From Cytophagales bacterium (lineage in GTDB: Bacteria > Bacteroidota > Bacteroidia > Cytophagales > UBA9547): a stretch of DNA of 64,000 nt. Position 1 is the first letter of the stretch. Each line of letters starts with the position of its first letter. Made by a program: the position numbers and the translations under genes. Shown here in pieces: positions 1-64,000 of this stretch. The notes below the pieces were generated by a model that worked only from the letters and a program-made list of their open reading frames with translations, ran no database searches and was not told the origin of the DNA. The stretch lies in assembly GCA_046152935.1 (NCBI GenBank), contig JBJXGB010000222.1:1648-65647 (forward strand), read 5' to 3'.

Positions 1-527
1 CTTATCGTTTTTGCAACGTATCTGTTCGCTTCAAACGTACTAGGATTCACTATTTGAGCCTCTATAAGACTGTATTTTAACAGATATTTCGAAAATTTAC
101 TTTTGTTTTCAACTTTAAGTAGCAAAGTGGTGGAATCATTTTGCGCCAGATTGAAGACCACAAACTCTCCGACCCCAGCTTTAACAGGTTTTTCAACCAA
201 AGTATAATCAGTGCCGCAATAAGAAGTGCCTATTACTTTATCATTTGAGATTACGTTTAATGTGATTTTTTCATTGCTATTGCCAAAACCTATCAACCAT
301 CGTATTGATTGCGAGCGGTTTAAGACATTTAGTCTGACAAATATTAAATCTGAGGCATCTTCTACTGCTATTTCATTAGTACACAACGAATCGCTGTAAA
401 TTTTAAGGGCGGGTAAAATGCTGTAAGACTTATTCTGCTTGTTTAGCTCCAAATAGTCTAAAACGCCAGCCTTCAATTGTGCTGAAGAAAAAATCAATGA
501 AACAAAAAATAATAAATATCTAATCAT
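1..527 (-). CDS. hypothetical exported protein, N-terminal part (gene runs off the left edge of the window)
   Basis: Own reverse-strand translation: ATG at 527-525, then MIRYLLFFVSLIFSSAQLKAGVLDYLELNKQNKSY..., open to position 1. The hydrophobic N-terminus looks like a signal peptide. Absent from the supplied track because it has no stop in the window. No family recognised. Confidence 0.4.
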   Translation of the reverse strand, partial: MIRYLLFFVSLIFSSAQLKAGVLDYLELNKQNKSYSILPALKIYSDSLCTNEIAVEDASDLIFVRLNVLNRSQSIRWLIGFGNSNEKITLNVISNDKVIGTSYCGTDYTLVEKPVKAGVGEFVVFNLAQNDSTTLLLKVENKSKFSKYLLKYSLIEAQIVNPSTFEANRYVAKTI

Positions 528-1387
528 TCGTTGGTTGAGCTGCTATAAAGATTGTAAATATGATACCTAAGAATCTCTAATGGTTATTTCAATTGTTTAT
601 ACGCATTTAAATTAAAATTCTAATTGCGAAAGTGAACTATTCTACGAAAACCAAAAAATCACCTCACAAACAGTTTTTCTTCACGCTTGATGTTTAATCC
701 TTAATTTAAAATTCCAAATGATCGCCAACTACGAGTAACAAATGTGGATTTTTTATAGCCGTTCTACGGTAGCGACATCGAACTATTATTTGTAAATTCA
801 TTTGGCAATATTAAATAAATACTAGGCTTTTGAGTTCATCTTCAACTCTCTGCTTTCCGCGAATCAAACTTTATTGTTATGACATTTAAACCTTCGAATC
901 TAAAATATCCACTAAATAAACAATATTAAAAATATTACTACTTTTTTGGAAATACATTAGATATTTTTTTGAAATCTGAATATTTACGCCAAATTCTACA
1001 GATGTTGAAATATCAAAATTAAATATTGATGTAATCACATTGAAGATGTCTTCGAGTATACGATCATTCACAAAAGAAGTTGAAAATATGGATGAGATTC
1101 AATCATATAGCTAAATTAAAGGATGTATTTGACCGACTAATTCTAAAAAAAACAACCAATTCCAGCCGAAGAAAATCGTGCCAAAATCCCTAAAAATTTC
1201 CTTTTCTACAGTTCAATTCCACCCTTGAAGCGCCAATCTATATGGCAAAAATGATTGTGTTTTTAATAAATATTCAAATTGAAATAAGTAATTTATTTGC
1301 ATCCTCAATGCTGGATGAAATTATTAATTAATACAAACTTAACGATTTCTTAAACGCCATTCCCACGCAATTGACTATCATAGCACC

Positions 1388-2869
1388 ATGTTCGCTTCGA
1401 TATCAAGTTTTTACACTTTTTTTTGTACCTTTTTTATTGTCTTGGTTTTTTCAAATTTTTCATTTGGCAATAACCAATCTGTCGCTGATACATTAATTTC
1501 AAAAGCAGATAAATACATTGCCACCGAAAATTATTTAGAAGCACTCGATTATTATCTGAAAGCTACATCCGTACTTGAAACCCGAATACACGACAGCCTC
1601 AGCCTTGCGTACTCATACAAGAAAATAGGCCTTTGCTACGATTACTTCGACTACGTTGCATATTCAAAATCTTACTTTAATAAAGCACTTCAAATTTATG
1701 CAAGTCTTGGAGATAAAAAAGGCCAAGCCTATTGCTATGCCTACCTTGGCGATATGCTTGAAGATGCTGCACAGAACAATGAGGCCTTGGAAACCCATAA
1801 ACGGGCACTAAAATTGTTCTTAGACTTGGGCGATGCTGCTGGAGAGGCCATGCAATACGACAACATGGCTAGTGTGTATGAAAATTACAACAAGTTAGAC
1901 ACGTCATTTATGCTTTTAAGAAAAGCACTAGTCATATATAGTAGATTGCAAGACAGTATCGGCATTTGCGTGTCTTTAAACAACTATGGCGACATCTACT
2001 ACAAACTAAAGAAATACCCTATTTCGCTCAGCTATTTCAAAAGATCGCTTGCCATTGCCCAAAAGATAGGGAATAAAGAAGAAGAAAGAGGGAATTTGAG
2101 AGATATTTCCAGAGTTTATGAAGCACTAGGCGATTATAAAAACTCGTACCTATACTTCGCTGAATATTTCAGCCTGCACAAGAAGTTGAAAATTGAAAAA
2201 AAAATAGAAGAAATTGCTGGAATAGAAGCCAGATCCATCCAAGAAAAAAAGAACTTAGAAATTAAATCATTGGAAGCCGAAAGGGAGATTATTCGCCTCC
2301 AATCAACAATTATCACCATTTGTCTAATCTCATTTTTCCTAATCCTTTTGTCCGTGTACATTGCGTTCTTAGTGAAATCGAAAAAAGACAAACAGCTCGA
2401 CAAACTTCAGAAGGCCAATATGGAATCTGAACTTGTAATGAAGCGAGAAAAATTATTGGATTTTGCAAGAATGCTGGCGGAAAGAGGGGTGATAATCGAT
2501 GATTTAAAACACAAGCTCGAACATGACCAAGGCAATAGTAAAGACAAAAACCCTGATGCTATCCGGTATAGAGCCCTAGAGCAACTTTCCAATGCGAGTA
2601 TCCTCACAGATGAAGATTGGAAAAAATTCAAGAAACAATTTGAAGCTGTTCACGAGGGCTTCTTTTCAAAGATAAAAGACAAATATCCAGACTTTTCTAC
2701 TGGAGATATTAGACTTGCAGCAATATTAAAACTAAAACTCTCCCAAGACGAAATAGCGCACATGATGGGCATATCGCCAGACAGTGTAAAAAAGGCAAAG
2801 TCTAGATTAAAAAAGAAAATATCGATCGATGACGATTTTAAAATAAAGGAATGGATTGATGATTTATGA
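1388..2869 (+). CDS. membrane-anchored TPR-repeat transcriptional regulator with C-terminal LuxR/GerE-like HTH
   Basis: N-terminal hydrophobic anchor (FFCTFFIVLVFSNFSF). Several TPR-like ~40-aa repeats (e.g. AYCYAYLGDMLEDAAQNNEALETHKRAL). Internal TM helix (IITICLISFFLILLSVYIAFLV), then a coiled coil. C-terminal HTH (LSQDEIAHMMGISPDSVKKAKSRLKKKI). Confidence 0.65.
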   Translation: MFASISSFYTFFCTFFIVLVFSNFSFGNNQSVADTLISKADKYIATENYLEALDYYLKATSVLETRIHDSLSLAYSYKKIGLCYDYFDYVAYSKSYFNKALQIYASLGDKKGQAYCYAYLGDMLEDAAQNNEALETHKRALKLFLDLGDAAGEAMQYDNMASVYENYNKLDTSFMLLRKALVIYSRLQDSIGICVSLNNYGDIYYKLKKYPISLSYFKRSLAIAQKIGNKEEERGNLRDISRVYEALGDYKNSYLYFAEYFSLHKKLKIEKKIEEIAGIEARSIQEKKNLEIKSLEAEREIIRLQSTIITICLISFFLILLSVYIAFLVKSKKDKQLDKLQKANMESELVMKREKLLDFARMLAERGVIIDDLKHKLEHDQGNSKDKNPDAIRYRALEQLSNASILTDEDWKKFKKQFEAVHEGFFSKIKDKYPDFSTGDIRLAAILKLKLSQDEIAHMMGISPDSVKKAKSRLKKKISIDDDFKIKEWIDDL

Positions 2870-2898
2870 ACCCATTTTTCACCTTCACGACAAATAAT

Positions 2899-2920
2899 GG
2901 GCTTTATCCGCACCAAGCCC
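2899..2920 (+). terminator. weak candidate rho-independent terminator after the TPR/LuxR gene
   Basis: GGGCTT-10 nt loop-AAGCCC hairpin 30 nt after the stop, followed by AATATTTTAT. The stem is short and the T-run is interrupted. Confidence 0.3.
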
Positions 2921-3015
2921 AATATTTTATCACAACTATTTTTGTAAATTAAATTTGTTTATCTACCTTCGCACTCCCATTTTCGGATCATAGTATTTAT
3001 ACATAATTATTAGTA

Positions 3016-3441
3016 ATGCCAACCATACAACAGCTCGTTAGAAACGGCAGAGAAAAGCTGATTTATAAGTCAAAATCTCCTGCATTAGCGTCTTGCCCTG
3101 AGAAAAGAGGGGTATGTACCAGAGTGTACACTACAACACCAAAAAAACCAAACTCAGCTATGCGTAAAGTAGCAAGGGTAAGGCTTACCAACCAAAAAGA
3201 AGTGAATGCCTATATTCCAGGTGAAGGTCACAACTTGCAAGAACACTCAATCGTGTTGATCCGTGGTGGTAGGGTAAAAGATTTGCCAGGGGTTCGTTAC
3301 CACATTATTCGTGGTGCATTAGATACTGCTGGTGTAAGCAATAGAAAACAAAGCCGTTCAAAATACGGTGCAAAAACACCTAAAGCAGGTGCTCCAGCTA
3401 CTGGAAAAGGAGGTGCAAAAGCTCCAGCTAAGAAAAAGTAA
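3016..3441 (+). CDS. rpsL: 30S ribosomal protein S12
   Basis: [12 protein letters not shown]...[18 protein letters not shown]...GVRYHIIRG is canonical S12. Carries an extra K/A/P-rich C-terminal tail. Confidence 0.97.
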
Positions 3442-3480
3442 AAATTTAACAATCAATTAATAATCAATTCTTAATTTTAA

Positions 3481-3948
3481 ATGAGGAAGTCGAAACCGGA
3501 AAAAAGATATGTATTACCGGACCCCAAGTACGGACAAGTGCTTGTTACAAAATTTGTAAACAGCCTAATGTGGGACGGTAAGAAGAGTATTGCATACACT
3601 ATATTTTATGATGCAATCGATCTGGTAGCCAAAAAGACAAACGAAGATGGTTTGGAAATTTGGAAAAAAGCGTTGGCGAACATTACGCCTGCAGTCGAAG
3701 TTAAATCTAGACGCGTAGGTGGTTCAAATTTCCAAGTGCCAACTGAAGTAAGGCCAGAAAGAAAACAGTCATTAGGTATCAAGTGGATGATATTGTATGC
3801 TAGAAAAAGAGGAGAGAAATCAATGACGGACAAACTAGCAGGCGAAATTGTAGCAGCTTCTAAAGGTGAAGGTGCTGCAGTGAAGAAGAAGGAAGATACA
3901 CACAGAATGGCTGAAGCAAACAAAGCATTTTCTCATTTCAAATTCTAA
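3481..3948 (+). CDS. rpsG: 30S ribosomal protein S7
   Basis: Canonical S7 sequence ([16 protein letters not shown]; ...[13 protein letters not shown]). Position after rpsL. Confidence 0.97.
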
Positions 3949-3951
3949 AAA

Positions 3952-6087
3952 ATGTCAAATCTTAAGTATTTGCGTAATATTGGTATCATGGCTCACATCG
4001 ATGCAGGTAAAACTACCACATCGGAGCGTATTCTTTATTATTCAGGTAAAACTCATAAAATTGGTGAAGTGCACGAAGGTGCTGCTACTATGGATTGGAT
4101 GGTGCAAGAACAAGAACGTGGTATCACTATCACTTCTGCCGCTACCCATTTTCAATGGAATTATCCAACAGAACAAGGTGATCCAATTGCTGGAAAAACT
4201 GAAGTTTACGAATTTAATCTAATCGATACACCAGGTCACGTTGATTTTACAGTAGAAGTAGAGCGTTCTTTAAGGGTATTAGATGGTGCGGTTGCTTTGT
4301 TTTCAGCTGTTGATGGTGTTGAGCCTCAATCTGAAACAGTATGGCGCCAAGCTACTAAATACCATGTTCCTCGCTTGTGCTTTGTAAATAAAATGGATCG
4401 TTCTGGTGCAGATTATTTCGATTGCGTAAAACAAATCAAAGAAAAATTAGGTGCAAAACCTGTGCCTCTTCAAATTCCAATCGGAAATGAAGACAAATTC
4501 AAAGGCGTTGTTGATTTATTGACAATGAAAGGTTACATCTGGAACGAAACCGATCAAGGTAGAACGTATGATGTAATTGAAATCCCAGCTGATTTAGTAG
4601 ATGAAGCTAACGAATGGAGACAATTTTTAGTTGAGTCTATTGCAGAATATGATGACGCTTTGTTGGAGAAATTCTTTGATGACCCAAATTCTATCACCCG
4701 TGATGAATTGATGGTTGCCATCAGAAAAGCTACCATTGATATGACGATTTCACCAGTAATGTGTGGATCGGCTTTCAAAAATAAAGGTGTTCAAATGATG
4801 TTGGATGCCGTTATCGCTTACCTTCCTTGCCCACTTGATTTGCCACCAGTAATGGGAACAAATCCTGAAACAGGTGAAGAAGAAGTACGTGAACCAAAAC
4901 CAGATGCTCCTTTTGCAGCTTTGGCATTTAAGATAGCAACTGATCCTTATGTTGGTCGTTTGGCTTTCATCCGTGTTTACTCAGGTAAACTGGAAGGAGG
5001 TTCTTATGTACACAACATGAGAACAGATAAAAAAGAGCGTATTTCACGTTTGTTGCAAATGCACGCTAACAAACAAAATCCAATCGAAAGAGTAGAAGCA
5101 GGAGATATTGCGGCTGCTGTTGGTTTTAAAGACATCAAAACTGGAGATACGTTGGTTGATGAAAAACAGCCAATTATTCTTGAGTCAATGTCGTTTCCTG
5201 AACCAGTTATTGGTTTGGCAATTGAGCCTAAAAAATCGGTTGATATCGATAAATTAAGCAATGCCATTGTAAAATTATTGGAAGAAGATCCAACCCTTAA
5301 AGTTGAAACTAACCAAGAAACTGGTCAAACTATTTTGAGAGGTATGGGTGAGCTTCACTTGGAAATCATTATTGATAGAATGAGACGCGAATTTGGTGTT
5401 GAAATCAATCAAGGTGCACCTCAAGTATCTTACAAAGAGCGCTTTACTAAAAAACTAGAACACAGAGAGGTTTACAAAAAACAATCAGGTGGTAGAGGTA
5501 AATTTGCCGATATCGTGTTTGAAATGAGCCCTCGTGATGATGATAAGAAAGAAGGATTGCAATTTGTGAATGAAGTAGTGGGTGGAGCTATCCCTCGTGA
5601 ATTTATTCCTGCAGTTCAAAAAGGTTTTGAAGAATGTTTGAAAAATGGTTCTTTGGCTGGATATCCAGTAGAAGGATTCAAAATCAGATTGTTCCACGGA
5701 TCTTACCATGATGTCGATTCAGATTCATTGTCTTTTGAATTGGCTGCTAAAGTTGGTTTCAGAGAAGCTGGTAAAAACTGCGGTCCACAATTGCTTGAGC
5801 CTATCATGGCTTTGGAAGTTGCTACTCCAGATGAATATACTGGTCCTGTAACAGGTGATTTGAACAGAAGAAGAGGTATTATGAAAGGTATGGATTCTAA
5901 GCCAGGCTTTACTATTATCAAAGGTGATGTACCACTTTCGGAATTGTTCGGATATGTAACAGATTTAAGAACAATTACTTCAGGTCGTGCATCTGCATCG
6001 TTGACATTCTCGCATTACGATCCAATTCCGGGAAATATTGCTGAGGGTATTGTAGCGAAAGCAAAAGCAGCCCATTCTAATTCATAA
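3952..6087 (+). CDS. fusA: translation elongation factor G
   Basis: G-domain motifs [21 protein letters not shown]. Full-length 711-aa EF-G in str-operon position. Confidence 0.97.
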
Positions 6088-6114
6088 TATTGATCTCATA
6101 AAAATTCATTTGTA

Positions 6115-6420
6115 ATGAACCAAAAAATAAGAATAAAATTAAAATCGTTCGATCATTCATTGGTCGACAAATCTTCTGAGAAGATTGTACGTGCTGTAAA
6201 AGCTACAGGTGCAATTGTGAGTGGACCAATTCCGCTTCCAACTGAAAAACAAATATTTACAGTATTGAAATCACCTCACGTTAACAAAACGGCTCGTGAT
6301 CAGTATCAAATCTGTACCTACAAAAGATTAGTAGATATTTATTCTACTAGCCCAAAAACAGTAGATGCACTGATGAAACTTGAATTGCCAAGTGGAGTAG
6401 ATGTTGAGATCAAAGTTTAA
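6115..6420 (+). CDS. rpsJ: 30S ribosomal protein S10
   Basis: [14 protein letters not shown]...SGPIPLPT...SPHVNK is canonical S10, 101 aa. Confidence 0.97.
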
Positions 6421-6440
6421 TGATCTGGATAAAAATTATA

Positions 6441-6474
6441 AAAAAGGTTGCTAAGAAATTGGCAACCTTTTTTA
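6441..6474. terminator. bidirectional-looking rho-independent terminator downstream of rpsJ
   Basis: AAAAAGGTTGC-10 nt loop-GCAACCTTTTTT. An 11-bp stem flanked by an A-run on the left and a T-run on the right, 21 nt after the rpsJ stop. Confidence 0.55.
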
Positions 6475-6707
6475 CTTATGATACGACATGTAGAAAAGAA
6501 TCAACAAACTTTACATTTTTGCTTGGTAGTATTAAATCAATAGGTCTCTAAATGTATTCAATACATCCTAAAGATGAATTGAATACATCCTACTGCTATT
6601 TTCGACCATTATATCATATCCCAAAAATAAAAGATAGGAAGGAGCCAAAATTCTTCCGATGTATCGACAGGCGAACGAAATTATATCTGACGAAAAAACT
6701 TAGCAGG

Positions 6708-8135
6708 TTAATGTGACGCATTTTTCAACTTCATTCTTTTTTGCAACTCTATCATTTGAGCTTTAAATTTCTTATCGGTAACCATCATATCCTCGCAAGT
6801 CTCAATGGAATGAATTACGGTGCTATGATCTCTCCCTCCAAAGTAAAGACCAATCGTTTTTAACGATAAACTAGTGTAGTTTTTAGCTAGATAAATCCCT
6901 ATCTGCCTAGGTATTACAAGCTCCTTTTTTCTAGATTTCCCTTTCAAATCATCAAGCGAGATTTTAGCAAATTCACACACAGATTTCTGAATATAATCGA
7001 TATTCACCTCTGTCGTTATATCACAAACTATTGATTGAATTACCTTTTTGGCCAGTTCCAAGTCAATTTCCTTCCTATTCAGAGAAGATTCTGCAATCAA
7101 ACGAAGTAACACGCCCTCAAGCTCTCTCACGTTTGTATCTACACTATGGGCAATATATTCAATCACGATCATCGACATTTCCATGCCTTCTGCATCCATC
7201 TTTTGTTGAATAATAGCCATCTTTGTCTCAAAATCAGGCTGTTGCATATCTGCATTTAGACCCCATTTAAAACGAGACAAAAGCCTCTCCTCCATTCCTT
7301 TCAACTCCTTTACAGGACAATCGCTTGTCATTATTATTTGCCTCTGCGATTGATGTAAAGTATTAAAAATATTAAAAAAGATTTCCTGGGTTTTTTCCTT
7401 TCCCGAAAAAAACTGAATATCATCAATTATCAACACATCAACATTCAAATAATATGCCCCAAAATCCTGTATACTTCCTGTACGAACGGATTCCATAAAA
7501 TGATTTACAAATTTCTCTGATGTTACATACAAGATTTTCTTATTTGGACTATCCGCAGCAATCTTGTTACCAATAGCTTGAACCAAATGCGTCTTCCCAA
7601 GACCAACCCCTCCATAAACAGTCAATGGATTAAAAGAGGTAATGCCCGGTTTGTTTCCTACGGCCAATCCAGCAGACCGTGCTAAACGATTACAATCACC
7701 TTCTATAAAATTATCAAAAGTATAATTAGGATTTAAGTTCGACCTATACTTAGCGTGCTCATTAATTAGTACATCATGCTGAACTTCGGCTTTATTCAAA
7801 AAATCGTTCTTAAAATTTGCTATCTTCTTGGCAGGAATATTAAAAGACAAAGTACCAGACTTCTCATTTCCTTTGTCAACAATAATTGAATATTCTAGTC
7901 TCCCACCTGGCCCTAATTCAGACAAAATAGCTTTTTTTAGCACATGTACATAATGCTCTTCCAACCATTCATAAAAAAATTGGCTTGGAACTTGTATGGT
8001 TAGTATGTCGTCTTCCAACGACACAACGTGCACTGGCCTAAACCAAGTCTCAAAATTTTTATCTGTAATATGTTGCCTTATTACAGACAGACAGTTGTTC
8101 CATACTGCCGCGCAGTCTCTTACAAGTGTAACCAT
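6708..8135 (-). CDS. dnaA: chromosomal replication initiator protein DnaA
   Basis: AAA+ Walker A GGVGLGKTHL, Walker B VLIIDDIQF, C-terminal DNA-binding region (GGRDHSTVIHS). 475 aa. Confidence 0.95.
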   Translation of the reverse strand: MVTLVRDCAAVWNNCLSVIRQHITDKNFETWFRPVHVVSLEDDILTIQVPSQFFYEWLEEHYVHVLKKAILSELGPGGRLEYSIIVDKGNEKSGTLSFNIPAKKIANFKNDFLNKAEVQHDVLINEHAKYRSNLNPNYTFDNFIEGDCNRLARSAGLAVGNKPGITSFNPLTVYGGVGLGKTHLVQAIGNKIAADSPNKKILYVTSEKFVNHFMESVRTGSIQDFGAYYLNVDVLIIDDIQFFSGKEKTQEIFFNIFNTLHQSQRQIIMTSDCPVKELKGMEERLLSRFKWGLNADMQQPDFETKMAIIQQKMDAEGMEMSMIVIEYIAHSVDTNVRELEGVLLRLIAESSLNRKEIDLELAKKVIQSIVCDITTEVNIDYIQKSVCEFAKISLDDLKGKSRKKELVIPRQIGIYLAKNYTSLSLKTIGLYFGGRDHSTVIHSIETCEDMMVTDKKFKAQMIELQKRMKLKNASH

Positions 8136-8400
8136 GAAAAATGCTTAATTATATTTAGATTTTTTTACTTTCTCTAGTATCAGATTTCAAAACTGCTCAA
8201 AAAATAGTTAAAAAAAAACAACCGATTAGCCTTGTATTATCCGAGTATGGCTGGAGGATGAATTTAGAGGGTAAACACTTTAAAAATCATTGAAAAATAC
8301 AACGTATACTTGGAAAATTTAAACCTCTAGAGAAACATTAAACTTGATGTAAACAATAAAGCGTGATACATAATTAATTGATAATCAACTACATAAAAAG

Positions 8401-8409
8401 TTATCCACA
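8401..8409. promoter_or_regulatory. perfect DnaA-box consensus TTATCCACA upstream of dnaA
   Basis: Exact 9-mer TTATCCACA at 8401-8409. Related AAATCCACA at 8422-8430 and TTATCCGAG at 8237-8245. Lies in the 279-bp AT-rich dnaA upstream region. Confidence 0.35.
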
Positions 8410-8414
8410 CGTTT

Positions 8415-9509
8415 CTAAAAGAAATCCACAAATTGATCGAACAAATACTTTGAGTCATGGGGGCCCGGTGCCGCTTCAGGATGGTACTGCACAGAAAATG
8501 CTCTTCGATCCTTTATTCGTATACCTTCAACAGTCTCGTCATTAAGATTAATGTGGGTAATCTCCACATTTGCATTCTTAATCACCTCCTCCTTCACCAC
8601 CGAAAACCCGTGGTTCTGAGAAGTAATTTCAGACTTCCCAGTCAAAAGATTCTTAACGGGGTGATTCAAACCTCGATGTCCATTATGCATTTTATAGGTA
8701 GAAATGCCATTTGCCATTGCCAGCAGCTGCTGTCCTAAACAAATGCCAAACAAAGGCTGGTTATTTGCCAATATATCTTTGACGGTATTCACGGCATATC
8801 CCATTACAGACGGGTCGCCAGGACCGTTGGAGATAAAATATCCATTAGCTCCCCATTCCAACATGTCGCTGTATGCAGCAAAAGATGGAAAAACCTTACA
8901 GTAACAATCTCTATTTTCAAAATTTGTTAGAATCGACTTCTTTACTCCCAAATCTAAAACGGCAACCTTATACTTAGAGCTTTCATTTCCAAAAAAATAA
9001 TGTGATTTTGTACTCACTTTCGAAGACAATTCCAAACCAGTCATAGTAGGTACAGTAGATAGCTCAGCCGACAAGTCCTCAACGTTCAAATTCACTGACG
9101 ATATTATCCCATTCATTGCACCCTTATCCCGAACATGTCTAACCAATTTTCGAATGTCAATGTCTGCGATCCCTACAATCCCATTGGCATCAAAATAGCC
9201 TTGGAGTGAATTCATAGCAAATCTTCTAGAAAAAACATTTGCAAATGAATTACAAACCAAGCCTTTAAATTGCACAACTGACGATTCTTGTTCCAATTCG
9301 GCAGTACCATAATTCCCAATATGGGGAGAAGTATTAATTATTATTTGTCCAGAATACGATGGATCAGTGTAGATTTCTTGATAGCCAGTCATTCCTGTAT
9401 TAAAGCACATTTCACCATTTGTCGTACCCTTTACACCAATAGACTTACCTTCAAAGACCAACCCATCCTCCAAGACCAGTAGTGCTTTATCCTTCAAAAC
9501 ATATTTCAT
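8415..9509 (-). CDS. carA: carbamoyl-phosphate synthase small (glutamine amidotransferase) subunit
   Basis: Class-I GATase triad context (FGICLGQQLL, HRGLNHPV, QYHPEAAPGPHD). ATG at 9509 (MKYVLKDKALLVLEDG) is preferred over the TTG at 9515 used by the ORF track. Confidence 0.9.
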   Translation of the reverse strand: MKYVLKDKALLVLEDGLVFEGKSIGVKGTTNGEMCFNTGMTGYQEIYTDPSYSGQIIINTSPHIGNYGTAELEQESSVVQFKGLVCNSFANVFSRRFAMNSLQGYFDANGIVGIADIDIRKLVRHVRDKGAMNGIISSVNLNVEDLSAELSTVPTMTGLELSSKVSTKSHYFFGNESSKYKVAVLDLGVKKSILTNFENRDCYCKVFPSFAAYSDMLEWGANGYFISNGPGDPSVMGYAVNTVKDILANNQPLFGICLGQQLLAMANGISTYKMHNGHRGLNHPVKNLLTGKSEITSQNHGFSVVKEEVIKNANVEITHINLNDETVEGIRIKDRRAFSVQYHPEAAPGPHDSKYLFDQFVDFF

Positions 9510-9563
9510 ATTCAATATTCTTTAAATAATTGGTAAAACTAACAATAGTATTTGACTTTGACA

Positions 9564-9597
9564 TAAAAAAAGGACTTGAGCATAAACCCAAATCCTT
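9564..9597 (-). terminator. rho-independent terminator after rplQ (end of the alpha operon)
   Basis: On the - strand: AAGGAUUUG-loop-CAAGUCCUU, a 9-bp stem with one G.U pair, followed by UUUUUUU. Lies 35 nt after the rplQ stop. Confidence 0.55.
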
Positions 9598-9631
9598 ATA
9601 AATAAACCAATGAAAATCACATCATTTGCTT

Positions 9632-10105
9632 TTACTTCGCTTCATCACCTTCTTCTATCTGACCAACAGCATCGGTGGAAGCAGATTTTTTACTCCTTCT
9701 TGTTCTAGTCTTAGGCTCTTTAACTTCAGATTTATTAGAATACAACAAGTTGTAATCGACCAATTCGATAATGCAAGTCTCCGCATTATCACCCAAACGA
9801 TTACCAGTTCTAATGATCCTAGTATAGCCACCAGGTCTATCAGCAACTTTATCAGAAACGTTGTCAAAAAGCTCCTTCACCGAAACCTTATCTTGCAAGT
9901 ACGAAAAAACAACCCGTCTTGAATGGGTAGAATCGTCTTTCGATTTGGAAATCAAAGGCTCTACGTATTTTCTCAACTCCTTAGCTTTGGCTAAAGTAGT
10001 TTCAATTCTTTTGTGCAATATCAAAGATGACGCCATATTAGACAACAAAGCGTGTCTATGTGCTGTGGTTCTTCCTAAATGATTATCTTTCTTACCGTGT
10101 CTCAT
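9632..10105 (-). CDS. rplQ: 50S ribosomal protein L17
   Basis: [29 protein letters not shown] is canonical L17. Last gene of the alpha operon. Has a charged C-terminal extension. Confidence 0.96.
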
Positions 10106-10111
10106 TATTTT

Positions 10112-11104
10112 CTAATCTTCTTCTAATTTGTATTTGACAACGTCCATTCCGAAACGTAAATTTTTCTCCTGCATTAATTGCTCAAGCTCAGCCAATGATT
10201 TTTTCCCAAAATTTCTGAACTTCATCATATCAGAAACATCCAATGAAGCTAAATCACCTAGTGTCTTTATATCAGCAGCTTTCAAACAATTGTAAGCTCT
10301 AACTGAAAGATCAAGATCAGCCAACGAAGTTTTGAGCAATTTCCTCATGTGCAAAAACTCCTCATCAACAGTCTCTATCTCTTCTGCTTTCTGAGTCTCA
10401 AAAGTCATAGTCTTATCAGAAAACAACATAAAATGCTGAATTAGAATATGGGCAGCCCCTTTCAAAGCATCTTCTGGGTGAATCGTCCCGTCAGTCTCAA
10501 TTTCAATCAGCAACTTTTCATAGTCAGTTTTTTGCTCTACTCTCGTATTTTCAACACTGTATTTTACATTTTTTATGGGCGTAAAAATAGAATCGATGGC
10601 GATTAATCCAAAAACACCATCCCCTAGCTTGTGTTCTTCAGCTGGCACATAACCCCTACCTTTCTCAACAGTTAGTTCCAAATCAAACTTCACACCTGTG
10701 GCAAAGTGAGCTATTACCATATCAGGGTTTGTAATTTGAAAACAAGAAGTAAAGTCTTGGATCATTCCAGCACTAAAAGCCTCCTTATTCTTCAGAACAA
10801 TGGCAATTCTATTATCAGTCATTACATCAGGAATCTTCTTAAATCTAACTTTTTTCAGATTCAAAATCATCTCAGTAACATCCTCCCTTACACCTTCTAT
10901 AGTAGTAAATTCATGGAGCACCCCAGGCAATTTGATACCAGTTATAGAATAACCTTCTAGGGAAGACAGTAAAATTCTTCGCAGAGCATTGCCTATTGTA
11001 ACACCAAAGCCTTTTTCTAAGGGTTTGAACTCAAACAAGCCTTTAAAGTCGTCAGCTTTTTCCATTACGACTTTGTCCGGCATTTGGAAAGCTAATATTG
11101 ACAT
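10112..11104 (-). CDS. rpoA: DNA-directed RNA polymerase subunit alpha
   Basis: [15 protein letters not shown]-terminal domain motif and C-terminal domain ([19 protein letters not shown]). 330 aa. Confidence 0.97.
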
Positions 11105-11131
11105 AGTTACTACTTTTATATTTTAACTAAA

Positions 11132-11740
11132 TTATTGTTTTGAGTAAAGTTCAACTATTAACTGCTCGTTAATATTTTCAGGGATTGATTGTCTATCAGG
11201 ATAATTAATAATTTTACCTGACATTAACTTGGCATCCCACTCTAACCAATTATATCTTTTTGAACTCTTGGCGGACAGCGAAGTAGTAATAACCTCTAAA
11301 GACTTCGACTTTTCTCTGACACTAACAACATCGCCTGGCTTCAGTAAATATGACGGGATATTGACCAACTCGTTATTTACCAAGATATGTTTGTGTAGCA
11401 CAATTTGTCTGGCAGCTCTTCTAGTGGTACCTAATCCCAAACGATAAACTGTATTATCCAACCTACCTTCAAGAAACTTTAACAAATTTTCACCAGTAAT
11501 GCCCTCTTTTCTAGCTGCAAAATCAAATGTCTTTTCAAACTGCCTTTCTAATAGACCGTATATATACTTAGCCTTTTGCTTTTCAGCAAGCTGAATGGCA
11601 TATTCAGACTTTTTAGACCTTCTACCCTTTCCATGTTGACCAGGAGGATAATTTTTTTTCAACAATGCTTTGCTATGTCCCAAGATAGGCTCATTAAACC
11701 TCCTTGAAATTCTAGCTTTTGGACCAATATATCTTGCCAT
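11132..11740 (-). CDS. rpsD: 30S ribosomal protein S4
   Basis: [14 protein letters not shown]... with S4 RNA-binding domain ([11 protein letters not shown]...[13 protein letters not shown]). Confidence 0.97.
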
Positions 11741-11769
11741 TTCTATATAATATCAATTGTATTCAAGAA

Positions 11770-12162
11770 TTAAACTCTTCTTCTTTTTGGCGGACGACAA
11801 CCATTATGAGGAACTGGAGTTACGTCACGTATAACACTTATTTCAATACCAGCATTTTGAATAGTCCGAATTGCAGACTCTCTGCCTGAACCTGGACCCT
11901 TCACAAACACCTCAGCCTTCCGCATACCTGCCTCAAACGCTACTTGTGCAGCAGATGACGCAGCCAATTGCGCAGCATAAGGGGTATTCTTTTTTGAACC
12001 TTTAAATCCCATTTTACCCGAAGAGCCCCAAGAAATCACTTGCCCATTCATATTAGTAATCGAAATTATGATATTGTTAAAAGTGGCCTGGATATGAACC
12101 TGACCAATTGGTTCAACTATTACGATCCGCTTTTTTGTCTTGTCTTTCTTTTTTTGTGCCAT
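11770..12162 (-). CDS. rpsK: 30S ribosomal protein S11
   Basis: [15 protein letters not shown]...[14 protein letters not shown]...[12 protein letters not shown] is canonical S11. Confidence 0.97.
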
Positions 12163-12201
12163 TTCTTAAATTATTATCAACAAAAATCAACCTAATGAAA
12201 T

Positions 12202-12579
12202 CTATTTAGTCGCTTTTTTCTTATTTGCTACTGTCTTGCGCTTGCCCTTCCTGGTCCGACTATTATTTTTAGTACGCTGCCCCCTCACCGGCAAACCCTT
12301 TCTATGTCTTAAACCTCTGTAACAACCTATGTCCATCAACCTCTTAATAGACAGCTGCACTTCGGACTTCAGAACACCCTCAGTCTTAAACTCAGTCGAA
12401 ATAATATTTCTAATACCATTAGCTTCATCCTCTGTCCACTCCTTCACCTTCTTGTCTAAGCTAACCTTAGCTTTATTTAAAATATACTGAGAAGTACTTA
12501 GCCCAATACCATAAATGTAAGTAAGAGACACGTCTCCCCTTTTTAAATCCGGAATATCTACACCTGCGATCCTAGCCAT
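12202..12579 (-). CDS. rpsM: 30S ribosomal protein S13
   Basis: [10 protein letters not shown]... is the canonical S13 N-terminus, with ATG at 12579. The 19-codon upstream extension in the ORF track overlaps rpmJ and is rejected. Confidence 0.95.
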
Positions 12580-12589
12580 AATTCTATAA

Positions 12590-12706
12590 TTAACCTTGTC
12601 TTTGTTTAAAACGTGGATTCTTCTTATTAATAACATAGAGCTTCCCTTTCCTGCGAATTATTTTGCAGTCCACGCTCCTCTTTTTGATAGATGCCTTAAC
12701 TTTCAT
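12590..12706 (-). CDS. rpmJ: 50S ribosomal protein L36
   Basis: Own translation, below the ORF-track size cut-off: [38 protein letters not shown]. Canonical L36 in the expected infA-rpmJ-rpsM position. Confidence 0.93.
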
Positions 12707-12752
12707 CTTTATAATTAATTAACTATTTTTTGCTCAACTCTTGACTTGGTGC

Positions 12753-12971
12753 TTATTTATACCTAAACACAATCCTACCTTTTGTCAAATCATAAGGAGA
12801 CATTTCCAACTTAACTTTGTCACCAGGCAATATCTTTATATAATTCATTCTCATCTTTCCAGAAATGTGACAAATAACTTCGTGTCCATTTCCTAACTCT
12901 ACCCTAAACATTGCATTAGACAAAGCTTCTAGTATTTTACCATCTTGCTCAATTGAAGACTGTTTCGACAT
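12753..12971 (-). CDS. infA: translation initiation factor IF-1
   Basis: 72-aa S1-like OB fold ([31 protein letters not shown]). Its ATG overlaps the map stop by 1 nt (TAATG). Confidence 0.97.
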
Positions 12972-13762
12972 TAGATTACTTGCTCTTTAATTATATAATC
13001 GAAAGTCGTTAAAACCTCTGGACTTCCATTCAACACGGCAACAGTATGCTCAAAATGGGCTGAAGGCCTGCCATCACTCGTTTTAACAGTCCAATTATCC
13101 TCTAGCTGATATACATCTCTAGTACCTAAATTAATCATGGGTTCTATGGCTAGGACCATGCCCGTTATTAGCTTGTGCCCTTTTCCCCTTCTTCCAAAAT
13201 TAGGTACTTCAGGCTCTTCATGCAAATTTCTTCCAACACCATGCCCCACTAATTCTCTGACTACGCCATACTTTTCTCTCTCATTATACGACTGTATCGC
13301 AAAACTTATGTCCCCAACTCTCATGCCAGCCTTTGCTTGCTTAATGCCTTCATACAGAGATTCCTTTGTGACACGAAGCAACTTCCTCTTTTCAGCGCTA
13401 ATGTCACCAACACTATAAGTGTAAGCCGAATCAGCATGATAACCACTTAGAAGAACACCACAATCGATAGAAACAATATCGCCATTTCTCAACTCATAAT
13501 CACTGGGCAATCCGTGCACAACTGTATCATTCACCGATATGCACAAAGAACTAGGAAACTCCCTATACTTCAAGAACGAAGGAACAGCACGATTATCTTT
13601 AATAAACTCATAAGCTATCCTATCTAATTCAAGAGTCCTAACACCCTCTCTGACATTCCTCGACAACTCCCCATGAACCCTTCCCAAAACATCTCCACTC
13701 TTTTTAATTAGCTCCAACTCATCAACTGACTTATATTGAATCTTTTCCCTTCTCCAGAACAT
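12971..13762 (-). CDS. map: type I methionine aminopeptidase
   Basis: MetAP-I sequence blocks ([35 protein letters not shown]). Position between secY and infA. Confidence 0.95.
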
Positions 13763-13766
13763 ATAC

Positions 13767-15080
13767 TTACGCCACAGACAGTTCCTGTCTTCCTTTAATC
13801 CTACCTGACTTCATCAGACCATCGTATTTCTTCATCAATAAATAACTTTCGATTTGCTGTAAAGTATCCAGAACAACACCAACCATAATTAGAAGCGAAG
13901 TGCCTCCATAAAACTGCGCAAACTCCCTATTGAGACCGAACAAACTTGCGATAGCAGGAAAAACCGCCACAGCCACAAGAAAAAGCGAACCTGGTAAAGT
14001 GATCTTCGATAAAATATTGTCAATAAAATCTGAAGTTTCCTTACCAGGCTTGATGCCCGGAACAAAACCACCACCTCTCTTTATGTCATCAGCAATCTGA
14101 GTTGGATTAATAGCTATGGCCGTGTAGAAAAAAGTAAATACAACTATCAAGAAACCAAACAACGTGTTGTACTGCCAAGAGGTGTAATCCGAAAACGTTG
14201 CCCCGATTGTGTTTGCCAAGTCAGAAGAATCAGACCAAATAGAGGCAATCATTGCTGGCAAGAACATTAGCGATTGTGCAAAGATGATTGGCATAACACC
14301 TGAAGCATTCAACTTCAGTGGAATATATTGTCTTTGACCACCAATCACTTTATTACCGACTACTTGTTTGGCATACTGCACTGGAACTTTTCGCGTTGCT
14401 TGCGTCAACATTATTACAGCCATAACAATAAAGAACAACGCTACAAGCTCGAGCAGGAAGAAAAGCGCTCCATTCATACCTTTCGACAAGGCCTCTCCAA
14501 TGATACCTGCCGGAAACCTAGACAAAATACCAACCATAATTAACATAGAAATACCATTGCCAATTCCTCTATCCGTAATTTTTTCACCGAGCCACATACA
14601 AAACATTGTGCCAGTCGTTATTATAATAATAGACGAAATAGTAAATAGAGTTCTTTCAATCATGACCGCCTCAGCTGGTATGGTGGCAGTAACATACCCG
14701 ATCGACTGAGCGATAGTGATAAATATCGTTAATATTCTCGTCATCTGGTTGATCTTTCTCCGCCCACTCTCTCCATCCTTCTGCATCTTCTGGAAATATG
14801 GCACTGCTACTGTCAATAATTGCAAAACAATTGAAGCAGAAATATAAGGCATGATACCTAAGGCAAAAATAGAAGCATTGCTGAAAGCACCTCCCAAAAA
14901 GGTATCCAATAAGCCTAATATACCAGAGGTATTTTTTGTCAACTTAGTTGGATCGACCCCAGGTAAAACTACGTAAGAACCAAGCCTAAAGATGAGAAGA
15001 AAACCCATTGTATTTACAATACGGTTTCTCAACTCATCTATTGAAAAAATATGCTTTATGGTTCTAAATACCCTTTTCAT
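13767..15080 (-). CDS. secY: preprotein translocase subunit SecY
   Basis: 437-aa polytopic membrane protein with SecY blocks (LGIMPYISASIVLQLL, ITDRGIGNGISMLI). spc-operon position. Confidence 0.96.
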   Translation of the reverse strand: MKRVFRTIKHIFSIDELRNRIVNTMGFLLIFRLGSYVVLPGVDPTKLTKNTSGILGLLDTFLGGAFSNASIFALGIMPYISASIVLQLLTVAVPYFQKMQKDGESGRRKINQMTRILTIFITIAQSIGYVTATIPAEAVMIERTLFTISSIIIITTGTMFCMWLGEKITDRGIGNGISMLIMVGILSRFPAGIIGEALSKGMNGALFFLLELVALFFIVMAVIMLTQATRKVPVQYAKQVVGNKVIGGQRQYIPLKLNASGVMPIIFAQSLMFLPAMIASIWSDSSDLANTIGATFSDYTSWQYNTLFGFLIVVFTFFYTAIAINPTQIADDIKRGGGFVPGIKPGKETSDFIDNILSKITLPGSLFLVAVAVFPAIASLFGLNREFAQFYGGTSLLIMVGVVLDTLQQIESYLLMKKYDGLMKSGRIKGRQELSVA

Positions 15081-15086
15081 TCTATT

Positions 15087-15533
15087 TTAAACAATTTCAA
15101 TATTACCACCAAGACTTTCAACACTAACTTGAGCAGCTTTTGTAAAAGCATGAAGCTTCACAGTTATCTTAGATCTTAATTCGCCTCTCCCCAACAACTT
15201 CACTCTATCCCTCTTCGAGACCAATCCATTTAAAAATAGAATTTCACAATCGATAATTGTCAACTTCTTCAAATCAACAAGACTCTGGATAGTATCTAAA
15301 TTAACACCTTTGTACTCTACTCTATTAATGTTTGTAAACCCAAACTTGGGAATTCTCCTCTGCAAAGGCATCTGACCTCCCTCAAATCCTAACTTATCCT
15401 TGTGACCAGATCTAGCCTTATCTCCTTTATGACCCTTAGTAGAAGTGCCACCCTTCCCAGAACCAGTACCTCTGCCAATTCTTTTTGAAGACTTTATCGA
15501 ACCAAGAGCTGGTTTTAACAAATTTAATTTCAT
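15087..15533 (-). CDS. rplO: 50S ribosomal protein L15
   Basis: RIGRGTGSGKGGTSTKGHKG...GFEGGQMPLQRRIPK is canonical L15. Confidence 0.96.
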   Translation of the reverse strand: MKLNLLKPALGSIKSSKRIGRGTGSGKGGTSTKGHKGDKARSGHKDKLGFEGGQMPLQRRIPKFGFTNINRVEYKGVNLDTIQSLVDLKKLTIIDCEILFLNGLVSKRDRVKLLGRGELRSKITVKLHAFTKAAQVSVESLGGNIEIV

Positions 15534-15537
15534 TGAA

Positions 15538-15714
15538 CTAATTTAATATTGTTATCAAGTGACTAACCTTCTTAATCATCCCAAGGATTTGAGGTGTTCC
15601 CTCAACTTCAACTATCCTACTAATCTTACCCAATCCCAAAGCCTCAAGAGTTCTCTTTTGGTCCATTGGCCTTTTAATGGTACTTCTAACCTGTTTTATT
15701 TTTACGATCGCCAT
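15538..15714 (-). CDS. rpmD: 50S ribosomal protein L30
   Basis: Own translation, below the ORF-track cut-off: MAIVKIKQVRSTIKRPMDQKRTLEALGLGKISRIVEVEGTPQILGMIKKVSHLITILN*. Lies between rpsE and rplO as expected. Confidence 0.92.
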   Translation of the reverse strand: MAIVKIKQVRSTIKRPMDQKRTLEALGLGKISRIVEVEGTPQILGMIKKVSHLITILN

Positions 15715-15719
15715 AATTA

Positions 15720-16238
15720 TTAGCCGTTGAATACTTTTTTCATTGGAATTCCTCTAAACCTAGCAACTGTGAAAGGGTCTCTCATTTGAAGCAATGCATC
15801 AAAAGTAGCTTTAACAACATTGTGGGGGTTTGAAGAACCCTTTGACTTTGCCAAAACATCTTTTATACCGGCACTTTCCAACACAGCTCTCATTGCACCA
15901 CCAGCAATTACACCAGTACCTGCAGCAGCTGGTTTTAACAAAACCAAACCACCACTATACTTACCAATTGTCTCGTGAGGCACCGTTCCCTTGAAAACTG
16001 GAACCTTTATCAAATTTTTCTTAGCGTCATCAACCCCTTTCGCGATGGCATCAGTCACTTCATTTGCTTTACCTAAACCAAATCCAACTACTCCATTACC
16101 ATCTCCAACAACTACAATAGCAGAAAAACTAAAACGTCTACCACCTTTCACAACCTTTGCAACACGATTGACAGCAACTACTCTGTCCTTAAGTTCAATT
16201 TCGCTTGCCTTGACTCTTTTAATATTTAATTGCGACAT
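15720..16238 (-). CDS. rpsE: 30S ribosomal protein S5
   Basis: [36 protein letters not shown] is canonical S5. Confidence 0.97.
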
Positions 16239-16250
16239 AACTAAAGTTTC

Positions 16251-16601
16251 TTAGAAAATTAAACCTCCTTCTCGTGCACCTTCTGCCAAAGCTTTCACTC
16301 TACCATGATACAAATACCCACCTCTGTCAAATACCACAGTACTTATTCCATTATCCTTTGCCTTTTGAGCAATTAACTTTCCAACCTCTTTGGATACCTC
16401 CAATTTAGGACTTTTCATAGACTTAAGTTCTTTGGAAGACACGCTAGTCACTGTGGTACCATTTGAATCGTCAATCAACTGGACATAGATATCTGAATTA
16501 CTCCTAAATACCGCCAATCTAGGCAACTGACCAGAACCAGAAATCACACTTCTTGTTCGCTTCCGTATTTTTAACCTCCTGCTTGCTTTGTCTACAGACA
16601 T
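16251..16601 (-). CDS. rplR: 50S ribosomal protein L18
   Basis: PRLAVFRSNSDIYVQLIDD...VFDRGGYLYHGRVKALAEGAREGG is canonical L18. Confidence 0.96.
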   Translation of the reverse strand: MSVDKASRRLKIRKRTRSVISGSGQLPRLAVFRSNSDIYVQLIDDSNGTTVTSVSSKELKSMKSPKLEVSKEVGKLIAQKAKDNGISTVVFDRGGYLYHGRVKALAEGAREGGLIF

Positions 16602-16608
16602 GATTTTA

Positions 16609-17166
16609 TTATTTTTTAGCTGATGTCTTACCTGCTTTTCTCCTTATTACTTCTCCAGTAAATCTTATACCTTTTCCTTTATATGGCTCTGGCTCTCTAA
16701 AAGACTTCAATTTCGCACAAACTTGGCCTAGCAACTGTTTGTCAATCCCTTCTAAAATAACTGTAGGATTTTTACCCTTCTCGGTAACAGTGGCAACTCT
16801 AATTTCGCTTGGTACTTCAAAATAAATGCCATGAGAATAACCCAAACTCAATTCTAACAAGTTCCCAGCATTAGAAGCTTTGAAACCAACGCCCACTAAC
16901 TCCAATTGAGATTTGTAACCAGCGCTAACACCTACGATCATGTTGTTCAAAAGGGAACGATACAAGCCATGTAACGCCTTGTGCCTTTTTTGTTCTGTTG
17001 GTCTTTCAATAATGAGATCATTACCTTCCAAAACAATTTTAAAATCTGTATCAACAGCCTGTACCAGTACACCTTTAGGACCTTTCACAGTCACTAAATT
17101 GCTTTTGTCCATAGTGATTTCTACTTTCTCTGGCAACGAAATAGGCTTTTTTCCAATCCTTGACAT
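16609..17166 (-). CDS. rplF: 50S ribosomal protein L6
   Basis: MSRIGKKPISLP...two-domain L6, ending ...EPYKGKGIRF. Confidence 0.96.
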   Translation of the reverse strand: MSRIGKKPISLPEKVEITMDKSNLVTVKGPKGVLVQAVDTDFKIVLEGNDLIIERPTEQKRHKALHGLYRSLLNNMIVGVSAGYKSQLELVGVGFKASNAGNLLELSLGYSHGIYFEVPSEIRVATVTEKGKNPTVILEGIDKQLLGQVCAKLKSFREPEPYKGKGIRFTGEVIRRKAGKTSAKK

Positions 17167-17177
17167 TACTTATTATA

Positions 17178-17573
17178 TTAATATACAAAACAAACTACCT
17201 CACCACCTATCTTTTGCTCACGAGCCTCTTTGTCAGTCATTAAACCTTTTGAAGTCGAAACAATAGCAATACCCAAACCACTTAACACTCGTGGAAGGCC
17301 ATCATGATCTACATATTTTCGTAAGCCTGGTTTGCTGATCCTCTCAATGTGCACAATAGAAGACTTTTTATTCAAGCTATTATACTTAAGTGCTATTTTT
17401 ATAGTAGCATGTTTTTCGTCTGAATCTTCAAACTTGTAGTTCAATAAATACCCTTTATCAAACAAAACTTTTGTGATCTCCTTCTTAAATTTTGAAGAAG
17501 GAACTTCTAATAATCTATGTCCAGCCATAGAAGCATTTCTAATTCTGGTCAGGAAATCTCCAATTGAATCCAT
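17178..17573 (-). CDS. rpsH: 30S ribosomal protein S8
   Basis: DSIGDFLTRIRNA...GLGIAIVSTSKGLMTDKEAREQKIGGEVVCFVY is canonical S8. Confidence 0.97.
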   Translation of the reverse strand: MDSIGDFLTRIRNASMAGHRLLEVPSSKFKKEITKVLFDKGYLLNYKFEDSDEKHATIKIALKYNSLNKKSSIVHIERISKPGLRKYVDHDGLPRVLSGLGIAIVSTSKGLMTDKEAREQKIGGEVVCFVY

Positions 17574-17621
17574 TTATTCGTTTTTTTGAAATGGGGTGCA
17601 AAGATACGATAATATTCTGGG

Positions 17622-17891
17622 TTACCAACTAGATTTAGTCAAACCAGGAATTTTACCCTCGTTGGCCAATAATCTAAATTGATTTCTACAAATACCAAAT
17701 TTTCTCATGTAACCTCTAGGCCTCCCTGTCAACTTACAACGATTATGCAACCTTATGGGATTTGCATTTTTGGGCAGTTTGTCAAGACCTAAATAATCAC
17801 TAGCTTCTTTCAAAGCTTTTCTTTTAGAAGCATAACGAGCTACCAATAGAACTCTCTTAACTTCACGCGCTTTTACTGATTCCTTAGCCAT
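17622..17891 (-). CDS. rpsN: 30S ribosomal protein S14
   Basis: 89-aa S14 ([23 protein letters not shown]...W) in spc-operon position. Confidence 0.95.
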
Positions 17892-17896
17892 TTATT

Positions 17897-18451
17897 TTAT
17901 TTCTTTTGATTAGCAAATGGTAAACCAAATAACTTCAACAATTCCAAACTTTCTTCATCAGTCTGAGCAGTTGTAACAAAAGTGATATCCATTCCCGAAA
18001 TTTTAGTTACCTTATCGATACTAATCTCTGGGAATATTATCTGCTCTTTCACACCCAAAGTATAGTTGCCTCTTCCATCAAAGCCCTTATCATTAATGCC
18101 CTTGAAATCTCTCACACGTGGTAAAGCAATAGAAGTCAATCTATCCATAAACTCATACATCTTCTGACCCCTAAGTGTTACTTTAGCACCAATCGGCATA
18201 TTTTCCCTCAACTTAAAATTAGAAATAGCTTTTTTAGATTTTGTAGGAACTGCTTTCTGACCTGTAATCTGAGTTAACTCCTCTACCCCTATATCGACCA
18301 ATTTCTTATCAGCGACTGCCGCACCTATACCTTTGTTTACACAAATTTTGGTAACTTTAGGTACTTGCATCACATTCTTATAACCAAATTTGGTCTTCAA
18401 CGCAGGAACTACTTCCCTATCATAAATATCTTTAAAACGAGGTGTTGCCAT
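17897..18451 (-). CDS. rplE: 50S ribosomal protein L5
   Basis: [16 protein letters not shown]...[10 protein letters not shown]...[16 protein letters not shown] is canonical L5. Confidence 0.97.
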
Positions 18452-18453
18452 CT

Positions 18454-18768
18454 TTATATAACGTTACCGGTTTTTACACTAAACCTTTCTGAATTACCTT
18501 CTTTATCTATTCTATGACCAACTCTAGTAGCCTTACCATTGGTGTCTGCCAAAGCTACATTACTAATATGAACTGGCAATTCTTTTTCTAAAATCGACCC
18601 ACTTGGATTAGAAGAAGTTGGCTTCAAATGACGTTTTACTTTGTTCACGCCCTCCACCAAAATTCTAGATTCCCTAGGTAGCACTTGTAAGACCGTAGAC
18701 ACTTTTCCACGCGCATTACCAGCTAATACCACAACTTTGTCACCTTTTTTTATGTTCTGCTTTGCCAT
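18454..18768 (-). CDS. rplX: 50S ribosomal protein L24
   Basis: KOW motif [17 protein letters not shown]. 104 aa. Position after rplN. Confidence 0.95.
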
Positions 18769-18786
18769 CTTAAATACTTATAAATA

Positions 18787-19155
18787 CTATAAAACTTCAG
18801 GAGCAAGAGAAATTATCTTCATAAATTGCTTCTCCCTTAATTCCCGAGCAACTGGACCAAAAATTCTAGTTCCCCTAGGTTCGTCAGCAGCATTTAATAA
18901 AACTGCTGCATTATCTTCAAAACGAATGTAAGTTCCATCCTTACGCCTCACTTCCTTCCTAGTTCTTACAACCACAGCTTTAGAAACAGTACCTTTTTTC
19001 ATGCTGCTTGAAGACAAAGCTGCCTTCACAGTAACGACAATCTTATCGCCAAGTGACGCATACCTCTTTCTTGTCCCTCCCAGAACTCTTATACACAGAA
19101 CTTCTTTTGCGCCGCTATTATCAGCTACATTTAATCTAGATTCTTGCTGTACCAT
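18787..19155 (-). CDS. rplN: 50S ribosomal protein L14
   Basis: [27 protein letters not shown] is canonical L14. Confidence 0.97.
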
Positions 19156-19157
19156 TA

Positions 19158-19427
19158 CTATTTAGCTTTTTCAATAATTTGAACCAATCTCCACCTTTTG
19201 GTCTTACTCAAAGGACGAGTTTCCATAATCTCAACAACATCACCTATCCCACACTGATTAGTCTCGTCATGTGCAACAAACTTCTTTGTTTTGTTAACAA
19301 ACTTCCCATACTTAGGGTGCTTCGTTTTTCTATCGATAGAGACAACTATCGACTTCTCCATCTTGTTGCTAACAACCTTCCCAACTCTGGCTTTTCTTAA
19401 ATTTCTATCTTCTAATACCACTTCCAT
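19158..19427 (-). CDS. rpsQ: 30S ribosomal protein S17
   Basis: [40 protein letters not shown] is canonical S17. Confidence 0.96.
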
Positions 19428-19431
19428 TTTA

Positions 19432-19626
19432 CTATGATGTTTTCATCCTTTTGGAAAATTCTGAACTTAATTGTGCAAACAACCTACGTGAAGACCTAAT
19501 TTTCATAGGATTTTCAATGGGAGATACAGCATGGGCAAACCTCAAACGTCCCAACAAATCCTTTTCTGCTCTTAACCTATCTGCTAACTCATCATTTTTT
19601 AGCAACGCTATTTCTTTATACTTCAT
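19432..19626 (-). CDS. rpmC: 50S ribosomal protein L29
   Basis: 64-aa helical protein ([27 protein letters not shown]) between rplP and rpsQ. Confidence 0.93.
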
Positions 19627-19634
19627 GGCTAGAA

Positions 19635-20054
19635 TTAAGCTACGTAATCGTGTTTAGAAATGAATTTAACTTTCAAAGGAAGCTTCTGAGCAGCTAAGCG
19701 CAAGGCCTCATTTGCCAAATCAATTGAAACACCCCCTGCTTCAAACAGTATGGTACCAGGCTTCACAGGAACTACCCAATATTCAGGGGCTCCCTTACCT
19801 TTACCCATACGCACCTCTGCGGGCTTTCTAGTCATTGGCTTATCTGGAAACACACGAATCCAAATATTACCTTGACGCTGCATACCCCGCGATAAAGCAA
19901 CTCTAGCAGCTTCCAACTGTCTCGCAGTGATAAAACCAGGTTCTAAAACCTTCAAAGCAAACTGACCAAAGCTTATGGAAAAGCCTCTGGTCGCAATACC
20001 TTTGATTCTTCCCTTTTGTGTCTTTCTATAATTAGTCTTTTTTGGCTGAAGCAT
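19635..20054 (-). CDS. rplP: 50S ribosomal protein L16
   Basis: [15 protein letters not shown]...[30 protein letters not shown] is canonical L16. Confidence 0.97.
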
Positions 20055-20074
20055 AGCGTTCTAGGCTTTTACTG

Positions 20075-20911
20075 TTATCTTCTTCTGTTGTTAGTACTCT
20101 TATTTTTACTTGCACCACCGAGACCAGGTTTAACACCCTTGGCATCAGAGCCCTCTTCACCCCTTCTCCTGTCGCCACCACGAGAGCCCCTCTCGTCCCT
20201 ATCATTTCTTCTATCTCCACGAGGTGAGTCACTAGCAACATTTGATTGAGCCGCGGCTAAACCAACATTAGGGGACAAATCTCTTTTTCCAAAAACCTCA
20301 CCCTTGAATATCCAAACTTTAATGCCTATTTTTCCGTAGACAGTTTGAGCCTCAGTAATAGCATAATCAATATCGGCTCTCAAAGTATGGAGAGGAACCC
20401 TTCCTTCTTTATACCCCTCGGAACGAGCCATTTCCGCTCCCCCTAAACGACCAGAAACCTTTACTTTTATCCCTTGAGCACCCACACGCATTGCCGATGC
20501 AATTGCTTGTTTCATAGCCCTTTTATAGGATATTCGTGCCTCAATTTGTTGTGCAATAGATTCACCAACCAACTTAGCATCTAACTCAGGACGCTTTACT
20601 TCAAAGATATTAATCTGTACATCCTTTTCAGTAATTTTCTTGAGCTCCTCCTTGATTTTATCAACCTCACCTCCTCCCTTCCCAATAACAACACCTGGAC
20701 GAGCTGTGTTGATAGTAAGAATAACTCTCTTTATTGTTCTCTCAACTATAATCTTTGCAATTCCAGCTTTTGGAATACGTGCTAAAACATACTTCCTAAT
20801 TTTCTCATCTTCAATCAGCTTATCGGCAAAGTTCTTACCACCGTACCAGCTAGAGTCCCAACCTCTCACTATACCTAACCTTAATCCTACAGGATTCGTT
20901 TTAGTCCCCAT
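20075..20911 (-). CDS. rpsC: 30S ribosomal protein S3, with a long R/G/D-rich C-terminal tail
   Basis: [14 protein letters not shown]..., a KH domain, and [30 protein letters not shown]. 278 aa, including a ~55-aa low-complexity tail. Confidence 0.96.
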
Positions 20912-20947
20912 TTCGATTATCTATTATTTAGTTTTTCGATTTATTCA

Positions 20948-21316
20948 TTAAGCTTTTTCTTCAACTACAGCAGATATTTTACTATCTAAAACCACAGTTA
21001 TATGATTTGATCTTTTCCTAATCCTGTGACCTCTTCCTTGCGGAGCTGGACGCATCCTCTTCAACATCCTACCGCCATCGACAAAAATAGTTTTCACAAA
21101 TAAGTCTGCTTCTTCCACTCTCTCATCAGGATTTCCTTGTTGCCAGTTAGACACGGCAGAAAGCACTAACTTATGTAAGTATTCAGCACCAACTTTACTT
21201 TGAAACTTCAAGATAGCCAACGCCTGATTCACATCTTTACCTCTAACCAAATCAACAACTAATCTCATCTTCCTTGGTGAAGTTGGCACATTTCTTAAGA
21301 TTGCTCTAGCTTCCAT
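20948..21316 (-). CDS. rplV: 50S ribosomal protein L22
   Basis: [24 protein letters not shown]...[22 protein letters not shown] is canonical L22. Confidence 0.96.
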
Positions 21317-21324
21317 TTATTTTC

Positions 21325-21600
21325 TTATTTGCCTTTATCTTTCTTAGCAGCGTGTCCTCTGAAATTTCTAGTAGGTGCGAACTCGCCTAACTTGTGACCT
21401 ACCATATTTTCGGTGCAAAACACCGGTATAAATTTATTGCCATTATGCACGGCAAAGGTTTGTCCTACAAAATCAGGTGAGATCATAGACCTCCTAGACC
21501 AAGTTTTCACTACTGTCTTCTTTCCTGTTTCGTTTATCTTATCGACCTTAGCAACTAGTCTAAAATCAATATAAGGACCTTTTTTTAATGAGCGACCCAT
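21325..21600 (-). CDS. rpsS: 30S ribosomal protein S19
   Basis: [12 protein letters not shown]...[22 protein letters not shown] is canonical S19. Confidence 0.97.
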
Positions 21601-21601
21601 C

Positions 21602-22426
21602 TTATTTAGTTCTCTTACTTATTATAAATGAATTAGAATACTTTTTAGGTGTTCTCGTCTTCAGACCTCTCGAATAAAGTCCTTTCCGCGAACGGGGTTG
21701 ACCACCAGAAGCTCTACCTTCACCACCGCCCATTGGGTGATCTACTGGATTCATTGCAACACCTCTGACACGCGGTCTAATACCTTTCCATCTATTTCTA
21801 CCTGCCTTCCCAACAGATAAATTGATATGATCTTCATTCGAAACTGAGCCCACAGTAGCTTTGCAAGTCAACAAAACCAATCTTAGCTCACCAGAAGGCA
21901 ACTTAATCGTAGCGTATTTCTCCTCGCGAGCAACCAATTGAGCGGAAGAGCCAGCGCTTCTAGCCAAACTGGCGCCATTGCCTGGTTTCAACTCTACATT
22001 GTGTATGAAGTTACCTAATGGTATTTCAGACAAAGTTAATGCATTGCCCAACTCCGGAGGAACTCCTTTACCAGATAGAACTGTTTGACCTACTTTCAAC
22101 CCTTTTGGGGCAATTATATATCTTTTTTCTCCATCGGCATAAAATAATAATGCAATGCGAGCGGTTCTATTTGGATCGTACTCAATCGTCTTCACAACCG
22201 CGGGTATGTTATCTTTATCTCTCTTAAAATCGATAATTCGATACGCCTGCTTGTGTCCACCACCTATGTATCGCATAGTCATAGCCCCTTCGCTATTTCT
22301 ACCACCACTTTTAGTTTTTTTAGCTATCAAAGACTTTTCAGGCTTTGAAGCTGTAATTTCATCAAAAGTAGGAGCTAACCTATGTCTTTGTCCGGGCGTA
22401 ACCGGTCTTAATTTTTTTATCGCCAT
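21602..22426 (-). CDS. rplB: 50S ribosomal protein L2
   Basis: [14 protein letters not shown]...[17 protein letters not shown] is canonical L2. Confidence 0.97.
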
Positions 22427-22428
22427 GA

Positions 22429-22716
22429 TTATATACTGCTATAGAAATCAATAACTTCACCTTTCGCTAGGGTAACAAAAGCTTTTTTTATAGAGCTAGT
22501 TCTACCACTCAAGAACGATTTTTTAGTACTTCTAGATTTTTGTTTAGAAGATGTAATTAATGTATTAACAGCATCAACGTTCACATTGTAAGCTTTTTCA
22601 ACTGCTTTCTTAATCTCCACTTTATTGGCCTTCTTATCAACAATGAAGCCGTAAACTCCCTTATCATTTAAGGCCGTAACTTTCTCTGTAACGAGAGGCT
22701 TGATCAACACTTCCAT
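22429..22716 (-). CDS. rplW: 50S ribosomal protein L23
   Basis: 95-aa L23 (LIKPLVTEK...[22 protein letters not shown]) between rplD and rplB. Confidence 0.95.
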
Positions 22717-22720
22717 CGTA

Positions 22721-23341
22721 TTACAATTCGTTTAATTTTTGAACAGCAGATTCAGCAAGAAATATTATGTCAGAGTTTACCAAGTCATAAGTATTGACTG
22801 AATCAGCACATACTACTTTTGTATTTGGAATATTTCTTCCAGACATCACTACATTAATATTGACATCAGGTAAAATCAACAGTGTTTTTTTGTTTGCAAA
22901 TGAAAATGCATTCAAAAATTCTAAATATGATTTCGTTTTTGGTGCGTCAAAAGTGAAATCTTCAACTATTGTAATAAGACTCTCTTTTGCTTTTGAAGAA
23001 AGTATAGACTTTCTAGCAAGCAGCTTTAATTTTTTGTTCAACTTAAAGCTGTGGTCGCGTGGTTGTGGCCCAAAAACTCTTGCACCACCCACATAAATAT
23101 TGGCTTTTCTAGAACCATGTCTTGCTCCACCAGTACCTTTTTGCTTGAGCATCTTTCTGGTAGAATAATTTACCTCTGGTCTTTCTTTTGTTTTGGAAGT
23201 ACCTTGTCTTTGATTGGCAAGATATTGCTTAACATCTAGATAAACCGCATGTTCATTAGGCTCAATAGCGAAAACTTCGTCAGAAAGCTTTGTCTTTTTG
23301 CTGGTTGCTTTTCCCCCTATATTATATACAATAAGCTCCAT
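22721..23341 (-). CDS. rplD: 50S ribosomal protein L4
   Basis: QRQGTSKTKERPEVNYSTRKMLKQKGTGGARHGS is canonical L4. Confidence 0.96.
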   Translation of the reverse strand: MELIVYNIGGKATSKKTKLSDEVFAIEPNEHAVYLDVKQYLANQRQGTSKTKERPEVNYSTRKMLKQKGTGGARHGSRKANIYVGGARVFGPQPRDHSFKLNKKLKLLARKSILSSKAKESLITIVEDFTFDAPKTKSYLEFLNAFSFANKKTLLILPDVNINVVMSGRNIPNTKVVCADSVNTYDLVNSDIIFLAESAVQKLNEL

Positions 23342-23345
23342 TATA

Positions 23346-23969
23346 CTATTTCTCTAAATATACTATCGAATTATTAGACCCTGGAATCGATCCACTTATC
23401 AATACCAAGTTTTTCTCTGGATAAATTTTCACCACTTTCAAATTCTGAATAGTAGTTTGTTGGTTTCCCATACGACCACCCATTCTCATACCAGGCAATA
23501 CTCTTGACGGAAATGAACAAGCACCTATTGAACCTGGATGACGTAATCTATTGTGCTGACCATGAGTTTGACCTCCTACTCCACCAAAATTATATCTCTT
23601 CACAACACCTTGAAATCCTTTACCTTTCGAATCACCAACTGCATCTATAAAATCGCCTTCACTCAAGACTTCTTCCAACTTCACCACCTGACCAACTGTA
23701 AAGGTACCTTCTGTATCTCTAAATTCCATAATTCTTTGTGCTGCGTCAAGACCAGATTTTTTCAAGTGTCCTTGAATAGACTCTGTTGTATTTTTCTTCT
23801 TAGCTGCACCATAGGCCACTTGAATGGCACTGTATCCATCAGATTCTTTGGTCTTCACTTGTGTTACCACAACTGGACCCGCCTCTACCAATGTGCAAGG
23901 AATGGACTTAGCGTCTTCTTTGCTGTAAAAGCTTGTCATCCCTATTTTTTTGCCGATAATACCTGACAT
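23346..23969 (-). CDS. rplC: 50S ribosomal protein L3
   Basis: MSGIIGKKIGMTS... is the canonical L3 N-terminus, with ATG at 23969. The 24-codon extension to 24041 in the ORF track is non-homologous and rejected. Confidence 0.95.
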   Translation of the reverse strand: MSGIIGKKIGMTSFYSKEDAKSIPCTLVEAGPVVVTQVKTKESDGYSAIQVAYGAAKKKNTTESIQGHLKKSGLDAAQRIMEFRDTEGTFTVGQVVKLEEVLSEGDFIDAVGDSKGKGFQGVVKRYNFGGVGGQTHGQHNRLRHPGSIGACSFPSRVLPGMRMGGRMGNQQTTIQNLKVVKIYPEKNLVLISGSIPGSNNSIVYLEK

Positions 23970-24449
23970 TTTTTTATTTGTTTTTCCCGTGTTTCCGAAA
24001 AGGGATTGCAAAAGTAGTAATTCATTTTTGATTATCAACAATTAGAGCAAAAATATTTTATAAATTTATTGGTAATTGTAATATAATTTAATTTAATCAA
24101 TAAAAAATATAATTATACTAATGAATTAGTCAATTTTACGAATAAATATTTTTGTAAATAAATATTTTAATGCTAAAAAAGGGCGTATTATTGTACCGAC
24201 TGGTCTAATTTAGATTCGTTCTTGGAAGGAGATACATACTTTGGATTGAAACTTGCCACAACGATTAGCAAGGGCATAAAAACTGGCACCCTAAAATAGA
24301 GAGACTTTGTGTAAAATACGTTATTAATGCGTACACAGTGAAACCAGTAACGAGTTAAGAAAATTAAATATTAAAACGAAAGTATATCTGCAAGACTTAT
24401 TTCAAAGGAATTTAATTCATTCCGAAACCTATAACACCAATTAAAAAAT

Positions 24450-25028
24450 ATGAAGCACAATAAAGAAGGTATAGTGTTGAATGGAATGTATTATTTGTGG
24501 AAAACGGGATTTAATGCCAGTGGCATTACTGATATACTTAAATCTTGTGGTATTCCAAAAGGGTCTTTTTACAATTTATTTGAAACGAAAGAAGACTTTT
24601 GCATAGAGGCTCTGGATTTATATTGCAATATTATGCACACTGCCATGGAAGAGTATTTGCACGATAGAACATTCATTCCATTCGAAAGAATGAAAAATTT
24701 TTATATGTATCAGATTGAGCAGAGCTTTGATGAAGGGCAGATAAGGGGGTGCTTCATGTGTAACTTGGCACTTGAGATGTCGTATTCAAGCAAAAAAATA
24801 AGAAAGGAACTGAGCCAGCATCTTTCGACAAATTTGACATTGCTCGAGAAATGCATGAATGAGGCTGAACATAAAGGAATGCTTAATGAACTTTTAACGC
24901 CCTTTCAGGCTGCAGAATTGATACAAAATAATTGGTTTGGAGCCTTGTTAAGATCAAAAGCTACTGGAAAGGTGGAATCCCTCAACGAGTTTCTGATTGG
25001 AACTTTTGAAGTTTTAGAAAGCGAATAG
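24450..25028 (+). CDS. TetR/AcrR family transcriptional regulator
   Basis: N-terminal TetR HTH (GFNASGITDILKSCGIPKGSFYNLFETKEDF) plus a helical C-terminal ligand domain. 192 aa. Confidence 0.8.
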   Translation: MKHNKEGIVLNGMYYLWKTGFNASGITDILKSCGIPKGSFYNLFETKEDFCIEALDLYCNIMHTAMEEYLHDRTFIPFERMKNFYMYQIEQSFDEGQIRGCFMCNLALEMSYSSKKIRKELSQHLSTNLTLLEKCMNEAEHKGMLNELLTPFQAAELIQNNWFGALLRSKATGKVESLNEFLIGTFEVLESE

Positions 25029-25046
25029 TAGATTTCGAAGCCTAAC

Positions 25047-25066
25047 ATTGAGTTAAAAGACTCAAT
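25047..25066 (+). terminator. candidate terminator after the TetR gene
   Basis: ATTGAGT-TAAAAG-ACTCAAT hairpin (7-bp stem) followed by TTGTGT, 19 nt after the stop. Confidence 0.35.
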
Positions 25067-25086
25067 TTGTGTCGCTGTAATAAAAA

Positions 25087-25110
25087 GGAAAGGGTACCAT
25101 ATCCCTTTCC
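25087..25110. terminator. hairpin terminator between convergent TetR and fabI genes (best fit for fabI, - strand)
   Basis: GGAAAGGG-8 nt loop-CCCTTTCC. The preceding AAAAA becomes a T-run on the - strand. Lies 17 nt beyond the fabI stop. Confidence 0.55.
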
Positions 25111-25127
25111 TTAAGAATCATAGTGCA

Positions 25128-25940
25128 TTATTTATTCATTACTTCTATCATCCTTTCTGTGATGCCAGAATGCGAAAATCCTCCATCGTGAAGCAAATTT
25201 TGCATGGTAACCATTCGTGTAAAATCGGAGAACATTGCAATGCAATAACTGGCACAATCTGCTGCTGAGGCGTTGCCAAGAGGCGACATTCTATCAGCAA
25301 AATCAAAAAACACATCGAATCCCGAGATACCGCTACCTGCAGTAGTCTTGGTAGGTGATTGGGAGATGGTATTTACCCTTACTTTTTTGGATTTTGCAAG
25401 CCTTGCACCATAGCTACGAGCAATTGACTCTAACATGGCTTTTGCCTCTGCCATATCTGTATAATCTGGGAAATTTCTTTGCGCAGCTATATAAGTAAGT
25501 GCTACAATTGAACCCCATTCATTCAGTGAATCTTGTTTCTCTGCAACGTGCATTACCTTGTGGAACGAAAGTGCAGAAATATCTAAGGTTTTTAAATAGT
25601 CATCGTATTTCAAATCTCCGTAGGGGCGACCTTTGCGAATATTTGGGCTCATGCCGATAGAGTGTAGCACAAAATCGAGTTTGCCTCCCAAAATATCTAC
25701 CGAACCAGAGAATAATTTTTCAAGATCTTCAATTGAAGTAGCGTCTGCAGGAATCACAGTAGCGCCTGTAGCTTCAGCCAGTTTATTAATTTCGCCCAAA
25801 CGCATGGCTAAAGGAGCATTTGTAAGTGTAAATTTAGCACCTTCGGCATGTGCCAATTCTGCTACTTTCCAAGCAATTGAATTTTCATTTAGTGCACCAA
25901 ATATGATGCCTCTTTTTCCTTTTAAAAGATTGTAAGCCAT
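25128..25940 (-). CDS. fabI: enoyl-[acyl-carrier-protein] reductase (FabI type, SDR family)
   Basis: KGKRGIIFGALNENSIAWKVAE N-terminal Rossmann motif typical of FabI. Y..M...K active-site region (YTDMAEAKAMLE). 270 aa. Confidence 0.88.
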   Translation of the reverse strand: MAYNLLKGKRGIIFGALNENSIAWKVAELAHAEGAKFTLTNAPLAMRLGEINKLAEATGATVIPADATSIEDLEKLFSGSVDILGGKLDFVLHSIGMSPNIRKGRPYGDLKYDDYLKTLDISALSFHKVMHVAEKQDSLNEWGSIVALTYIAAQRNFPDYTDMAEAKAMLESIARSYGARLAKSKKVRVNTISQSPTKTTAGSGISGFDVFFDFADRMSPLGNASAADCASYCIAMFSDFTRMVTMQNLLHDGGFSHSGITERMIEVMNK

Positions 25941-26106
25941 TGATTATTAGTTTAATAGGTAACGAAAAATTGAATAGTGCCAATAATTGTACGTGAAAAT
26001 TAAGGTACGACTTGAAATTTATTGAAATTCAAAGATAGTGTATTGGATTTTAAAGATGAAATAATCTGAATCTCGTTGAAATTTGAGAAATATTCTAAAA
26101 GTGAAA

Positions 26107-27033
26107 TTAAGCTACTTTTCCTGCCAATAGAAAAATAACCGCCATTCGTATAGCAACACCATTTTCAACTTGTTCTAATATTACAGAATGCTTAGAATCG
26201 GCCACCTCGCTCGTAATTTCTACACCTCTATTGATCGGGCCCGGATGCAAAATTAAGATCTCTTTTTTTAAACCATCTAAAACATGCCTGTTGATGCCAT
26301 AATATGTAGCATATTCCCTCAACGAAGGGAAATATTTTAATTGTTGCCTTTCCAACTGAATTCGCAAAATATTGGCAACATCGCACCATTCCAAAGCCCT
26401 TCGTAAATCAGTTTCAATGGCAATTCCTAATTCTGATAGATATTTGGGAATAAGCGTAGTAGGCCCGCAAACCATGACTTCGGCTCCCATCTTCTTTAGC
26501 AAAAAGAAATTTGAAAGCGCTACTCTAGAATGTAAAATGTCACCAAAAATACAAACTTTCTTGCCTATGAGAGTTCCCAATTTCTCACGGATAGTATACG
26601 CATCTAGTAATGCTTGGGTTGGATGCTCGTGCGTGCCATCGCCTGCATTTACTACGATACAATTGGTATTTTCGGCTACAAAATGCGGAGAACCTACACT
26701 TGAATGTCTCATCACGATCATGTCTACCTTCATAGCCAATATATTGTTGACTGTGTCGAGCAAAGTTTCGCCTTTTTTTACAGAACTATTTGAGGATGTA
26801 AAATTTACAATGTCGGCACCCAACCTCTTTTGAGCCAGTTCAAAAGATAGTCTTGTGCGGGTTGAATTCTCAAAAAAAACATTGGCAATGGTAAGATCGC
26901 GAAGCGTAGGAAGGCGCTTAATTTGCCCCTGCAATAGTACTTTAAAATTGGTGGCAGTATCCAATATTAACTTAATGTCACCATGAGTGAGATTTTTAAT
27001 GCCAAGAAGATGCTTTGTGGTAAGCTGAGACAA
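26107..27033 (-). CDS. pyrB: aspartate carbamoyltransferase catalytic subunit
   Basis: ATCase/OTCase motifs (FENSTRTRLSFE, HPTQALLD, HPGPINRG). The only in-frame start at the expected N-terminus is TTG (27033). Confidence 0.93.
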   Translation of the reverse strand: MSQLTTKHLLGIKNLTHGDIKLILDTATNFKVLLQGQIKRLPTLRDLTIANVFFENSTRTRLSFELAQKRLGADIVNFTSSNSSVKKGETLLDTVNNILAMKVDMIVMRHSSVGSPHFVAENTNCIVVNAGDGTHEHPTQALLDAYTIREKLGTLIGKKVCIFGDILHSRVALSNFFLLKKMGAEVMVCGPTTLIPKYLSELGIAIETDLRRALEWCDVANILRIQLERQQLKYFPSLREYATYYGINRHVLDGLKKEILILHPGPINRGVEITSEVADSKHSVILEQVENGVAIRMAVIFLLAGKVA

Positions 27034-27064
27034 ATTTGAATCAGTTAAAATTTTCGAAATGTAG

Positions 27065-27607
27065 CTAATTTTTCGGTATCATCCATACGGAATCTTCCGG
27101 AACGCCCTGTTCTTTTAATTCTACCAGTACTTTTTCTGTTATCAATGTATTCACATTTTTACCAATATATTTTGGTTCGATCGGCAATTCGCGAGAATAT
27201 TTTCTATTGATTAATACCAATAACTCTACATTTTGCGGCCTTCCAAAGCTCAACATGGCATCGAGGCCAGCCCTGACAGAACGACCAGTGTATAGAACAT
27301 CGTCTACAATTATCACTTTTTTGTTTTCCAATGAAAAAGGAACATGCATGGCATTGGGAATAATATCGAGTGCCCTTCTGCCAAAATCATCTCTGTTAAA
27401 AGTGGAATCCAATGTGCCAAATTTTACATCGATCGAAAAATCGCTTGCCAAAAGCTTTTTGATCTTTTCTGCCAAAAAAACCCCTTTTGGTTGCAAACCC
27501 AGCAGTACAGATCTCGAAAAATCATCGTGGTTTTCAATAAGCTGATAGCACAATCTTTTAATTGTAATATTCAAAGATTCGCTATTAAAAATTAGCCTTT
27601 TATCCAT
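27065..27607 (-). CDS. pyrR: bifunctional pyrimidine operon regulator / uracil phosphoribosyltransferase PyrR
   Basis: PRTase PRPP-binding loop (VIIVDDVLYTGRSVRA) and a PyrR-type N-terminus. Adjacent to pyrB. ATG at 27607 is preferred over the TTG at 27613. Confidence 0.88.
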   Translation of the reverse strand: MDKRLIFNSESLNITIKRLCYQLIENHDDFSRSVLLGLQPKGVFLAEKIKKLLASDFSIDVKFGTLDSTFNRDDFGRRALDIIPNAMHVPFSLENKKVIIVDDVLYTGRSVRAGLDAMLSFGRPQNVELLVLINRKYSRELPIEPKYIGKNVNTLITEKVLVELKEQGVPEDSVWMIPKN

Positions 27608-27860
27608 GCCCAAATAAAATTAATAATTGTCAAAAATGAGAAACTAGGTACAAAATTACAACCCTTTGGTACATTTTTTTTGTCATGAACCATTTTACAA
27701 TTCAATAAGAAGTAGCAAATTCGTAGCCGGAACTGATTTTTGTCAGTTTACTTGGATGTAAAAAGTATTTTAATTAAAATGCACTCCGTTTGTACAATTT
27801 GAAGAAAGCAGCTTCATATTATATAAACTATTAAACAATAAATATAATTTTACCTACAAC

Positions 27861-29165
27861 ATGAACAGAAAACTAAAAGTATTAACTTTAGGTTGGGAAT
27901 TTCCGCCTATAATAAATGGTGGGTTAGGCGTAGCTTGCTATGGTTTAACCAAAGCTTTTAGTAAATATGTAAATATATCGTTGATACTTCCCAAAGGTGA
28001 GCCTAGCTTTTTGGCAAATAGCATAGAAACGATTGGTTTGAATACCATCGATGTTGAAAATTTGCAACTTCAAACTTCTACCTCTTCATACAAATTTTTA
28101 TCTGATGTAGATTTTATTGATGCCAATCTACTGCCCTATCAAACAAAAGACATTGAAATACTATCTGAAAAATATGCCACGACCGATCCTAAGATAATAA
28201 AGGAAAGACTGCAAAAAGATTTGAGCGTATTTGATACTGATGATTTATATGATGGATCGCTAGGAGAACGCGTGCAAAGTTTTGCCAAAGTAGCCACAAT
28301 ATTAGCCGCACAAAAGGATTTTGACATTATTCATGCCCATGATTGGATGACTTTTGTGGCTGGCATGGAAATAAAAGCATTCACTGGAAAGCCTTTGGTT
28401 TTGCATGTTCATTCTCTTGAAGTGGACAGAAACGGCCCTGAAAGCAAAGGTTGGGTATATCAGATTGAAAAATCGGCTATGGAATATGCCGATCTCATCG
28501 TGCCAGTGAGTAATTATACTGCTGGGGCCATAAAAACATTTTATGGTATAAATCCAGATAAAATTGTGGCAATACACAATGGAATAGAACAGGTGCAGGC
28601 CTATAGAAGCGAAAGCAGCCTACCAGAAAAAATTGTATTATTCCTTGGAAGGGTTACGGGACAGAAAGGCCCAGAATATTTCTTTGAGACTGCTGCAAAG
28701 GTGATAGAATTCATGCCCAATGTGCGATTTGTGATGGCTGGTTCGGGCAATATGCTGAAAGGAATCATTGAAAATAGTGCATACAAACATCTCGGCAATA
28801 AATTTCACTTTACCGGCTTTTTGAGCCAAGAAAGAGTAAGATATTTGCTTTCGATAGCAGATGTGTATGTAATGCCATCAGTATCGGAGCCTTTTGGGCT
28901 ATCGGCTCTGGAAGCCGCTCAATTTGGTGTACCTTGCGTAATCTCAAAACAATCTGGAGCGGCAGAAGTGCTACCAAGTGCACTGAAAGCCGATTTTTGG
29001 GATGTGGATAAAATGGCAGGAAACATCATTTCTATATTGAAATACAAGGGACTACGCGACCAGTTGGTAAAAGACGCTTACCACGATCTGAGTAAAATAA
29101 GCTGGGACAATACCGCTTCAGAATTATTTAGTTTGTTTCAAGAACGGTTTTCAACGACAAAATAG
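27861..29165 (+). CDS. GT-B glycosyltransferase (family 4/5-like, alpha-glucan/glycogen synthase-like)
   Basis: N-terminal GWEFPPIINGGLGVA motif and C-terminal E-x7-E region (PSVSEPFGLSALEAAQFGVP). Next to a GH57 gene. Confidence 0.65.
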   Translation: MNRKLKVLTLGWEFPPIINGGLGVACYGLTKAFSKYVNISLILPKGEPSFLANSIETIGLNTIDVENLQLQTSTSSYKFLSDVDFIDANLLPYQTKDIEILSEKYATTDPKIIKERLQKDLSVFDTDDLYDGSLGERVQSFAKVATILAAQKDFDIIHAHDWMTFVAGMEIKAFTGKPLVLHVHSLEVDRNGPESKGWVYQIEKSAMEYADLIVPVSNYTAGAIKTFYGINPDKIVAIHNGIEQVQAYRSESSLPEKIVLFLGRVTGQKGPEYFFETAAKVIEFMPNVRFVMAGSGNMLKGIIENSAYKHLGNKFHFTGFLSQERVRYLLSIADVYVMPSVSEPFGLSALEAAQFGVPCVISKQSGAAEVLPSALKADFWDVDKMAGNIISILKYKGLRDQLVKDAYHDLSKISWDNTASELFSLFQERFSTTK

Positions 29166-29221
29166 TTTATTGATAAAGGATGGCACCACTTGTTTCCGAT
29201 TAAAATTCTAAAATTGCATAC

Positions 29222-30415
29222 GTGAATATTTGCTTTTATTTTCAGGTTCATCAGCCATTTCGACTGTTGAATTATAATTTTTTTCAGATAGGAAAATCGC
29301 ATTTTTATGAAAATGAAATCTTAAATAGACAAATACTTCAGAAAATAGCACAAAATTGTTATTTGCAGACAAATGCACTGTTACTAGCACTCATAAATAA
29401 ATATCCTAGTGAATTTAATGTTTCCTTTAGTATTTCTGGAATGGCGCTCCGCCAATTTGAGCAATATCAACCCGAAGTAATACTTTCATTCCAAGCTTTG
29501 GCCAAAACTGGCCAAGTGGAATTTATTGGAGAAACATTTTATCATTCTTTGGCATCAGTCTATTCAAAAGAAGAATTTGAATCACAAATTAAGAAGCATG
29601 AGAAAGCGATTGGAAAATATTTTGGACAAAAACCAACTACATTTCGGAATACAGAATTGATTTTTGATGATAATGTTGCCCAAACGATTGAAGAATTAGG
29701 CTACAAAACCATTTTGGCGGAAGGAGTAGATCGAATTTTGAAAAATAGAAGCCCGCATCAAATCTATGCAGCATCTCAATGCAAAAATCTAAAAGTACTA
29801 TTACGAGATCATGACCTTTCTGATGATATTTCTTTTCGATTTAATGACGAAAAAGGAACAAATTTTCCATTGACTGTCAAGAAATTTGTAGATAAACTAA
29901 ATAAAATTGATAAATCAGCGGCTACTGTAAATTTATTTATGGACTATGAGACATTCGGGGAGCACCAGCCAGCTTCGAGCGGAATATTTACATTTCTAGA
30001 AGAACTTGTAATAGAATGTATTGATAATCAAGGCTATACGTTCAAATCGCCAAATCAAATTTCTGCTATTCTAGAGCCCAAAAATGAATATTCTGTAACG
30101 GACTATATTTCATGGGCCGACACGGAAAGAGATTTGTCGGCTTGGCTTAGTAATTCGATGCAATACGAGGCGTTGCATAAAATATATTCGCTTAGAAACG
30201 CTGTGCTGAGAACTGGTAGCCAAGATTTGATAGAGATTTGGTCGAGGCTGCAAACCTCCGATCACTACTATTATATGTGTACAAAATATTGGGCCGATGG
30301 CGATGTGCACAAATATTTCAGTCCATACAATTCGCCTTATGATGCGTACATTTTCTTTATGAATGTGGTTTCAGATTTTGAGCTGGTGCTGAAAAGAGCC
30401 CTGAAAACGAAATAA
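29222..30415 (+). CDS. glycoside hydrolase family 57 protein (alpha-glucan-active)
   Basis: N-terminal FYFQVHQPFRL and FMDYETFGEH blocks resemble GH57 signature regions. GTG start at 29222. Confidence 0.65.
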   Translation: MNICFYFQVHQPFRLLNYNFFQIGKSHFYENEILNRQILQKIAQNCYLQTNALLLALINKYPSEFNVSFSISGMALRQFEQYQPEVILSFQALAKTGQVEFIGETFYHSLASVYSKEEFESQIKKHEKAIGKYFGQKPTTFRNTELIFDDNVAQTIEELGYKTILAEGVDRILKNRSPHQIYAASQCKNLKVLLRDHDLSDDISFRFNDEKGTNFPLTVKKFVDKLNKIDKSAATVNLFMDYETFGEHQPASSGIFTFLEELVIECIDNQGYTFKSPNQISAILEPKNEYSVTDYISWADTERDLSAWLSNSMQYEALHKIYSLRNAVLRTGSQDLIEIWSRLQTSDHYYYMCTKYWADGDVHKYFSPYNSPYDAYIFFMNVVSDFELVLKRALKTK

Positions 30416-30622
30416 CATCCAAGTTGCTAAGTAAAGATTTATAGTATAAATTTGCAGAACACCTAAAACACGCTGCGCTTAAAAATGCATCGCAGGATAT
30501 AATAATGATTCATTATTGTACATATTAGTTTCAAAATGCCAATTCTAATCTTCTATATTTTTTAGCCCTTAACAAAATTTGACGAAAAGGGAAATTCTTA
30601 TTTCGCTAAACATTTCAATACT

Positions 30623-31363
30623 ATGGATTATAACACCCAGAGACAACAAATTCTACTGAAAGAATACGGCAGAAATATACAAGTAATGGTCGACAACTTA
30701 TTGCTAATAGATAATATTGAAAGCCGAAGCAAACAAACTGCCCAGCTGGTAGAATTGATGCGACAATTTGTGCAGCCAGGCGCAAAAGACAACAATGATG
30801 TAACCCATAAGATTTGGGACGACATATTTATTATTTCTGACTTTAAATTGGAAGTAGAAAGCCCGTTTCCAAAACCAGATGCCGCTGTTATTCACAAAAA
30901 GCCAGCTCCTTTGGGTTACAGCTATTCACAACCAAAATTAAAACATTATGGTAAAAACATTGAATTTTTAGTAAATAAAATTACTTCTATTGAAGATGGG
31001 TCTGAGAAGGAAAATGCTACAATCTATGTGGCAAGGTTGATGAAATCTTTCTTTGCCCAGTACAACAAGGAAGTGGTTGAAGATGAGGTAATTAAGGAGC
31101 AACTTTATCGGATTTCGAGTGGAAAAATAAAGCTTGATTTGGAAAAAATAAAGTCGGAAAATTTACTCGATTTATCAGGGGTACGAATAGACAATCGCAC
31201 GGAAAATGTAGCACCTAGTCGCCACAGAAACAACAATGGTAGAAGCAATAATGGAAGGAGTAGCAGCAACGATCGCAACACTTCAAATGGCAGGAGCAAT
31301 GAGAGAAGTAACAATACAAGAAACAACAGCAGCAGTGGTAGCAATAATAGACGAAGAAAATAG
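30623..31363 (+). CDS. DUF4290-family protein with N/R/S-rich C-terminal tail
   Basis: MDYNTQRQQILLKEYGRNIQVMVDNLL matches my memory of the conserved Bacteroidota DUF4290 N-terminus. The last 47 aa are an Asn/Arg/Ser repeat. Confidence 0.6.
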   Translation: MDYNTQRQQILLKEYGRNIQVMVDNLLLIDNIESRSKQTAQLVELMRQFVQPGAKDNNDVTHKIWDDIFIISDFKLEVESPFPKPDAAVIHKKPAPLGYSYSQPKLKHYGKNIEFLVNKITSIEDGSEKENATIYVARLMKSFFAQYNKEVVEDEVIKEQLYRISSGKIKLDLEKIKSENLLDLSGVRIDNRTENVAPSRHRNNNGRSNNGRSSSNDRNTSNGRSNERSNNTRNNSSSGSNNRRRK

Positions 31364-31432
31364 CTTTTTTGCCCTTACCCTACATAATTAAAGTTAGATA
31401 TTTTAAATAATAATCTTAGATAAATCTACCTA

Positions 31433-32737
31433 GTGTCTTCTTTCGAAATCAAAGGCGGTCATCAGTTAAAAGGTGAAATTGTGCCGCAGGGCGCTAAAAA
31501 TGAGGCTTTACAAATTGTCTGTGCGGTTTTATTGACAGCAGAACCTGTCATTATCAGAAACATTCCACATATCCGTGATGTAATGAAGCTTATCGAACTG
31601 CTTCAGGATTTGGGCGTGTTTGTAGAAAAACTTAACGACCACGACTACAAGTTCATTGCCAAAGATGTAAACCTTGATTTTCTAGAAACAGAAGATTTCA
31701 AACAAAAAGGTGCCGCTTTACGAGGATCCGTGATGATTATTGGTCCTTTATTGGCCAGATTTGGAAAAGCGAAGATGCCAAAACCAGGTGGCGACAAAAT
31801 TGGTAGACGAAGGTTAGATACGCATTTTATTGGCTTCGAAAAACTAGGTGCTAAATTCAATTACGATACCAAAGACGCCTTTTTTGAAATAGATGCCAAA
31901 GCTCTCAAAGGCTGCTACATGCTGCTTGACGAAGCATCTGTAACGGGCACGGCAAATATAGTGATGGCCGCTGTGATGGCGGAAGGCAAAACCAGTATTT
32001 ACAATGCAGCTTGCGAGCCATATTTGCAACAACTTTGCCAAATGTTGGTGAGAATGGGAGCAAAAATAGAAGGAATTGGCTCTAATTTTCTACATATATA
32101 TGGTGTAGATTCTTTGTGTGGTACCGAACATACTTTGCTTCCAGACATGATTGAAATTGGCAGTTTTATTGGTCTTGCTGCCATGACTCAATCGGAAATA
32201 ACCATAAAAAATGCAAGAGTAGACATGTTGGGAATGATTCCAGACACATTCAGAAAATTGGGTATTCATTTGGAAATAAAAGGAGACGACATTTTTATCC
32301 CCTCGCAAACCCACTACGAATTAGACACTTTTATAGATGGCTCCACGCTTACTGTTGCTGATTCTCCTTGGCCAGGTTTCACTCCAGATTTGTTGAGTAT
32401 TGTACTCGTAACGGCCATACAAGCCAAAGGAACAGTGCTTATACATCAAAAAATGTTTGAAAGTCGCCTTTTCTTTGTAGATAAACTAATAGAAATGGGT
32501 GCCCAGATTATCTTGTGCGACCCACACCGAGCCACTGTAATTGGGCTTAACCGAGCCTATAATTTGCGTGGAATTACCATGACCTCACCCGATATTCGTG
32601 CAGGGGTTTCTCTTTTAATTGCAGCCATGGGTGCTGAAGGCACTAGCATAATCCATAATATCGAACAAATAGACCGAGGCTACCAATACATCGACACGAG
32701 ATTGAACAACCTAGGTGCGAAAATTGTAAGGAAATAA
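31433..32737 (+). CDS. murA: UDP-N-acetylglucosamine 1-carboxyvinyltransferase
   Basis: EPSP-synthase fold MurA blocks (GAKNEALQIVCAVLL, PKPGGDKIGRRRLDTH, HRATVIG, DIRAG). GTG start. Confidence 0.93.
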   Translation: MSSFEIKGGHQLKGEIVPQGAKNEALQIVCAVLLTAEPVIIRNIPHIRDVMKLIELLQDLGVFVEKLNDHDYKFIAKDVNLDFLETEDFKQKGAALRGSVMIIGPLLARFGKAKMPKPGGDKIGRRRLDTHFIGFEKLGAKFNYDTKDAFFEIDAKALKGCYMLLDEASVTGTANIVMAAVMAEGKTSIYNAACEPYLQQLCQMLVRMGAKIEGIGSNFLHIYGVDSLCGTEHTLLPDMIEIGSFIGLAAMTQSEITIKNARVDMLGMIPDTFRKLGIHLEIKGDDIFIPSQTHYELDTFIDGSTLTVADSPWPGFTPDLLSIVLVTAIQAKGTVLIHQKMFESRLFFVDKLIEMGAQIILCDPHRATVIGLNRAYNLRGITMTSPDIRAGVSLLIAAMGAEGTSIIHNIEQIDRGYQYIDTRLNNLGAKIVRK

Positions 32738-32757
32738 GAACGGGAATCTAGTGCTAT

Positions 32758-32798
32758 AAAAAAGTTATTGTTGAATGATATTCTACAATAACTTTTTT
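32758..32798. terminator. 14-bp perfect hairpin between convergent murA and moxR, likely murA terminator
   Basis: AAAAAAGTTATTGT-13 nt loop-ACAATAACTTTTTT. The right arm overlaps the moxR stop codon and its last codons. Confidence 0.5.
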
Positions 32799-33739
32799 AC
32801 CATTTCTTCAACACTTACGCCATTGGCTTCAGCCTTGAAATTTAACACAATTCTGTGACGCAATATAGGCAGAGCCACTGCTTGCACATCTTCAATATCA
32901 GGAGAATATTTCCCATTAAGCAAGGCATTGCATTTCGCCCCAACCACTAGAAACTGCGATGCTCTTGGGCCAGCGCCCCATTCAATGTATTCGTTGGTTT
33001 CCTTAGCAGCCAACTCGGTGTTCGGGCGAGTTTTTTGAACTAGTTTCACAGCATATTCTACCACATTATCTGCCACAGGCGCTTTTCGGATCAATTCTTG
33101 GTATTGTTTTATGTCTTTGCTTCCGATTATTTTATTAATGCTTACTTTCTTTTCAGAGGTGGTGCTTTTTACAATTTCAATTTCGTCCTTAAAACTTGGA
33201 TAATCGAGCAAAATATTAAACATAAACCTATCTAATTGAGCCTCTGGCAAGGGATAAGTGCCTTCTTGCTCAATTGGATTTTGTGTGGCAAGTACAAAAA
33301 ATGGCTTGTCTAGATTGTAAGATTGACCTGCAATCGTTACGCTTTGCTCTTGCATAGCCTCTAAAAGCGAAGCTTGGGTTTTTGGAGGCGTTCGATTTAT
33401 TTCATCAGCCAAAATAATATTTGCAAAAACGGGGCCTTTTACAAATTTAATATTGCGATTTGAATCTAAAGTTTCAGAACCTGTAATATCGGAAGGCATT
33501 AAATCGGGAGTAAACTGAATACGCTTGAAATCAAGATCTAAAGCATCTGAAATAGTTTGGATCAAAGAAGTTTTTGCTAAACCAGGCACACCCACCAAGA
33601 GGCAATGCCCACGGCTGAGAATCCCAGTCAATACCAATTTTACTACCTCATTCTGCCCTACAATTACTTTCGCTATTTCTTGGGTGAGTTTTTTATATGA
33701 AGCCGCAAGTTCATCGGCCAATTCTACATCTGATTTCAT
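32783..33739 (-). CDS. MoxR-family AAA+ ATPase
   Basis: Walker A LLVGVPGLAKT, Walker B ILADEINR, VLATQNP...EAQLDRF. 318 aa. Confidence 0.9.
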   Translation of the reverse strand: MKSDVELADELAASYKKLTQEIAKVIVGQNEVVKLVLTGILSRGHCLLVGVPGLAKTSLIQTISDALDLDFKRIQFTPDLMPSDITGSETLDSNRNIKFVKGPVFANIILADEINRTPPKTQASLLEAMQEQSVTIAGQSYNLDKPFFVLATQNPIEQEGTYPLPEAQLDRFMFNILLDYPSFKDEIEIVKSTTSEKKVSINKIIGSKDIKQYQELIRKAPVADNVVEYAVKLVQKTRPNTELAAKETNEYIEWGAGPRASQFLVVGAKCNALLNGKYSPDIEDVQAVALPILRHRIVLNFKAEANGVSVEEMVKKLL

Positions 33740-33941
33740 TTTTATCTATTAGCAAGTAATTTCTGCAATAATACGTTGATAAAGGCAGATAGTCAATTTT
33801 GAAAAAATTAATACACATTGTATTAGTATATCAAAAGGAAACAAAATAAAAACTGTGAATTTGTCGAACAGATTCAAATGACAATTTGTTTATTTAGAAA
33901 AGTTCTAAGCATTGAGTATTTTTGACCAAATTTAAAGCATT

Positions 33942-35180
33942 ATGACACTAGAAACAGATTTGAACATAGATATAGATAGTATCAGAAAAGACTTTCCCAT
34001 ATTAAATGAAAAAATCAATGGAAAACAATTGGTATATTTTGATAATGCAGCTACAACTCAAAAACCCAAATCTGTAATATTGGCTTTGACATCGTATTAC
34101 GAGACCATTAATGCCAATATTCACAGAGGTATTCATACCTTGGCCGAAAAAGCAACAGCCGAATATGAAATGACACGTGAAAAAATCAGAGAATTCATCA
34201 ATGCCGAGTCTTCAGATCAAGTTATTTTCACAAGAGGGGTTACAGAAAGTGTAAACTTAGTTGCGCAAACGTATGGAAGAATGTTTTTAGAAGCTGGAGA
34301 TGAAATTATCATTTCAACTATGGAACACCATTCGAATATTGTGCCTTGGCAAATGATTTGTGAAGAAAAAGGGGCTATTCTCAAGATAATTCCGATCAAT
34401 GACGATGGTGATTTGATAATGGCTGAATATGAAAAATTACTCTCAACCAAAACCAAAATAGTATCTGTTGTACATGTTTCTAATGCACTAGGCACAGTAA
34501 ATCCTGTAAAAGAAATTATTGAAAAAGCACACGAATTTGGAGCTGTGGTAATGCTAGATGGGGCGCAGGCCGCTTCACATCAACACATAGATGTACAAGA
34601 TTTGAATGTTGATTTCTATGCTTTATCTGGTCATAAATTTTACGGTCCGACTGGCATTGGTGTGCTTTACGGCAAAAGAGCATTGTTAGAAAAAATGCCA
34701 CCATACATGGGTGGTGGAGAGATGATAAAAGAAGTAACATTTGGCAAAACCACCTACAATGAATTGCCTTATAAGTTTGAAGCTGGTACACCCAATATTG
34801 CAGATACCATAGCCCTAAGGAAAGGCATTGAATACATGGAAAGAATTGGTTTTGAGGCAATTGCACATCATGAAAATGAATTATTGCATTATGCAACAGA
34901 TGTGCTCACTTCATTTTCTGGGTTAAGAATTGTAGGAAATGCCAAAGAAAAGGTGAGCGTTTGTTCGTTTGTGATGGATGGAATTCATCCGCAAGATATT
35001 GGTATTATTTTAGATAGCGAAGGCATAGCCGTGCGTACAGGTCATCATTGTACTCAGCCCTTGATGGATAGATTTAATATACCAGGCACTGCTAGGGCAT
35101 CATTTGCATTATACAACACAAAAGCAGAAATTGATAAACTTGGCAAAGGGATTGAAAAGGTGATTAGAATGGCTAGATAA
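33942..35180 (+). CDS. sufS: cysteine desulfurase, SufS subfamily
   Basis: PLP Lys context SGHKFYGPTGIGVLYG, catalytic Cys loop RTGHHCTQPL, HRGIH motif. Followed by sufE. Confidence 0.93.
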   Translation: MTLETDLNIDIDSIRKDFPILNEKINGKQLVYFDNAATTQKPKSVILALTSYYETINANIHRGIHTLAEKATAEYEMTREKIREFINAESSDQVIFTRGVTESVNLVAQTYGRMFLEAGDEIIISTMEHHSNIVPWQMICEEKGAILKIIPINDDGDLIMAEYEKLLSTKTKIVSVVHVSNALGTVNPVKEIIEKAHEFGAVVMLDGAQAASHQHIDVQDLNVDFYALSGHKFYGPTGIGVLYGKRALLEKMPPYMGGGEMIKEVTFGKTTYNELPYKFEAGTPNIADTIALRKGIEYMERIGFEAIAHHENELLHYATDVLTSFSGLRIVGNAKEKVSVCSFVMDGIHPQDIGIILDSEGIAVRTGHHCTQPLMDRFNIPGTARASFALYNTKAEIDKLGKGIEKVIRMAR

Positions 35181-35188
35181 AATATAAA

Positions 35189-35608
35189 ATGACAATAGAA
35201 GGCATTGAGAATGAGCTGATTGAAGATTTTGCTCTGTTTGAAACATGGGACGAAAAATACGAATACATCATTGATTTGGGCAAAAAGCTAGATCCTTTGG
35301 GGGCTGAATTCAAAACCACAGAACGAAAAATAAAGGGCTGCCAAAGCAGTGTGTGGTTGGTATCTGAATTTGAAAATGGTTCCGTAAAATTTAGAGCCGA
35401 TAGTGATTCTGTGATCGTCAAAGGATTAGTTAGCTTACTGATAAAGGTGCTTTCCGATCAAAAACCAGCCGATATTATCAAATCTGATTTGGCTTTTATG
35501 GATAAAATAGGCTTGATGCAACATTTGGCTCAAACGCGATCAAATGGTTTATTGGCAATGGTAAAGCAAATGAAATTAGATGCAATGGTGTACCAATCGC
35601 AGGCTTAA
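35189..35608 (+). CDS. sufE: cysteine desulfuration protein SufE
   Basis: Conserved acceptor-Cys motif KIKGCQSSVWL. 139 aa. Confidence 0.9.
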   Translation: MTIEGIENELIEDFALFETWDEKYEYIIDLGKKLDPLGAEFKTTERKIKGCQSSVWLVSEFENGSVKFRADSDSVIVKGLVSLLIKVLSDQKPADIIKSDLAFMDKIGLMQHLAQTRSNGLLAMVKQMKLDAMVYQSQA

Positions 35609-35694
35609 ACGCAACTTTGGCATCAAAATTCAAAGGTATTTTCTTTCATAATTCGTGAAACTAATGTAAATTCGACTCATAACACTTTACCGAA

Positions 35695-36171
35695 ATGGAA
35701 ACGAGAGTGATTGAAATCTCCGACTATGAATTAGAAAGAGGAAAACCTATGCCAAGTAAAATACATAGTAAAATACAAATACTTTTAGGGTGCTTATTTT
35801 TGAATAAATATGCTTCAAGATTTGACTTTTTGAGTGAATTAGATGTTTTTTTAAATGGAAATAAGTATGTCCCAGACATCGCCATTTACAGAAAAGGCAT
35901 TTTAGATTTTGAAGAAGACGAATCTATGGTTTATATAGCTCCTTTAGCCGTGATAGAGATTTTGTCCCCTTCGCAAGCATTAGGCGATTTGATTATAAAA
36001 ATGAAAAAGTACATAGAAGGAGGCGTAAAATCGTATTGGCTTGTAGTACCTCAAACAAAAACTGTTTTTTTATTCGATAGCAATAAAGAACAAACCACTT
36101 TTATTTCAGGTACGATTAAAGACCACGAAACAGGTATTGAGCTTCAATTTGACGAAATTTTCAAATCATAG
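35695..36171 (+). CDS. Uma2 (DUF820) family PD-(D/E)xK nuclease-like protein, copy 1
   Basis: YELERGKPMP...VPDIAIY...PLAVIEILSPSQ...KMKKYIEGGVKSYWLV fits the Uma2 pattern PD...E.LS......K..Y...GV..YW. Confidence 0.7.
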   Translation: METRVIEISDYELERGKPMPSKIHSKIQILLGCLFLNKYASRFDFLSELDVFLNGNKYVPDIAIYRKGILDFEEDESMVYIAPLAVIEILSPSQALGDLIIKMKKYIEGGVKSYWLVVPQTKTVFLFDSNKEQTTFISGTIKDHETGIELQFDEIFKS

Positions 36172-36175
36172 TACC

Positions 36176-36649
36176 ATGGAAATTAGAACAATTGAAATAA
36201 CAGACTACGAATTAGAACGGGGAAAACCTTTGCCAAGTTTTGAACATTCAGCCGTTGAGGGCAACTTAATTTTTACATTAAAAACATTGTACAAAGATAA
36301 ATTCAACGTTCATCCAGAGTTATCGCTAGATTTGGAGGGAGAATTTTTAACGCCTGACATTAGCATTTTGCCCAAATTGAGTGTCGATTTTTCTAAAGTT
36401 CATATCAAATACACCAAAGCACCTATTGCGGTAATCGAAATATTGTCGCCAACCCAAGCGCTGGCAGATTTATTTGTAAAAATGCATCGATACATCGATT
36501 TAGGAGTGAAATCTGTATGGATAATAGAACCAATGTCGAAAACCGTTTGGGTATTTAATTCAAAAAAGGAACAAACTACTTTTATTGGTGACAAAATTTC
36601 AGATGCCGAAACAGGCATCGCTATAGAAATGAATGACATATTTAATTAA
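36176..36649 (+). CDS. Uma2 (DUF820) family PD-(D/E)xK nuclease-like protein, copy 2 (tandem paralogue)
   Basis: MEIRTIEITDYELERGKPLP...TPDISIL...PIAVIEILSPTQ...KMHRYIDLGVKSVWII. ATG at 36176, 4 nt after the copy-1 stop. The earlier start at 36137 overlaps copy 1. Confidence 0.7.
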   Translation: MEIRTIEITDYELERGKPLPSFEHSAVEGNLIFTLKTLYKDKFNVHPELSLDLEGEFLTPDISILPKLSVDFSKVHIKYTKAPIAVIEILSPTQALADLFVKMHRYIDLGVKSVWIIEPMSKTVWVFNSKKEQTTFIGDKISDAETGIAIEMNDIFN

Positions 36650-36651
36650 AA

Positions 36652-36984
36652 ATGGAAGCAACAGCAGCAGCATTAACAGAAGAACAAATAAAAGAAAAAG
36701 TAATTGAGGCTTGTAAATCGGTATATGACCCAGAAATACCAGTAAATATTTTTGAATTAGGGTTAATTTATGAAATAAACCTCTTTCCGATCAACAATTG
36801 CTATGTATCTATGACATTGACATCGCCATCTTGCCCTTCTGCTCAAGAATTGCCAGCCGAGGTAAAAACAAAAATTATGGAATTGGGCTTTTTCAACGAA
36901 GTAAATGTAGAAATTACGTTCGACCCAGCTTGGAATCAAGAAATGATGAGCGAAGTAGCAAAATTGGAACTTGGCTATATGTAA
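36652..36984 (+). CDS. DUF59-type Fe-S cluster assembly protein (SufT/PaaD-like)
   Basis: VYDPEIPVNIFELGLIY...MTLTSPSCPSA is the DUF59 signature. 110 aa. Confidence 0.85.
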   Translation: MEATAAALTEEQIKEKVIEACKSVYDPEIPVNIFELGLIYEINLFPINNCYVSMTLTSPSCPSAQELPAEVKTKIMELGFFNEVNVEITFDPAWNQEMMSEVAKLELGYM

Positions 36985-37072
36985 AACTGTTCAGAAGATG
37001 TAGTATTTTTGAGATGGAATTCAAACTGAGATTCTGATAAGTAAAAACCGACAAAAATTAACAATTAATAAA

Positions 37073-37489
37073 ATGTATCCTGAAGAATTGGTATTGCCCA
37101 TGAAAAAAGAACTTACTGATGTAGGTTTTGAAGATTTATTAAGTGCTGCTGGAGTAGAAAAGGCCGTAAATGAGAAGGGTACAACACTTGTGGTTGTCAA
37201 TTCTGTTTGTGGTTGTGCGGCCAGAAATGCTCGTCCAGCGGTTCGTATGGCTTTGACAAACAGTAAATTTAAACCATCGCACCTCACTACTGTTTTTGCG
37301 GGTGTTGATACAGATGCAGTTTCGAAAGCAAGAGAATTCATGCTCCCTTATGCGCCATCATCACCTTCGATTGCATTATTTAAAGATGGTGAGTTAGTAC
37401 ACATGATCGAGCGTCATCATATTGAAGGTCGTCCTGCTGAAATGATTGCTGATAATTTGATGTTGGCTTTTGAAGAATATTGTGCGTAA
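37073..37489 (+). CDS. bacilliredoxin (BrxA/BrxB, YphP/YqiW, DUF1094) family protein
   Basis: TTLVVVNSVCGCAARNARPA contains the family CGC redox motif. 138 aa. Confidence 0.8.
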   Translation: MYPEELVLPMKKELTDVGFEDLLSAAGVEKAVNEKGTTLVVVNSVCGCAARNARPAVRMALTNSKFKPSHLTTVFAGVDTDAVSKAREFMLPYAPSSPSIALFKDGELVHMIERHHIEGRPAEMIADNLMLAFEEYCA

Positions 37490-37513
37490 AAAGTGCTTTT
37501 CTTAGACACTGAT

Positions 37514-37545
37514 AAAAATCCTGCTTTCTCAACAGCAGGATTTTT
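37514..37545 (+). terminator. rho-independent terminator after the bacilliredoxin gene
   Basis: AAAAATCCTGCT-8 nt loop-AGCAGGATTTTT followed by TGTTTT, 25 nt after the stop. Confidence 0.7.
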
Positions 37546-37684
37546 TGTTTTCAAAATGCCCATCTTCTTAAAACCTTTTTTACGAATCGCTTTCACTTCA
37601 CCAATTTTTGCGTCTCACTGCCTATTGTTAAAGTTAATGACATTAGAATTTTACTTATATTCGCACCAAACAAACAAATAAAAA

Positions 37685-37894
37685 ATGAAACTCGTTTTCG
37701 ATCGCACCAATTACATCATTCTATTAGCCGGAATAGCAGTATTAATCATAGGTTATTTTGTAATGACACTCGATAAAGAACCTTATGGCTTTGGATTTGT
37801 TGGTTTGACACTTGGCCCACTGATCGTTTCGATCGGGTTTGCAATTCAGTTTGTGGCTATTTTTTACAAGAAAAAATCTACTGACAAAATCTAA
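37685..37894 (+). CDS. small two-TM membrane protein (DUF3098-like)
   Basis: 69 aa with two hydrophobic helices (YIILLAGIAVLIIGYFVM; LGPLIVSIGFAIQFVAIF). Resembles the DUF3098 family as I recall it. Confidence 0.55.
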   Translation: MKLVFDRTNYIILLAGIAVLIIGYFVMTLDKEPYGFGFVGLTLGPLIVSIGFAIQFVAIFYKKKSTDKI

Positions 37895-37983
37895 TAAACA
37901 ACAAATATTCTGCTGCCTCTGAATATTTTAGAAAGAGCAAAAATCAAACTCAGCATTGAATTGAACTAGTAAAAGCAATTTCC

Positions 37984-38763
37984 ATGACCATTTTTGAAGC
38001 CGTGATATTAGCCATCGTAGAAGGTATCACAGAGTTTTTACCCATCTCATCTACTGGCCACATGATTATCGTGTCGAGCCTTTTTGGCATCCAAAGTTCT
38101 GAATTTGTAAAAATTTTTACTGTCAATATTCAGTTGGGAGCTATTTTATCAGTATTAGTTTTATACTGGAATCGCTTTTTTAAGTCGTTAGATTTTTATT
38201 ACAAACTTATAATAGCTTTCATCCCAGCAGCCATTATTGGCTTTCTTTTAGGCGATTATATCGATAGCCTGCTCGAAAATGTGCTTGTGGTGGCAATTAT
38301 GCTATTAGCAGGAGGCGTTGTCCTTTTATTTGTTGATAAGTGGTTTGTAAATAACACAGAAGAAAAAGAACTCACATTTCCATCTGCATTTGTGATTGGT
38401 CTTTTTCAATGTATTGCCTTAATACCTGGTGTTTCACGCTCTGCCTCTACCATCATTGGCGGGATGGCGAAAGGCTTAACAAGAAAACAAGCCGCAGAAT
38501 TTTCCTTTTTTCTAGCAGTACCAACCATGTTTGCCGCCACAGCATATAAATTATTGAAAAACTACAAATCTATCCAAACAGAACATATCCAGCTACTAGC
38601 AGTTGGAAATTTGGTGGCTTTCATTGTAGCTATTATTGCCATTAAATTCTTCATTTCTGTATTAACAAAATACGGTTTCAAAGCCTTTGGATGGTATAGA
38701 ATAGTAGTGGGCTCTGCTATTTTGATATTGCTTGCCTTAGGATACAATCTTCAAATCGTGTAG
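37984..38763 (+). CDS. uppP: undecaprenyl-diphosphate phosphatase
   Basis: BacA/UppP motifs ([28 protein letters not shown]). 8-TM, 259-aa protein. Confidence 0.92.
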
Positions 38764-38796
38764 CTTTTCAGCTTATTTACCTTACAACTCCTATAA

Positions 38797-39492
38797 ATGT
38801 CTGATTTTTTGCAAAAATATGAAGATGGTCAGGTAATTCTGATCGACAAACCACAATCGTGGACTTCGTTTGATGTAGTAAACAAATTACGGTACGCTTT
38901 GAAGGTAAAAAAACTCGGACATGCAGGCACGCTCGATCCATTGGCAACAGGCTTGTTGATACTTTGTTCTGGTAAATTCACAAAAAAAATAGACGAATAC
39001 CAAGCCCAAGAAAAAGAATATGTTGGGGAAATGATTTTAGGAAAAACTACTCCGAGCTACGATAGCGAAACGGAGGTAAATGGGGAATTCCACATAGATC
39101 ATATCAATATTGAAACGATTCATGAAGCATCTACATCATTTTTAGGAGAAATATCACAAATCCCACCTATGTATTCTGCCATCAAAAAAGATGGACAAAG
39201 GATGTACGATTTGGCTCGTCAAGGCAAAACTATTGAACTTGAACCACGAAAAGTAACGGTTACAACATTCGAGATTACTAAGATTGACATTCCAAAAGTA
39301 GAATTTCGAGTGGTGTGCTCAAAAGGCACTTATATAAGAAGTCTGGTACATGATTTGGGCAAAAAACTAAATTCAGGAGCATACATGAGTGCATTGAGAA
39401 GAACCCGAATAGGTGCATTTCGCGTAGAAAATGCACAATCTGTCGCAAATTTCATCGATCAAATCAAAGAAATGGGCAGCAAAAACGCATGA
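38797..39492 (+). CDS. truB: tRNA pseudouridine(55) synthase
   Basis: Catalytic-Asp motif GHAGTLDPLATGLL and PPMYSAIK. 231 aa. Confidence 0.93.
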   Translation: MSDFLQKYEDGQVILIDKPQSWTSFDVVNKLRYALKVKKLGHAGTLDPLATGLLILCSGKFTKKIDEYQAQEKEYVGEMILGKTTPSYDSETEVNGEFHIDHINIETIHEASTSFLGEISQIPPMYSAIKKDGQRMYDLARQGKTIELEPRKVTVTTFEITKIDIPKVEFRVVCSKGTYIRSLVHDLGKKLNSGAYMSALRRTRIGAFRVENAQSVANFIDQIKEMGSKNA

Positions 39493-39501
39493 CATAAAGT
39501 G

Positions 39502-41604
39502 CTACTCAATGCTTTTTATTACAAATTCAACCCTTCTGTTTTGGGCTTTGCCTTTGGCAGTTTTGTTTTCTGCCACTGGCTTAGTCGATCCATAGCCATT
39601 GAATATTACTTTGTCTTTATTTGCACCTTTACCCTCTAAGTATTGCTCTACTGCTCTCGCTCTCCATCGAGACAAAAGCAAATTTTTATCTGCTTTACCA
39701 ACATTATCTGTGTGTCCGCCAATTTCTACGAGTATTCCTGGATTGTCAGTTAAGAATTTAGCTAATTTGTCTAGCTCAGGAAATGATTTTGGATCTAATA
39801 TCGATTTGCCAGATTGGAAAAATATGTTGTTCATACGAATTGCAACACCAACTTCAATAGGTGCAATCACCAAATCTTTGAATATTTTAATACCACTTTT
39901 CTCGTTTTTAATATCTAAAGTTTCAAAAACTGGATAATAGCCAGTAGCTCTGGCATTGATCGTATAGGCATCTGATAAAGGAACTATAAGTTTATATTCA
40001 CCAGTCGCAGTGGTAACTTCAAAATTGGGATAGGGAATCTTATCCACTTGGATGATATAGGGCAAAATATTCGCCATTGGCTTAGAAGTTTTTTTATTAA
40101 ATACTTTACCAACAATGGTTGCCATGGCTACAGCAACTTTCTCCTCAATCTTTTCGCCATACAAATCTTGTGTTATCTCTTTATATTCATCCAGCAAAGT
40201 GAGATCAAGAGAATCGGCCTTGGTAAGGTATTTTGCGACTTTATATTGCAACACGTACTTTTTACCCCAAGGCAATTTTATTTCATAATTTGATTTTGAA
40301 GGATTTACTTTCGACTGATATGTAGTACTGTCTGCTACAACATTATCAATGTATAGTTTCACTTTATCTCCGTAAGGCACATAAGAACGGGTAGATGTAA
40401 TTAAGAAGTTTCCACTTATTTTGACGTAAGGCAAAGGCGTAAGGAATAAATCTTGTGATACTTCTATATATTCTTTGATATTGGTAGCATCATAAGTTGA
40501 AGTATCTGAAATCCAGTTGGTTAGTGAGGGAATAAATTTATAGATTTTACCAAATGGCAATCGAGCAGTATATTTAGATGAATCAAAATTGATCTTGATA
40601 GAGTCGGCAGGCAAGCCACTTATATTGATAGCATATTTTTTTGTTGGAGAAATAAGCTGATTGCTAAGTTTATTAAATATTTTCCCGGTAATTAATATAT
40701 AAGGATTTACCTCTTTTAGCTTAATTTTAAAAATGTCGGTTCCTCCTCTAGATTCACTGGACGAGACGTAATAGGCTTCTGTAAGTTTCGCATTTGGCTT
40801 GAAATACGATTCGTATTCTGGCGTATTTGCCAAACTTTCTAGCAATTTTGGTTCTTGCCACTCATCTGCATACTTAGACACCCGTTTTGCTACGTATATA
40901 TCGTAATTTCCATTTTGCTTTTTTGATGAAAAATACAAGATATTATTGTCTGCACCAGCTAAAAAAGGCGATTCTTCGCTATCATATAAGTCATAATTTT
41001 CAAAATATAATCTCTTAAATCTCGACCATCTTGAGCCTTCGTTTTCAGAAATATAAATATCTGTTCTTTTTTTGATGATTGATTTAGAGGCAGACATCAA
41101 TATATACTTCCCATCTGCACTTAAAGACGCATTGAAGGATTTTCCTCTCAATAAGGGATTCATGCCAGGAATCTTGATTTTCTTTGGATTTGTCCAATCT
41201 TCATCGCCTTTGTGGTACATAAATGAAAGACCTGGCTGATAGTAAGTGCCATTATTCTTGTATTTGCCAGACACCAAGATCTGTGTTCCATCTTGATTAA
41301 TGCCCAAAATACCATTATATCTGGTATCGTTCATTTTGACATCCATTCTCAAAGCGGGACCCCAAGTACCATCAGGTTGCAATTCTGAAAACCAAATATC
41401 TTGGCTATTTTTACCGCCATATTCATTTTCAGGATGATTAACCCTCAAAAAATATAAAATTTTACCGTCAGATGATATCACAGGGTTTATTTCACTGTAT
41501 ACAGAGTTCACATTATCTCCTAAGTTTTGGGGCTTAAAAGATTTTTGAGCCGCTATGTTGAAAATAAAGAAGAAAAAACCAATACAAAATGAAGCAACTC
41601 TCAT
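39502..41604 (-). CDS. OmpA-family envelope protein with N-terminal TolB-like (PD40) repeats and CarboxypepD_reg-like domains
   Basis: Signal peptide. PD40-like repeats (SEINPVISSDGKILYF, SLSADGKYILMS). Two Ig-like regulatory-type domains (ITGKIFNK..., IVGKVFNKKTSKP...). C-terminal OmpA domain (VEIGGHTDNVG...LSRWRARAVEQYL...NRRVEFVI). Confidence 0.8.
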   Translation of the reverse strand: MRVASFCIGFFFFIFNIAAQKSFKPQNLGDNVNSVYSEINPVISSDGKILYFLRVNHPENEYGGKNSQDIWFSELQPDGTWGPALRMDVKMNDTRYNGILGINQDGTQILVSGKYKNNGTYYQPGLSFMYHKGDEDWTNPKKIKIPGMNPLLRGKSFNASLSADGKYILMSASKSIIKKRTDIYISENEGSRWSRFKRLYFENYDLYDSEESPFLAGADNNILYFSSKKQNGNYDIYVAKRVSKYADEWQEPKLLESLANTPEYESYFKPNAKLTEAYYVSSSESRGGTDIFKIKLKEVNPYILITGKIFNKLSNQLISPTKKYAINISGLPADSIKINFDSSKYTARLPFGKIYKFIPSLTNWISDTSTYDATNIKEYIEVSQDLFLTPLPYVKISGNFLITSTRSYVPYGDKVKLYIDNVVADSTTYQSKVNPSKSNYEIKLPWGKKYVLQYKVAKYLTKADSLDLTLLDEYKEITQDLYGEKIEEKVAVAMATIVGKVFNKKTSKPMANILPYIIQVDKIPYPNFEVTTATGEYKLIVPLSDAYTINARATGYYPVFETLDIKNEKSGIKIFKDLVIAPIEVGVAIRMNNIFFQSGKSILDPKSFPELDKLAKFLTDNPGILVEIGGHTDNVGKADKNLLLSRWRARAVEQYLEGKGANKDKVIFNGYGSTKPVAENKTAKGKAQNRRVEFVIKSIE

Positions 41605-41707
41605 CTATGTGAATATTTTTAAGTGACAATTAAATATCAAATGCTATTGATAGGTTGTTAAATTTTTCGAGTGTGAATCAAACCATTCAAAGCAAACTAG
41701 TATTTTT

Positions 41708-43102
41708 TTAATAATTAAAACTTTGTTTTTTGGGGCTTAATATTTTCCCAAAAACCAAGTTCATACCTACCCGTATATTGAACATTTTTGCATCGTAAGG
41801 CAGAGCAACTGGAATTTTCTGGCCAGCAAATTCCTCCAAATTGTAGCGAGTCGCAAAAATATTGTCGCTTACTACATATATCTGAAATGGACCAGGTTTC
41901 AATACTATTCCACCACCGAAAGTAATATTTTCATATTGATAAGTAGAAGAAAGTATTACGCTCAAAATTCTGCCAAACTTATATTGAGCACCCAAAGTTA
42001 ACGCTGCTCTCCATTCAATATATCTTTCCAATTTCAACATGGCAGATACATTAAATCTGTTTGTGACTTTATAATTGGCAGAAAAATACAGCCTTGGAGT
42101 GAGCCAAGTACGAAAACTAGTTCGCTTGGCGGTTGTATCTGTTCCAGTACTAAAATAGGTCGATAAAGAATCTGCAAAATCTACGTTCTCTAAACTATCG
42201 CCTCTAATAATTGGGCCAAATGCATCGATACCTGTAAACGGCCCTTTAGTTTGGCTTTGAGAATACTTTGTATTTTCAATATCGTTTTTCCAATCTATAA
42301 ACCCAATGTTGCTTGCTGAAAAGCCAAGAAAGAATCGCTCTCTAAGCTTATAACTCAAGCCCAAATCGACAGACCCACCCAAATTATTGAATTGCGCTGC
42401 TAATTGTGAAGGGTCATTCGAGATTGCATTGATACCCGAAGTATTGACAGTAGCCGAACTCGATAACGAAATAGCTTCGGAAGTCACCCCGATTTTCAGA
42501 TTGTCAGAGTAAACATTAACAGCGGCAATACCTTGCAATAAATTGAATCGGCCACCAATATTGAAATTCTTAAACATTTTATTCAACCCTATAGAATAAT
42601 GGTTGTACGACAGTATTTGCGTGTTTAAAGTTGAAAAATCAAATAATCTGCCTGCTTCCGAGCCTTGCTCCGACCATTGAAAAGTAGCAAATTGAAATAC
42701 CGATTGCGGTATATTTAAGTTAATATCTGTCGTATTTCCAGCATCAAATGAAAGAAAAGAGTTTCTCCACTTTAATCTCAAATGAAAAAAATCGATTTGG
42801 TTGCCGATATGTAGATAATTGTTGCTCGGCATACTGTTTACAAACTTATTTACATTGAAAACAGTAACACCATTTTGTTTTTCAAAACCTGTGGTGGGCA
42901 GAAAGCCAGTATTTATGAAGCCAACTTTGAATGATGAGATGATTGGCAAGCCGATACTTACTTTGTGATCGGGCACAGCTGTAGGAATGTAGTAGCTCGA
43001 TTGGTACACATGCTCCATCATGGGCAGTGTCATTTCGCCTTGCGAGAATGCAGCGAGGCTGACGAAACTAAAAATTACGGTTAGAATTTTTTTCACAGGC
43101 AA
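41708..43102 (-). CDS. predicted outer-membrane beta-barrel protein, family unassigned
   Basis: Signal peptide (KKILTVIFSFVSLAAFSQ). Alternating hydrophobic beta-strand pattern throughout. No ATG start: TTG at 43102 or GTG at 43096. I could not match it confidently to PorP/SprF. Confidence 0.5.
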   Translation of the reverse strand: MPVKKILTVIFSFVSLAAFSQGEMTLPMMEHVYQSSYYIPTAVPDHKVSIGLPIISSFKVGFINTGFLPTTGFEKQNGVTVFNVNKFVNSMPSNNYLHIGNQIDFFHLRLKWRNSFLSFDAGNTTDINLNIPQSVFQFATFQWSEQGSEAGRLFDFSTLNTQILSYNHYSIGLNKMFKNFNIGGRFNLLQGIAAVNVYSDNLKIGVTSEAISLSSSATVNTSGINAISNDPSQLAAQFNNLGGSVDLGLSYKLRERFFLGFSASNIGFIDWKNDIENTKYSQSQTKGPFTGIDAFGPIIRGDSLENVDFADSLSTYFSTGTDTTAKRTSFRTWLTPRLYFSANYKVTNRFNVSAMLKLERYIEWRAALTLGAQYKFGRILSVILSSTYQYENITFGGGIVLKPGPFQIYVVSDNIFATRYNLEEFAGQKIPVALPYDAKMFNIRVGMNLVFGKILSPKKQSFNY

Positions 43103-43205
43103 GTATTTTATATTTCAATTATTTTGATTTGAAATTGGTTTTTATAGGTCTTTGCATATTTTACAAGTAATTGATCTTCAATATCTTACATATCAAAATA
43201 CCAAC

Positions 43206-44888
43206 TTAATCAGTAAATGTAAATTCGCCACTACCCTCTCCGTAGAAATTTATTTTTACATTCAACTTGTTTGTTGGGTAGAATTTTACAGATTTTGGCG
43301 TAGCATCATTGGCACCTTTAGTGCCGAACAAACCTGTTATTCTGATGGATTTACAACGATTTCTGAGATCTTCAAATTGTAGGCGATCTAAAGCCAATCT
43401 ATTTTTGGTAGTAACTGCCGTCTGTACGCTACCTTGTGCGTCTACATTCGCGCCATTGATGGTAACATTTGTGCCCAGACTTGGTATTGCAACACTATCT
43501 GCGTCCAAAAACTCCAACTTTGCAAGAATATCAAGTGGAAATTTATTTTCAAAATTAAAGTTTATGACAGATTTATTAATACTTGTACTGTAGTTCTGAC
43601 CAGACGAGCTGGTGTTAAGCGTTGAAAAATCTGGTGCTGTAAGGATGCTTTTTATTCTAAAATCTTTCAGATAGCCATTTAAAGGTAGCTTCAGTATTGT
43701 CTCTGTTTTTATTCTGCTGGTTGATAAAATAAAGTCGCTATTGTAATCTGTGTTCGCACCTGAAATAGATAAAATGATACCAAAGGAAATATAATTAGGA
43801 CCTTTGTTCAACAAGTCTTTTAGAATCTCTTCGCTCACATTTTCGGTAGATTTGGAGGGGAAACCTGCAAGATTCACCTCTGGATCTGTGGGCTTCAAAA
43901 TTGAAAACGGCTTATTATCGGGCGAATTCGACCTATCGGAAAGCAATACCGAATCTTTGTCGTAAGCTACTAATGGATTGAGAATGAGCTTTGCAGGAAT
44001 GCCGAAATAATTTTCGAACCTTATTTCCATTGTAGGATTCTCGAAAAAAACCGTGCCAGTACCTGTGCTGTTATCCGAACTATTGAACGCCCTGATGCCC
44101 AAACCATTTACATCTAGTTGATCGTCACCTAATGGCAAGGCCAAATCGCCAATTTTACCATCAATTCTTGACCATTTCAAATCTTTAAGACCAAAAAAGT
44201 TTAAAGTTAGCTGTCCAAATGCGTTTGGTACTGTCACAGCATTATTTACAGAAACAGCCAATCGTACGTCTATTTTGTTGCTACCTGCCAATACCAATTT
44301 GTAATTTTGTAGATTTTGGGTCTTTTTTACCTGCAAGCCTACACTTAATTGATAATCTAACACAAGGGCTGCATTGGTAGTTTTATCTACAATATTGGTA
44401 AATGTAACACTGACATTTACCGTATTTGAAAGTGAAGATGCCATTTCCAATTCTAGCTCGCCACCTGACAGTATTATTTGCCTTATGGTAGCATTGCTCA
44501 GCACACTATCGCCTTGAGCCAAATCTATCGGAATAGAAGCATCGATGGTCGGCAAGGTTTGTGGGCCGTTGGCAATCGGAAAACTACCCACGTTATTGAG
44601 CGCTATATCATTTTCGGCAATATTAATGATAGAACCTAACTCTGTGAATTCAAATGACTTAGGACCCAAATTCATCACATAATAGCCACCAACTTCATCA
44701 ACTGCAATTGTTAGAAGGCTGTCTGCGGGATTTTTTAAATCGCTAAATGCTATATCAGAATCTATTAACGGCAAGCCCCCACCAGCGCTGCTGATAACTA
44801 TTTTCTCAGGGCTTTCCAATTCTTTTACACAACCAGAAATGAAGTTTATTAAAAGCAGGCAAACTATTATGGGTGTATATTTTTTCAT
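43206..44888 (-). CDS. hypothetical lipoprotein
   Basis: Lipoprotein signal MKKYTPIIVCLLLINFISGC. 560 aa, beta-rich and N/S/T-rich. No recognised domain. Confidence 0.6.
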   Translation of the reverse strand: MKKYTPIIVCLLLINFISGCVKELESPEKIVISSAGGGLPLIDSDIAFSDLKNPADSLLTIAVDEVGGYYVMNLGPKSFEFTELGSIINIAENDIALNNVGSFPIANGPQTLPTIDASIPIDLAQGDSVLSNATIRQIILSGGELELEMASSLSNTVNVSVTFTNIVDKTTNAALVLDYQLSVGLQVKKTQNLQNYKLVLAGSNKIDVRLAVSVNNAVTVPNAFGQLTLNFFGLKDLKWSRIDGKIGDLALPLGDDQLDVNGLGIRAFNSSDNSTGTGTVFFENPTMEIRFENYFGIPAKLILNPLVAYDKDSVLLSDRSNSPDNKPFSILKPTDPEVNLAGFPSKSTENVSEEILKDLLNKGPNYISFGIILSISGANTDYNSDFILSTSRIKTETILKLPLNGYLKDFRIKSILTAPDFSTLNTSSSGQNYSTSINKSVINFNFENKFPLDILAKLEFLDADSVAIPSLGTNVTINGANVDAQGSVQTAVTTKNRLALDRLQFEDLRNRCKSIRITGLFGTKGANDATPKSVKFYPTNKLNVKINFYGEGSGEFTFTD

Positions 44889-45047
44889 TTGGTAAAGTTT
44901 ATAATTAAATAGTCCATATCCTTCAATGAGAAAAACTACGAAATATGATTATTAAATCTAGTAAAAACTGAATATAAACACAATTTTAATTAATTGCGAT
45001 TCAAAACCAACTTATTTATGTCAATCAAATGATTTATTAATGATTTA

Positions 45048-47102
45048 TTAACCTTGACCCAAAAATTTGCGCATAAACCACTCTGTGGCCACTAGGCAGA
45101 TCAAAACGAGAAGCAATATTTTGAAATTTATCACCTCTTCGTTGCTCTCTATTTGATAAACTTTATTGTTCGAGCCTAAGCCCTCAAAATCAACTGCTAA
45201 ATTTTTCATTTGCCTGAAATCGTAATGCTTTGCATTTGTTTTATTGGCTATATTTCTCAACAATTCAAAATCGGCAATTTTAGTGTTGCTTTCCAAATCG
45301 AGATCTTGAATGCTAAATTCTCCTTTTATGCTGAGTTCTTTGCCAGATAAAATGGTCTTGCAAGTGTAGGTGTACAGCCCAGCCTTCAAACCAGTAAGTT
45401 CGAAATTGGGATTGCTGACAGAATTGCTAAATTTGAAATTAAGTATTTTTTTGCTTTCGTCTTTTAAAGTGAGATCAAAGTTTTGGTCGAAAATAGGCTG
45501 GTAAATATCGTTGTAAGTTTCTATTTTGAACACTACAGGTACGTTTTGCTCATATCTCTTCTCGGTGGTATTGCATCTGAACTTCCTTTTGTCTGTCTTT
45601 TGGGCAAGTAAGGTGCTTACTTTCTTTATAAAATCATCAAATACAACCGTGTTTTTGTTTTCGGCAAACTCATTCATGCGCCATTGCCATATTCCTTCGC
45701 CAAAAAACACGCCATATTTTTTGCCCTCCTCTACAAAGATGGCAAGCAATGGTTTTTCAGTTGCAATTGTACCCACTTTTTGTTTCAGAATAATATTCCA
45801 GCCCGATCCAAGATTGTATTCGCCAAAAGGCACCACCAGAGGCGGGCTTTTATCTAAAAACGAAGCCAAACCCTGATCGAAATTCAAACTGGTGTATGAA
45901 GGATTTAATATGGCCGAAACTTTGTCGAACTGGCCAGCGGGCGATAAAATTTTGACATTGGGAATTTGCAAGTTAGCCGTTTGCAAATTGGTATTACTCC
46001 CCACTATATAAAGGATTGGTGTGTTGCTTTTTTCAAAAGAATTTAAAATTGCGTTGAACGAACCAGCGAGACCAGGCAACTGATAGGCTATTATCAAATC
46101 GAAATTGTCGTTTTTAAACTGATTTATGCCTTCGATAAATGATTGAATTTCAACATTTTCTCCATTATTTAACGAAGACATAATCGCCTTGATATCGGGA
46201 TGAGGTGCAGCAGCCAAAAGTGCAATTTTTTGTTTGGCTTCGATCACGTCAAAATAAATGTCTTTTTGATTGTTTTTAATCGAAAATTCGCCTTTGATGG
46301 CATCGGCAACGATGGTGTAGTGCTTCAAACCTGCTTCATTTTCAATATTTTCAAAAGCCAAAGCGACTGAATATTCATCATTCACAATATTGATAGTTTG
46401 CGTGTTTATCTTTTTTTTCTCAGCATAAATAGAAACCGAAGCCCTTTTTCCCTTCAAATTATATGCTTTGATCTCAATATTTATGGGGAATTTATTGCCT
46501 TTGCCCACAATATTGTTGAAAACACAATTTTTGACAACCAAATCTTTTGGCTTTGTGGTATCGCCAATGCCCACTGTAAATACTGGACAATTGAAAGTAT
46601 TGAACAATGGAGAAGTGCCCTTATTTACAATCCCATCTGTAAAAAGTACAACGCCCTTTAAATCGCTAGATTCGAGGCTATTATCCACAAAACTAAAAAG
46701 TGAAGATATATCAGTTTCGGCTTTGTCAAATTTCAAATCTTTGAGCAAAGTACCTGAAAATAAGCCATCTAAGGTGAAAATTTTAACATCAAATCTGTCA
46801 CCCAATTGGTCTCTAATCTTTTCAATATTGGCTATAAACACCTCTGAATTAGCTTCTAAGGCGTCTTTTACCGAGGTAGAATTGTCTAAGGCGATGACAA
46901 AAGTAGATTTTTCGGTAACGATACTCTTCGATTTGATAAATGGCGTGAGCAACATAAACACCATGATCGAAACGGTGAAAAAGCGAAGTGTCGCCATCGC
47001 AATATTGGTTCTGGTACTCCAAGACGATTGTTTATGATACAGTAAAAAAGCAAAAACGAAGCCCGAAAAAACAGAAATGGCAATGATAACAAACGTATTC
47101 AA
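45048..47102 (-). CDS. membrane-anchored von Willebrand factor A (VWA) domain protein (BatA-like N-terminal double TM)
   Basis: Two N-terminal TM helices. MIDAS-type motif VIALDNSTS and VVLFTDGIVNKG. C-terminal TM anchor ending ...ATEWFMRKFLGQG. TTG start. Confidence 0.6.
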   Translation of the reverse strand: MNTFVIIAISVFSGFVFAFLLYHKQSSWSTRTNIAMATLRFFTVSIMVFMLLTPFIKSKSIVTEKSTFVIALDNSTSVKDALEANSEVFIANIEKIRDQLGDRFDVKIFTLDGLFSGTLLKDLKFDKAETDISSLFSFVDNSLESSDLKGVVLFTDGIVNKGTSPLFNTFNCPVFTVGIGDTTKPKDLVVKNCVFNNIVGKGNKFPINIEIKAYNLKGKRASVSIYAEKKKINTQTINIVNDEYSVALAFENIENEAGLKHYTIVADAIKGEFSIKNNQKDIYFDVIEAKQKIALLAAAPHPDIKAIMSSLNNGENVEIQSFIEGINQFKNDNFDLIIAYQLPGLAGSFNAILNSFEKSNTPILYIVGSNTNLQTANLQIPNVKILSPAGQFDKVSAILNPSYTSLNFDQGLASFLDKSPPLVVPFGEYNLGSGWNIILKQKVGTIATEKPLLAIFVEEGKKYGVFFGEGIWQWRMNEFAENKNTVVFDDFIKKVSTLLAQKTDKRKFRCNTTEKRYEQNVPVVFKIETYNDIYQPIFDQNFDLTLKDESKKILNFKFSNSVSNPNFELTGLKAGLYTYTCKTILSGKELSIKGEFSIQDLDLESNTKIADFELLRNIANKTNAKHYDFRQMKNLAVDFEGLGSNNKVYQIESNEEVINFKILLLVLICLVATEWFMRKFLGQG

Positions 47103-47707
47103 AAGCTGGATTTGATAAGATAATAATTACAATATTCGATAATTAAAGCTGCAAACACACAAGTTTGACATAAAAAATACCTGCAATTAAAAAGGGAGGA
47201 AAAAAACGAATATTATTTCGTCAAAAAAAACCAAATAATATATTGCCCCAAAGCAGCAACGAATTAAAAATAAAAATTTTATTGCTTATTATTGTAATTA
47301 TCAAAATTATATTCCAATTTTGACATATATATTAACACTATTCAGAACAATATTCTGAGACCAAACTAAATCTAAGCAAAAATGAAGCCTAGTTCTGCAC
47401 CTTATTTTCTTGTGGGCATTTCAAAAAATCTCAATTCCACCCTAACCCTCCCCCACGGTGAGAGTTAGCGTTGGGTTTGTATAATAATTTTTGAGGTTTT
47501 TAGAGATACCCTTCCGAAAGTTTACGATCATTAAGGTATTTTTGTCGGCTTACTTATCGAGTTTCAAGTTCTACAACGAGTTGCGGTGGCAACGCTTTCT
47601 TTTATGATCAAATCACATAAATGTAGCTAGACTAATTTACGTTACGTGTGATTTGACTTTTGTGGAATTATGTATACTTTTAGAACAACTACACTTAATT
47701 GATCTAC

Positions 47708-48892
47708 ATGACAGAGTTGCTACGATTAAAATTAGAAGTAAACGACAAATTTCAACAGCATTACAACAAGGCACCACAATTTGTGTCTGCGGCTCCAGGC
47801 CGAATCAACATTATTGGCGAACATACCGATTATAATTTTGGCCTGGCACTGCCCGCAGCCATCAATCGTTGGGTAATTATCAGCATGGCCTTTCGCGAAG
47901 ACAGCGAGATACATATTCATTCAGAAAATTATGGCTCTCAGATGGTTTTTATTCCAAACAATCCATTTACAGAAACGGAAAGCTGGACCAAATACATACA
48001 CGGAGCACTTGATATATTTGCCAAAAAAGACAAACTCAATCGAGGCTTCGATGCCCTTATTTGGGGCAATGTGCCACTTGGGGCAGGTGTTTCATCGTCT
48101 GCTGCTATCGAAGTAGCGATGATGAATTTGCTACGAACGAGCTTCCAAGCTACTTTTGACGACATTACCCTGGTAAAAAACTGCCAAAAGATCGAACATG
48201 AATATTTAAAAGTGAAATCAGGATTGTTGGATCAATACGCTTCACAATTCTCGAAAGAAGGCAAATTGATGGTGCTGGATTTTAAGTCGCTTACCCACGA
48301 ATATGTAGATGCCGACATGGGCGATTGGTGCTGGATATTGGCAAATACAAAAGTAAAAAGAGAGTTGGCCGGCAGTAAATATTCTGAAAGAGTAGTAGAA
48401 ACGCAGATGGGGCTAAATCAATTGAGTAATACCAATACCCAGATTGAAGGTTTTAGAGATGTCACCGTCAATGATCTTGGATCGATTACCGACCTTGTCA
48501 ATAGAAAAAGACTGAAACATTTGGTGTACGAAAACATTCGTGTATACAATACAGCCCAAGCATTCAAACTGAAAGACATGGAAAAAATAGGCGAATTGCT
48601 ACTCGAAAGCCATTATTCACTCAAAAACGACTATGAAGTAAGTTGCAAAGAATTAGACTTTTTAGTTGAAACGGGCAAAAAAGTGAAAGGCTGGGCCGGT
48701 GGACGAATGATGGGTGGTGGCTTTGGGGGCTGCACTATCAATTTGGTAAAAAAAGAGGCTATCGATTCCTTTTCTGAAACGATACTAAAGGAATACAACT
48801 TGAAATTTGGAATTGAAGCTGAATTGTACATTTTTGATACTGCAGCTGGTGCAAAGTGCGATGTTTTGCAGCCATACGCTTCAAGGGTTTGA
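47708..48892 (+). CDS. galK: galactokinase
   Basis: Galactokinase signature APGRINIIGEHTDYN and GHMP kinase motif PLGAGVSSSAA. ATG at 47708 is preferred over the TTG at 47699. Confidence 0.92.
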   Translation: MTELLRLKLEVNDKFQQHYNKAPQFVSAAPGRINIIGEHTDYNFGLALPAAINRWVIISMAFREDSEIHIHSENYGSQMVFIPNNPFTETESWTKYIHGALDIFAKKDKLNRGFDALIWGNVPLGAGVSSSAAIEVAMMNLLRTSFQATFDDITLVKNCQKIEHEYLKVKSGLLDQYASQFSKEGKLMVLDFKSLTHEYVDADMGDWCWILANTKVKRELAGSKYSERVVETQMGLNQLSNTNTQIEGFRDVTVNDLGSITDLVNRKRLKHLVYENIRVYNTAQAFKLKDMEKIGELLLESHYSLKNDYEVSCKELDFLVETGKKVKGWAGGRMMGGGFGGCTINLVKKEAIDSFSETILKEYNLKFGIEAELYIFDTAAGAKCDVLQPYASRV

Positions 48893-48923
48893 AACCCTTA
48901 AACCGTTAGAGATGGCTAGCAAT

Positions 48924-49913
48924 TTATTGTGTCTCCAATATCTTGAAAAGTTCGTCTAATTTTGGTGTGAGAATGATTTCTGTTCTTCGATTTTTTTGGC
49001 GAATTTCAGCCGACTTGCCATCGACAATTGGTAAAAATTCTGCCTTTCCAGCAGGCGTTATTTTTTGAGGTTTTACGCCTTCGGCAATTAATATTCTGGT
49101 AATATCGGTAGCGCGCAGCACACTCAAATCCCAATTATCTCTAAAAGCTGCATTGGTATTTTTGGCTACAGGCACATCATCGGTATGGCCTTCGATCATC
49201 ACATTTACTTCGGGCTGATTTTTCAAAACGCTTCCCAATTTACGCAGTGCTTCTTCGCCTTTTTTATCTACCGAAGTGCTACCAGAGCCGAAAAGAAGCT
49301 TTTCTGAGAGAGAAACATAAACCTTGCCATTTTTTACATTCACAGTAAGCCCATTGTCTTTAAATGAAAGCAGGGCATCGGTAACGCTATTTCTCAACGC
49401 CAAAACGGCACTGTCTTTTTGAGCCATTATTTGCTGCAAATCTTTTAATTTCGACTCTCGCTCTTTCAAATCTGTCAGCAATTTATCATTAGTCGACTTG
49501 GTGAGCATCAGCGATTTTTCCAAATCCAACAGTTGTTGCTCCTTTCTTGCCAAATTTGACGACATTTGGTTCGATTCGGCCGAATAATTGGCAAGCAAGT
49601 CTTTGTAATCTTTACGTAGTCTGTCGCCAGTGGCAGTTTGTTCTTCGAGCAGCTTTTGAATTCGAGAAATATTATCGGCTTTCAAAGTAGTATCCAGCAT
49701 CAATTCTTTTGCGATATTGTAGAGATTGACTATCTGTTCGGATTTAGTTTTGTTCAATGTTTTGTTGGCGTTCAAGCTATCTTGGCATTCAGAAAAATCG
49801 GCATCTAATCGCAGTTTTTTGGCAAGTAACTCATTGTGCTTTTTGCTTGAAACACAAGAACTGAAGACAATTACAAAGCCAAGAATGCCTGTTAATATTT
49901 TGATACTTTTCAT
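48924..49913 (-). CDS. OmpA/MotB-domain lipoprotein with long coiled-coil region
   Basis: Lipobox VFSSC, a ~180-aa coiled coil, and a C-terminal OmpA-like domain (IEGHTDDVP...NWDLSVLRATDITRIL...NRRTEIIL). Confidence 0.8.
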   Translation of the reverse strand: MKSIKILTGILGFVIVFSSCVSSKKHNELLAKKLRLDADFSECQDSLNANKTLNKTKSEQIVNLYNIAKELMLDTTLKADNISRIQKLLEEQTATGDRLRKDYKDLLANYSAESNQMSSNLARKEQQLLDLEKSLMLTKSTNDKLLTDLKERESKLKDLQQIMAQKDSAVLALRNSVTDALLSFKDNGLTVNVKNGKVYVSLSEKLLFGSGSTSVDKKGEEALRKLGSVLKNQPEVNVMIEGHTDDVPVAKNTNAAFRDNWDLSVLRATDITRILIAEGVKPQKITPAGKAEFLPIVDGKSAEIRQKNRRTEIILTPKLDELFKILETQ

Positions 49914-49927
49914 GTTGTTATTAAATG

Positions 49928-50644
49928 TTATCTATTAACGTTCAAAAGTTTGCCATTCGTATAAATTGGTAGCACATCATATTTGTCGCTTGTCATACAA
50001 AATTCTATATCTTTATGGATATTGAGTTTGGCAAGTCGTTTTGCATGGGTCGATTTTCTAGTCAAATCTATGATTTCATTTTTTGAAGATTGGTAAAGAA
50101 CAAGAGAAGACAACGCTGCATCTTGGTCAATATCAAAACTTTCGGTCAATTTTTCGATCAAAGCACCTGCAAACAAAGTATCTTCAAGATTAAAATGTCC
50201 TTTCCACCCAGCACATAGTATAATACAGCTCTTGCCAGTTTCTAGCAAATAATTTGCAACACTAGAAATATTCAAAAAACTGCCCACTACGATCGTATCT
50301 GCCTCGGTCGATTGTGTGATTGCCTGTGTACCATTGGTAGTAGTAATGGCAATCGTTTTGCCTTTCATGGCTTCATTCATGTAACTAAATGGCGAATTGT
50401 CAAGGTCAAAACCTTCCACTTTCATGCCATCTCGTTCGGCAGCGGCAAGCAAGCCAGAAATTTGTAAATCTCGGCATTCTTCAACTTCAGCAACGGGAAT
50501 AATACTTTCTACACCGTGTGCAAAAGCAGTTACCATACACGAAGTGGCTCTGAATATATCTGCCACTACTACAATTTTACCTTTCAATTCGTGCTGAAAC
50601 AAAAAATGGGGACTAAAACAAACTTCAATATTAGGTATTGGCAT
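49928..50644 (-). CDS. comB: 2-phosphosulfolactate phosphatase (ComB) family protein
   Basis: N-terminal VVVADIFRATSCMVTAF and DLDNSP blocks typical of the ComB family. 238 aa. Confidence 0.7.
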   Translation of the reverse strand: MPIPNIEVCFSPHFLFQHELKGKIVVVADIFRATSCMVTAFAHGVESIIPVAEVEECRDLQISGLLAAAERDGMKVEGFDLDNSPFSYMNEAMKGKTIAITTTNGTQAITQSTEADTIVVGSFLNISSVANYLLETGKSCIILCAGWKGHFNLEDTLFAGALIEKLTESFDIDQDAALSSLVLYQSSKNEIIDLTRKSTHAKRLAKLNIHKDIEFCMTSDKYDVLPIYTNGKLLNVNR

Positions 50645-50656
50645 TGTTGTATGTAA

Positions 50657-51742
50657 TTATATAAATGGGAACTTTGTCACTAATGCCTTTACCTTATTTT
50701 CTCTTATTCCAATAAAAATTTCTGTGCCAATTGTTGAAAATTCCTTTTTCACATATCCCAAACCTATTCCAACACCAAGAATGGGCGATTGTGTTCCAGA
50801 TGTAACTTCTCCAATTTTTTCTTCTTGCGCGTTGAATATTTCGTAATGACTTCGAGGAATTCCTCTTTCTACCATCTTAAAACCCACGAGTTTTTTAGCT
50901 ACACCAGTTTCCTTTTGTAATTTCAGCACCTCTGAATTAATGAAATTCTTTTCAAAACTTGTGATCCAACCTAAGCCAGCTTCAATTGGCGAGGTGGTGT
51001 CATCAATATCATTGCCGTACAGACAAAATCCCATTTCCAATCGCAGCGTATCTCGAGCTCCTAATCCGATTGGTTTGATGCCAAATTCTTTTCCTGCTTC
51101 CAAGATAGCATTCCACATTTCAACTGCGTTTTCATTTGGAATATACACTTCAAAGCCGCCAGCACCAGTGTAGCCAGTATTGGAGATCAAGATGTCCTTA
51201 ATGCCAGCCAATTCAATTTTATGGGCGAAGGTATAATACGACAAAGTCGCTAAATCGAAAGAAGTTAGCTTTTGCAATGCCAATGTTGCTTTGGGCCCTT
51301 GCACGGCAAATAAGCACAATCTATCAGATAAATTCTCTAATTCTGCCCCAAAACTGTTGTTTTTATTGATCCAATTCCAATCTTTCTCAATATTTGAAGC
51401 ATTTACCACCAAAAAATAAGCCTCGTTTGCGATACGATATACAAGAATATCATCTACAATTCCACCATTATCATTCGGCAAACACGAATATTGCACTTTT
51501 CCATCATGCAGTTTTGCTACATTATTGGATGTTACAAATTGTAATAAATCAAACGCTTTGGGCCCACTCACTAGAAATTCGCCCATGTGTGATACATCAA
51601 AAATACCTACTGCATGTCGCACATTGTTGTGCTCATCGATATCAGATGAATACCTTACCGGCATTTCAAAACCCGCAAACGGCACAATTTTGGCACCCAA
51701 TTGCGTATGTACTTGGTGTAGAGGAACTTGCTTTAAATTCAA
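50657..51742 (-). CDS. gcvT: glycine cleavage system aminomethyltransferase T
   Basis: [18 protein letters not shown]...[11 protein letters not shown]...GYTGAGGFE are GcvT blocks. TTG start at 51742. Confidence 0.93.
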
Positions 51743-52139
51743 TTTTAATTATATTATGTTCGTGAGGGCAAAAGTATCATTTTTTAATGAAAGAGCCTCA
51801 TTATTCTGTCACTTGAGCTAGCTCAGCACTTACTCGGCAAAAAACCAAACATCGATTCAAAAAGCACCGTGAACTCTCGCTGAAACAAAGATGAGCACAA
51901 AACAAAAACAATAAAAAAAAGCCTCAATAAAAGTACACATTTGGCATTTATTACTAAACGAAAAGCGAGACAAAAATTTCGTAATATATTCATTATCAAT
52001 GTATTGTGTAACAATTACTGTTACAAATATTCAACCTATCTGAGACAGCATAAAATAGCGTTTGTTTTTATTCTAAAAATAATTGCTTACATTTAAAGCT
52101 TGTTGAATTTACAATAGGCAAAACCACCATACTAACACG

Positions 52140-55100
52140 ATGAATTCTATTTTAAAAAGAGTTCTTGAGATAGATGATAAAGAAGTAACCCCAGTATTGC
52201 TACTTCTGGCAAACTCATTTTTTATAGGGGTATTTATCGTGAGCTACGATGTCGCGGCAAACACGATTTTCCTCAACACGTTTGGTACCGAATATTTAAC
52301 ACGTATTCCCATATTTTCCGGAGCTTTGGGCATGATTTCCACCTCAATTTTTGCATATTTTCAACGAAGATTGCCATTTACACGCCTCACTCTATATTGC
52401 TTTAGCATTATTACCATCATAGTAGCCGCACTTTTTTTTGGGCTAGAATTTTACGACAGTCGTGCTTTGAAATTCGTTTCCTATTTACTTTTAGGTCCAA
52501 TCAATACCATTTTTATTCTGTGTTTTTATGGTACAGTTTCTCGTTCTTTCTCATTAAAAAGAGAGCGACACATGACAGGTACGGTAGATCAGGGCCAGAT
52601 GATCGCTACTGCTATCGCCTATTTCACGATTCCACTCGTTTCAGGCATTGTAGTTGATATTACAAAATTTTTCATTGCCAGCGTCATTAGTGGATCGTTA
52701 GCATTCGTGTTCATGTTTATTTTTCTGGTAAAATATGGCATAAATGCCCAACTAGAACGCAGTATCACCCATAATCAACGAGCGAGCAACACAGAATTGG
52801 CCGCCAGCCCTTACGTGCGGATGCTTGCTATGGTGTTTTTTGGCTCAGTACTGGCCACTATCTTTTTAGAGTATTCGTTCCTTACCGTAACAGTCGAAAA
52901 ATACAAAGACCAAGATTCTTTGGCCAGTTTTTTGGGTATTTATGGTGGATTGGTGACGGTATTTAGTGTGATCTTACAGACTTTCGTGGCCGATAGGGTC
53001 ATAAAATTGTATGGGATGAAAATATCTTTGATTTTAATTCCTAGCATATTGGGGCTATTTGCCATCTTGGCATCTTTAATTGGCACGTTTTTTGGCTACA
53101 CGGCCAACGATTCCAGTTTTATTCTCTTCTTTTTGTTTATGGCCATGAGCAAGTTATTTCTTCAATCGCTCAAGGAAGCATTTGAAGATCCTATTGTTAA
53201 AAACTTGTTTATCCCACTCGATTCAAAAAAACGCTACGATATTCAAACCAAAATAGAAGGCTTTTTCAAAGAATTTTCTGGTTTCATTGCAGGTACACTT
53301 CTCACGATTGTCAGTTATTTCAGTTTTGTAAATTTAATTTTTTACTCATATTTCCTTGCTGCTATATGTGCATTCTATTTTTATGTAGTAATAAGGCTGT
53401 TCGTTGAATATCGAAAAAACCTCACAGAAGCCTTGTTGAAGCAACAAGGCAAAGAAGCTGAAAGCGATAAGAAAGAATACGAAGTTACTGATGTACTAAT
53501 AAAAGAGTTGGAAACTGGCAATGTGAATACAATTATTTACACGCTCAAATTACTAGAAAAAATAGAGCCCATCATGGCTGAAGGTCGATTTACAAAATAC
53601 CTGAACGATCAAAACAAAGACCTGAGACAATATTCATTGCTTAGGCTTGAATCAAATAGAGCACTTAAAGCAATTGAAGAAATAACAAAACTAGAAGCCA
53701 GAGAAAACGACCCAGAAATAAAGTTGCTTGCCAGCAAAGCGCTAAAGGAATTAAACAACACCGACAGGGTAGAAATTGGTCATTTAATGACGTACACTTT
53801 GGTAAAATCAAAAAAGGTAGAAACTAGGATATATGCTGCGAGGCTCATTGCCAAAACTACAGAAGATGCTTATTTGCCCCAATTAATGCTTCTTTTGCGA
53901 GATTTGGACCCGAAAGTACGCTTTGCGGCCATGATATCTTCGGCACAAATGCAAAGAACAGAGACCTGGCCCATATTAATAGAATACCTATCTTCTTACA
54001 CATTTTGCAATGTTTCGGCTGCCGCTCTCATTACCTTTGGCGAATTGGTATTGCCTGCACTTGAAGCAGCATTTTATAAAACCAATCAATCGGCTACTAT
54101 TCAAGAAAAAATAGTGCAGATATATGGCAGAATTCAGGGCGATAAAGTGATCTCTCTGCTTTGGAATAAGATTGATTTTCCCGACAAAAAGATAGTAAAT
54201 AATGTTTTATTGTGTTTGAGTAGTTGCGGTTTTAGGCCAGAAGGCGATCGTATTGTGCGTATAAAACAGCAAATCGAGTCTGAAATTGGTAATTCGGCTT
54301 GGAACATTGCAGCCCTTACCGAAATACCGCAAACTGAAGAAACCATATTGCTAAAACAAGCATTGGAAGAGGAGATAGCCTTTAATTTCGAGAACATTTA
54401 TATGCTATTGGCTTTGATATACGATTCTCAAGCCATCAAATTAGTGAAAGACAATATTGAATCTGGCACCGTAGAGGGGTTGGTATATGCAATAGAGCTA
54501 ATCGATGTGTTTATGGCAGAGGAATTGAAACCTATATTTCTGCCATTGATAGAAGACATCTCGCAATCGGAGCGCACAGAAAGATTGCAAGGGAGCTTTC
54601 CAAGGCAAAAACTTGACAGCATTGAAGTGCTAAAACAAATCATCAACCGAGATTATAATAAAGTAAATAAATGGACCAAAGCCTGTGCCATGTATTGCTA
54701 CGCAAATATGCAAGAATCTGAAATGTGCGATGATCTTACGGCCAATTTATTCAACCCCGACCCCTTATTAAGAGAAATATCTGCTTGGTCGATCGTTAAG
54801 AAAGATTATTACAGCTACAAACAAAATTCGAATCGATTGGTAGAAAATATAAGAAAAGAGCTTGATTCACAATTTTTAAATGCCACCCATGATGAAAACG
54901 AGCCTAGAAAACAATTGAGCAGAATTGAAAAAATATTTTTCCTAAAAGAGCTTCCGGCTTTTAAAAATGTTCCGGGTGTTATTTTGGTAGAGTTTGTAGA
55001 GCTAATTGAAGAGGTGATAATAAAAAAAGATGCGGTAATTCTGGATTTTGGCGCTACCGGACAGTCGCCACTTTATATTATTGTAAAGGGAAACGCAGAG

Positions 55101-55364
55101 GTAAAAAGCGAATCTGGCGAAATCATTACAATCATTGGCGAAAAGGAAATGATAGGAGAAATGCTAATACTCGATACCGACCACAACCATCACGAAATTA
55201 TTGCCTCAGAAGATTGCATTCTATTTAAAATAGACAAAGACCGATTTCTGGAGCAAATCACTGATAATTTTGAAATTGCAAAAGAATTAATCCAAGTAAT
55301 TTCTTCAAAATTCAAAGCCATAGAAGAAATAAAGATAGAATCGAAAGAAGTGTTTGAAAGCTAA
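52140..55364 (+). CDS. polytopic membrane protein: 12-TM transporter-like domain + HEAT/ARM-like repeats + C-terminal cyclic-nucleotide-binding-like domain
   Basis: 12 hydrophobic helices in aa 1-425. HEAT-like repeats in aa ~450-900 (LRDLDPKVRFAAMISSAQ, ENDPEIKLLASKALKEL, NPDPLLREISAWSIVKK). CNB-like beta-roll in aa 926-1055 (FLKELPAFKNVPG...IIGEKEMIGEMLIL...). Confidence 0.7.
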   Translation: MNSILKRVLEIDDKEVTPVLLLLANSFFIGVFIVSYDVAANTIFLNTFGTEYLTRIPIFSGALGMISTSIFAYFQRRLPFTRLTLYCFSIITIIVAALFFGLEFYDSRALKFVSYLLLGPINTIFILCFYGTVSRSFSLKRERHMTGTVDQGQMIATAIAYFTIPLVSGIVVDITKFFIASVISGSLAFVFMFIFLVKYGINAQLERSITHNQRASNTELAASPYVRMLAMVFFGSVLATIFLEYSFLTVTVEKYKDQDSLASFLGIYGGLVTVFSVILQTFVADRVIKLYGMKISLILIPSILGLFAILASLIGTFFGYTANDSSFILFFLFMAMSKLFLQSLKEAFEDPIVKNLFIPLDSKKRYDIQTKIEGFFKEFSGFIAGTLLTIVSYFSFVNLIFYSYFLAAICAFYFYVVIRLFVEYRKNLTEALLKQQGKEAESDKKEYEVTDVLIKELETGNVNTIIYTLKLLEKIEPIMAEGRFTKYLNDQNKDLRQYSLLRLESNRALKAIEEITKLEARENDPEIKLLASKALKELNNTDRVEIGHLMTYTLVKSKKVETRIYAARLIAKTTEDAYLPQLMLLLRDLDPKVRFAAMISSAQMQRTETWPILIEYLSSYTFCNVSAAALITFGELVLPALEAAFYKTNQSATIQEKIVQIYGRIQGDKVISLLWNKIDFPDKKIVNNVLLCLSSCGFRPEGDRIVRIKQQIESEIGNSAWNIAALTEIPQTEETILLKQALEEEIAFNFENIYMLLALIYDSQAIKLVKDNIESGTVEGLVYAIELIDVFMAEELKPIFLPLIEDISQSERTERLQGSFPRQKLDSIEVLKQIINRDYNKVNKWTKACAMYCYANMQESEMCDDLTANLFNPDPLLREISAWSIVKKDYYSYKQNSNRLVENIRKELDSQFLNATHDENEPRKQLSRIEKIFFLKELPAFKNVPGVILVEFVELIEEVIIKKDAVILDFGATGQSPLYIIVKGNAEVKSESGEIITIIGEKEMIGEMLILDTDHNHHEIIASEDCILFKIDKDRFLEQITDNFEIAKELIQVISSKFKAIEEIKIESKEVFES

Positions 55365-55378
55365 TAATAAAATCGGAG

Positions 55379-56860
55379 ATGAATTTTACATTTGATATAT
55401 ACATAAGCTATGCTTTAAAAGATAATCACCAAACTGACTCTCAAGCAGGATGGGTGAGTAATTTTCAGCGTTTTTTAGAAACTCTCATCTTTCAAATTAT
55501 GGGCGAAAAGCCTAGTTTTCTAAATTATGAAAGCCAAGAAAAACCTGCAAAATCAGAATTAGTAAAAGTGGCGGTGTTTGTATGCATTGTTTCGCCAGAA
55601 TATGTAAAAAGCGAGTCTTCGATCGAAGAGATAGACGACTTTTTCAATATAGCCAACACCAACGGAAATCTATTCGTCAATGGCAAAGAAAGGGTACTTA
55701 AGGTAGTGAAATTTCCAGTTCCAATGCTAGAGCAGCCGACTAAAGTAGCGAATCTATTGGAATACGATTTGTATCAAACCGATAGTATCACTGGACAGCC
55801 TAATGAATTTGTAGATTTTTTCAATATTGAAGCTCAAAGAAAATATTGGCTAAAAATAGTAGACTTAGCTTACGATATTTCTGCGATCTTAAAATCAAAT
55901 CGGAAGCGTAGCGTAGCTCAACAAGACTATTCGATTTACAACGAAAAAAATGTGTATTTAGCAGAATCCGGCTTTGATTTACAACTACATAGAGATAGCA
56001 TCAAACGCGAACTTACCAGACATGGTTTCCGTGTTTTGCCCGACCACGCCTTGCCCACAAATCTGTTAGAACTTGAATTAGCCATCAAAAAAGACATCGA
56101 ACGCTCGAGGCTTTCCATACATTTGGTTGGCGATAGCTATGGTGAATATGCGCCCACATCTCCCAAATCAATACTAGAAATTCAGAATAAACTGGCTGGT
56201 GATCACAGCATTATTTCATCTGGCTCTGCAAACAGTAGATTTAGCCGTCTGATCTGGATTTCGCCCGATGCAAAACTCGACAATGACAAGCAAAAAATGT
56301 TTATCGATAATTTGAGGCGAGATCTTGAAGCCAATGAAGGAGCTGAAATACTTCAGTCGCCCATTGAAGACTTCAAAATGGTGGTTTTAGGAGAATTACT
56401 AGATTTGAACATTGAAAAATTAAAAAGGGAAACCATTTTGAGTGGTCAAATTAACCAAGACAAAAAAAACATTTATCTTATATTTGACAATGTAGATCGG
56501 ATTGAAGCTCAGAAAATAGCCGATTTTTTAAATTACAAGGGCTATCAAACAATATTGCCTTCTTTTGAAGGCGAACTTTTAGAATTGAGAGAAATTCATC
56601 TCAATAATTTGAAACAATGCGATGCAGCCCTCATCTACATTGATAAAGTAAATGATTTGTGGGTACAAATGAAATTTTTAGATTTGCTAAAAGCACCTGG
56701 ACTAGGCCGTACAAAACAAGAGCTATTCAAAGCCCTTGTTTTAGGCAAAGATGTCAAAAATAGAGCTGGAGATTTGAATAAATTCGATGCCCCAGTATTT
56801 GAAATAAACGACAATATTGAAAATTCATTAGCCGGATTTATCAAAGAATTTGCACTATGA
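55379..56860 (+). CDS. protein with an N-terminal TIR-like domain followed by two further TIR/flavodoxin-like modules
   Basis: FDIYISYALKD...W...VAVFVCIVSPEYVKSESSIEEI fits the bacterial TIR pattern (D[IV]FISY..D; S..Y..S.....E). Internal repeats KNVYLAESGFD...GFRVLPD and KNIYLIFDNVD...GYQTILP. Confidence 0.65.
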   Translation: MNFTFDIYISYALKDNHQTDSQAGWVSNFQRFLETLIFQIMGEKPSFLNYESQEKPAKSELVKVAVFVCIVSPEYVKSESSIEEIDDFFNIANTNGNLFVNGKERVLKVVKFPVPMLEQPTKVANLLEYDLYQTDSITGQPNEFVDFFNIEAQRKYWLKIVDLAYDISAILKSNRKRSVAQQDYSIYNEKNVYLAESGFDLQLHRDSIKRELTRHGFRVLPDHALPTNLLELELAIKKDIERSRLSIHLVGDSYGEYAPTSPKSILEIQNKLAGDHSIISSGSANSRFSRLIWISPDAKLDNDKQKMFIDNLRRDLEANEGAEILQSPIEDFKMVVLGELLDLNIEKLKRETILSGQINQDKKNIYLIFDNVDRIEAQKIADFLNYKGYQTILPSFEGELLELREIHLNNLKQCDAALIYIDKVNDLWVQMKFLDLLKAPGLGRTKQELFKALVLGKDVKNRAGDLNKFDAPVFEINDNIENSLAGFIKEFAL

Positions 56861-59800
56861 CACCTGAAATAAATACCAACCAAGACGTAGCCAAGCAAAA
56901 GCTGGTAAAAAATCACAGCAACCCATTCCCAGGCCTGCGACCATTTAGCATGGACGAAAGCCATTTATTCTTTGGGCGAGAAGGGCAAAGCGATGAAGTT
57001 TTGAGGAAAATCTCTGAAAATAAATTCGTAGCTGTCATTGGCTCGTCTGGCAGCGGAAAGTCGTCTTTTATATATTGTGGCGTAATACCAATATTATATG
57101 GTGGTTTTCTTACAAAAATTGGCACTAATTGGGACGTAATCGTTACCAGACCAGGCGGTGGCCCAATCGACAACTTAGCCGAATCTATAGCCAAAAAAGA
57201 TAAAAATTACAGTTCACTCACTAGAGAGGAAAAAACCTTACAAAAAACCATCACTTCTACGCTTCTAAGAAGCAGCTCCTTGGGCATAACGGAAGCGGTG
57301 AGTAAATACACCGAGACTGAGAACACCAATATATTGTTAATAGTCGATCAATTTGAAGAATTATTTCGTTTCAAAAAGAATGAGGAAAACGAAGGAAGCA
57401 GTGAATCATTGGCGTATGTAAATCTTTTGGTAGATGCGGTACAAAATGCAGGAAACCACATATATGTAGCAGCCACAATGCGATCCGATTTTATAGGCGA
57501 ATGTGCTCAATTTCCACAACTTACAAGACTTATCAATCAAAGTAATTACCTTATTCCTCAAATGACGAGGGAACAAAAACGCTCAGCAATATTTGGGCCA
57601 GTTTCTGTTGGTGGAGCTAAAATTACACCTCGTCTTTTGCAACAAATATTAGGCGATCTGGGCGACAATCCCGATCAATTGCCGATCATGGCGCACTCAT
57701 TGATGAGGACTTGGGATTACTGGCAAACAAATAAAGAAGACAATGAGCCAATGGATTTACCTCATTATGAGGCCATTGGCACTATGTCGGGTGCACTTTC
57801 TCAACATGCCAATGAAGCATACGATGAGCTAAATGCCCGTGAGAAAGAAATCTGTGCCATTCTTTTTAAATGCTTAACAGAAAAAACTGGTGATTCTGAT
57901 GGCATTCGCAGACCAACTCGGGTAAATGTGATCTCGAAAATTGCCAATTGCACAGATGATGAAATAATAAATATCGTTGAGGTTTTTCGTAAGCCAGGTC
58001 GGTCGCTCATCATGCCACCTTTTGGTGTAAATCTTTCACCAAATTCGATAGTCGATATTTCGCACGAATCTTTAATGCGAATATGGGTACGACTCAAAAA
58101 CTGGGTTGATGAAGAAGGGCAAGCCGTAGAAATGTATTTACGACTTTCAGATGCTGCTTCCAAATACCAAACTGGAAAATCTGGAATGTGGAGACCACCA
58201 GATTTGCAATTGGCTTTAAATTGGCAAGAAAAGAATATTCCGACATTGGAATGGGCTGTGAGATACAACCCTGCTTATGAAAGAACGATGGTTTTTCTTG
58301 AAACAAGTAAGAAAGCCTTTGAAACAGAGCAGAAAGTAAAAGAGGAACAGCAACGTAAAAGATTGGCTCAAGCCACTCGCACGGCCCTTTTTCTAGGGGT
58401 GCTTACCGTATTGGCGTTGGTAGCATTTGTGTATTCGTTTATATTGAAAATTGAGGCAGACAAACAAACAGGCCTTGCAAAAGAAAGCCAATTACAAGCA
58501 ATAAAACAATCTAAACTGGCCACAAAAAATGCCAAATTAGCTGAAGAGCAACGGATAATTGCCTCTGCAAAAGAAAAAGAAGCAGTTTTGCAATCAGAAG
58601 AAGCCAAGCACCAAAAAGAATTGGCTTTGGTAGCTGCCGATGAGGCGAATTTGCAAAAATCTTTTGCTCAAAAAAGCTTAGTAAGAGCCAACGTGCAAAC
58701 CAAAATTGCTGAAGAACAGAAAGCATTGGCTCTATTAAATGAGCAGAAAGCCAAAGATTCGCAAATAAAGGCAGAAAGAGCCCAAACTGACGCCTCAAGA
58801 CAACGTTTTTTATCTATTGCACAAGCCATGTCCGTGAAATCTTTGCAGATTTTAGATACCACGACCAAAGTGCTGGTGGCTCAACAAGCGTTCAAATACA
58901 ACCGAGATTTTAAAGGAAATCCACACAGCCACGATGTATACGATGGCTTGTATTACGCTACAAAATTTCTTTTTCACGACAATCATAATAGCCTAAAAGG
59001 CCATTCGGATGCTGTGAGAGGTGTGGTATTCGCTCCAAATGGAGATTTGTACACCGCAGGAAGCGATGGAAAAGTACTAAAATGGAGCATGGAAAATGGG
59101 ATATATAAAAGTGTATTATTCCATAAAAATTCCTTTATCAACAGAAATATCATAATCAGCAGCAACGGCAAATGGCTGGCTTTGGTTGGCGAAGCACCAT
59201 TTATACAACTGTTTGATTTATCAAACCCAAACAGCAAGCCCAAAAAGCTGTATGGGCATAAAGGACAAATCTGGACAGCTACTTTCATGCCTGACAACCA
59301 AAATTTGGTTTCAATTGGTTCTGATAGTTCTATTCTGATGCGAAATTTGGATACTGACAAATATTTTTTAGTAGCTAAAACGAGCACAAAAGTCAAAACA
59401 CTAGCTACCAGTTCTGTTGGCAATTATATAGCAGGTGGCGATGAAATCGGCAATATTTTTGTTTGGGATGTTGGCAAAACGAAAGCCCCAATGGTAATTA
59501 CATCAAAAAACCTTAAGAAAATACAATCTCTATCTATTAGTCTGGATGGTAAATATTTGGCAGCTGGCGATGAACATGGTTTGGTGAAAATATGGGACGC
59601 ATTCGATAACTTCAAATTGACAGCCAACCTTACAGGCCACCGATCTCGCATTAATGATTTAAAATTTGACCCAAAAAGTGAAGTTCTAGCAACAGCCAGC
59701 TTCGATGGAAGCGTAAGAATGTGGGATTTAGATCACTTAAACGAGCAGCCAATTACACTTCGAGATCACAATTCTTGGGTTTGGTCCGTAGCTTTTACAG

Positions 59801-60006
59801 GCGATGGTCTAAACATAGTAACAGGCTGTGTAGATAATTTAATCAGAATTTATCCGACCAATGCAGAATCTATGGCCGATAAAATATGCTCGAAATTAAA
59901 ACGCAACATGACACCTGCCGAATGGACTGCCTATGTAGCCAAGGATATTAGCTTTGAAGAAACATGCCCAGGATTGCCTCAAGGTAGAAATCAAGAATTG
60001 GAATAG
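56857..60006 (+). CDS. STAND-type P-loop NTPase - single TM helix - coiled coil - WD40 repeat protein
   Basis: NPFPGLRPFSMDESHLFFGRE + Walker A GSSGSGKSS (57040-57063) + Walker B ILLIVDQFEELF. TM helix TALFLGVLTVLALVAFVYSFIL (58381-58446) preceded by RKR..R. ~125-aa A/K/E/Q coiled coil. At least 6 WD40 repeats (GHSDAVRGVVF...GSDGKVLKW; GHRSRINDLKF...SFDGSVRMWD). The ATG overlaps the upstream stop (ATGA). Confidence 0.8.
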   Translation: MTPEINTNQDVAKQKLVKNHSNPFPGLRPFSMDESHLFFGREGQSDEVLRKISENKFVAVIGSSGSGKSSFIYCGVIPILYGGFLTKIGTNWDVIVTRPGGGPIDNLAESIAKKDKNYSSLTREEKTLQKTITSTLLRSSSLGITEAVSKYTETENTNILLIVDQFEELFRFKKNEENEGSSESLAYVNLLVDAVQNAGNHIYVAATMRSDFIGECAQFPQLTRLINQSNYLIPQMTREQKRSAIFGPVSVGGAKITPRLLQQILGDLGDNPDQLPIMAHSLMRTWDYWQTNKEDNEPMDLPHYEAIGTMSGALSQHANEAYDELNAREKEICAILFKCLTEKTGDSDGIRRPTRVNVISKIANCTDDEIINIVEVFRKPGRSLIMPPFGVNLSPNSIVDISHESLMRIWVRLKNWVDEEGQAVEMYLRLSDAASKYQTGKSGMWRPPDLQLALNWQEKNIPTLEWAVRYNPAYERTMVFLETSKKAFETEQKVKEEQQRKRLAQATRTALFLGVLTVLALVAFVYSFILKIEADKQTGLAKESQLQAIKQSKLATKNAKLAEEQRIIASAKEKEAVLQSEEAKHQKELALVAADEANLQKSFAQKSLVRANVQTKIAEEQKALALLNEQKAKDSQIKAERAQTDASRQRFLSIAQAMSVKSLQILDTTTKVLVAQQAFKYNRDFKGNPHSHDVYDGLYYATKFLFHDNHNSLKGHSDAVRGVVFAPNGDLYTAGSDGKVLKWSMENGIYKSVLFHKNSFINRNIIISSNGKWLALVGEAPFIQLFDLSNPNSKPKKLYGHKGQIWTATFMPDNQNLVSIGSDSSILMRNLDTDKYFLVAKTSTKVKTLATSSVGNYIAGGDEIGNIFVWDVGKTKAPMVITSKNLKKIQSLSISLDGKYLAAGDEHGLVKIWDAFDNFKLTANLTGHRSRINDLKFDPKSEVLATASFDGSVRMWDLDHLNEQPITLRDHNSWVWSVAFTGDGLNIVTGCVDNLIRIYPTNAESMADKICSKLKRNMTPAEWTAYVAKDISFEETCPGLPQGRNQELE

Positions 60007-60042
60007 CCATAAATTATTACTTTAATAGACTTATTATAGAAA

Positions 60043-61110
60043 ATGTCAATTCGTATTTTCAAAAAAGCAATTCAATACATGTTGCCATTCGTAGTGTTTG
60101 CTTCTTCCGCACAAATCCCACTTAAAAGTTCGTGTAGTCAAAAGCTAAAGGAGATGCAAAAAAACTATGAGCAAGGCATTTTATCCACCATAGCAAACGA
60201 TTTGGAAGATTGTATGTTTGACGGATTTACAAAAACCGAAAAATTGCAAGGCTATAGGCTCATTATTCTTTCTTATTTGTTTCTTGATGAGAACAGAAAT
60301 GCCGAGAAAAAAATGAACGAGTTGTTGGTATATGAGCCTGATTACCAACCAAATAAAGCTTTAGATCCGGTTGAATATGTAAAACTTTACGAATCTTTCA
60401 ATGTATTGCCCAATATTTCGTTTGGCGTAAGTATAGGTGCGAATCAAAGTGCTGTAAATGCTGGATCGACCTACGGAGTTGGAAATACGGAGGTCATTCC
60501 AGTAAAATTTACTGGTGGAATTGGCTTAAATTTTGGCGTTTGTGCAGATTTACTTCTCTATAAAAATCTATTCTTGACTGTTGAAGGATATTATACAACA
60601 AAAAACTTTAGTTCTAAGCAACCCATTCTTAACTCCTCAGAACTCAATACCACCGAAAGTCAAACATCTATTAGCACTCCGCTCACCTTAAAATACTCAA
60701 TTGGCACCCGAAAAATAAGATTTTTTGTGCGATCAGGCTTTTCATTAGATTACTTACTAAGCTCTCAAAACGAATTGATAAGAAAAAACATTATTACAGA
60801 CCAAAACGACTTTGCGGGAGCCAGTATAAGTATGGATAGTCAAAGAAATAAAATTAACTTTTCGGCAGTATTTGGGGGTGGCATTACCTACAAATTAGGG
60901 TACGGTTTTGCCTTCATCGATGCTAGGTATTTGTACGGCCTCACCAATTATTCTAATTCAAAAGTTAGATATAATTTTTTCGACACCCAAGTCACTAATT
61001 ATGGCTATGTCGACCCAGATTTTGGATTAAATAATGTTCAGTTGAGTATAGGATATATGTATTCTCTCTATAAAGTAAAGAAGAAAAAAAGTAATTTTAT
61101 CATTGATTAA
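60043..61110 (+). CDS. outer-membrane beta-barrel protein with N-terminal helical (TPR-like) domain
   Basis: Signal peptide (MLPFVVFASSAQ). ~95-aa helical region. Then alternating beta-strand pattern typical of small OM barrels (FGVSIGANQS, GGGITYKLGYGFAFIDARYLYGL, LSIGYMYSL). Confidence 0.6.
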   Translation: MSIRIFKKAIQYMLPFVVFASSAQIPLKSSCSQKLKEMQKNYEQGILSTIANDLEDCMFDGFTKTEKLQGYRLIILSYLFLDENRNAEKKMNELLVYEPDYQPNKALDPVEYVKLYESFNVLPNISFGVSIGANQSAVNAGSTYGVGNTEVIPVKFTGGIGLNFGVCADLLLYKNLFLTVEGYYTTKNFSSKQPILNSSELNTTESQTSISTPLTLKYSIGTRKIRFFVRSGFSLDYLLSSQNELIRKNIITDQNDFAGASISMDSQRNKINFSAVFGGGITYKLGYGFAFIDARYLYGLTNYSNSKVRYNFFDTQVTNYGYVDPDFGLNNVQLSIGYMYSLYKVKKKKSNFIID

Positions 61111-61111
61111 T

Positions 61112-62386
61112 ATGCGATTATCTTTATTCAACAAATCATCGATTTGCCTTTTAATATTTTTTTCAATCGTCAATTTTGTGGGCTGCAATAGAATTGATGT
61201 ATCTCCCAATCTATCGAAAGCGTTCATAAAATTTTATGGGGGAAATGGCTCAGAAATTTCTTCTAAAATGCTGCTGTTGAACGATGGTTCTTTCTTGATG
61301 CTGGGCACAAGCTCCTCTTTCAACACAAATGACACAACAGATATTTATTTGGTGAAATCCAATGACAAAGGCAATAAAATTTGGGAAAAAAACTATGGCA
61401 ATGGTCTTTTTGAAATCGCAGAGGTAATACGCAAATCGACCGACAATACGGTGGTGATGCTTGGCACTTCTGGCGATGTAGCCACAGGAAATGCAAGCAT
61501 TTATCTTGCTAAAATCAACCCAAACGATGGTGCATTGGTTTGGCAAAAAACATTAAAAAACAACAACAAAAGTACATACGGTTATGATCTTTCTGTTGAT
61601 GCCAGTGGTTCAATATTTGTGGTGGGTGCTACGGACACGCTTACGAATATTGGCCTGTTGAAAAATGTATATATCACCAAATTAAATGCAGACGGTTCGG
61701 AAAATAACACCATTCCTACCCTAGGGCTAGATAGCAGAAATAATCTTGCTAGAAACATTATTGACATCAATGGCAATGAGGTTTCTTGCTTGGTAAATAC
61801 CACTATTTCTGTTGATGTAAACGGCTCTCCACAGACACAAGCTTCCCCTATTTTTGTAAATATTAAGCTTGATGTTGGTCGAGCTACATTGCAAGTAAAC
61901 AAAAGCTCGCCACAAATCGGTGAATTGAGCATACAAAATGCTAACCAGATGAAAAAAACAGCTGATGGGGGTTACATCGTAGTGGGCTCCTGTATAAAAA
62001 ACGGAGTCAAAAATATGTATTTACTCAAATTGGATAAGGATTTTAACAAAACTGACGGCAAAGGTTGGTTTCAGTTTTATAGTGATGAGGGCGATAGTGA
62101 AGGCTTAAATGTGATCCAATGCACTGATGGGGGCTATGCGGTTTGTGGCACTACCTTTTCGAATACTTTTAATAATAATATTGCACTGCTTCGTACCAAT
62201 GCCAATGGCGATGCATTGTTTATGAAAAATTATGGCGGAACTGGCAATGATTTGGGGACAGATATTACCCAAACAAACGATGGTGGATTTGCCATTTTGA
62301 GCACCATAGAATTATTAAATTCACCACAAAACAGGCCCGTGATGTCGCTCCTAAAGACCAATGCCAATGGTAATTTAGAAAACTAA
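61112..62386 (+). CDS. lipoprotein built from ~6-7 beta-propeller-like repeats
   Basis: Lipobox NFVGC. Repeats of the form [DG]G[GS][FY].[IV].G.T......D.[YL]L.K.N..G...W (e.g. DGSFLMLGTSSS...DIYLVKSNDKGNKIW; DGGYAVCGTTFS...IALLRTNANGDALF). ATG 1 nt after the upstream stop. Alternative TTG at 61103. Confidence 0.6.
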   Translation: MRLSLFNKSSICLLIFFSIVNFVGCNRIDVSPNLSKAFIKFYGGNGSEISSKMLLLNDGSFLMLGTSSSFNTNDTTDIYLVKSNDKGNKIWEKNYGNGLFEIAEVIRKSTDNTVVMLGTSGDVATGNASIYLAKINPNDGALVWQKTLKNNNKSTYGYDLSVDASGSIFVVGATDTLTNIGLLKNVYITKLNADGSENNTIPTLGLDSRNNLARNIIDINGNEVSCLVNTTISVDVNGSPQTQASPIFVNIKLDVGRATLQVNKSSPQIGELSIQNANQMKKTADGGYIVVGSCIKNGVKNMYLLKLDKDFNKTDGKGWFQFYSDEGDSEGLNVIQCTDGGYAVCGTTFSNTFNNNIALLRTNANGDALFMKNYGGTGNDLGTDITQTNDGGFAILSTIELLNSPQNRPVMSLLKTNANGNLEN

Positions 62387-62424
62387 TGTCATCGTTTCAA
62401 GACTCAAATCAAAATAGTATATCC

Positions 62425-64000
62425 ATGAAAATAAAATTAACTTTATTATTTCAGGTATTTGCCCTCTTTATTTTTTTTTGTTGCCAAGGTCAAATCAATG
62501 TTTCACCTGCTACTGGAGGGATAAATATTTGTACTGGTTCGGTCGCAACTCTTTCGAATATTACAATTACAGCATCTAATATAAATGATTTTAATAATGG
62601 TTCGAACACCAACGATGATGGCTACAAATTATTTTTGCCAACGGGTTTCATTTTTGCTGAAGTGCCAGCTGTCACTACCATATCTGGCTCTACTAATATT
62701 GAAATAGATTATGGATATGTAGGTACAGTTACATCATCTACATTTCGATTTAGATATTCTACTTCGGGTTCAGTTGCAGTAAATGACGGTTTTGTCATTT
62801 CAAATATAAAAGTATTGTCTACCTCTGCTGGATTTGGTTTTATTACAAGAATTAATGATGGTCTGTTAAACAACGATGCGACTGTAACAGGAAGTTATGG
62901 CATAAATTATGGTTTGCTTTCAAGTATCAACACACCGAATTTAACGCCAATAGTAGCTAATGCATCAGTCTGCGGGGCAGATTTGATTAGTTTTGTACCC
63001 AACACAGTGTCAGGAGTTAGCTACAATTTTTACACGATGAGCAATAATTTGGTGGCCATGAATGCTACCTCTTACTCAAAAACCTATGCGAATGGTGTAG
63101 TTGAGAGCTTTCAAATTGCGCCAGTTTCTGGAATCTGCCAAGCAAATAATAGTCTTTGGGCTACCGTTACTGGCACTTCCTTCAATGTACCTTCTGCACC
63201 GTCTGCAGCAAACACCACTAGCCAATTAAGCGTATGCGAAGGTTCGGGGTCAAATCCTACACTGTCTGTCACGGGCGGAACATTATTCAACTGGTACGCA
63301 GATCAGAATCTCACTATTTTACTTGGGTCATCTTCTGGTGGCTACATTCCTTCACCTGCAATCATTACGTCAGCTGCGGGTGCAAATTTCGACTATTATG
63401 TCACTAGCAAGCAAGGAGATTGCGAAAGTCCTTCGAGAAAAATATCAGTAACGGTAACAGATGTGCCTAGCTTTTTGATTACAAATTTGTCATCGAGCTA
63501 TTGTGCTAGTTCTCAATCTATTACGATAAATGCATTCCCAACTATTTCAGGTGCAAATGGCATATTTACTGCTACAAAACTTTCGGGACCAGGAAATATT
63601 TCAAATTTTTTAACTTTTACTGGCGGTAATTATAGCGTATCACCTGCCAATGTCACAGGATTAAGTTCAACTACTGGCACAAATATAAATTTGATATATA
63701 CTGTAACTGTAAATGGATGTGTTTCAACTGCTTCAAATACTACCAATATATTTGCTTTGCCATCTGTAGATTTTGTTTTGCCAAGTAGCCCTACTCTTGG
63801 TTTAATTAGGGATACTGACCCTCCTTTCTCATTGGTAGGAAGCCCTGCAGATGGTAGTTTTGCAGGAACTGGTGTTGCAGGCAATGATTTTGACGTACGA
63901 TTATTAACAACTGGTACTTACACAGTTACGTACACTGCCAGCTTAAATGGATGTACAAACAGTATCAACAAAAACATTACTGTAGTAACCAATACAGGCA
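62425..64000 (+). CDS. large secreted cell-surface protein with Cys-containing Ig-like repeats, 5' part (runs off the right edge)
   Basis: Own translation: MKIKLTLLFQVFALFIFFCCQGQINVSPATGG..., open to position 64000. Recurring units with C.G/NGC and '...WY' (LSVCEGSGSNPTLSVTGGTLFNWYAD...GDCESPSRKISVTV). These resemble Ig-like repeats of Cytophaga-type gliding/T9SS adhesins. Confidence 0.6.
   Translation, partial: MKIKLTLLFQVFALFIFFCCQGQINVSPATGGINICTGSVATLSNITITASNINDFNNGSNTNDDGYKLFLPTGFIFAEVPAVTTISGSTNIEIDYGYVGTVTSSTFRFRYSTSGSVAVNDGFVISNIKVLSTSAGFGFITRINDGLLNNDATVTGSYGINYGLLSSINTPNLTPIVANASVCGADLISFVPNTVSGVSYNFYTMSNNLVAMNATSYSKTYANGVVESFQIAPVSGICQANNSLWATVTGTSFNVPSAPSAANTTSQLSVCEGSGSNPTLSVTGGTLFNWYADQNLTILLGSSSGGYIPSPAIITSAAGANFDYYVTSKQGDCESPSRKISVTVTDVPSFLITNLSSSYCASSQSITINAFPTISGANGIFTATKLSGPGNISNFLTFTGGNYSVSPANVTGLSSTTGTNINLIYTVTVNGCVSTASNTTNIFALPSVDFVLPSSPTLGLIRDTDPPFSLVGSPADGSFAGTGVAGNDFDVRLLTTGTYTVTYTASLNGCTNSINKNITVVTNTG

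What the first reader, a model, noticed from the sequence alone, without database searches (positions are those of the whole stretch)
56857..60006. STAND NTPase and WD40 propeller separated by a single TM helix, implying the WD40 sensor is extracytoplasmic
Seen in sequence:
- The N-terminal half has the motif string NPFPGLRPF..DE..LFFGRE, then GSSGSGKSS (Walker A), then LLIVDQFEELF (Walker B). I recognise this as the signature of the 'novel STAND (nSTAND1-like)' NTPases that usually carry WD40/TPR arrays.
- One strongly hydrophobic 22-aa segment (aa 509-530, nt 58381-58446) follows. It is preceded by QQRKRLAQATR, which is positive, and followed by a near-neutral KIEADKQ.
- Next comes ~125 aa of A/K/E/Q heptad-like coiled coil (nt ~58447-58821), then at least 6 WD40 repeats (nt ~58993-59900).

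Inference:
- A single-pass helix must put the two halves on opposite sides of the inner membrane.
- The NTPase needs cytoplasmic NTP, and the positive-inside rule agrees. The coiled-coil stalk and WD40 propeller would therefore be periplasmic.
- STAND/NLR-like sensors are normally thought of as cytosolic. A periplasm-facing sensor would be mechanistically unusual, and it fits the OM barrel and lipoprotein encoded downstream.
Basis: partly seen in the sequence, partly recalled or inferred. Interest (0 to 1): 0.7.

Follow-up and report, generated by a model that had tools for sequence, protein, structure and literature searches.

The report
Membrane-spanning STAND NTPase with periplasmic WD40
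This gene encodes an NLR-like ATPase switch anchored in the inner membrane, with its WD40 propeller almost certainly held out in the periplasm on a rigid ~19 nm stalk; the domain layout is already listed in published tables, but its topology and its conserved outer-membrane partner genes had not been discussed.

Summary
ORF 56857-60006 (1049 aa) has an nSTAND1 NTPase (Pfam E=2e-90), one strong TM helix (aa 509-530), a 132-aa helical stalk and a 7-bladed WD40 propeller.

An N-in/C-out topology is well supported computationally:
- All 269 close homologues keep the TM, and the positive-inside bias held in all 117 single-peak orthologues tested.
- Two C-terminal cysteines are kept or lost together, as in a disulfide.
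- A cyanobacterial homologue carries a secreted-type PPC domain after its TM.
- 6 of 8 distant nSTAND1 proteins, from three other phyla, have the same Arg-flanked TM.

The architecture is not new. Kaur et al. 2021 (eLife, source data) list "nSTAND1+TM" 412 times. They include orthologues with the same upstream genes (12TM+cNMP, then TIR+DrHyd).

New here:
- The topology evidence.
- A stalk with Ala at every seventh residue for 17 heptads, with only 7- or 14-residue indels.
- Conservation across Cytophagales of a six-gene cluster that adds an OM barrel, a propeller lipoprotein and a giant T9SS cargo. The module is also co-duplicated in paralogous clusters.

The most likely function is trans-envelope signalling. 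No experiment exists. Interest is moderate.

The parts
52140..55364 (+). g1: about 12-TM NTT/TLC-like (ATP:ADP antiporter-like) membrane domain, then HEAT repeats and a C-terminal cyclic-nucleotide-binding domain (1074 aa)
   Evidence: Pfam cNMP_binding and HEAT_2. About 12 hydrophobic peaks in aa 15-425. PDB sequence match of aa 212-467 to ADP,ATP carrier 9j3n, E=3e-6, and of the C-terminus to PKG and PycTIR cNMP domains. Present upstream in 66/67 eligible loci. Listed as 'TMx12+cNMP' in the Kaur 2021 source data.
55379..56860 (+). g2: 493-aa cytoplasmic protein of three alpha/beta domains of TIR / DUF4062 (DrHyd-like) type. Its stop codon overlaps the g3 start (ATGA).
   Evidence: Pfam TIR_2 at 26.5 bits (below the 28-bit cut-off) and DUF4062 just above its cut-off (24.9 against 24.7 bits). 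AlphaFold pLDDT 81, domains 1-175, 190-340 and 360-493. Foldseek top hits are TIR domains plus a nucleoside 2-deoxyribosyltransferase. D/E is class-conserved (98%) at aa 83 in the S-x-x-C-L-[DE] motif. Present in 70/75 loci. Listed as 'TIR+DrHyd' in Kaur 2021.
56857..60006 (+). g3: the finding. nSTAND1 NTPase, TM helix, stalk and WD40 propeller, 1049 aa.
56923..58176 (+). nSTAND1 NTPase module (aa 23-440), including Walker A at 57040-57066 and Walker B at 57334-57366
   Evidence: PF20703 E=2.2e-90. Motif coordinates. Most conserved part of the protein (65% median identity).
58276..58380 (+). Conserved cytoplasmic juxtamembrane helix (aa 474-508) ending in the K/R cluster QQRKRLAQATR
   Evidence: AlphaFold predicts one continuous helix over aa 474-570, running through the TM. 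65% median identity. Positive flank.
58381..58446 (+). Single transmembrane helix (aa 509-530)
   Evidence: KD19 2.58, Hessa sum -2.55. Conserved in 269/269 homologues and in 6/8 distant nSTAND1 proteins.
58447..58842 (+). Periplasmic helical stalk (aa 531-662, about 19.6 nm if a straight coiled coil). It contains 17 heptads with Ala at position 0 (A534...A646, nt 58456-58794).
   Evidence: Ala 99% at heptad position 0. Position 3 is Q/A/N. Position 6 is L/I in about 37% of cells. No Pro and 0.4% Gly. Run of 17 against a maximum of 8 in 2000 shuffles. All indels are 7 or 14 aa.
58843..58989 (+). Two linker helices between stalk and propeller (aa 663-711)
   Evidence: AlphaFold H668-684 and H692-706, pLDDT above 85.
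58990..59862 (+). Seven-bladed WD40 propeller (aa 712-1002)
   Evidence: Pfam WD40 and propeller families. AlphaFold pLDDT about 90. Foldseek: 5yzv PkwA and 3ow8 WDR61, TMt 0.9.
59863..60003 (+). C-terminal tail (aa 1003-1049) with the covarying cysteine pair C1011 (59887-59889) and C1037 (59965-59967)
   Evidence: Both 143, neither 12, single 1; Fisher p=5e-17.
60043..61110 (+). g4: outer-membrane beta-barrel with a signal peptide and a ~110-aa N-terminal periplasmic helical domain (355 aa)
   Evidence: NCBIfam TDE1717-family OM barrel (weak). Orthologues hit Pfam OMP_b-brl_2, E=6e-17. Signal peptide. Present in 73/75 loci.
61112..62386 (+). g5: lipoprotein (lipobox ...FVGC) with an SBBP/delta-60-repeat beta-propeller (about 424 aa from the ATG at 61112)
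   Evidence: NCBIfam delta_60_rpt and SBBP lipoprotein. Lipobox. A 380-490 aa lipoprotein ORF follows g4 in the loci inspected.
62425..64000 (+). g6 (5' part only; runs off the window): giant secreted protein with a signal peptide. Orthologues are 1525 to more than 3900 aa T9SS cargo proteins.
   Evidence: Translation is open to the window end. Orthologues carry PKD/Ig/Calx-beta repeats and Por_Secre_tail. An ORF of at least 1000 aa follows in 43/45 loci.

Best explanation
g3 is a single-pass inner-membrane STAND NTPase with N-in/C-out topology. The nSTAND1 ATPase switch and a conserved juxtamembrane helix sit in the cytoplasm. One helix crosses the membrane and continues, without a break in heptad register, into a rigid stalk of 125-146 residues (about 19-22 nm). 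The stalk holds a 7-bladed WD40 propeller, plus a small disulfide-stapled tail, deep in the periplasm near the outer membrane.

Binding of a periplasmic or outer-membrane partner to the propeller changes the packing or oligomeric state of the stalks. That change passes through the TM and juxtamembrane helix to the NTPase. As in other STAND proteins, the NTPase then switches or oligomerises and engages the co-translated TIR/DrHyd-like protein g2. The NTT-like, cyclic-nucleotide-binding membrane protein g1 acts as a further output or regulator.

In Cytophagales the most likely outside partner is the module encoded immediately downstream: OM barrel g4, propeller lipoprotein g5 and the giant T9SS-secreted surface protein g6. 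The six genes would then form an outside-in, trans-envelope signalling device.

Shown: domain identities, TM conservation, charge bias, Cys covariation, heptad-quantised stalk, synteny and co-duplication. Inferred: the topology itself, physical contact with g4-g6, the direction of signalling, and the enzymatic activity of g2.
For: Domains.
TM and positive-inside bias conserved.
Disulfide-like Cys covariation.
PPC domain after the TM in homologue P0227.
The outer half evolves faster.
Stalk: Ala at 99% of 1036 heptad cells, no Pro, and indels only of 7 or 14 aa at scattered sites. This argues for an uninterrupted rod whose register matters.
Continuous helix 474-570 in the model.
Tight operon: 4-nt overlap between g2 and g3, and gaps of 14-38 nt elsewhere.
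Synteny: g1 66/67, g2 70/75, g4 73/75, giant ORF 43/45.
Two paralogous clusters in one genome each keep their own g1, g3, g4 and g5 (L047/L082; Fulvivirga kasyanovii L094/L035).
g2 has a TIR-like fold.
g1 is NTT-like with a cNMP domain.
Periplasmic WD40-type propellers exist in Bacteroidota: PorE (PMC9127263).
Cytophagales-wide distribution at 41-54% identity and constant length suggests vertical inheritance.
Against: There is no experimental topology for any family member. No dedicated topology predictor was available; I used only hydropathy and charge statistics. AlphaFold gives low confidence for aa 557-587 and a break at 571-580, so a folded-back stalk is not excluded by the model. I could not read the coordinates to measure the Cys-Cys distance. 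The Cys-pair statistic is not corrected for phylogeny. Synteny shows linkage, not contact. The published neighbourhood strings stop at g3. Mobile relatives such as the Caballeronia plasmid lack the OM module, so that module is not intrinsic to the family. The catalytic residues of g2 are only class-conserved. A core of Ala plus Gln is atypical for a stable parallel coiled coil, so the oligomeric state is unknown.
Confidence: 0.6

Rival explanations
1. It is a conflict or immune system in the sense of Kaur et al. The periplasmic WD40 propeller watches the envelope for an invader, such as a phage ejection or tail protein or an incoming toxin. It triggers the STAND switch, and the TIR/DrHyd protein then degrades NAD+ or nucleotides (abortive infection). 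The 12TM+cNMP protein is a second effector. The OM genes downstream are neighbours, not partners. The topology is the same as in the best explanation; only the biological role differs.
For: nSTAND1 was defined in counter-invader systems (PMC8195603). Distant relatives carry caspase, CHAT, trypsin or TIR effectors and sit on plasmids next to IS elements. The Caballeronia plasmid has a TIR gene directly upstream of an nSTAND1-TM-WD40 gene. The source table lists 'TIR+DrHyd-> nSTAND1+TM+BetaPropeller' in many phyla. The g1 cNMP domain resembles those of Pycsar effectors. Membrane-associated versions were proposed to intercept invaders at entry (PMC7159879).
Against: No PADLOC defence model matches any of the five proteins beyond generic P-loop or cNMP similarity. 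The cluster appears present across the order Cytophagales at constant length and 41-54% identity, in conserved synteny with OM genes. That is unlike patchy, mobile defence islands. The OM genes are co-duplicated with g3. The propeller is moderately conserved (40% median identity), not hypervariable.
Confidence: 0.25
2. It is a structural or assembly device and not a sensor. The stalk acts as a periplasmic ruler or tether that positions or helps assemble the OM barrel, lipoprotein and giant adhesin. The NTPase powers or checkpoints assembly from the cytoplasm (inside-out), loosely like TolA or GldM spanning the periplasm.
For: Stalk length is held to 16-20 heptads in 116 of 120 orthologues and changes only in whole heptads. 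Linkage to a T9SS cargo gene is constant. GldM/PorM is a single-TM protein spanning the periplasm in the same phylum (PMC9127263).
Against: STAND NTPases are known as slow switches, not motors (family knowledge, not tested here). The presence of TIR-like and cNMP-binding partners points to signalling. Relatives in Gram-positive Actinomycetota keep the TM+WD40 without any outer membrane.
Confidence: 0.1
3. The hydrophobic segment does not span the membrane in the N-in/C-out sense. It could be a peripheral anchor or a buried core helix, or have the opposite orientation. Both halves would then be cytoplasmic and the WD40 would bind cytosolic partners, as in classical STAND proteins.
For: Classical STAND/NLR sensors are cytosolic. 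TM-less nSTAND1+BetaPropeller proteins also exist ('nSTAND1+BetaPropeller' occurs 427 times in the source table; the two TM-less examples I inspected carry pentapeptide or SUMF1 C-termini). No experiment settles the matter.
Against: A 22-residue segment with KD 2.58 and no charged residue is far above the TM threshold. Its hydrophobicity, but not its sequence, is conserved in 269/269 homologues. A single 22-aa helix cannot re-enter the membrane. The N flank was the more positive in all 117 single-peak orthologues tested, and the 6 TM-bearing distant relatives each have an Arg/Lys cluster just before the TM. The covarying Cys pair and the PPC domain after the TM fit an outside location.
Confidence: 0.06

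Closest known systems
nSTAND1+TM+BetaPropeller proteins with upstream 'TMx12+cNMP' and 'TIR+DrHyd' genes (Kaur, Iyer, Burroughs, Aravind 2021, eLife 10:e70394, Figure 2-source data 1, section 8)
   Same: Same family and same architecture. Orthologues from Imperialibacter, Fulvivirga kasyanovii and Rhodocytophaga (the assembly of my L005) are listed with the identical three-gene string. The string 'nSTAND1+TM' occurs 412 times in that file.
   Different: It is recorded only as an architecture string. The main text does not discuss the TM, the topology or a periplasmic propeller ('periplasm' occurs 0 times). The downstream OM barrel, lipoprotein and T9SS cargo genes are not in the strings. The stalk periodicity and the Cys pair are not described.
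Apaf-1 / AP-ATPase-type STAND proteins with C-terminal WD40 sensors
   Same: The order is a P-loop STAND NTPase followed by a WD40 propeller. Foldseek aligns the model over about 1060 columns to Apaf-1 (3j2t, 3sfz, 3shf).
   Different: Apaf-1 is soluble and cytosolic, has an N-terminal CARD, and has no TM or stalk. The NTPase belongs to a different STAND clade. The overall TM-score is low (0.24-0.26).
Single-pass Ser/Thr kinases with external repeat sensors (Planctomycetota STK-TM-WD40/TPR, PMC11032199)
   Same: The logic is the same: a cytoplasmic nucleotide-using domain, one TM, and a WD40 or TPR array predicted to be periplasmic. The nSTAND1 clade likewise alternates between WD40 and TPR after the TM.
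   Different: The cytoplasmic module is a kinase and not a STAND NTPase, so it is analogous and not homologous. No Ala-heptad stalk is reported.
NACHT-TM-CLec DGR targets of Thiohalocapsa PB-PSB1 (Dore et al. 2024, PNAS, PMC10907252)
   Same: A STAND NTPase protein whose C-terminal sensor was predicted to lie in the periplasm because of TM segments.
   Different: The NTPase is NACHT and the sensor is a C-type lectin. It is diversified by a retroelement and is not a conserved chromosomal cluster.
Trans-envelope signalling and periplasm-spanning proteins (FecR-type anti-sigma factors, TolA domain II, GldM/PorM)
   Same: A single TM followed by an elongated periplasmic part that reaches outer-membrane partners. 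GldM/PorM does this in the same phylum. TolA and FecR are cited from general knowledge.
   Different: No sequence or fold relation. Their cytoplasmic parts are short or bind sigma factors, not a 500-aa NTPase. This is a comparison of how it may work, not of membership.

Membership tests
nSTAND1 (Pfam PF20703; Kaur et al. 2021) | Match to the family profile above the curated threshold | tested here: met
   304.5 bits against a cut-off of 27.1, aa 23-440, profile positions 1-374 of 379
nSTAND1 (Pfam PF20703; Kaur et al. 2021) | P-loop NTPase motifs: Walker A GxxxxGK[ST] and Walker B hhhhD followed by acidic residues | tested here: met
   GSSGSGKSS aa 62-70 and LLIVDQFEELF aa 160-170. G62, G65, G67, K68, S69, D164, E167 and E168 are invariant in 62 orthologues.
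nSTAND1 (Pfam PF20703; Kaur et al. 2021) | N-terminal signature P-x-x-G-L-R-P-F ... L-F-F-G-R-[DE], as in the authors' alignment | tested here: met
   NPFPGLRPF...LFFGRE at aa 22-42. The authors' nSTAND1.aln begins 'PYVGLRPFR..ENLLFFGRDEQ...VAVVGSSGSGKSS'.
[quoted passage not shown] | TM segment directly after the NTPase, then a beta-propeller | tested here: met
[quoted passage not shown] | Upstream gene with TIR and DrHyd-like domains | tested here: met
   g2: weak Pfam TIR_2 and DUF4062. Fold matches to TIR domains and to a nucleoside 2-deoxyribosyltransferase. The C. hutchinsonii orthologue is named 'TIR domain-containing protein' in UniRef.
[quoted passage not shown] | Further upstream gene with about 12 TM helices and a cNMP-binding domain | tested here: met
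   g1
Classical STAND/NLR tripartite protein (effector - NTPase - sensor in one chain, cytosolic) | N-terminal effector or adaptor domain fused to the NTPase | tested here: not met
   Only 21 unconserved residues precede the NTPase (12% median identity). The candidate effector is a separate gene.
Classical STAND/NLR tripartite protein (effector - NTPase - sensor in one chain, cytosolic) | Soluble protein, with the sensor in the same compartment as the NTPase | tested here: not met
   A conserved TM with positive-inside bias lies between the two. Topology is inferred, not measured.
Known anti-phage STAND systems (Avs, bNACHT and others in PADLOC-DB 2.0) | Match to a defence-system protein model | tested here: not met
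   Only generic P-loop hits (mad8 and mad3, E of 2e-4 or worse, about 40 residues)
Hat/HatR 'high-affinity carbon uptake protein' (database name of many orthologues) | Homology to, and shared function with, the Synechocystis Hat proteins | not tested
   The name appears on orthologues. The original papers are only cited in PMC6113231 and are not in the library. I treat the name as propagated annotation.
TIR NADase (for g2) | Catalytic glutamate after the beta-C strand | tested here: inconclusive
   D/E in 98% of sequences at aa 83 and 86% at aa 86 in the S-x-x-C-L-[DE]-x-x-[ED] motif, but no invariant Glu. No structural superposition was possible.

The most novel reading that the evidence does not exclude
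In Cytophagales the six genes form a previously unrecognised, vertically inherited trans-envelope receptor. A giant T9SS-displayed surface protein and its OM barrel and lipoprotein are read out in the periplasm by the WD40 propeller on a rigid, register-critical Ala-zipper rod. The signal crosses the inner membrane to an NLR-like ATPase switch, which drives TIR/DrHyd nucleotide chemistry and a cyclic-nucleotide-gated NTT-like transporter. This would be an 'outside-in' bacterial NLR used for cell-surface sensing and not for intracellular immunity.
Probability: 0.3. Interest if true: 0.8.

Novelty: new member of a known kind. Interest (0 to 1): 0.45.

Why it matters
STAND/NLR proteins are studied as cytosolic switches. 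No nSTAND1 protein has a solved structure detectable by sequence search, and I found no functional study of this cluster.

The family is huge: 41,142 cluster representatives. Much of it carries a TM directly after the NTPase. If the post-TM repeat arrays are indeed outside the cytoplasm, a large share of bacterial NLR-like proteins would be transmembrane receptors. That raises a concrete question about how ligand binding outside is coupled to nucleotide exchange or oligomerisation inside.

The Cytophagales version is a good entry point. It is conserved and chromosomal. It is present in the genetically tractable Cytophaga hutchinsonii as CHU_1022-CHU_1027. It comes with a defined candidate partner set and with a stalk whose heptad-quantised length offers a direct mutational test.

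Tried and rejected
(2) PDB sequence searches with the NTPase module, g2 and the stalk gave nothing useful.
(3) PADLOC gave no defence-system assignment.
(4) Literature searches for Hat/HatR, for STAND with periplasmic WD40, and for CHU_1022-1027 found no functional study. Only citations to the 1997 and 2001 Hat papers turned up.
(5) Model coordinates are not exposed to scripts. I therefore could not measure the C1011-C1037 distance or see whether AlphaFold folds the stalk into a hairpin.
(6) I considered a hairpin ('alacoil', antiparallel) reading of the Ala-every-7 stalk, prompted by the low-confidence break at aa 571-580. I think it unlikely. There is no Pro and almost no Gly anywhere in 62 stalks, no conserved turn, and single-heptad indels occur at scattered positions. 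An intramolecular hairpin would need paired changes. It is not excluded.
(7) Gene fusion or mis-assembly is rejected, because the same 1040-1070 aa protein occurs in hundreds of genomes.
(8) An N-out orientation is rejected. There is no signal peptide, the NTPase needs ATP, and the charge bias runs the other way.
(9) The Foldseek search of the full g3 model was swamped by WD40 hits, so it says little about the NTPase fold.


Full report
**Observation.** The ORF at 56857..60006 (+) is real and encodes 1049 aa. Pfam assigns aa 23-440 to nSTAND1 (PF20703, E=2.2e-90, 304.5 bits against a cut-off of 27.1) and the C-terminal third to WD40 propeller families.

The hydrophobic segment at aa 509-530 (nt 58381-58446) is the only TM-grade peak in the protein. 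Its Kyte-Doolittle 19-residue mean is 2.58 and its Hessa-scale sum is -2.55 kcal/mol. The next peak is 1.45, at the Walker A strand. The segment is preceded by QQRKRLAQATR and followed by KIEADKQ.

AlphaFold was run on an alignment of 62 orthologues (mean pLDDT 79). It gives an alpha/beta NTPase with helical domains, then one continuous helix over aa 474-570 that runs through the TM. A low-confidence break follows at 571-580, then a second long helix at 581-662, two linker helices, and a confident seven-bladed propeller at 712-1000. Foldseek places the propeller next to the bacterial PkwA WD40 domain and WDR61 (TM-score about 0.9). It aligns the whole chain loosely to Apaf-1.

**Is the TM a conserved feature?** Yes.
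- Among 120 orthologues (47-100% identity, all Cytophagales or Bacteroidota, 964-1086 aa), every one has a TM-grade peak at aa ~503-531, and 117 have exactly one peak. The sequence of the segment is not conserved, only its hydrophobicity.
- The 15-residue N flank carries 6.6 K+R on average against 2.8 on the C flank. The N side is the more positive in 100% of the 117 single-peak proteins tested.
- An exhaustive HMMER search with the NTPase module alone found 41,142 cluster representatives. All 149 new proteins among the top 150 (44-64% identity, 592-1805 aa long) have a TM directly after the NTPase. After the TM, 113 of them carry one or more WD40 propellers. Thirteen of the other 36 were scanned: 12 carry TPR repeats and one an RDD domain.
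- I then sampled distant relatives (22-33% identity) from annotated plasmids. Six of eight have the same single TM, preceded by an Arg/Lys cluster (RRRRRR, GRRRRRW, RKRRR and similar). These are from Caballeronia, Gloeothece, Streptomyces, Dolichospermum, Rhizobium and Rhodococcus. The two without a TM end in pentapeptide repeats or a SUMF1/FGE domain.

The TM is therefore an old and widespread trait of nSTAND1, not a peculiarity of this gene.

**Which side is which?** No topology predictor or experiment was available, so the evidence is indirect. It is consistent across several lines.
1. The charge bias above.
2. The N-terminal half needs ATP and has no signal peptide.
3. Two near-invariant cysteines in the short tail after the propeller (C1011, C1037) are kept or lost together. 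Both are present in 143 sequences, neither in 12, and one in 1 (Fisher p=5e-17). The double losses involve at least seven different residue replacements. Coupled conservation of a lone Cys pair is what a disulfide gives, and stable disulfides are a mark of the periplasm. The statistic is not phylogenetically corrected.
4. A cyanobacterial homologue (P0227) has a pre-peptidase C-terminal domain inside its post-TM WD40 array. This domain is typical of secreted proteins (PF04151, E=8e-10, above threshold).
5. The post-TM half evolves faster (35-47% median identity) than the cytoplasmic half (65%).
6. WD40-type propellers do function in the Bacteroidota periplasm, for example PorE (PMC9127263).

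I put N-in/C-out at about 0.85.

**The stalk.** From A534 to A646, every seventh residue is alanine for 17 heptads. Across 62 orthologues this position is Ala in 99% of 1036 cells. Position +3 is Gln, Ala or Asn. Position -1 is Leu or Ile in about 37% of cells. The remaining positions are about 55% charged and not conserved.

Shuffling the stalk gives runs of at most 8. There is no proline and only 0.4% glycine. Stalk lengths are 125, 132, 139 or 146 residues. Every indel inside the stalk is exactly 7 or 14 residues, at positions scattered between 551 and 635. Indels of 1-2 residues appear only beyond residue 666. In 116 of 120 orthologues the run spans 16-20 heptads.

This describes an uninterrupted helical rod whose register between membrane and propeller is under selection. 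At 0.1485 nm per residue it is 18.6-21.7 nm long. From memory, that is of the order of the distance spanned by GldM/PorM in the same phylum.

The oligomeric state is open, because an Ala/Gln core is unusual for a parallel coiled coil. Single-heptad indels and the lack of any turn-forming residues make an intramolecular antiparallel hairpin unlikely, but it is not excluded.

**Genomic context.** g3 is the third gene of a tight same-strand cluster.
- **g1** (52140-55364) has about 12 TM helices that match a solved ADP/ATP carrier of the NTT type (9j3n, E=3e-6). HEAT repeats and a cyclic-nucleotide-binding domain follow.
- **g2** (55379-56860) overlaps the g3 start by 4 nt. It is predicted (pLDDT 81) as three alpha/beta domains whose nearest structures are TIR domains and a nucleoside 2-deoxyribosyltransferase. 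An acidic residue is class-conserved where TIR NADases have their catalytic Glu, but no Glu is invariant there.
- **g4** (60043-61110) is an OM beta-barrel with a signal peptide and a helical N-domain.
- **g5** (61112-62386) is a lipoprotein with an SBBP-type propeller.
- **g6** (from 62425) starts a large secreted protein that runs off the window.

In C. hutchinsonii, Imperialibacter and Rhodocytophaga the same six genes occur in the same order. There g6 is a 1525 to 3978-aa protein with PKD/Ig repeats and a T9SS sorting domain.

Across 83 non-redundant Cytophagales loci:

| Gene | Present / eligible loci |
|---|---|
| g1 | 66/67 |
| g2 | 70/75 |
| g4 | 73/75 |
| ORF of at least 1000 aa with signal peptide, after the lipoprotein gene | 43/45 |

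Some genomes hold two diverged copies of the cluster, and each copy keeps its own g1, g3, g4 and g5. Examples are L047 and L082 from one MAG and L094 and L035 from Fulvivirga kasyanovii. The second copy lacks g2. Co-duplication is the best evidence here that the inner- and outer-membrane genes work together. Mobile relatives lack the OM genes. The Caballeronia plasmid, for example, has DUF4231, TIR and nSTAND1-TM-WD40 genes next to an IS3 element.

**Comparison with what is known.** nSTAND1 was defined by Kaur et al. 2021. Their main text does not discuss a TM or the periplasm. Their Figure 2-source data 1, however, contains 'nSTAND1+TM' 412 times. [quoted passage not shown] The orthologues are from Imperialibacter, Fulvivirga kasyanovii and two Rhodocytophaga paralogues from the assembly I fetched as L005.

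So the architecture and the two upstream partners are already catalogued. The strings end at the nSTAND1 gene, and the OM module is not recorded.

A periplasmic location for sensor repeats has been predicted before. It was proposed for Planctomycetota kinase-TM-WD40/TPR proteins (PMC11032199) and for a NACHT DGR target (PMC10907252). Membrane-associated conflict systems have also been proposed to intercept invaders at entry (PMC7159879).

I found no paper mentioning CHU_1022-1027 and no solved structure of the NTPase detectable by sequence. The frequent database name 'Hat/HatR carbon uptake protein' looks like propagated annotation, and I could not test it.

**Mechanism and rivals.** I think the protein is a transmembrane STAND receptor. 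An event at the periplasmic propeller is transmitted along the register-critical rod and the continuous TM and juxtamembrane helix to the NTPase switch. The switch then engages the TIR/DrHyd-like g2, with the cNMP-binding NTT-like g1 downstream or alongside. In Cytophagales the outside partner is most likely the g4-g5-g6 module (confidence 0.6 overall, and about 0.5 for the OM coupling).

- **Immune or conflict sensor (0.25).** This is the main rival, and it shares the same topology. It is favoured by the family's history and its mobile relatives. It is disfavoured by order-wide vertical conservation, the lack of any PADLOC match, a propeller that is not hypervariable, and co-duplication with OM genes.
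- **Structural or assembly role (0.1).**
- **Non-spanning helix with a cytosolic WD40 (0.06).** This last reading conflicts with nearly all the sequence evidence.

**Verdict.** The window gene is one more orthologue of a catalogued but uncharacterised family. The added value is the topology evidence, the heptad-quantised Ala stalk, the Cys pair, and the conserved, co-duplicated outer-membrane module. Together these make a concrete and testable trans-envelope model.

Noticed in passing
window 58456-58794 (aa 534-646 of g3): Alanine at every seventh residue for 17 heptads, 99% conserved across 62 orthologues. Gln/Ala/Asn at +3, no Pro, and only 7- or 14-residue indels. This is an 'Ala-zipper' rod of unknown oligomeric state.
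   Followed up: yes
window 59887-59889 and 59965-59967 (C1011, C1037): The two cysteines in the tail after the propeller are kept or lost together (143 both, 12 neither, 1 single), as expected for a disulfide.
   Followed up: yes
window 52140-55364: g1 fuses an NTT/TLC-type nucleotide-transporter-like 12-TM domain (match to ADP/ATP carrier 9j3n) to HEAT repeats and a cNMP-binding domain. The JGI name for the C. hutchinsonii orthologue is 'AAA family ATP:ADP antiporter'. What it transports, and which nucleotide gates it, are unknown.
   Followed up: partly
window 55379-56860: g2 consists of three consecutive TIR/DUF4062 (DrHyd-like) alpha/beta domains. Only class-conserved acidic residues sit at the TIR catalytic position, so it may be an enzyme or a pure adaptor.
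   Followed up: partly
L035, L041, L082 (Fulvivirga spp. and MAG HKST-UBA61): A second, diverged paralogous cluster in some genomes lacks g2 but keeps g1, g3, g4 and g5. The TIR-like protein is therefore dispensable or shared between copies.
   Followed up: partly
L086 (Caballeronia sp. SBC2 plasmid pSBC2-4, NZ_CP049320.1 18063-28565): A mobile relative has DUF4231, a TIR-domain protein and nSTAND1-TM-WD40 in a row next to an IS3 transposase, without any OM module.
   Followed up: partly
L007 (Raineyaceae MAG): The only locus with 10 kb of upstream sequence that shows no g1 or g2 homologue before the nSTAND1 gene.
   Followed up: no
window 50657-51742 (-) and L001 842-3742: Glycine-cleavage genes lie just upstream of the cluster. 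In the window it is a gcvT-like ORF on the opposite strand (identified from the ORF translation only, no family search run), and in C. hutchinsonii it is GcvP (Pfam GDC-P). This may be a coincidence.
   Followed up: no
orthologues P0065, P0080, P0084, P0094, P0120 and others: Many orthologues are named 'High-affnity carbon uptake protein Hat/HatR' in NCBI and UniRef. The name appears to be propagated from Synechocystis WD40 proteins, with no evidence for this family.
   Followed up: no
P0144 (1138 aa) and P0234 (1333 aa): Two relatives have extra TM segments. P0144 has four TM peaks before a second-half NTPase module and one at its C-terminus. P0234 ends in an RDD-family membrane domain. Other membrane topologies therefore exist in the clade.
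   Followed up: no
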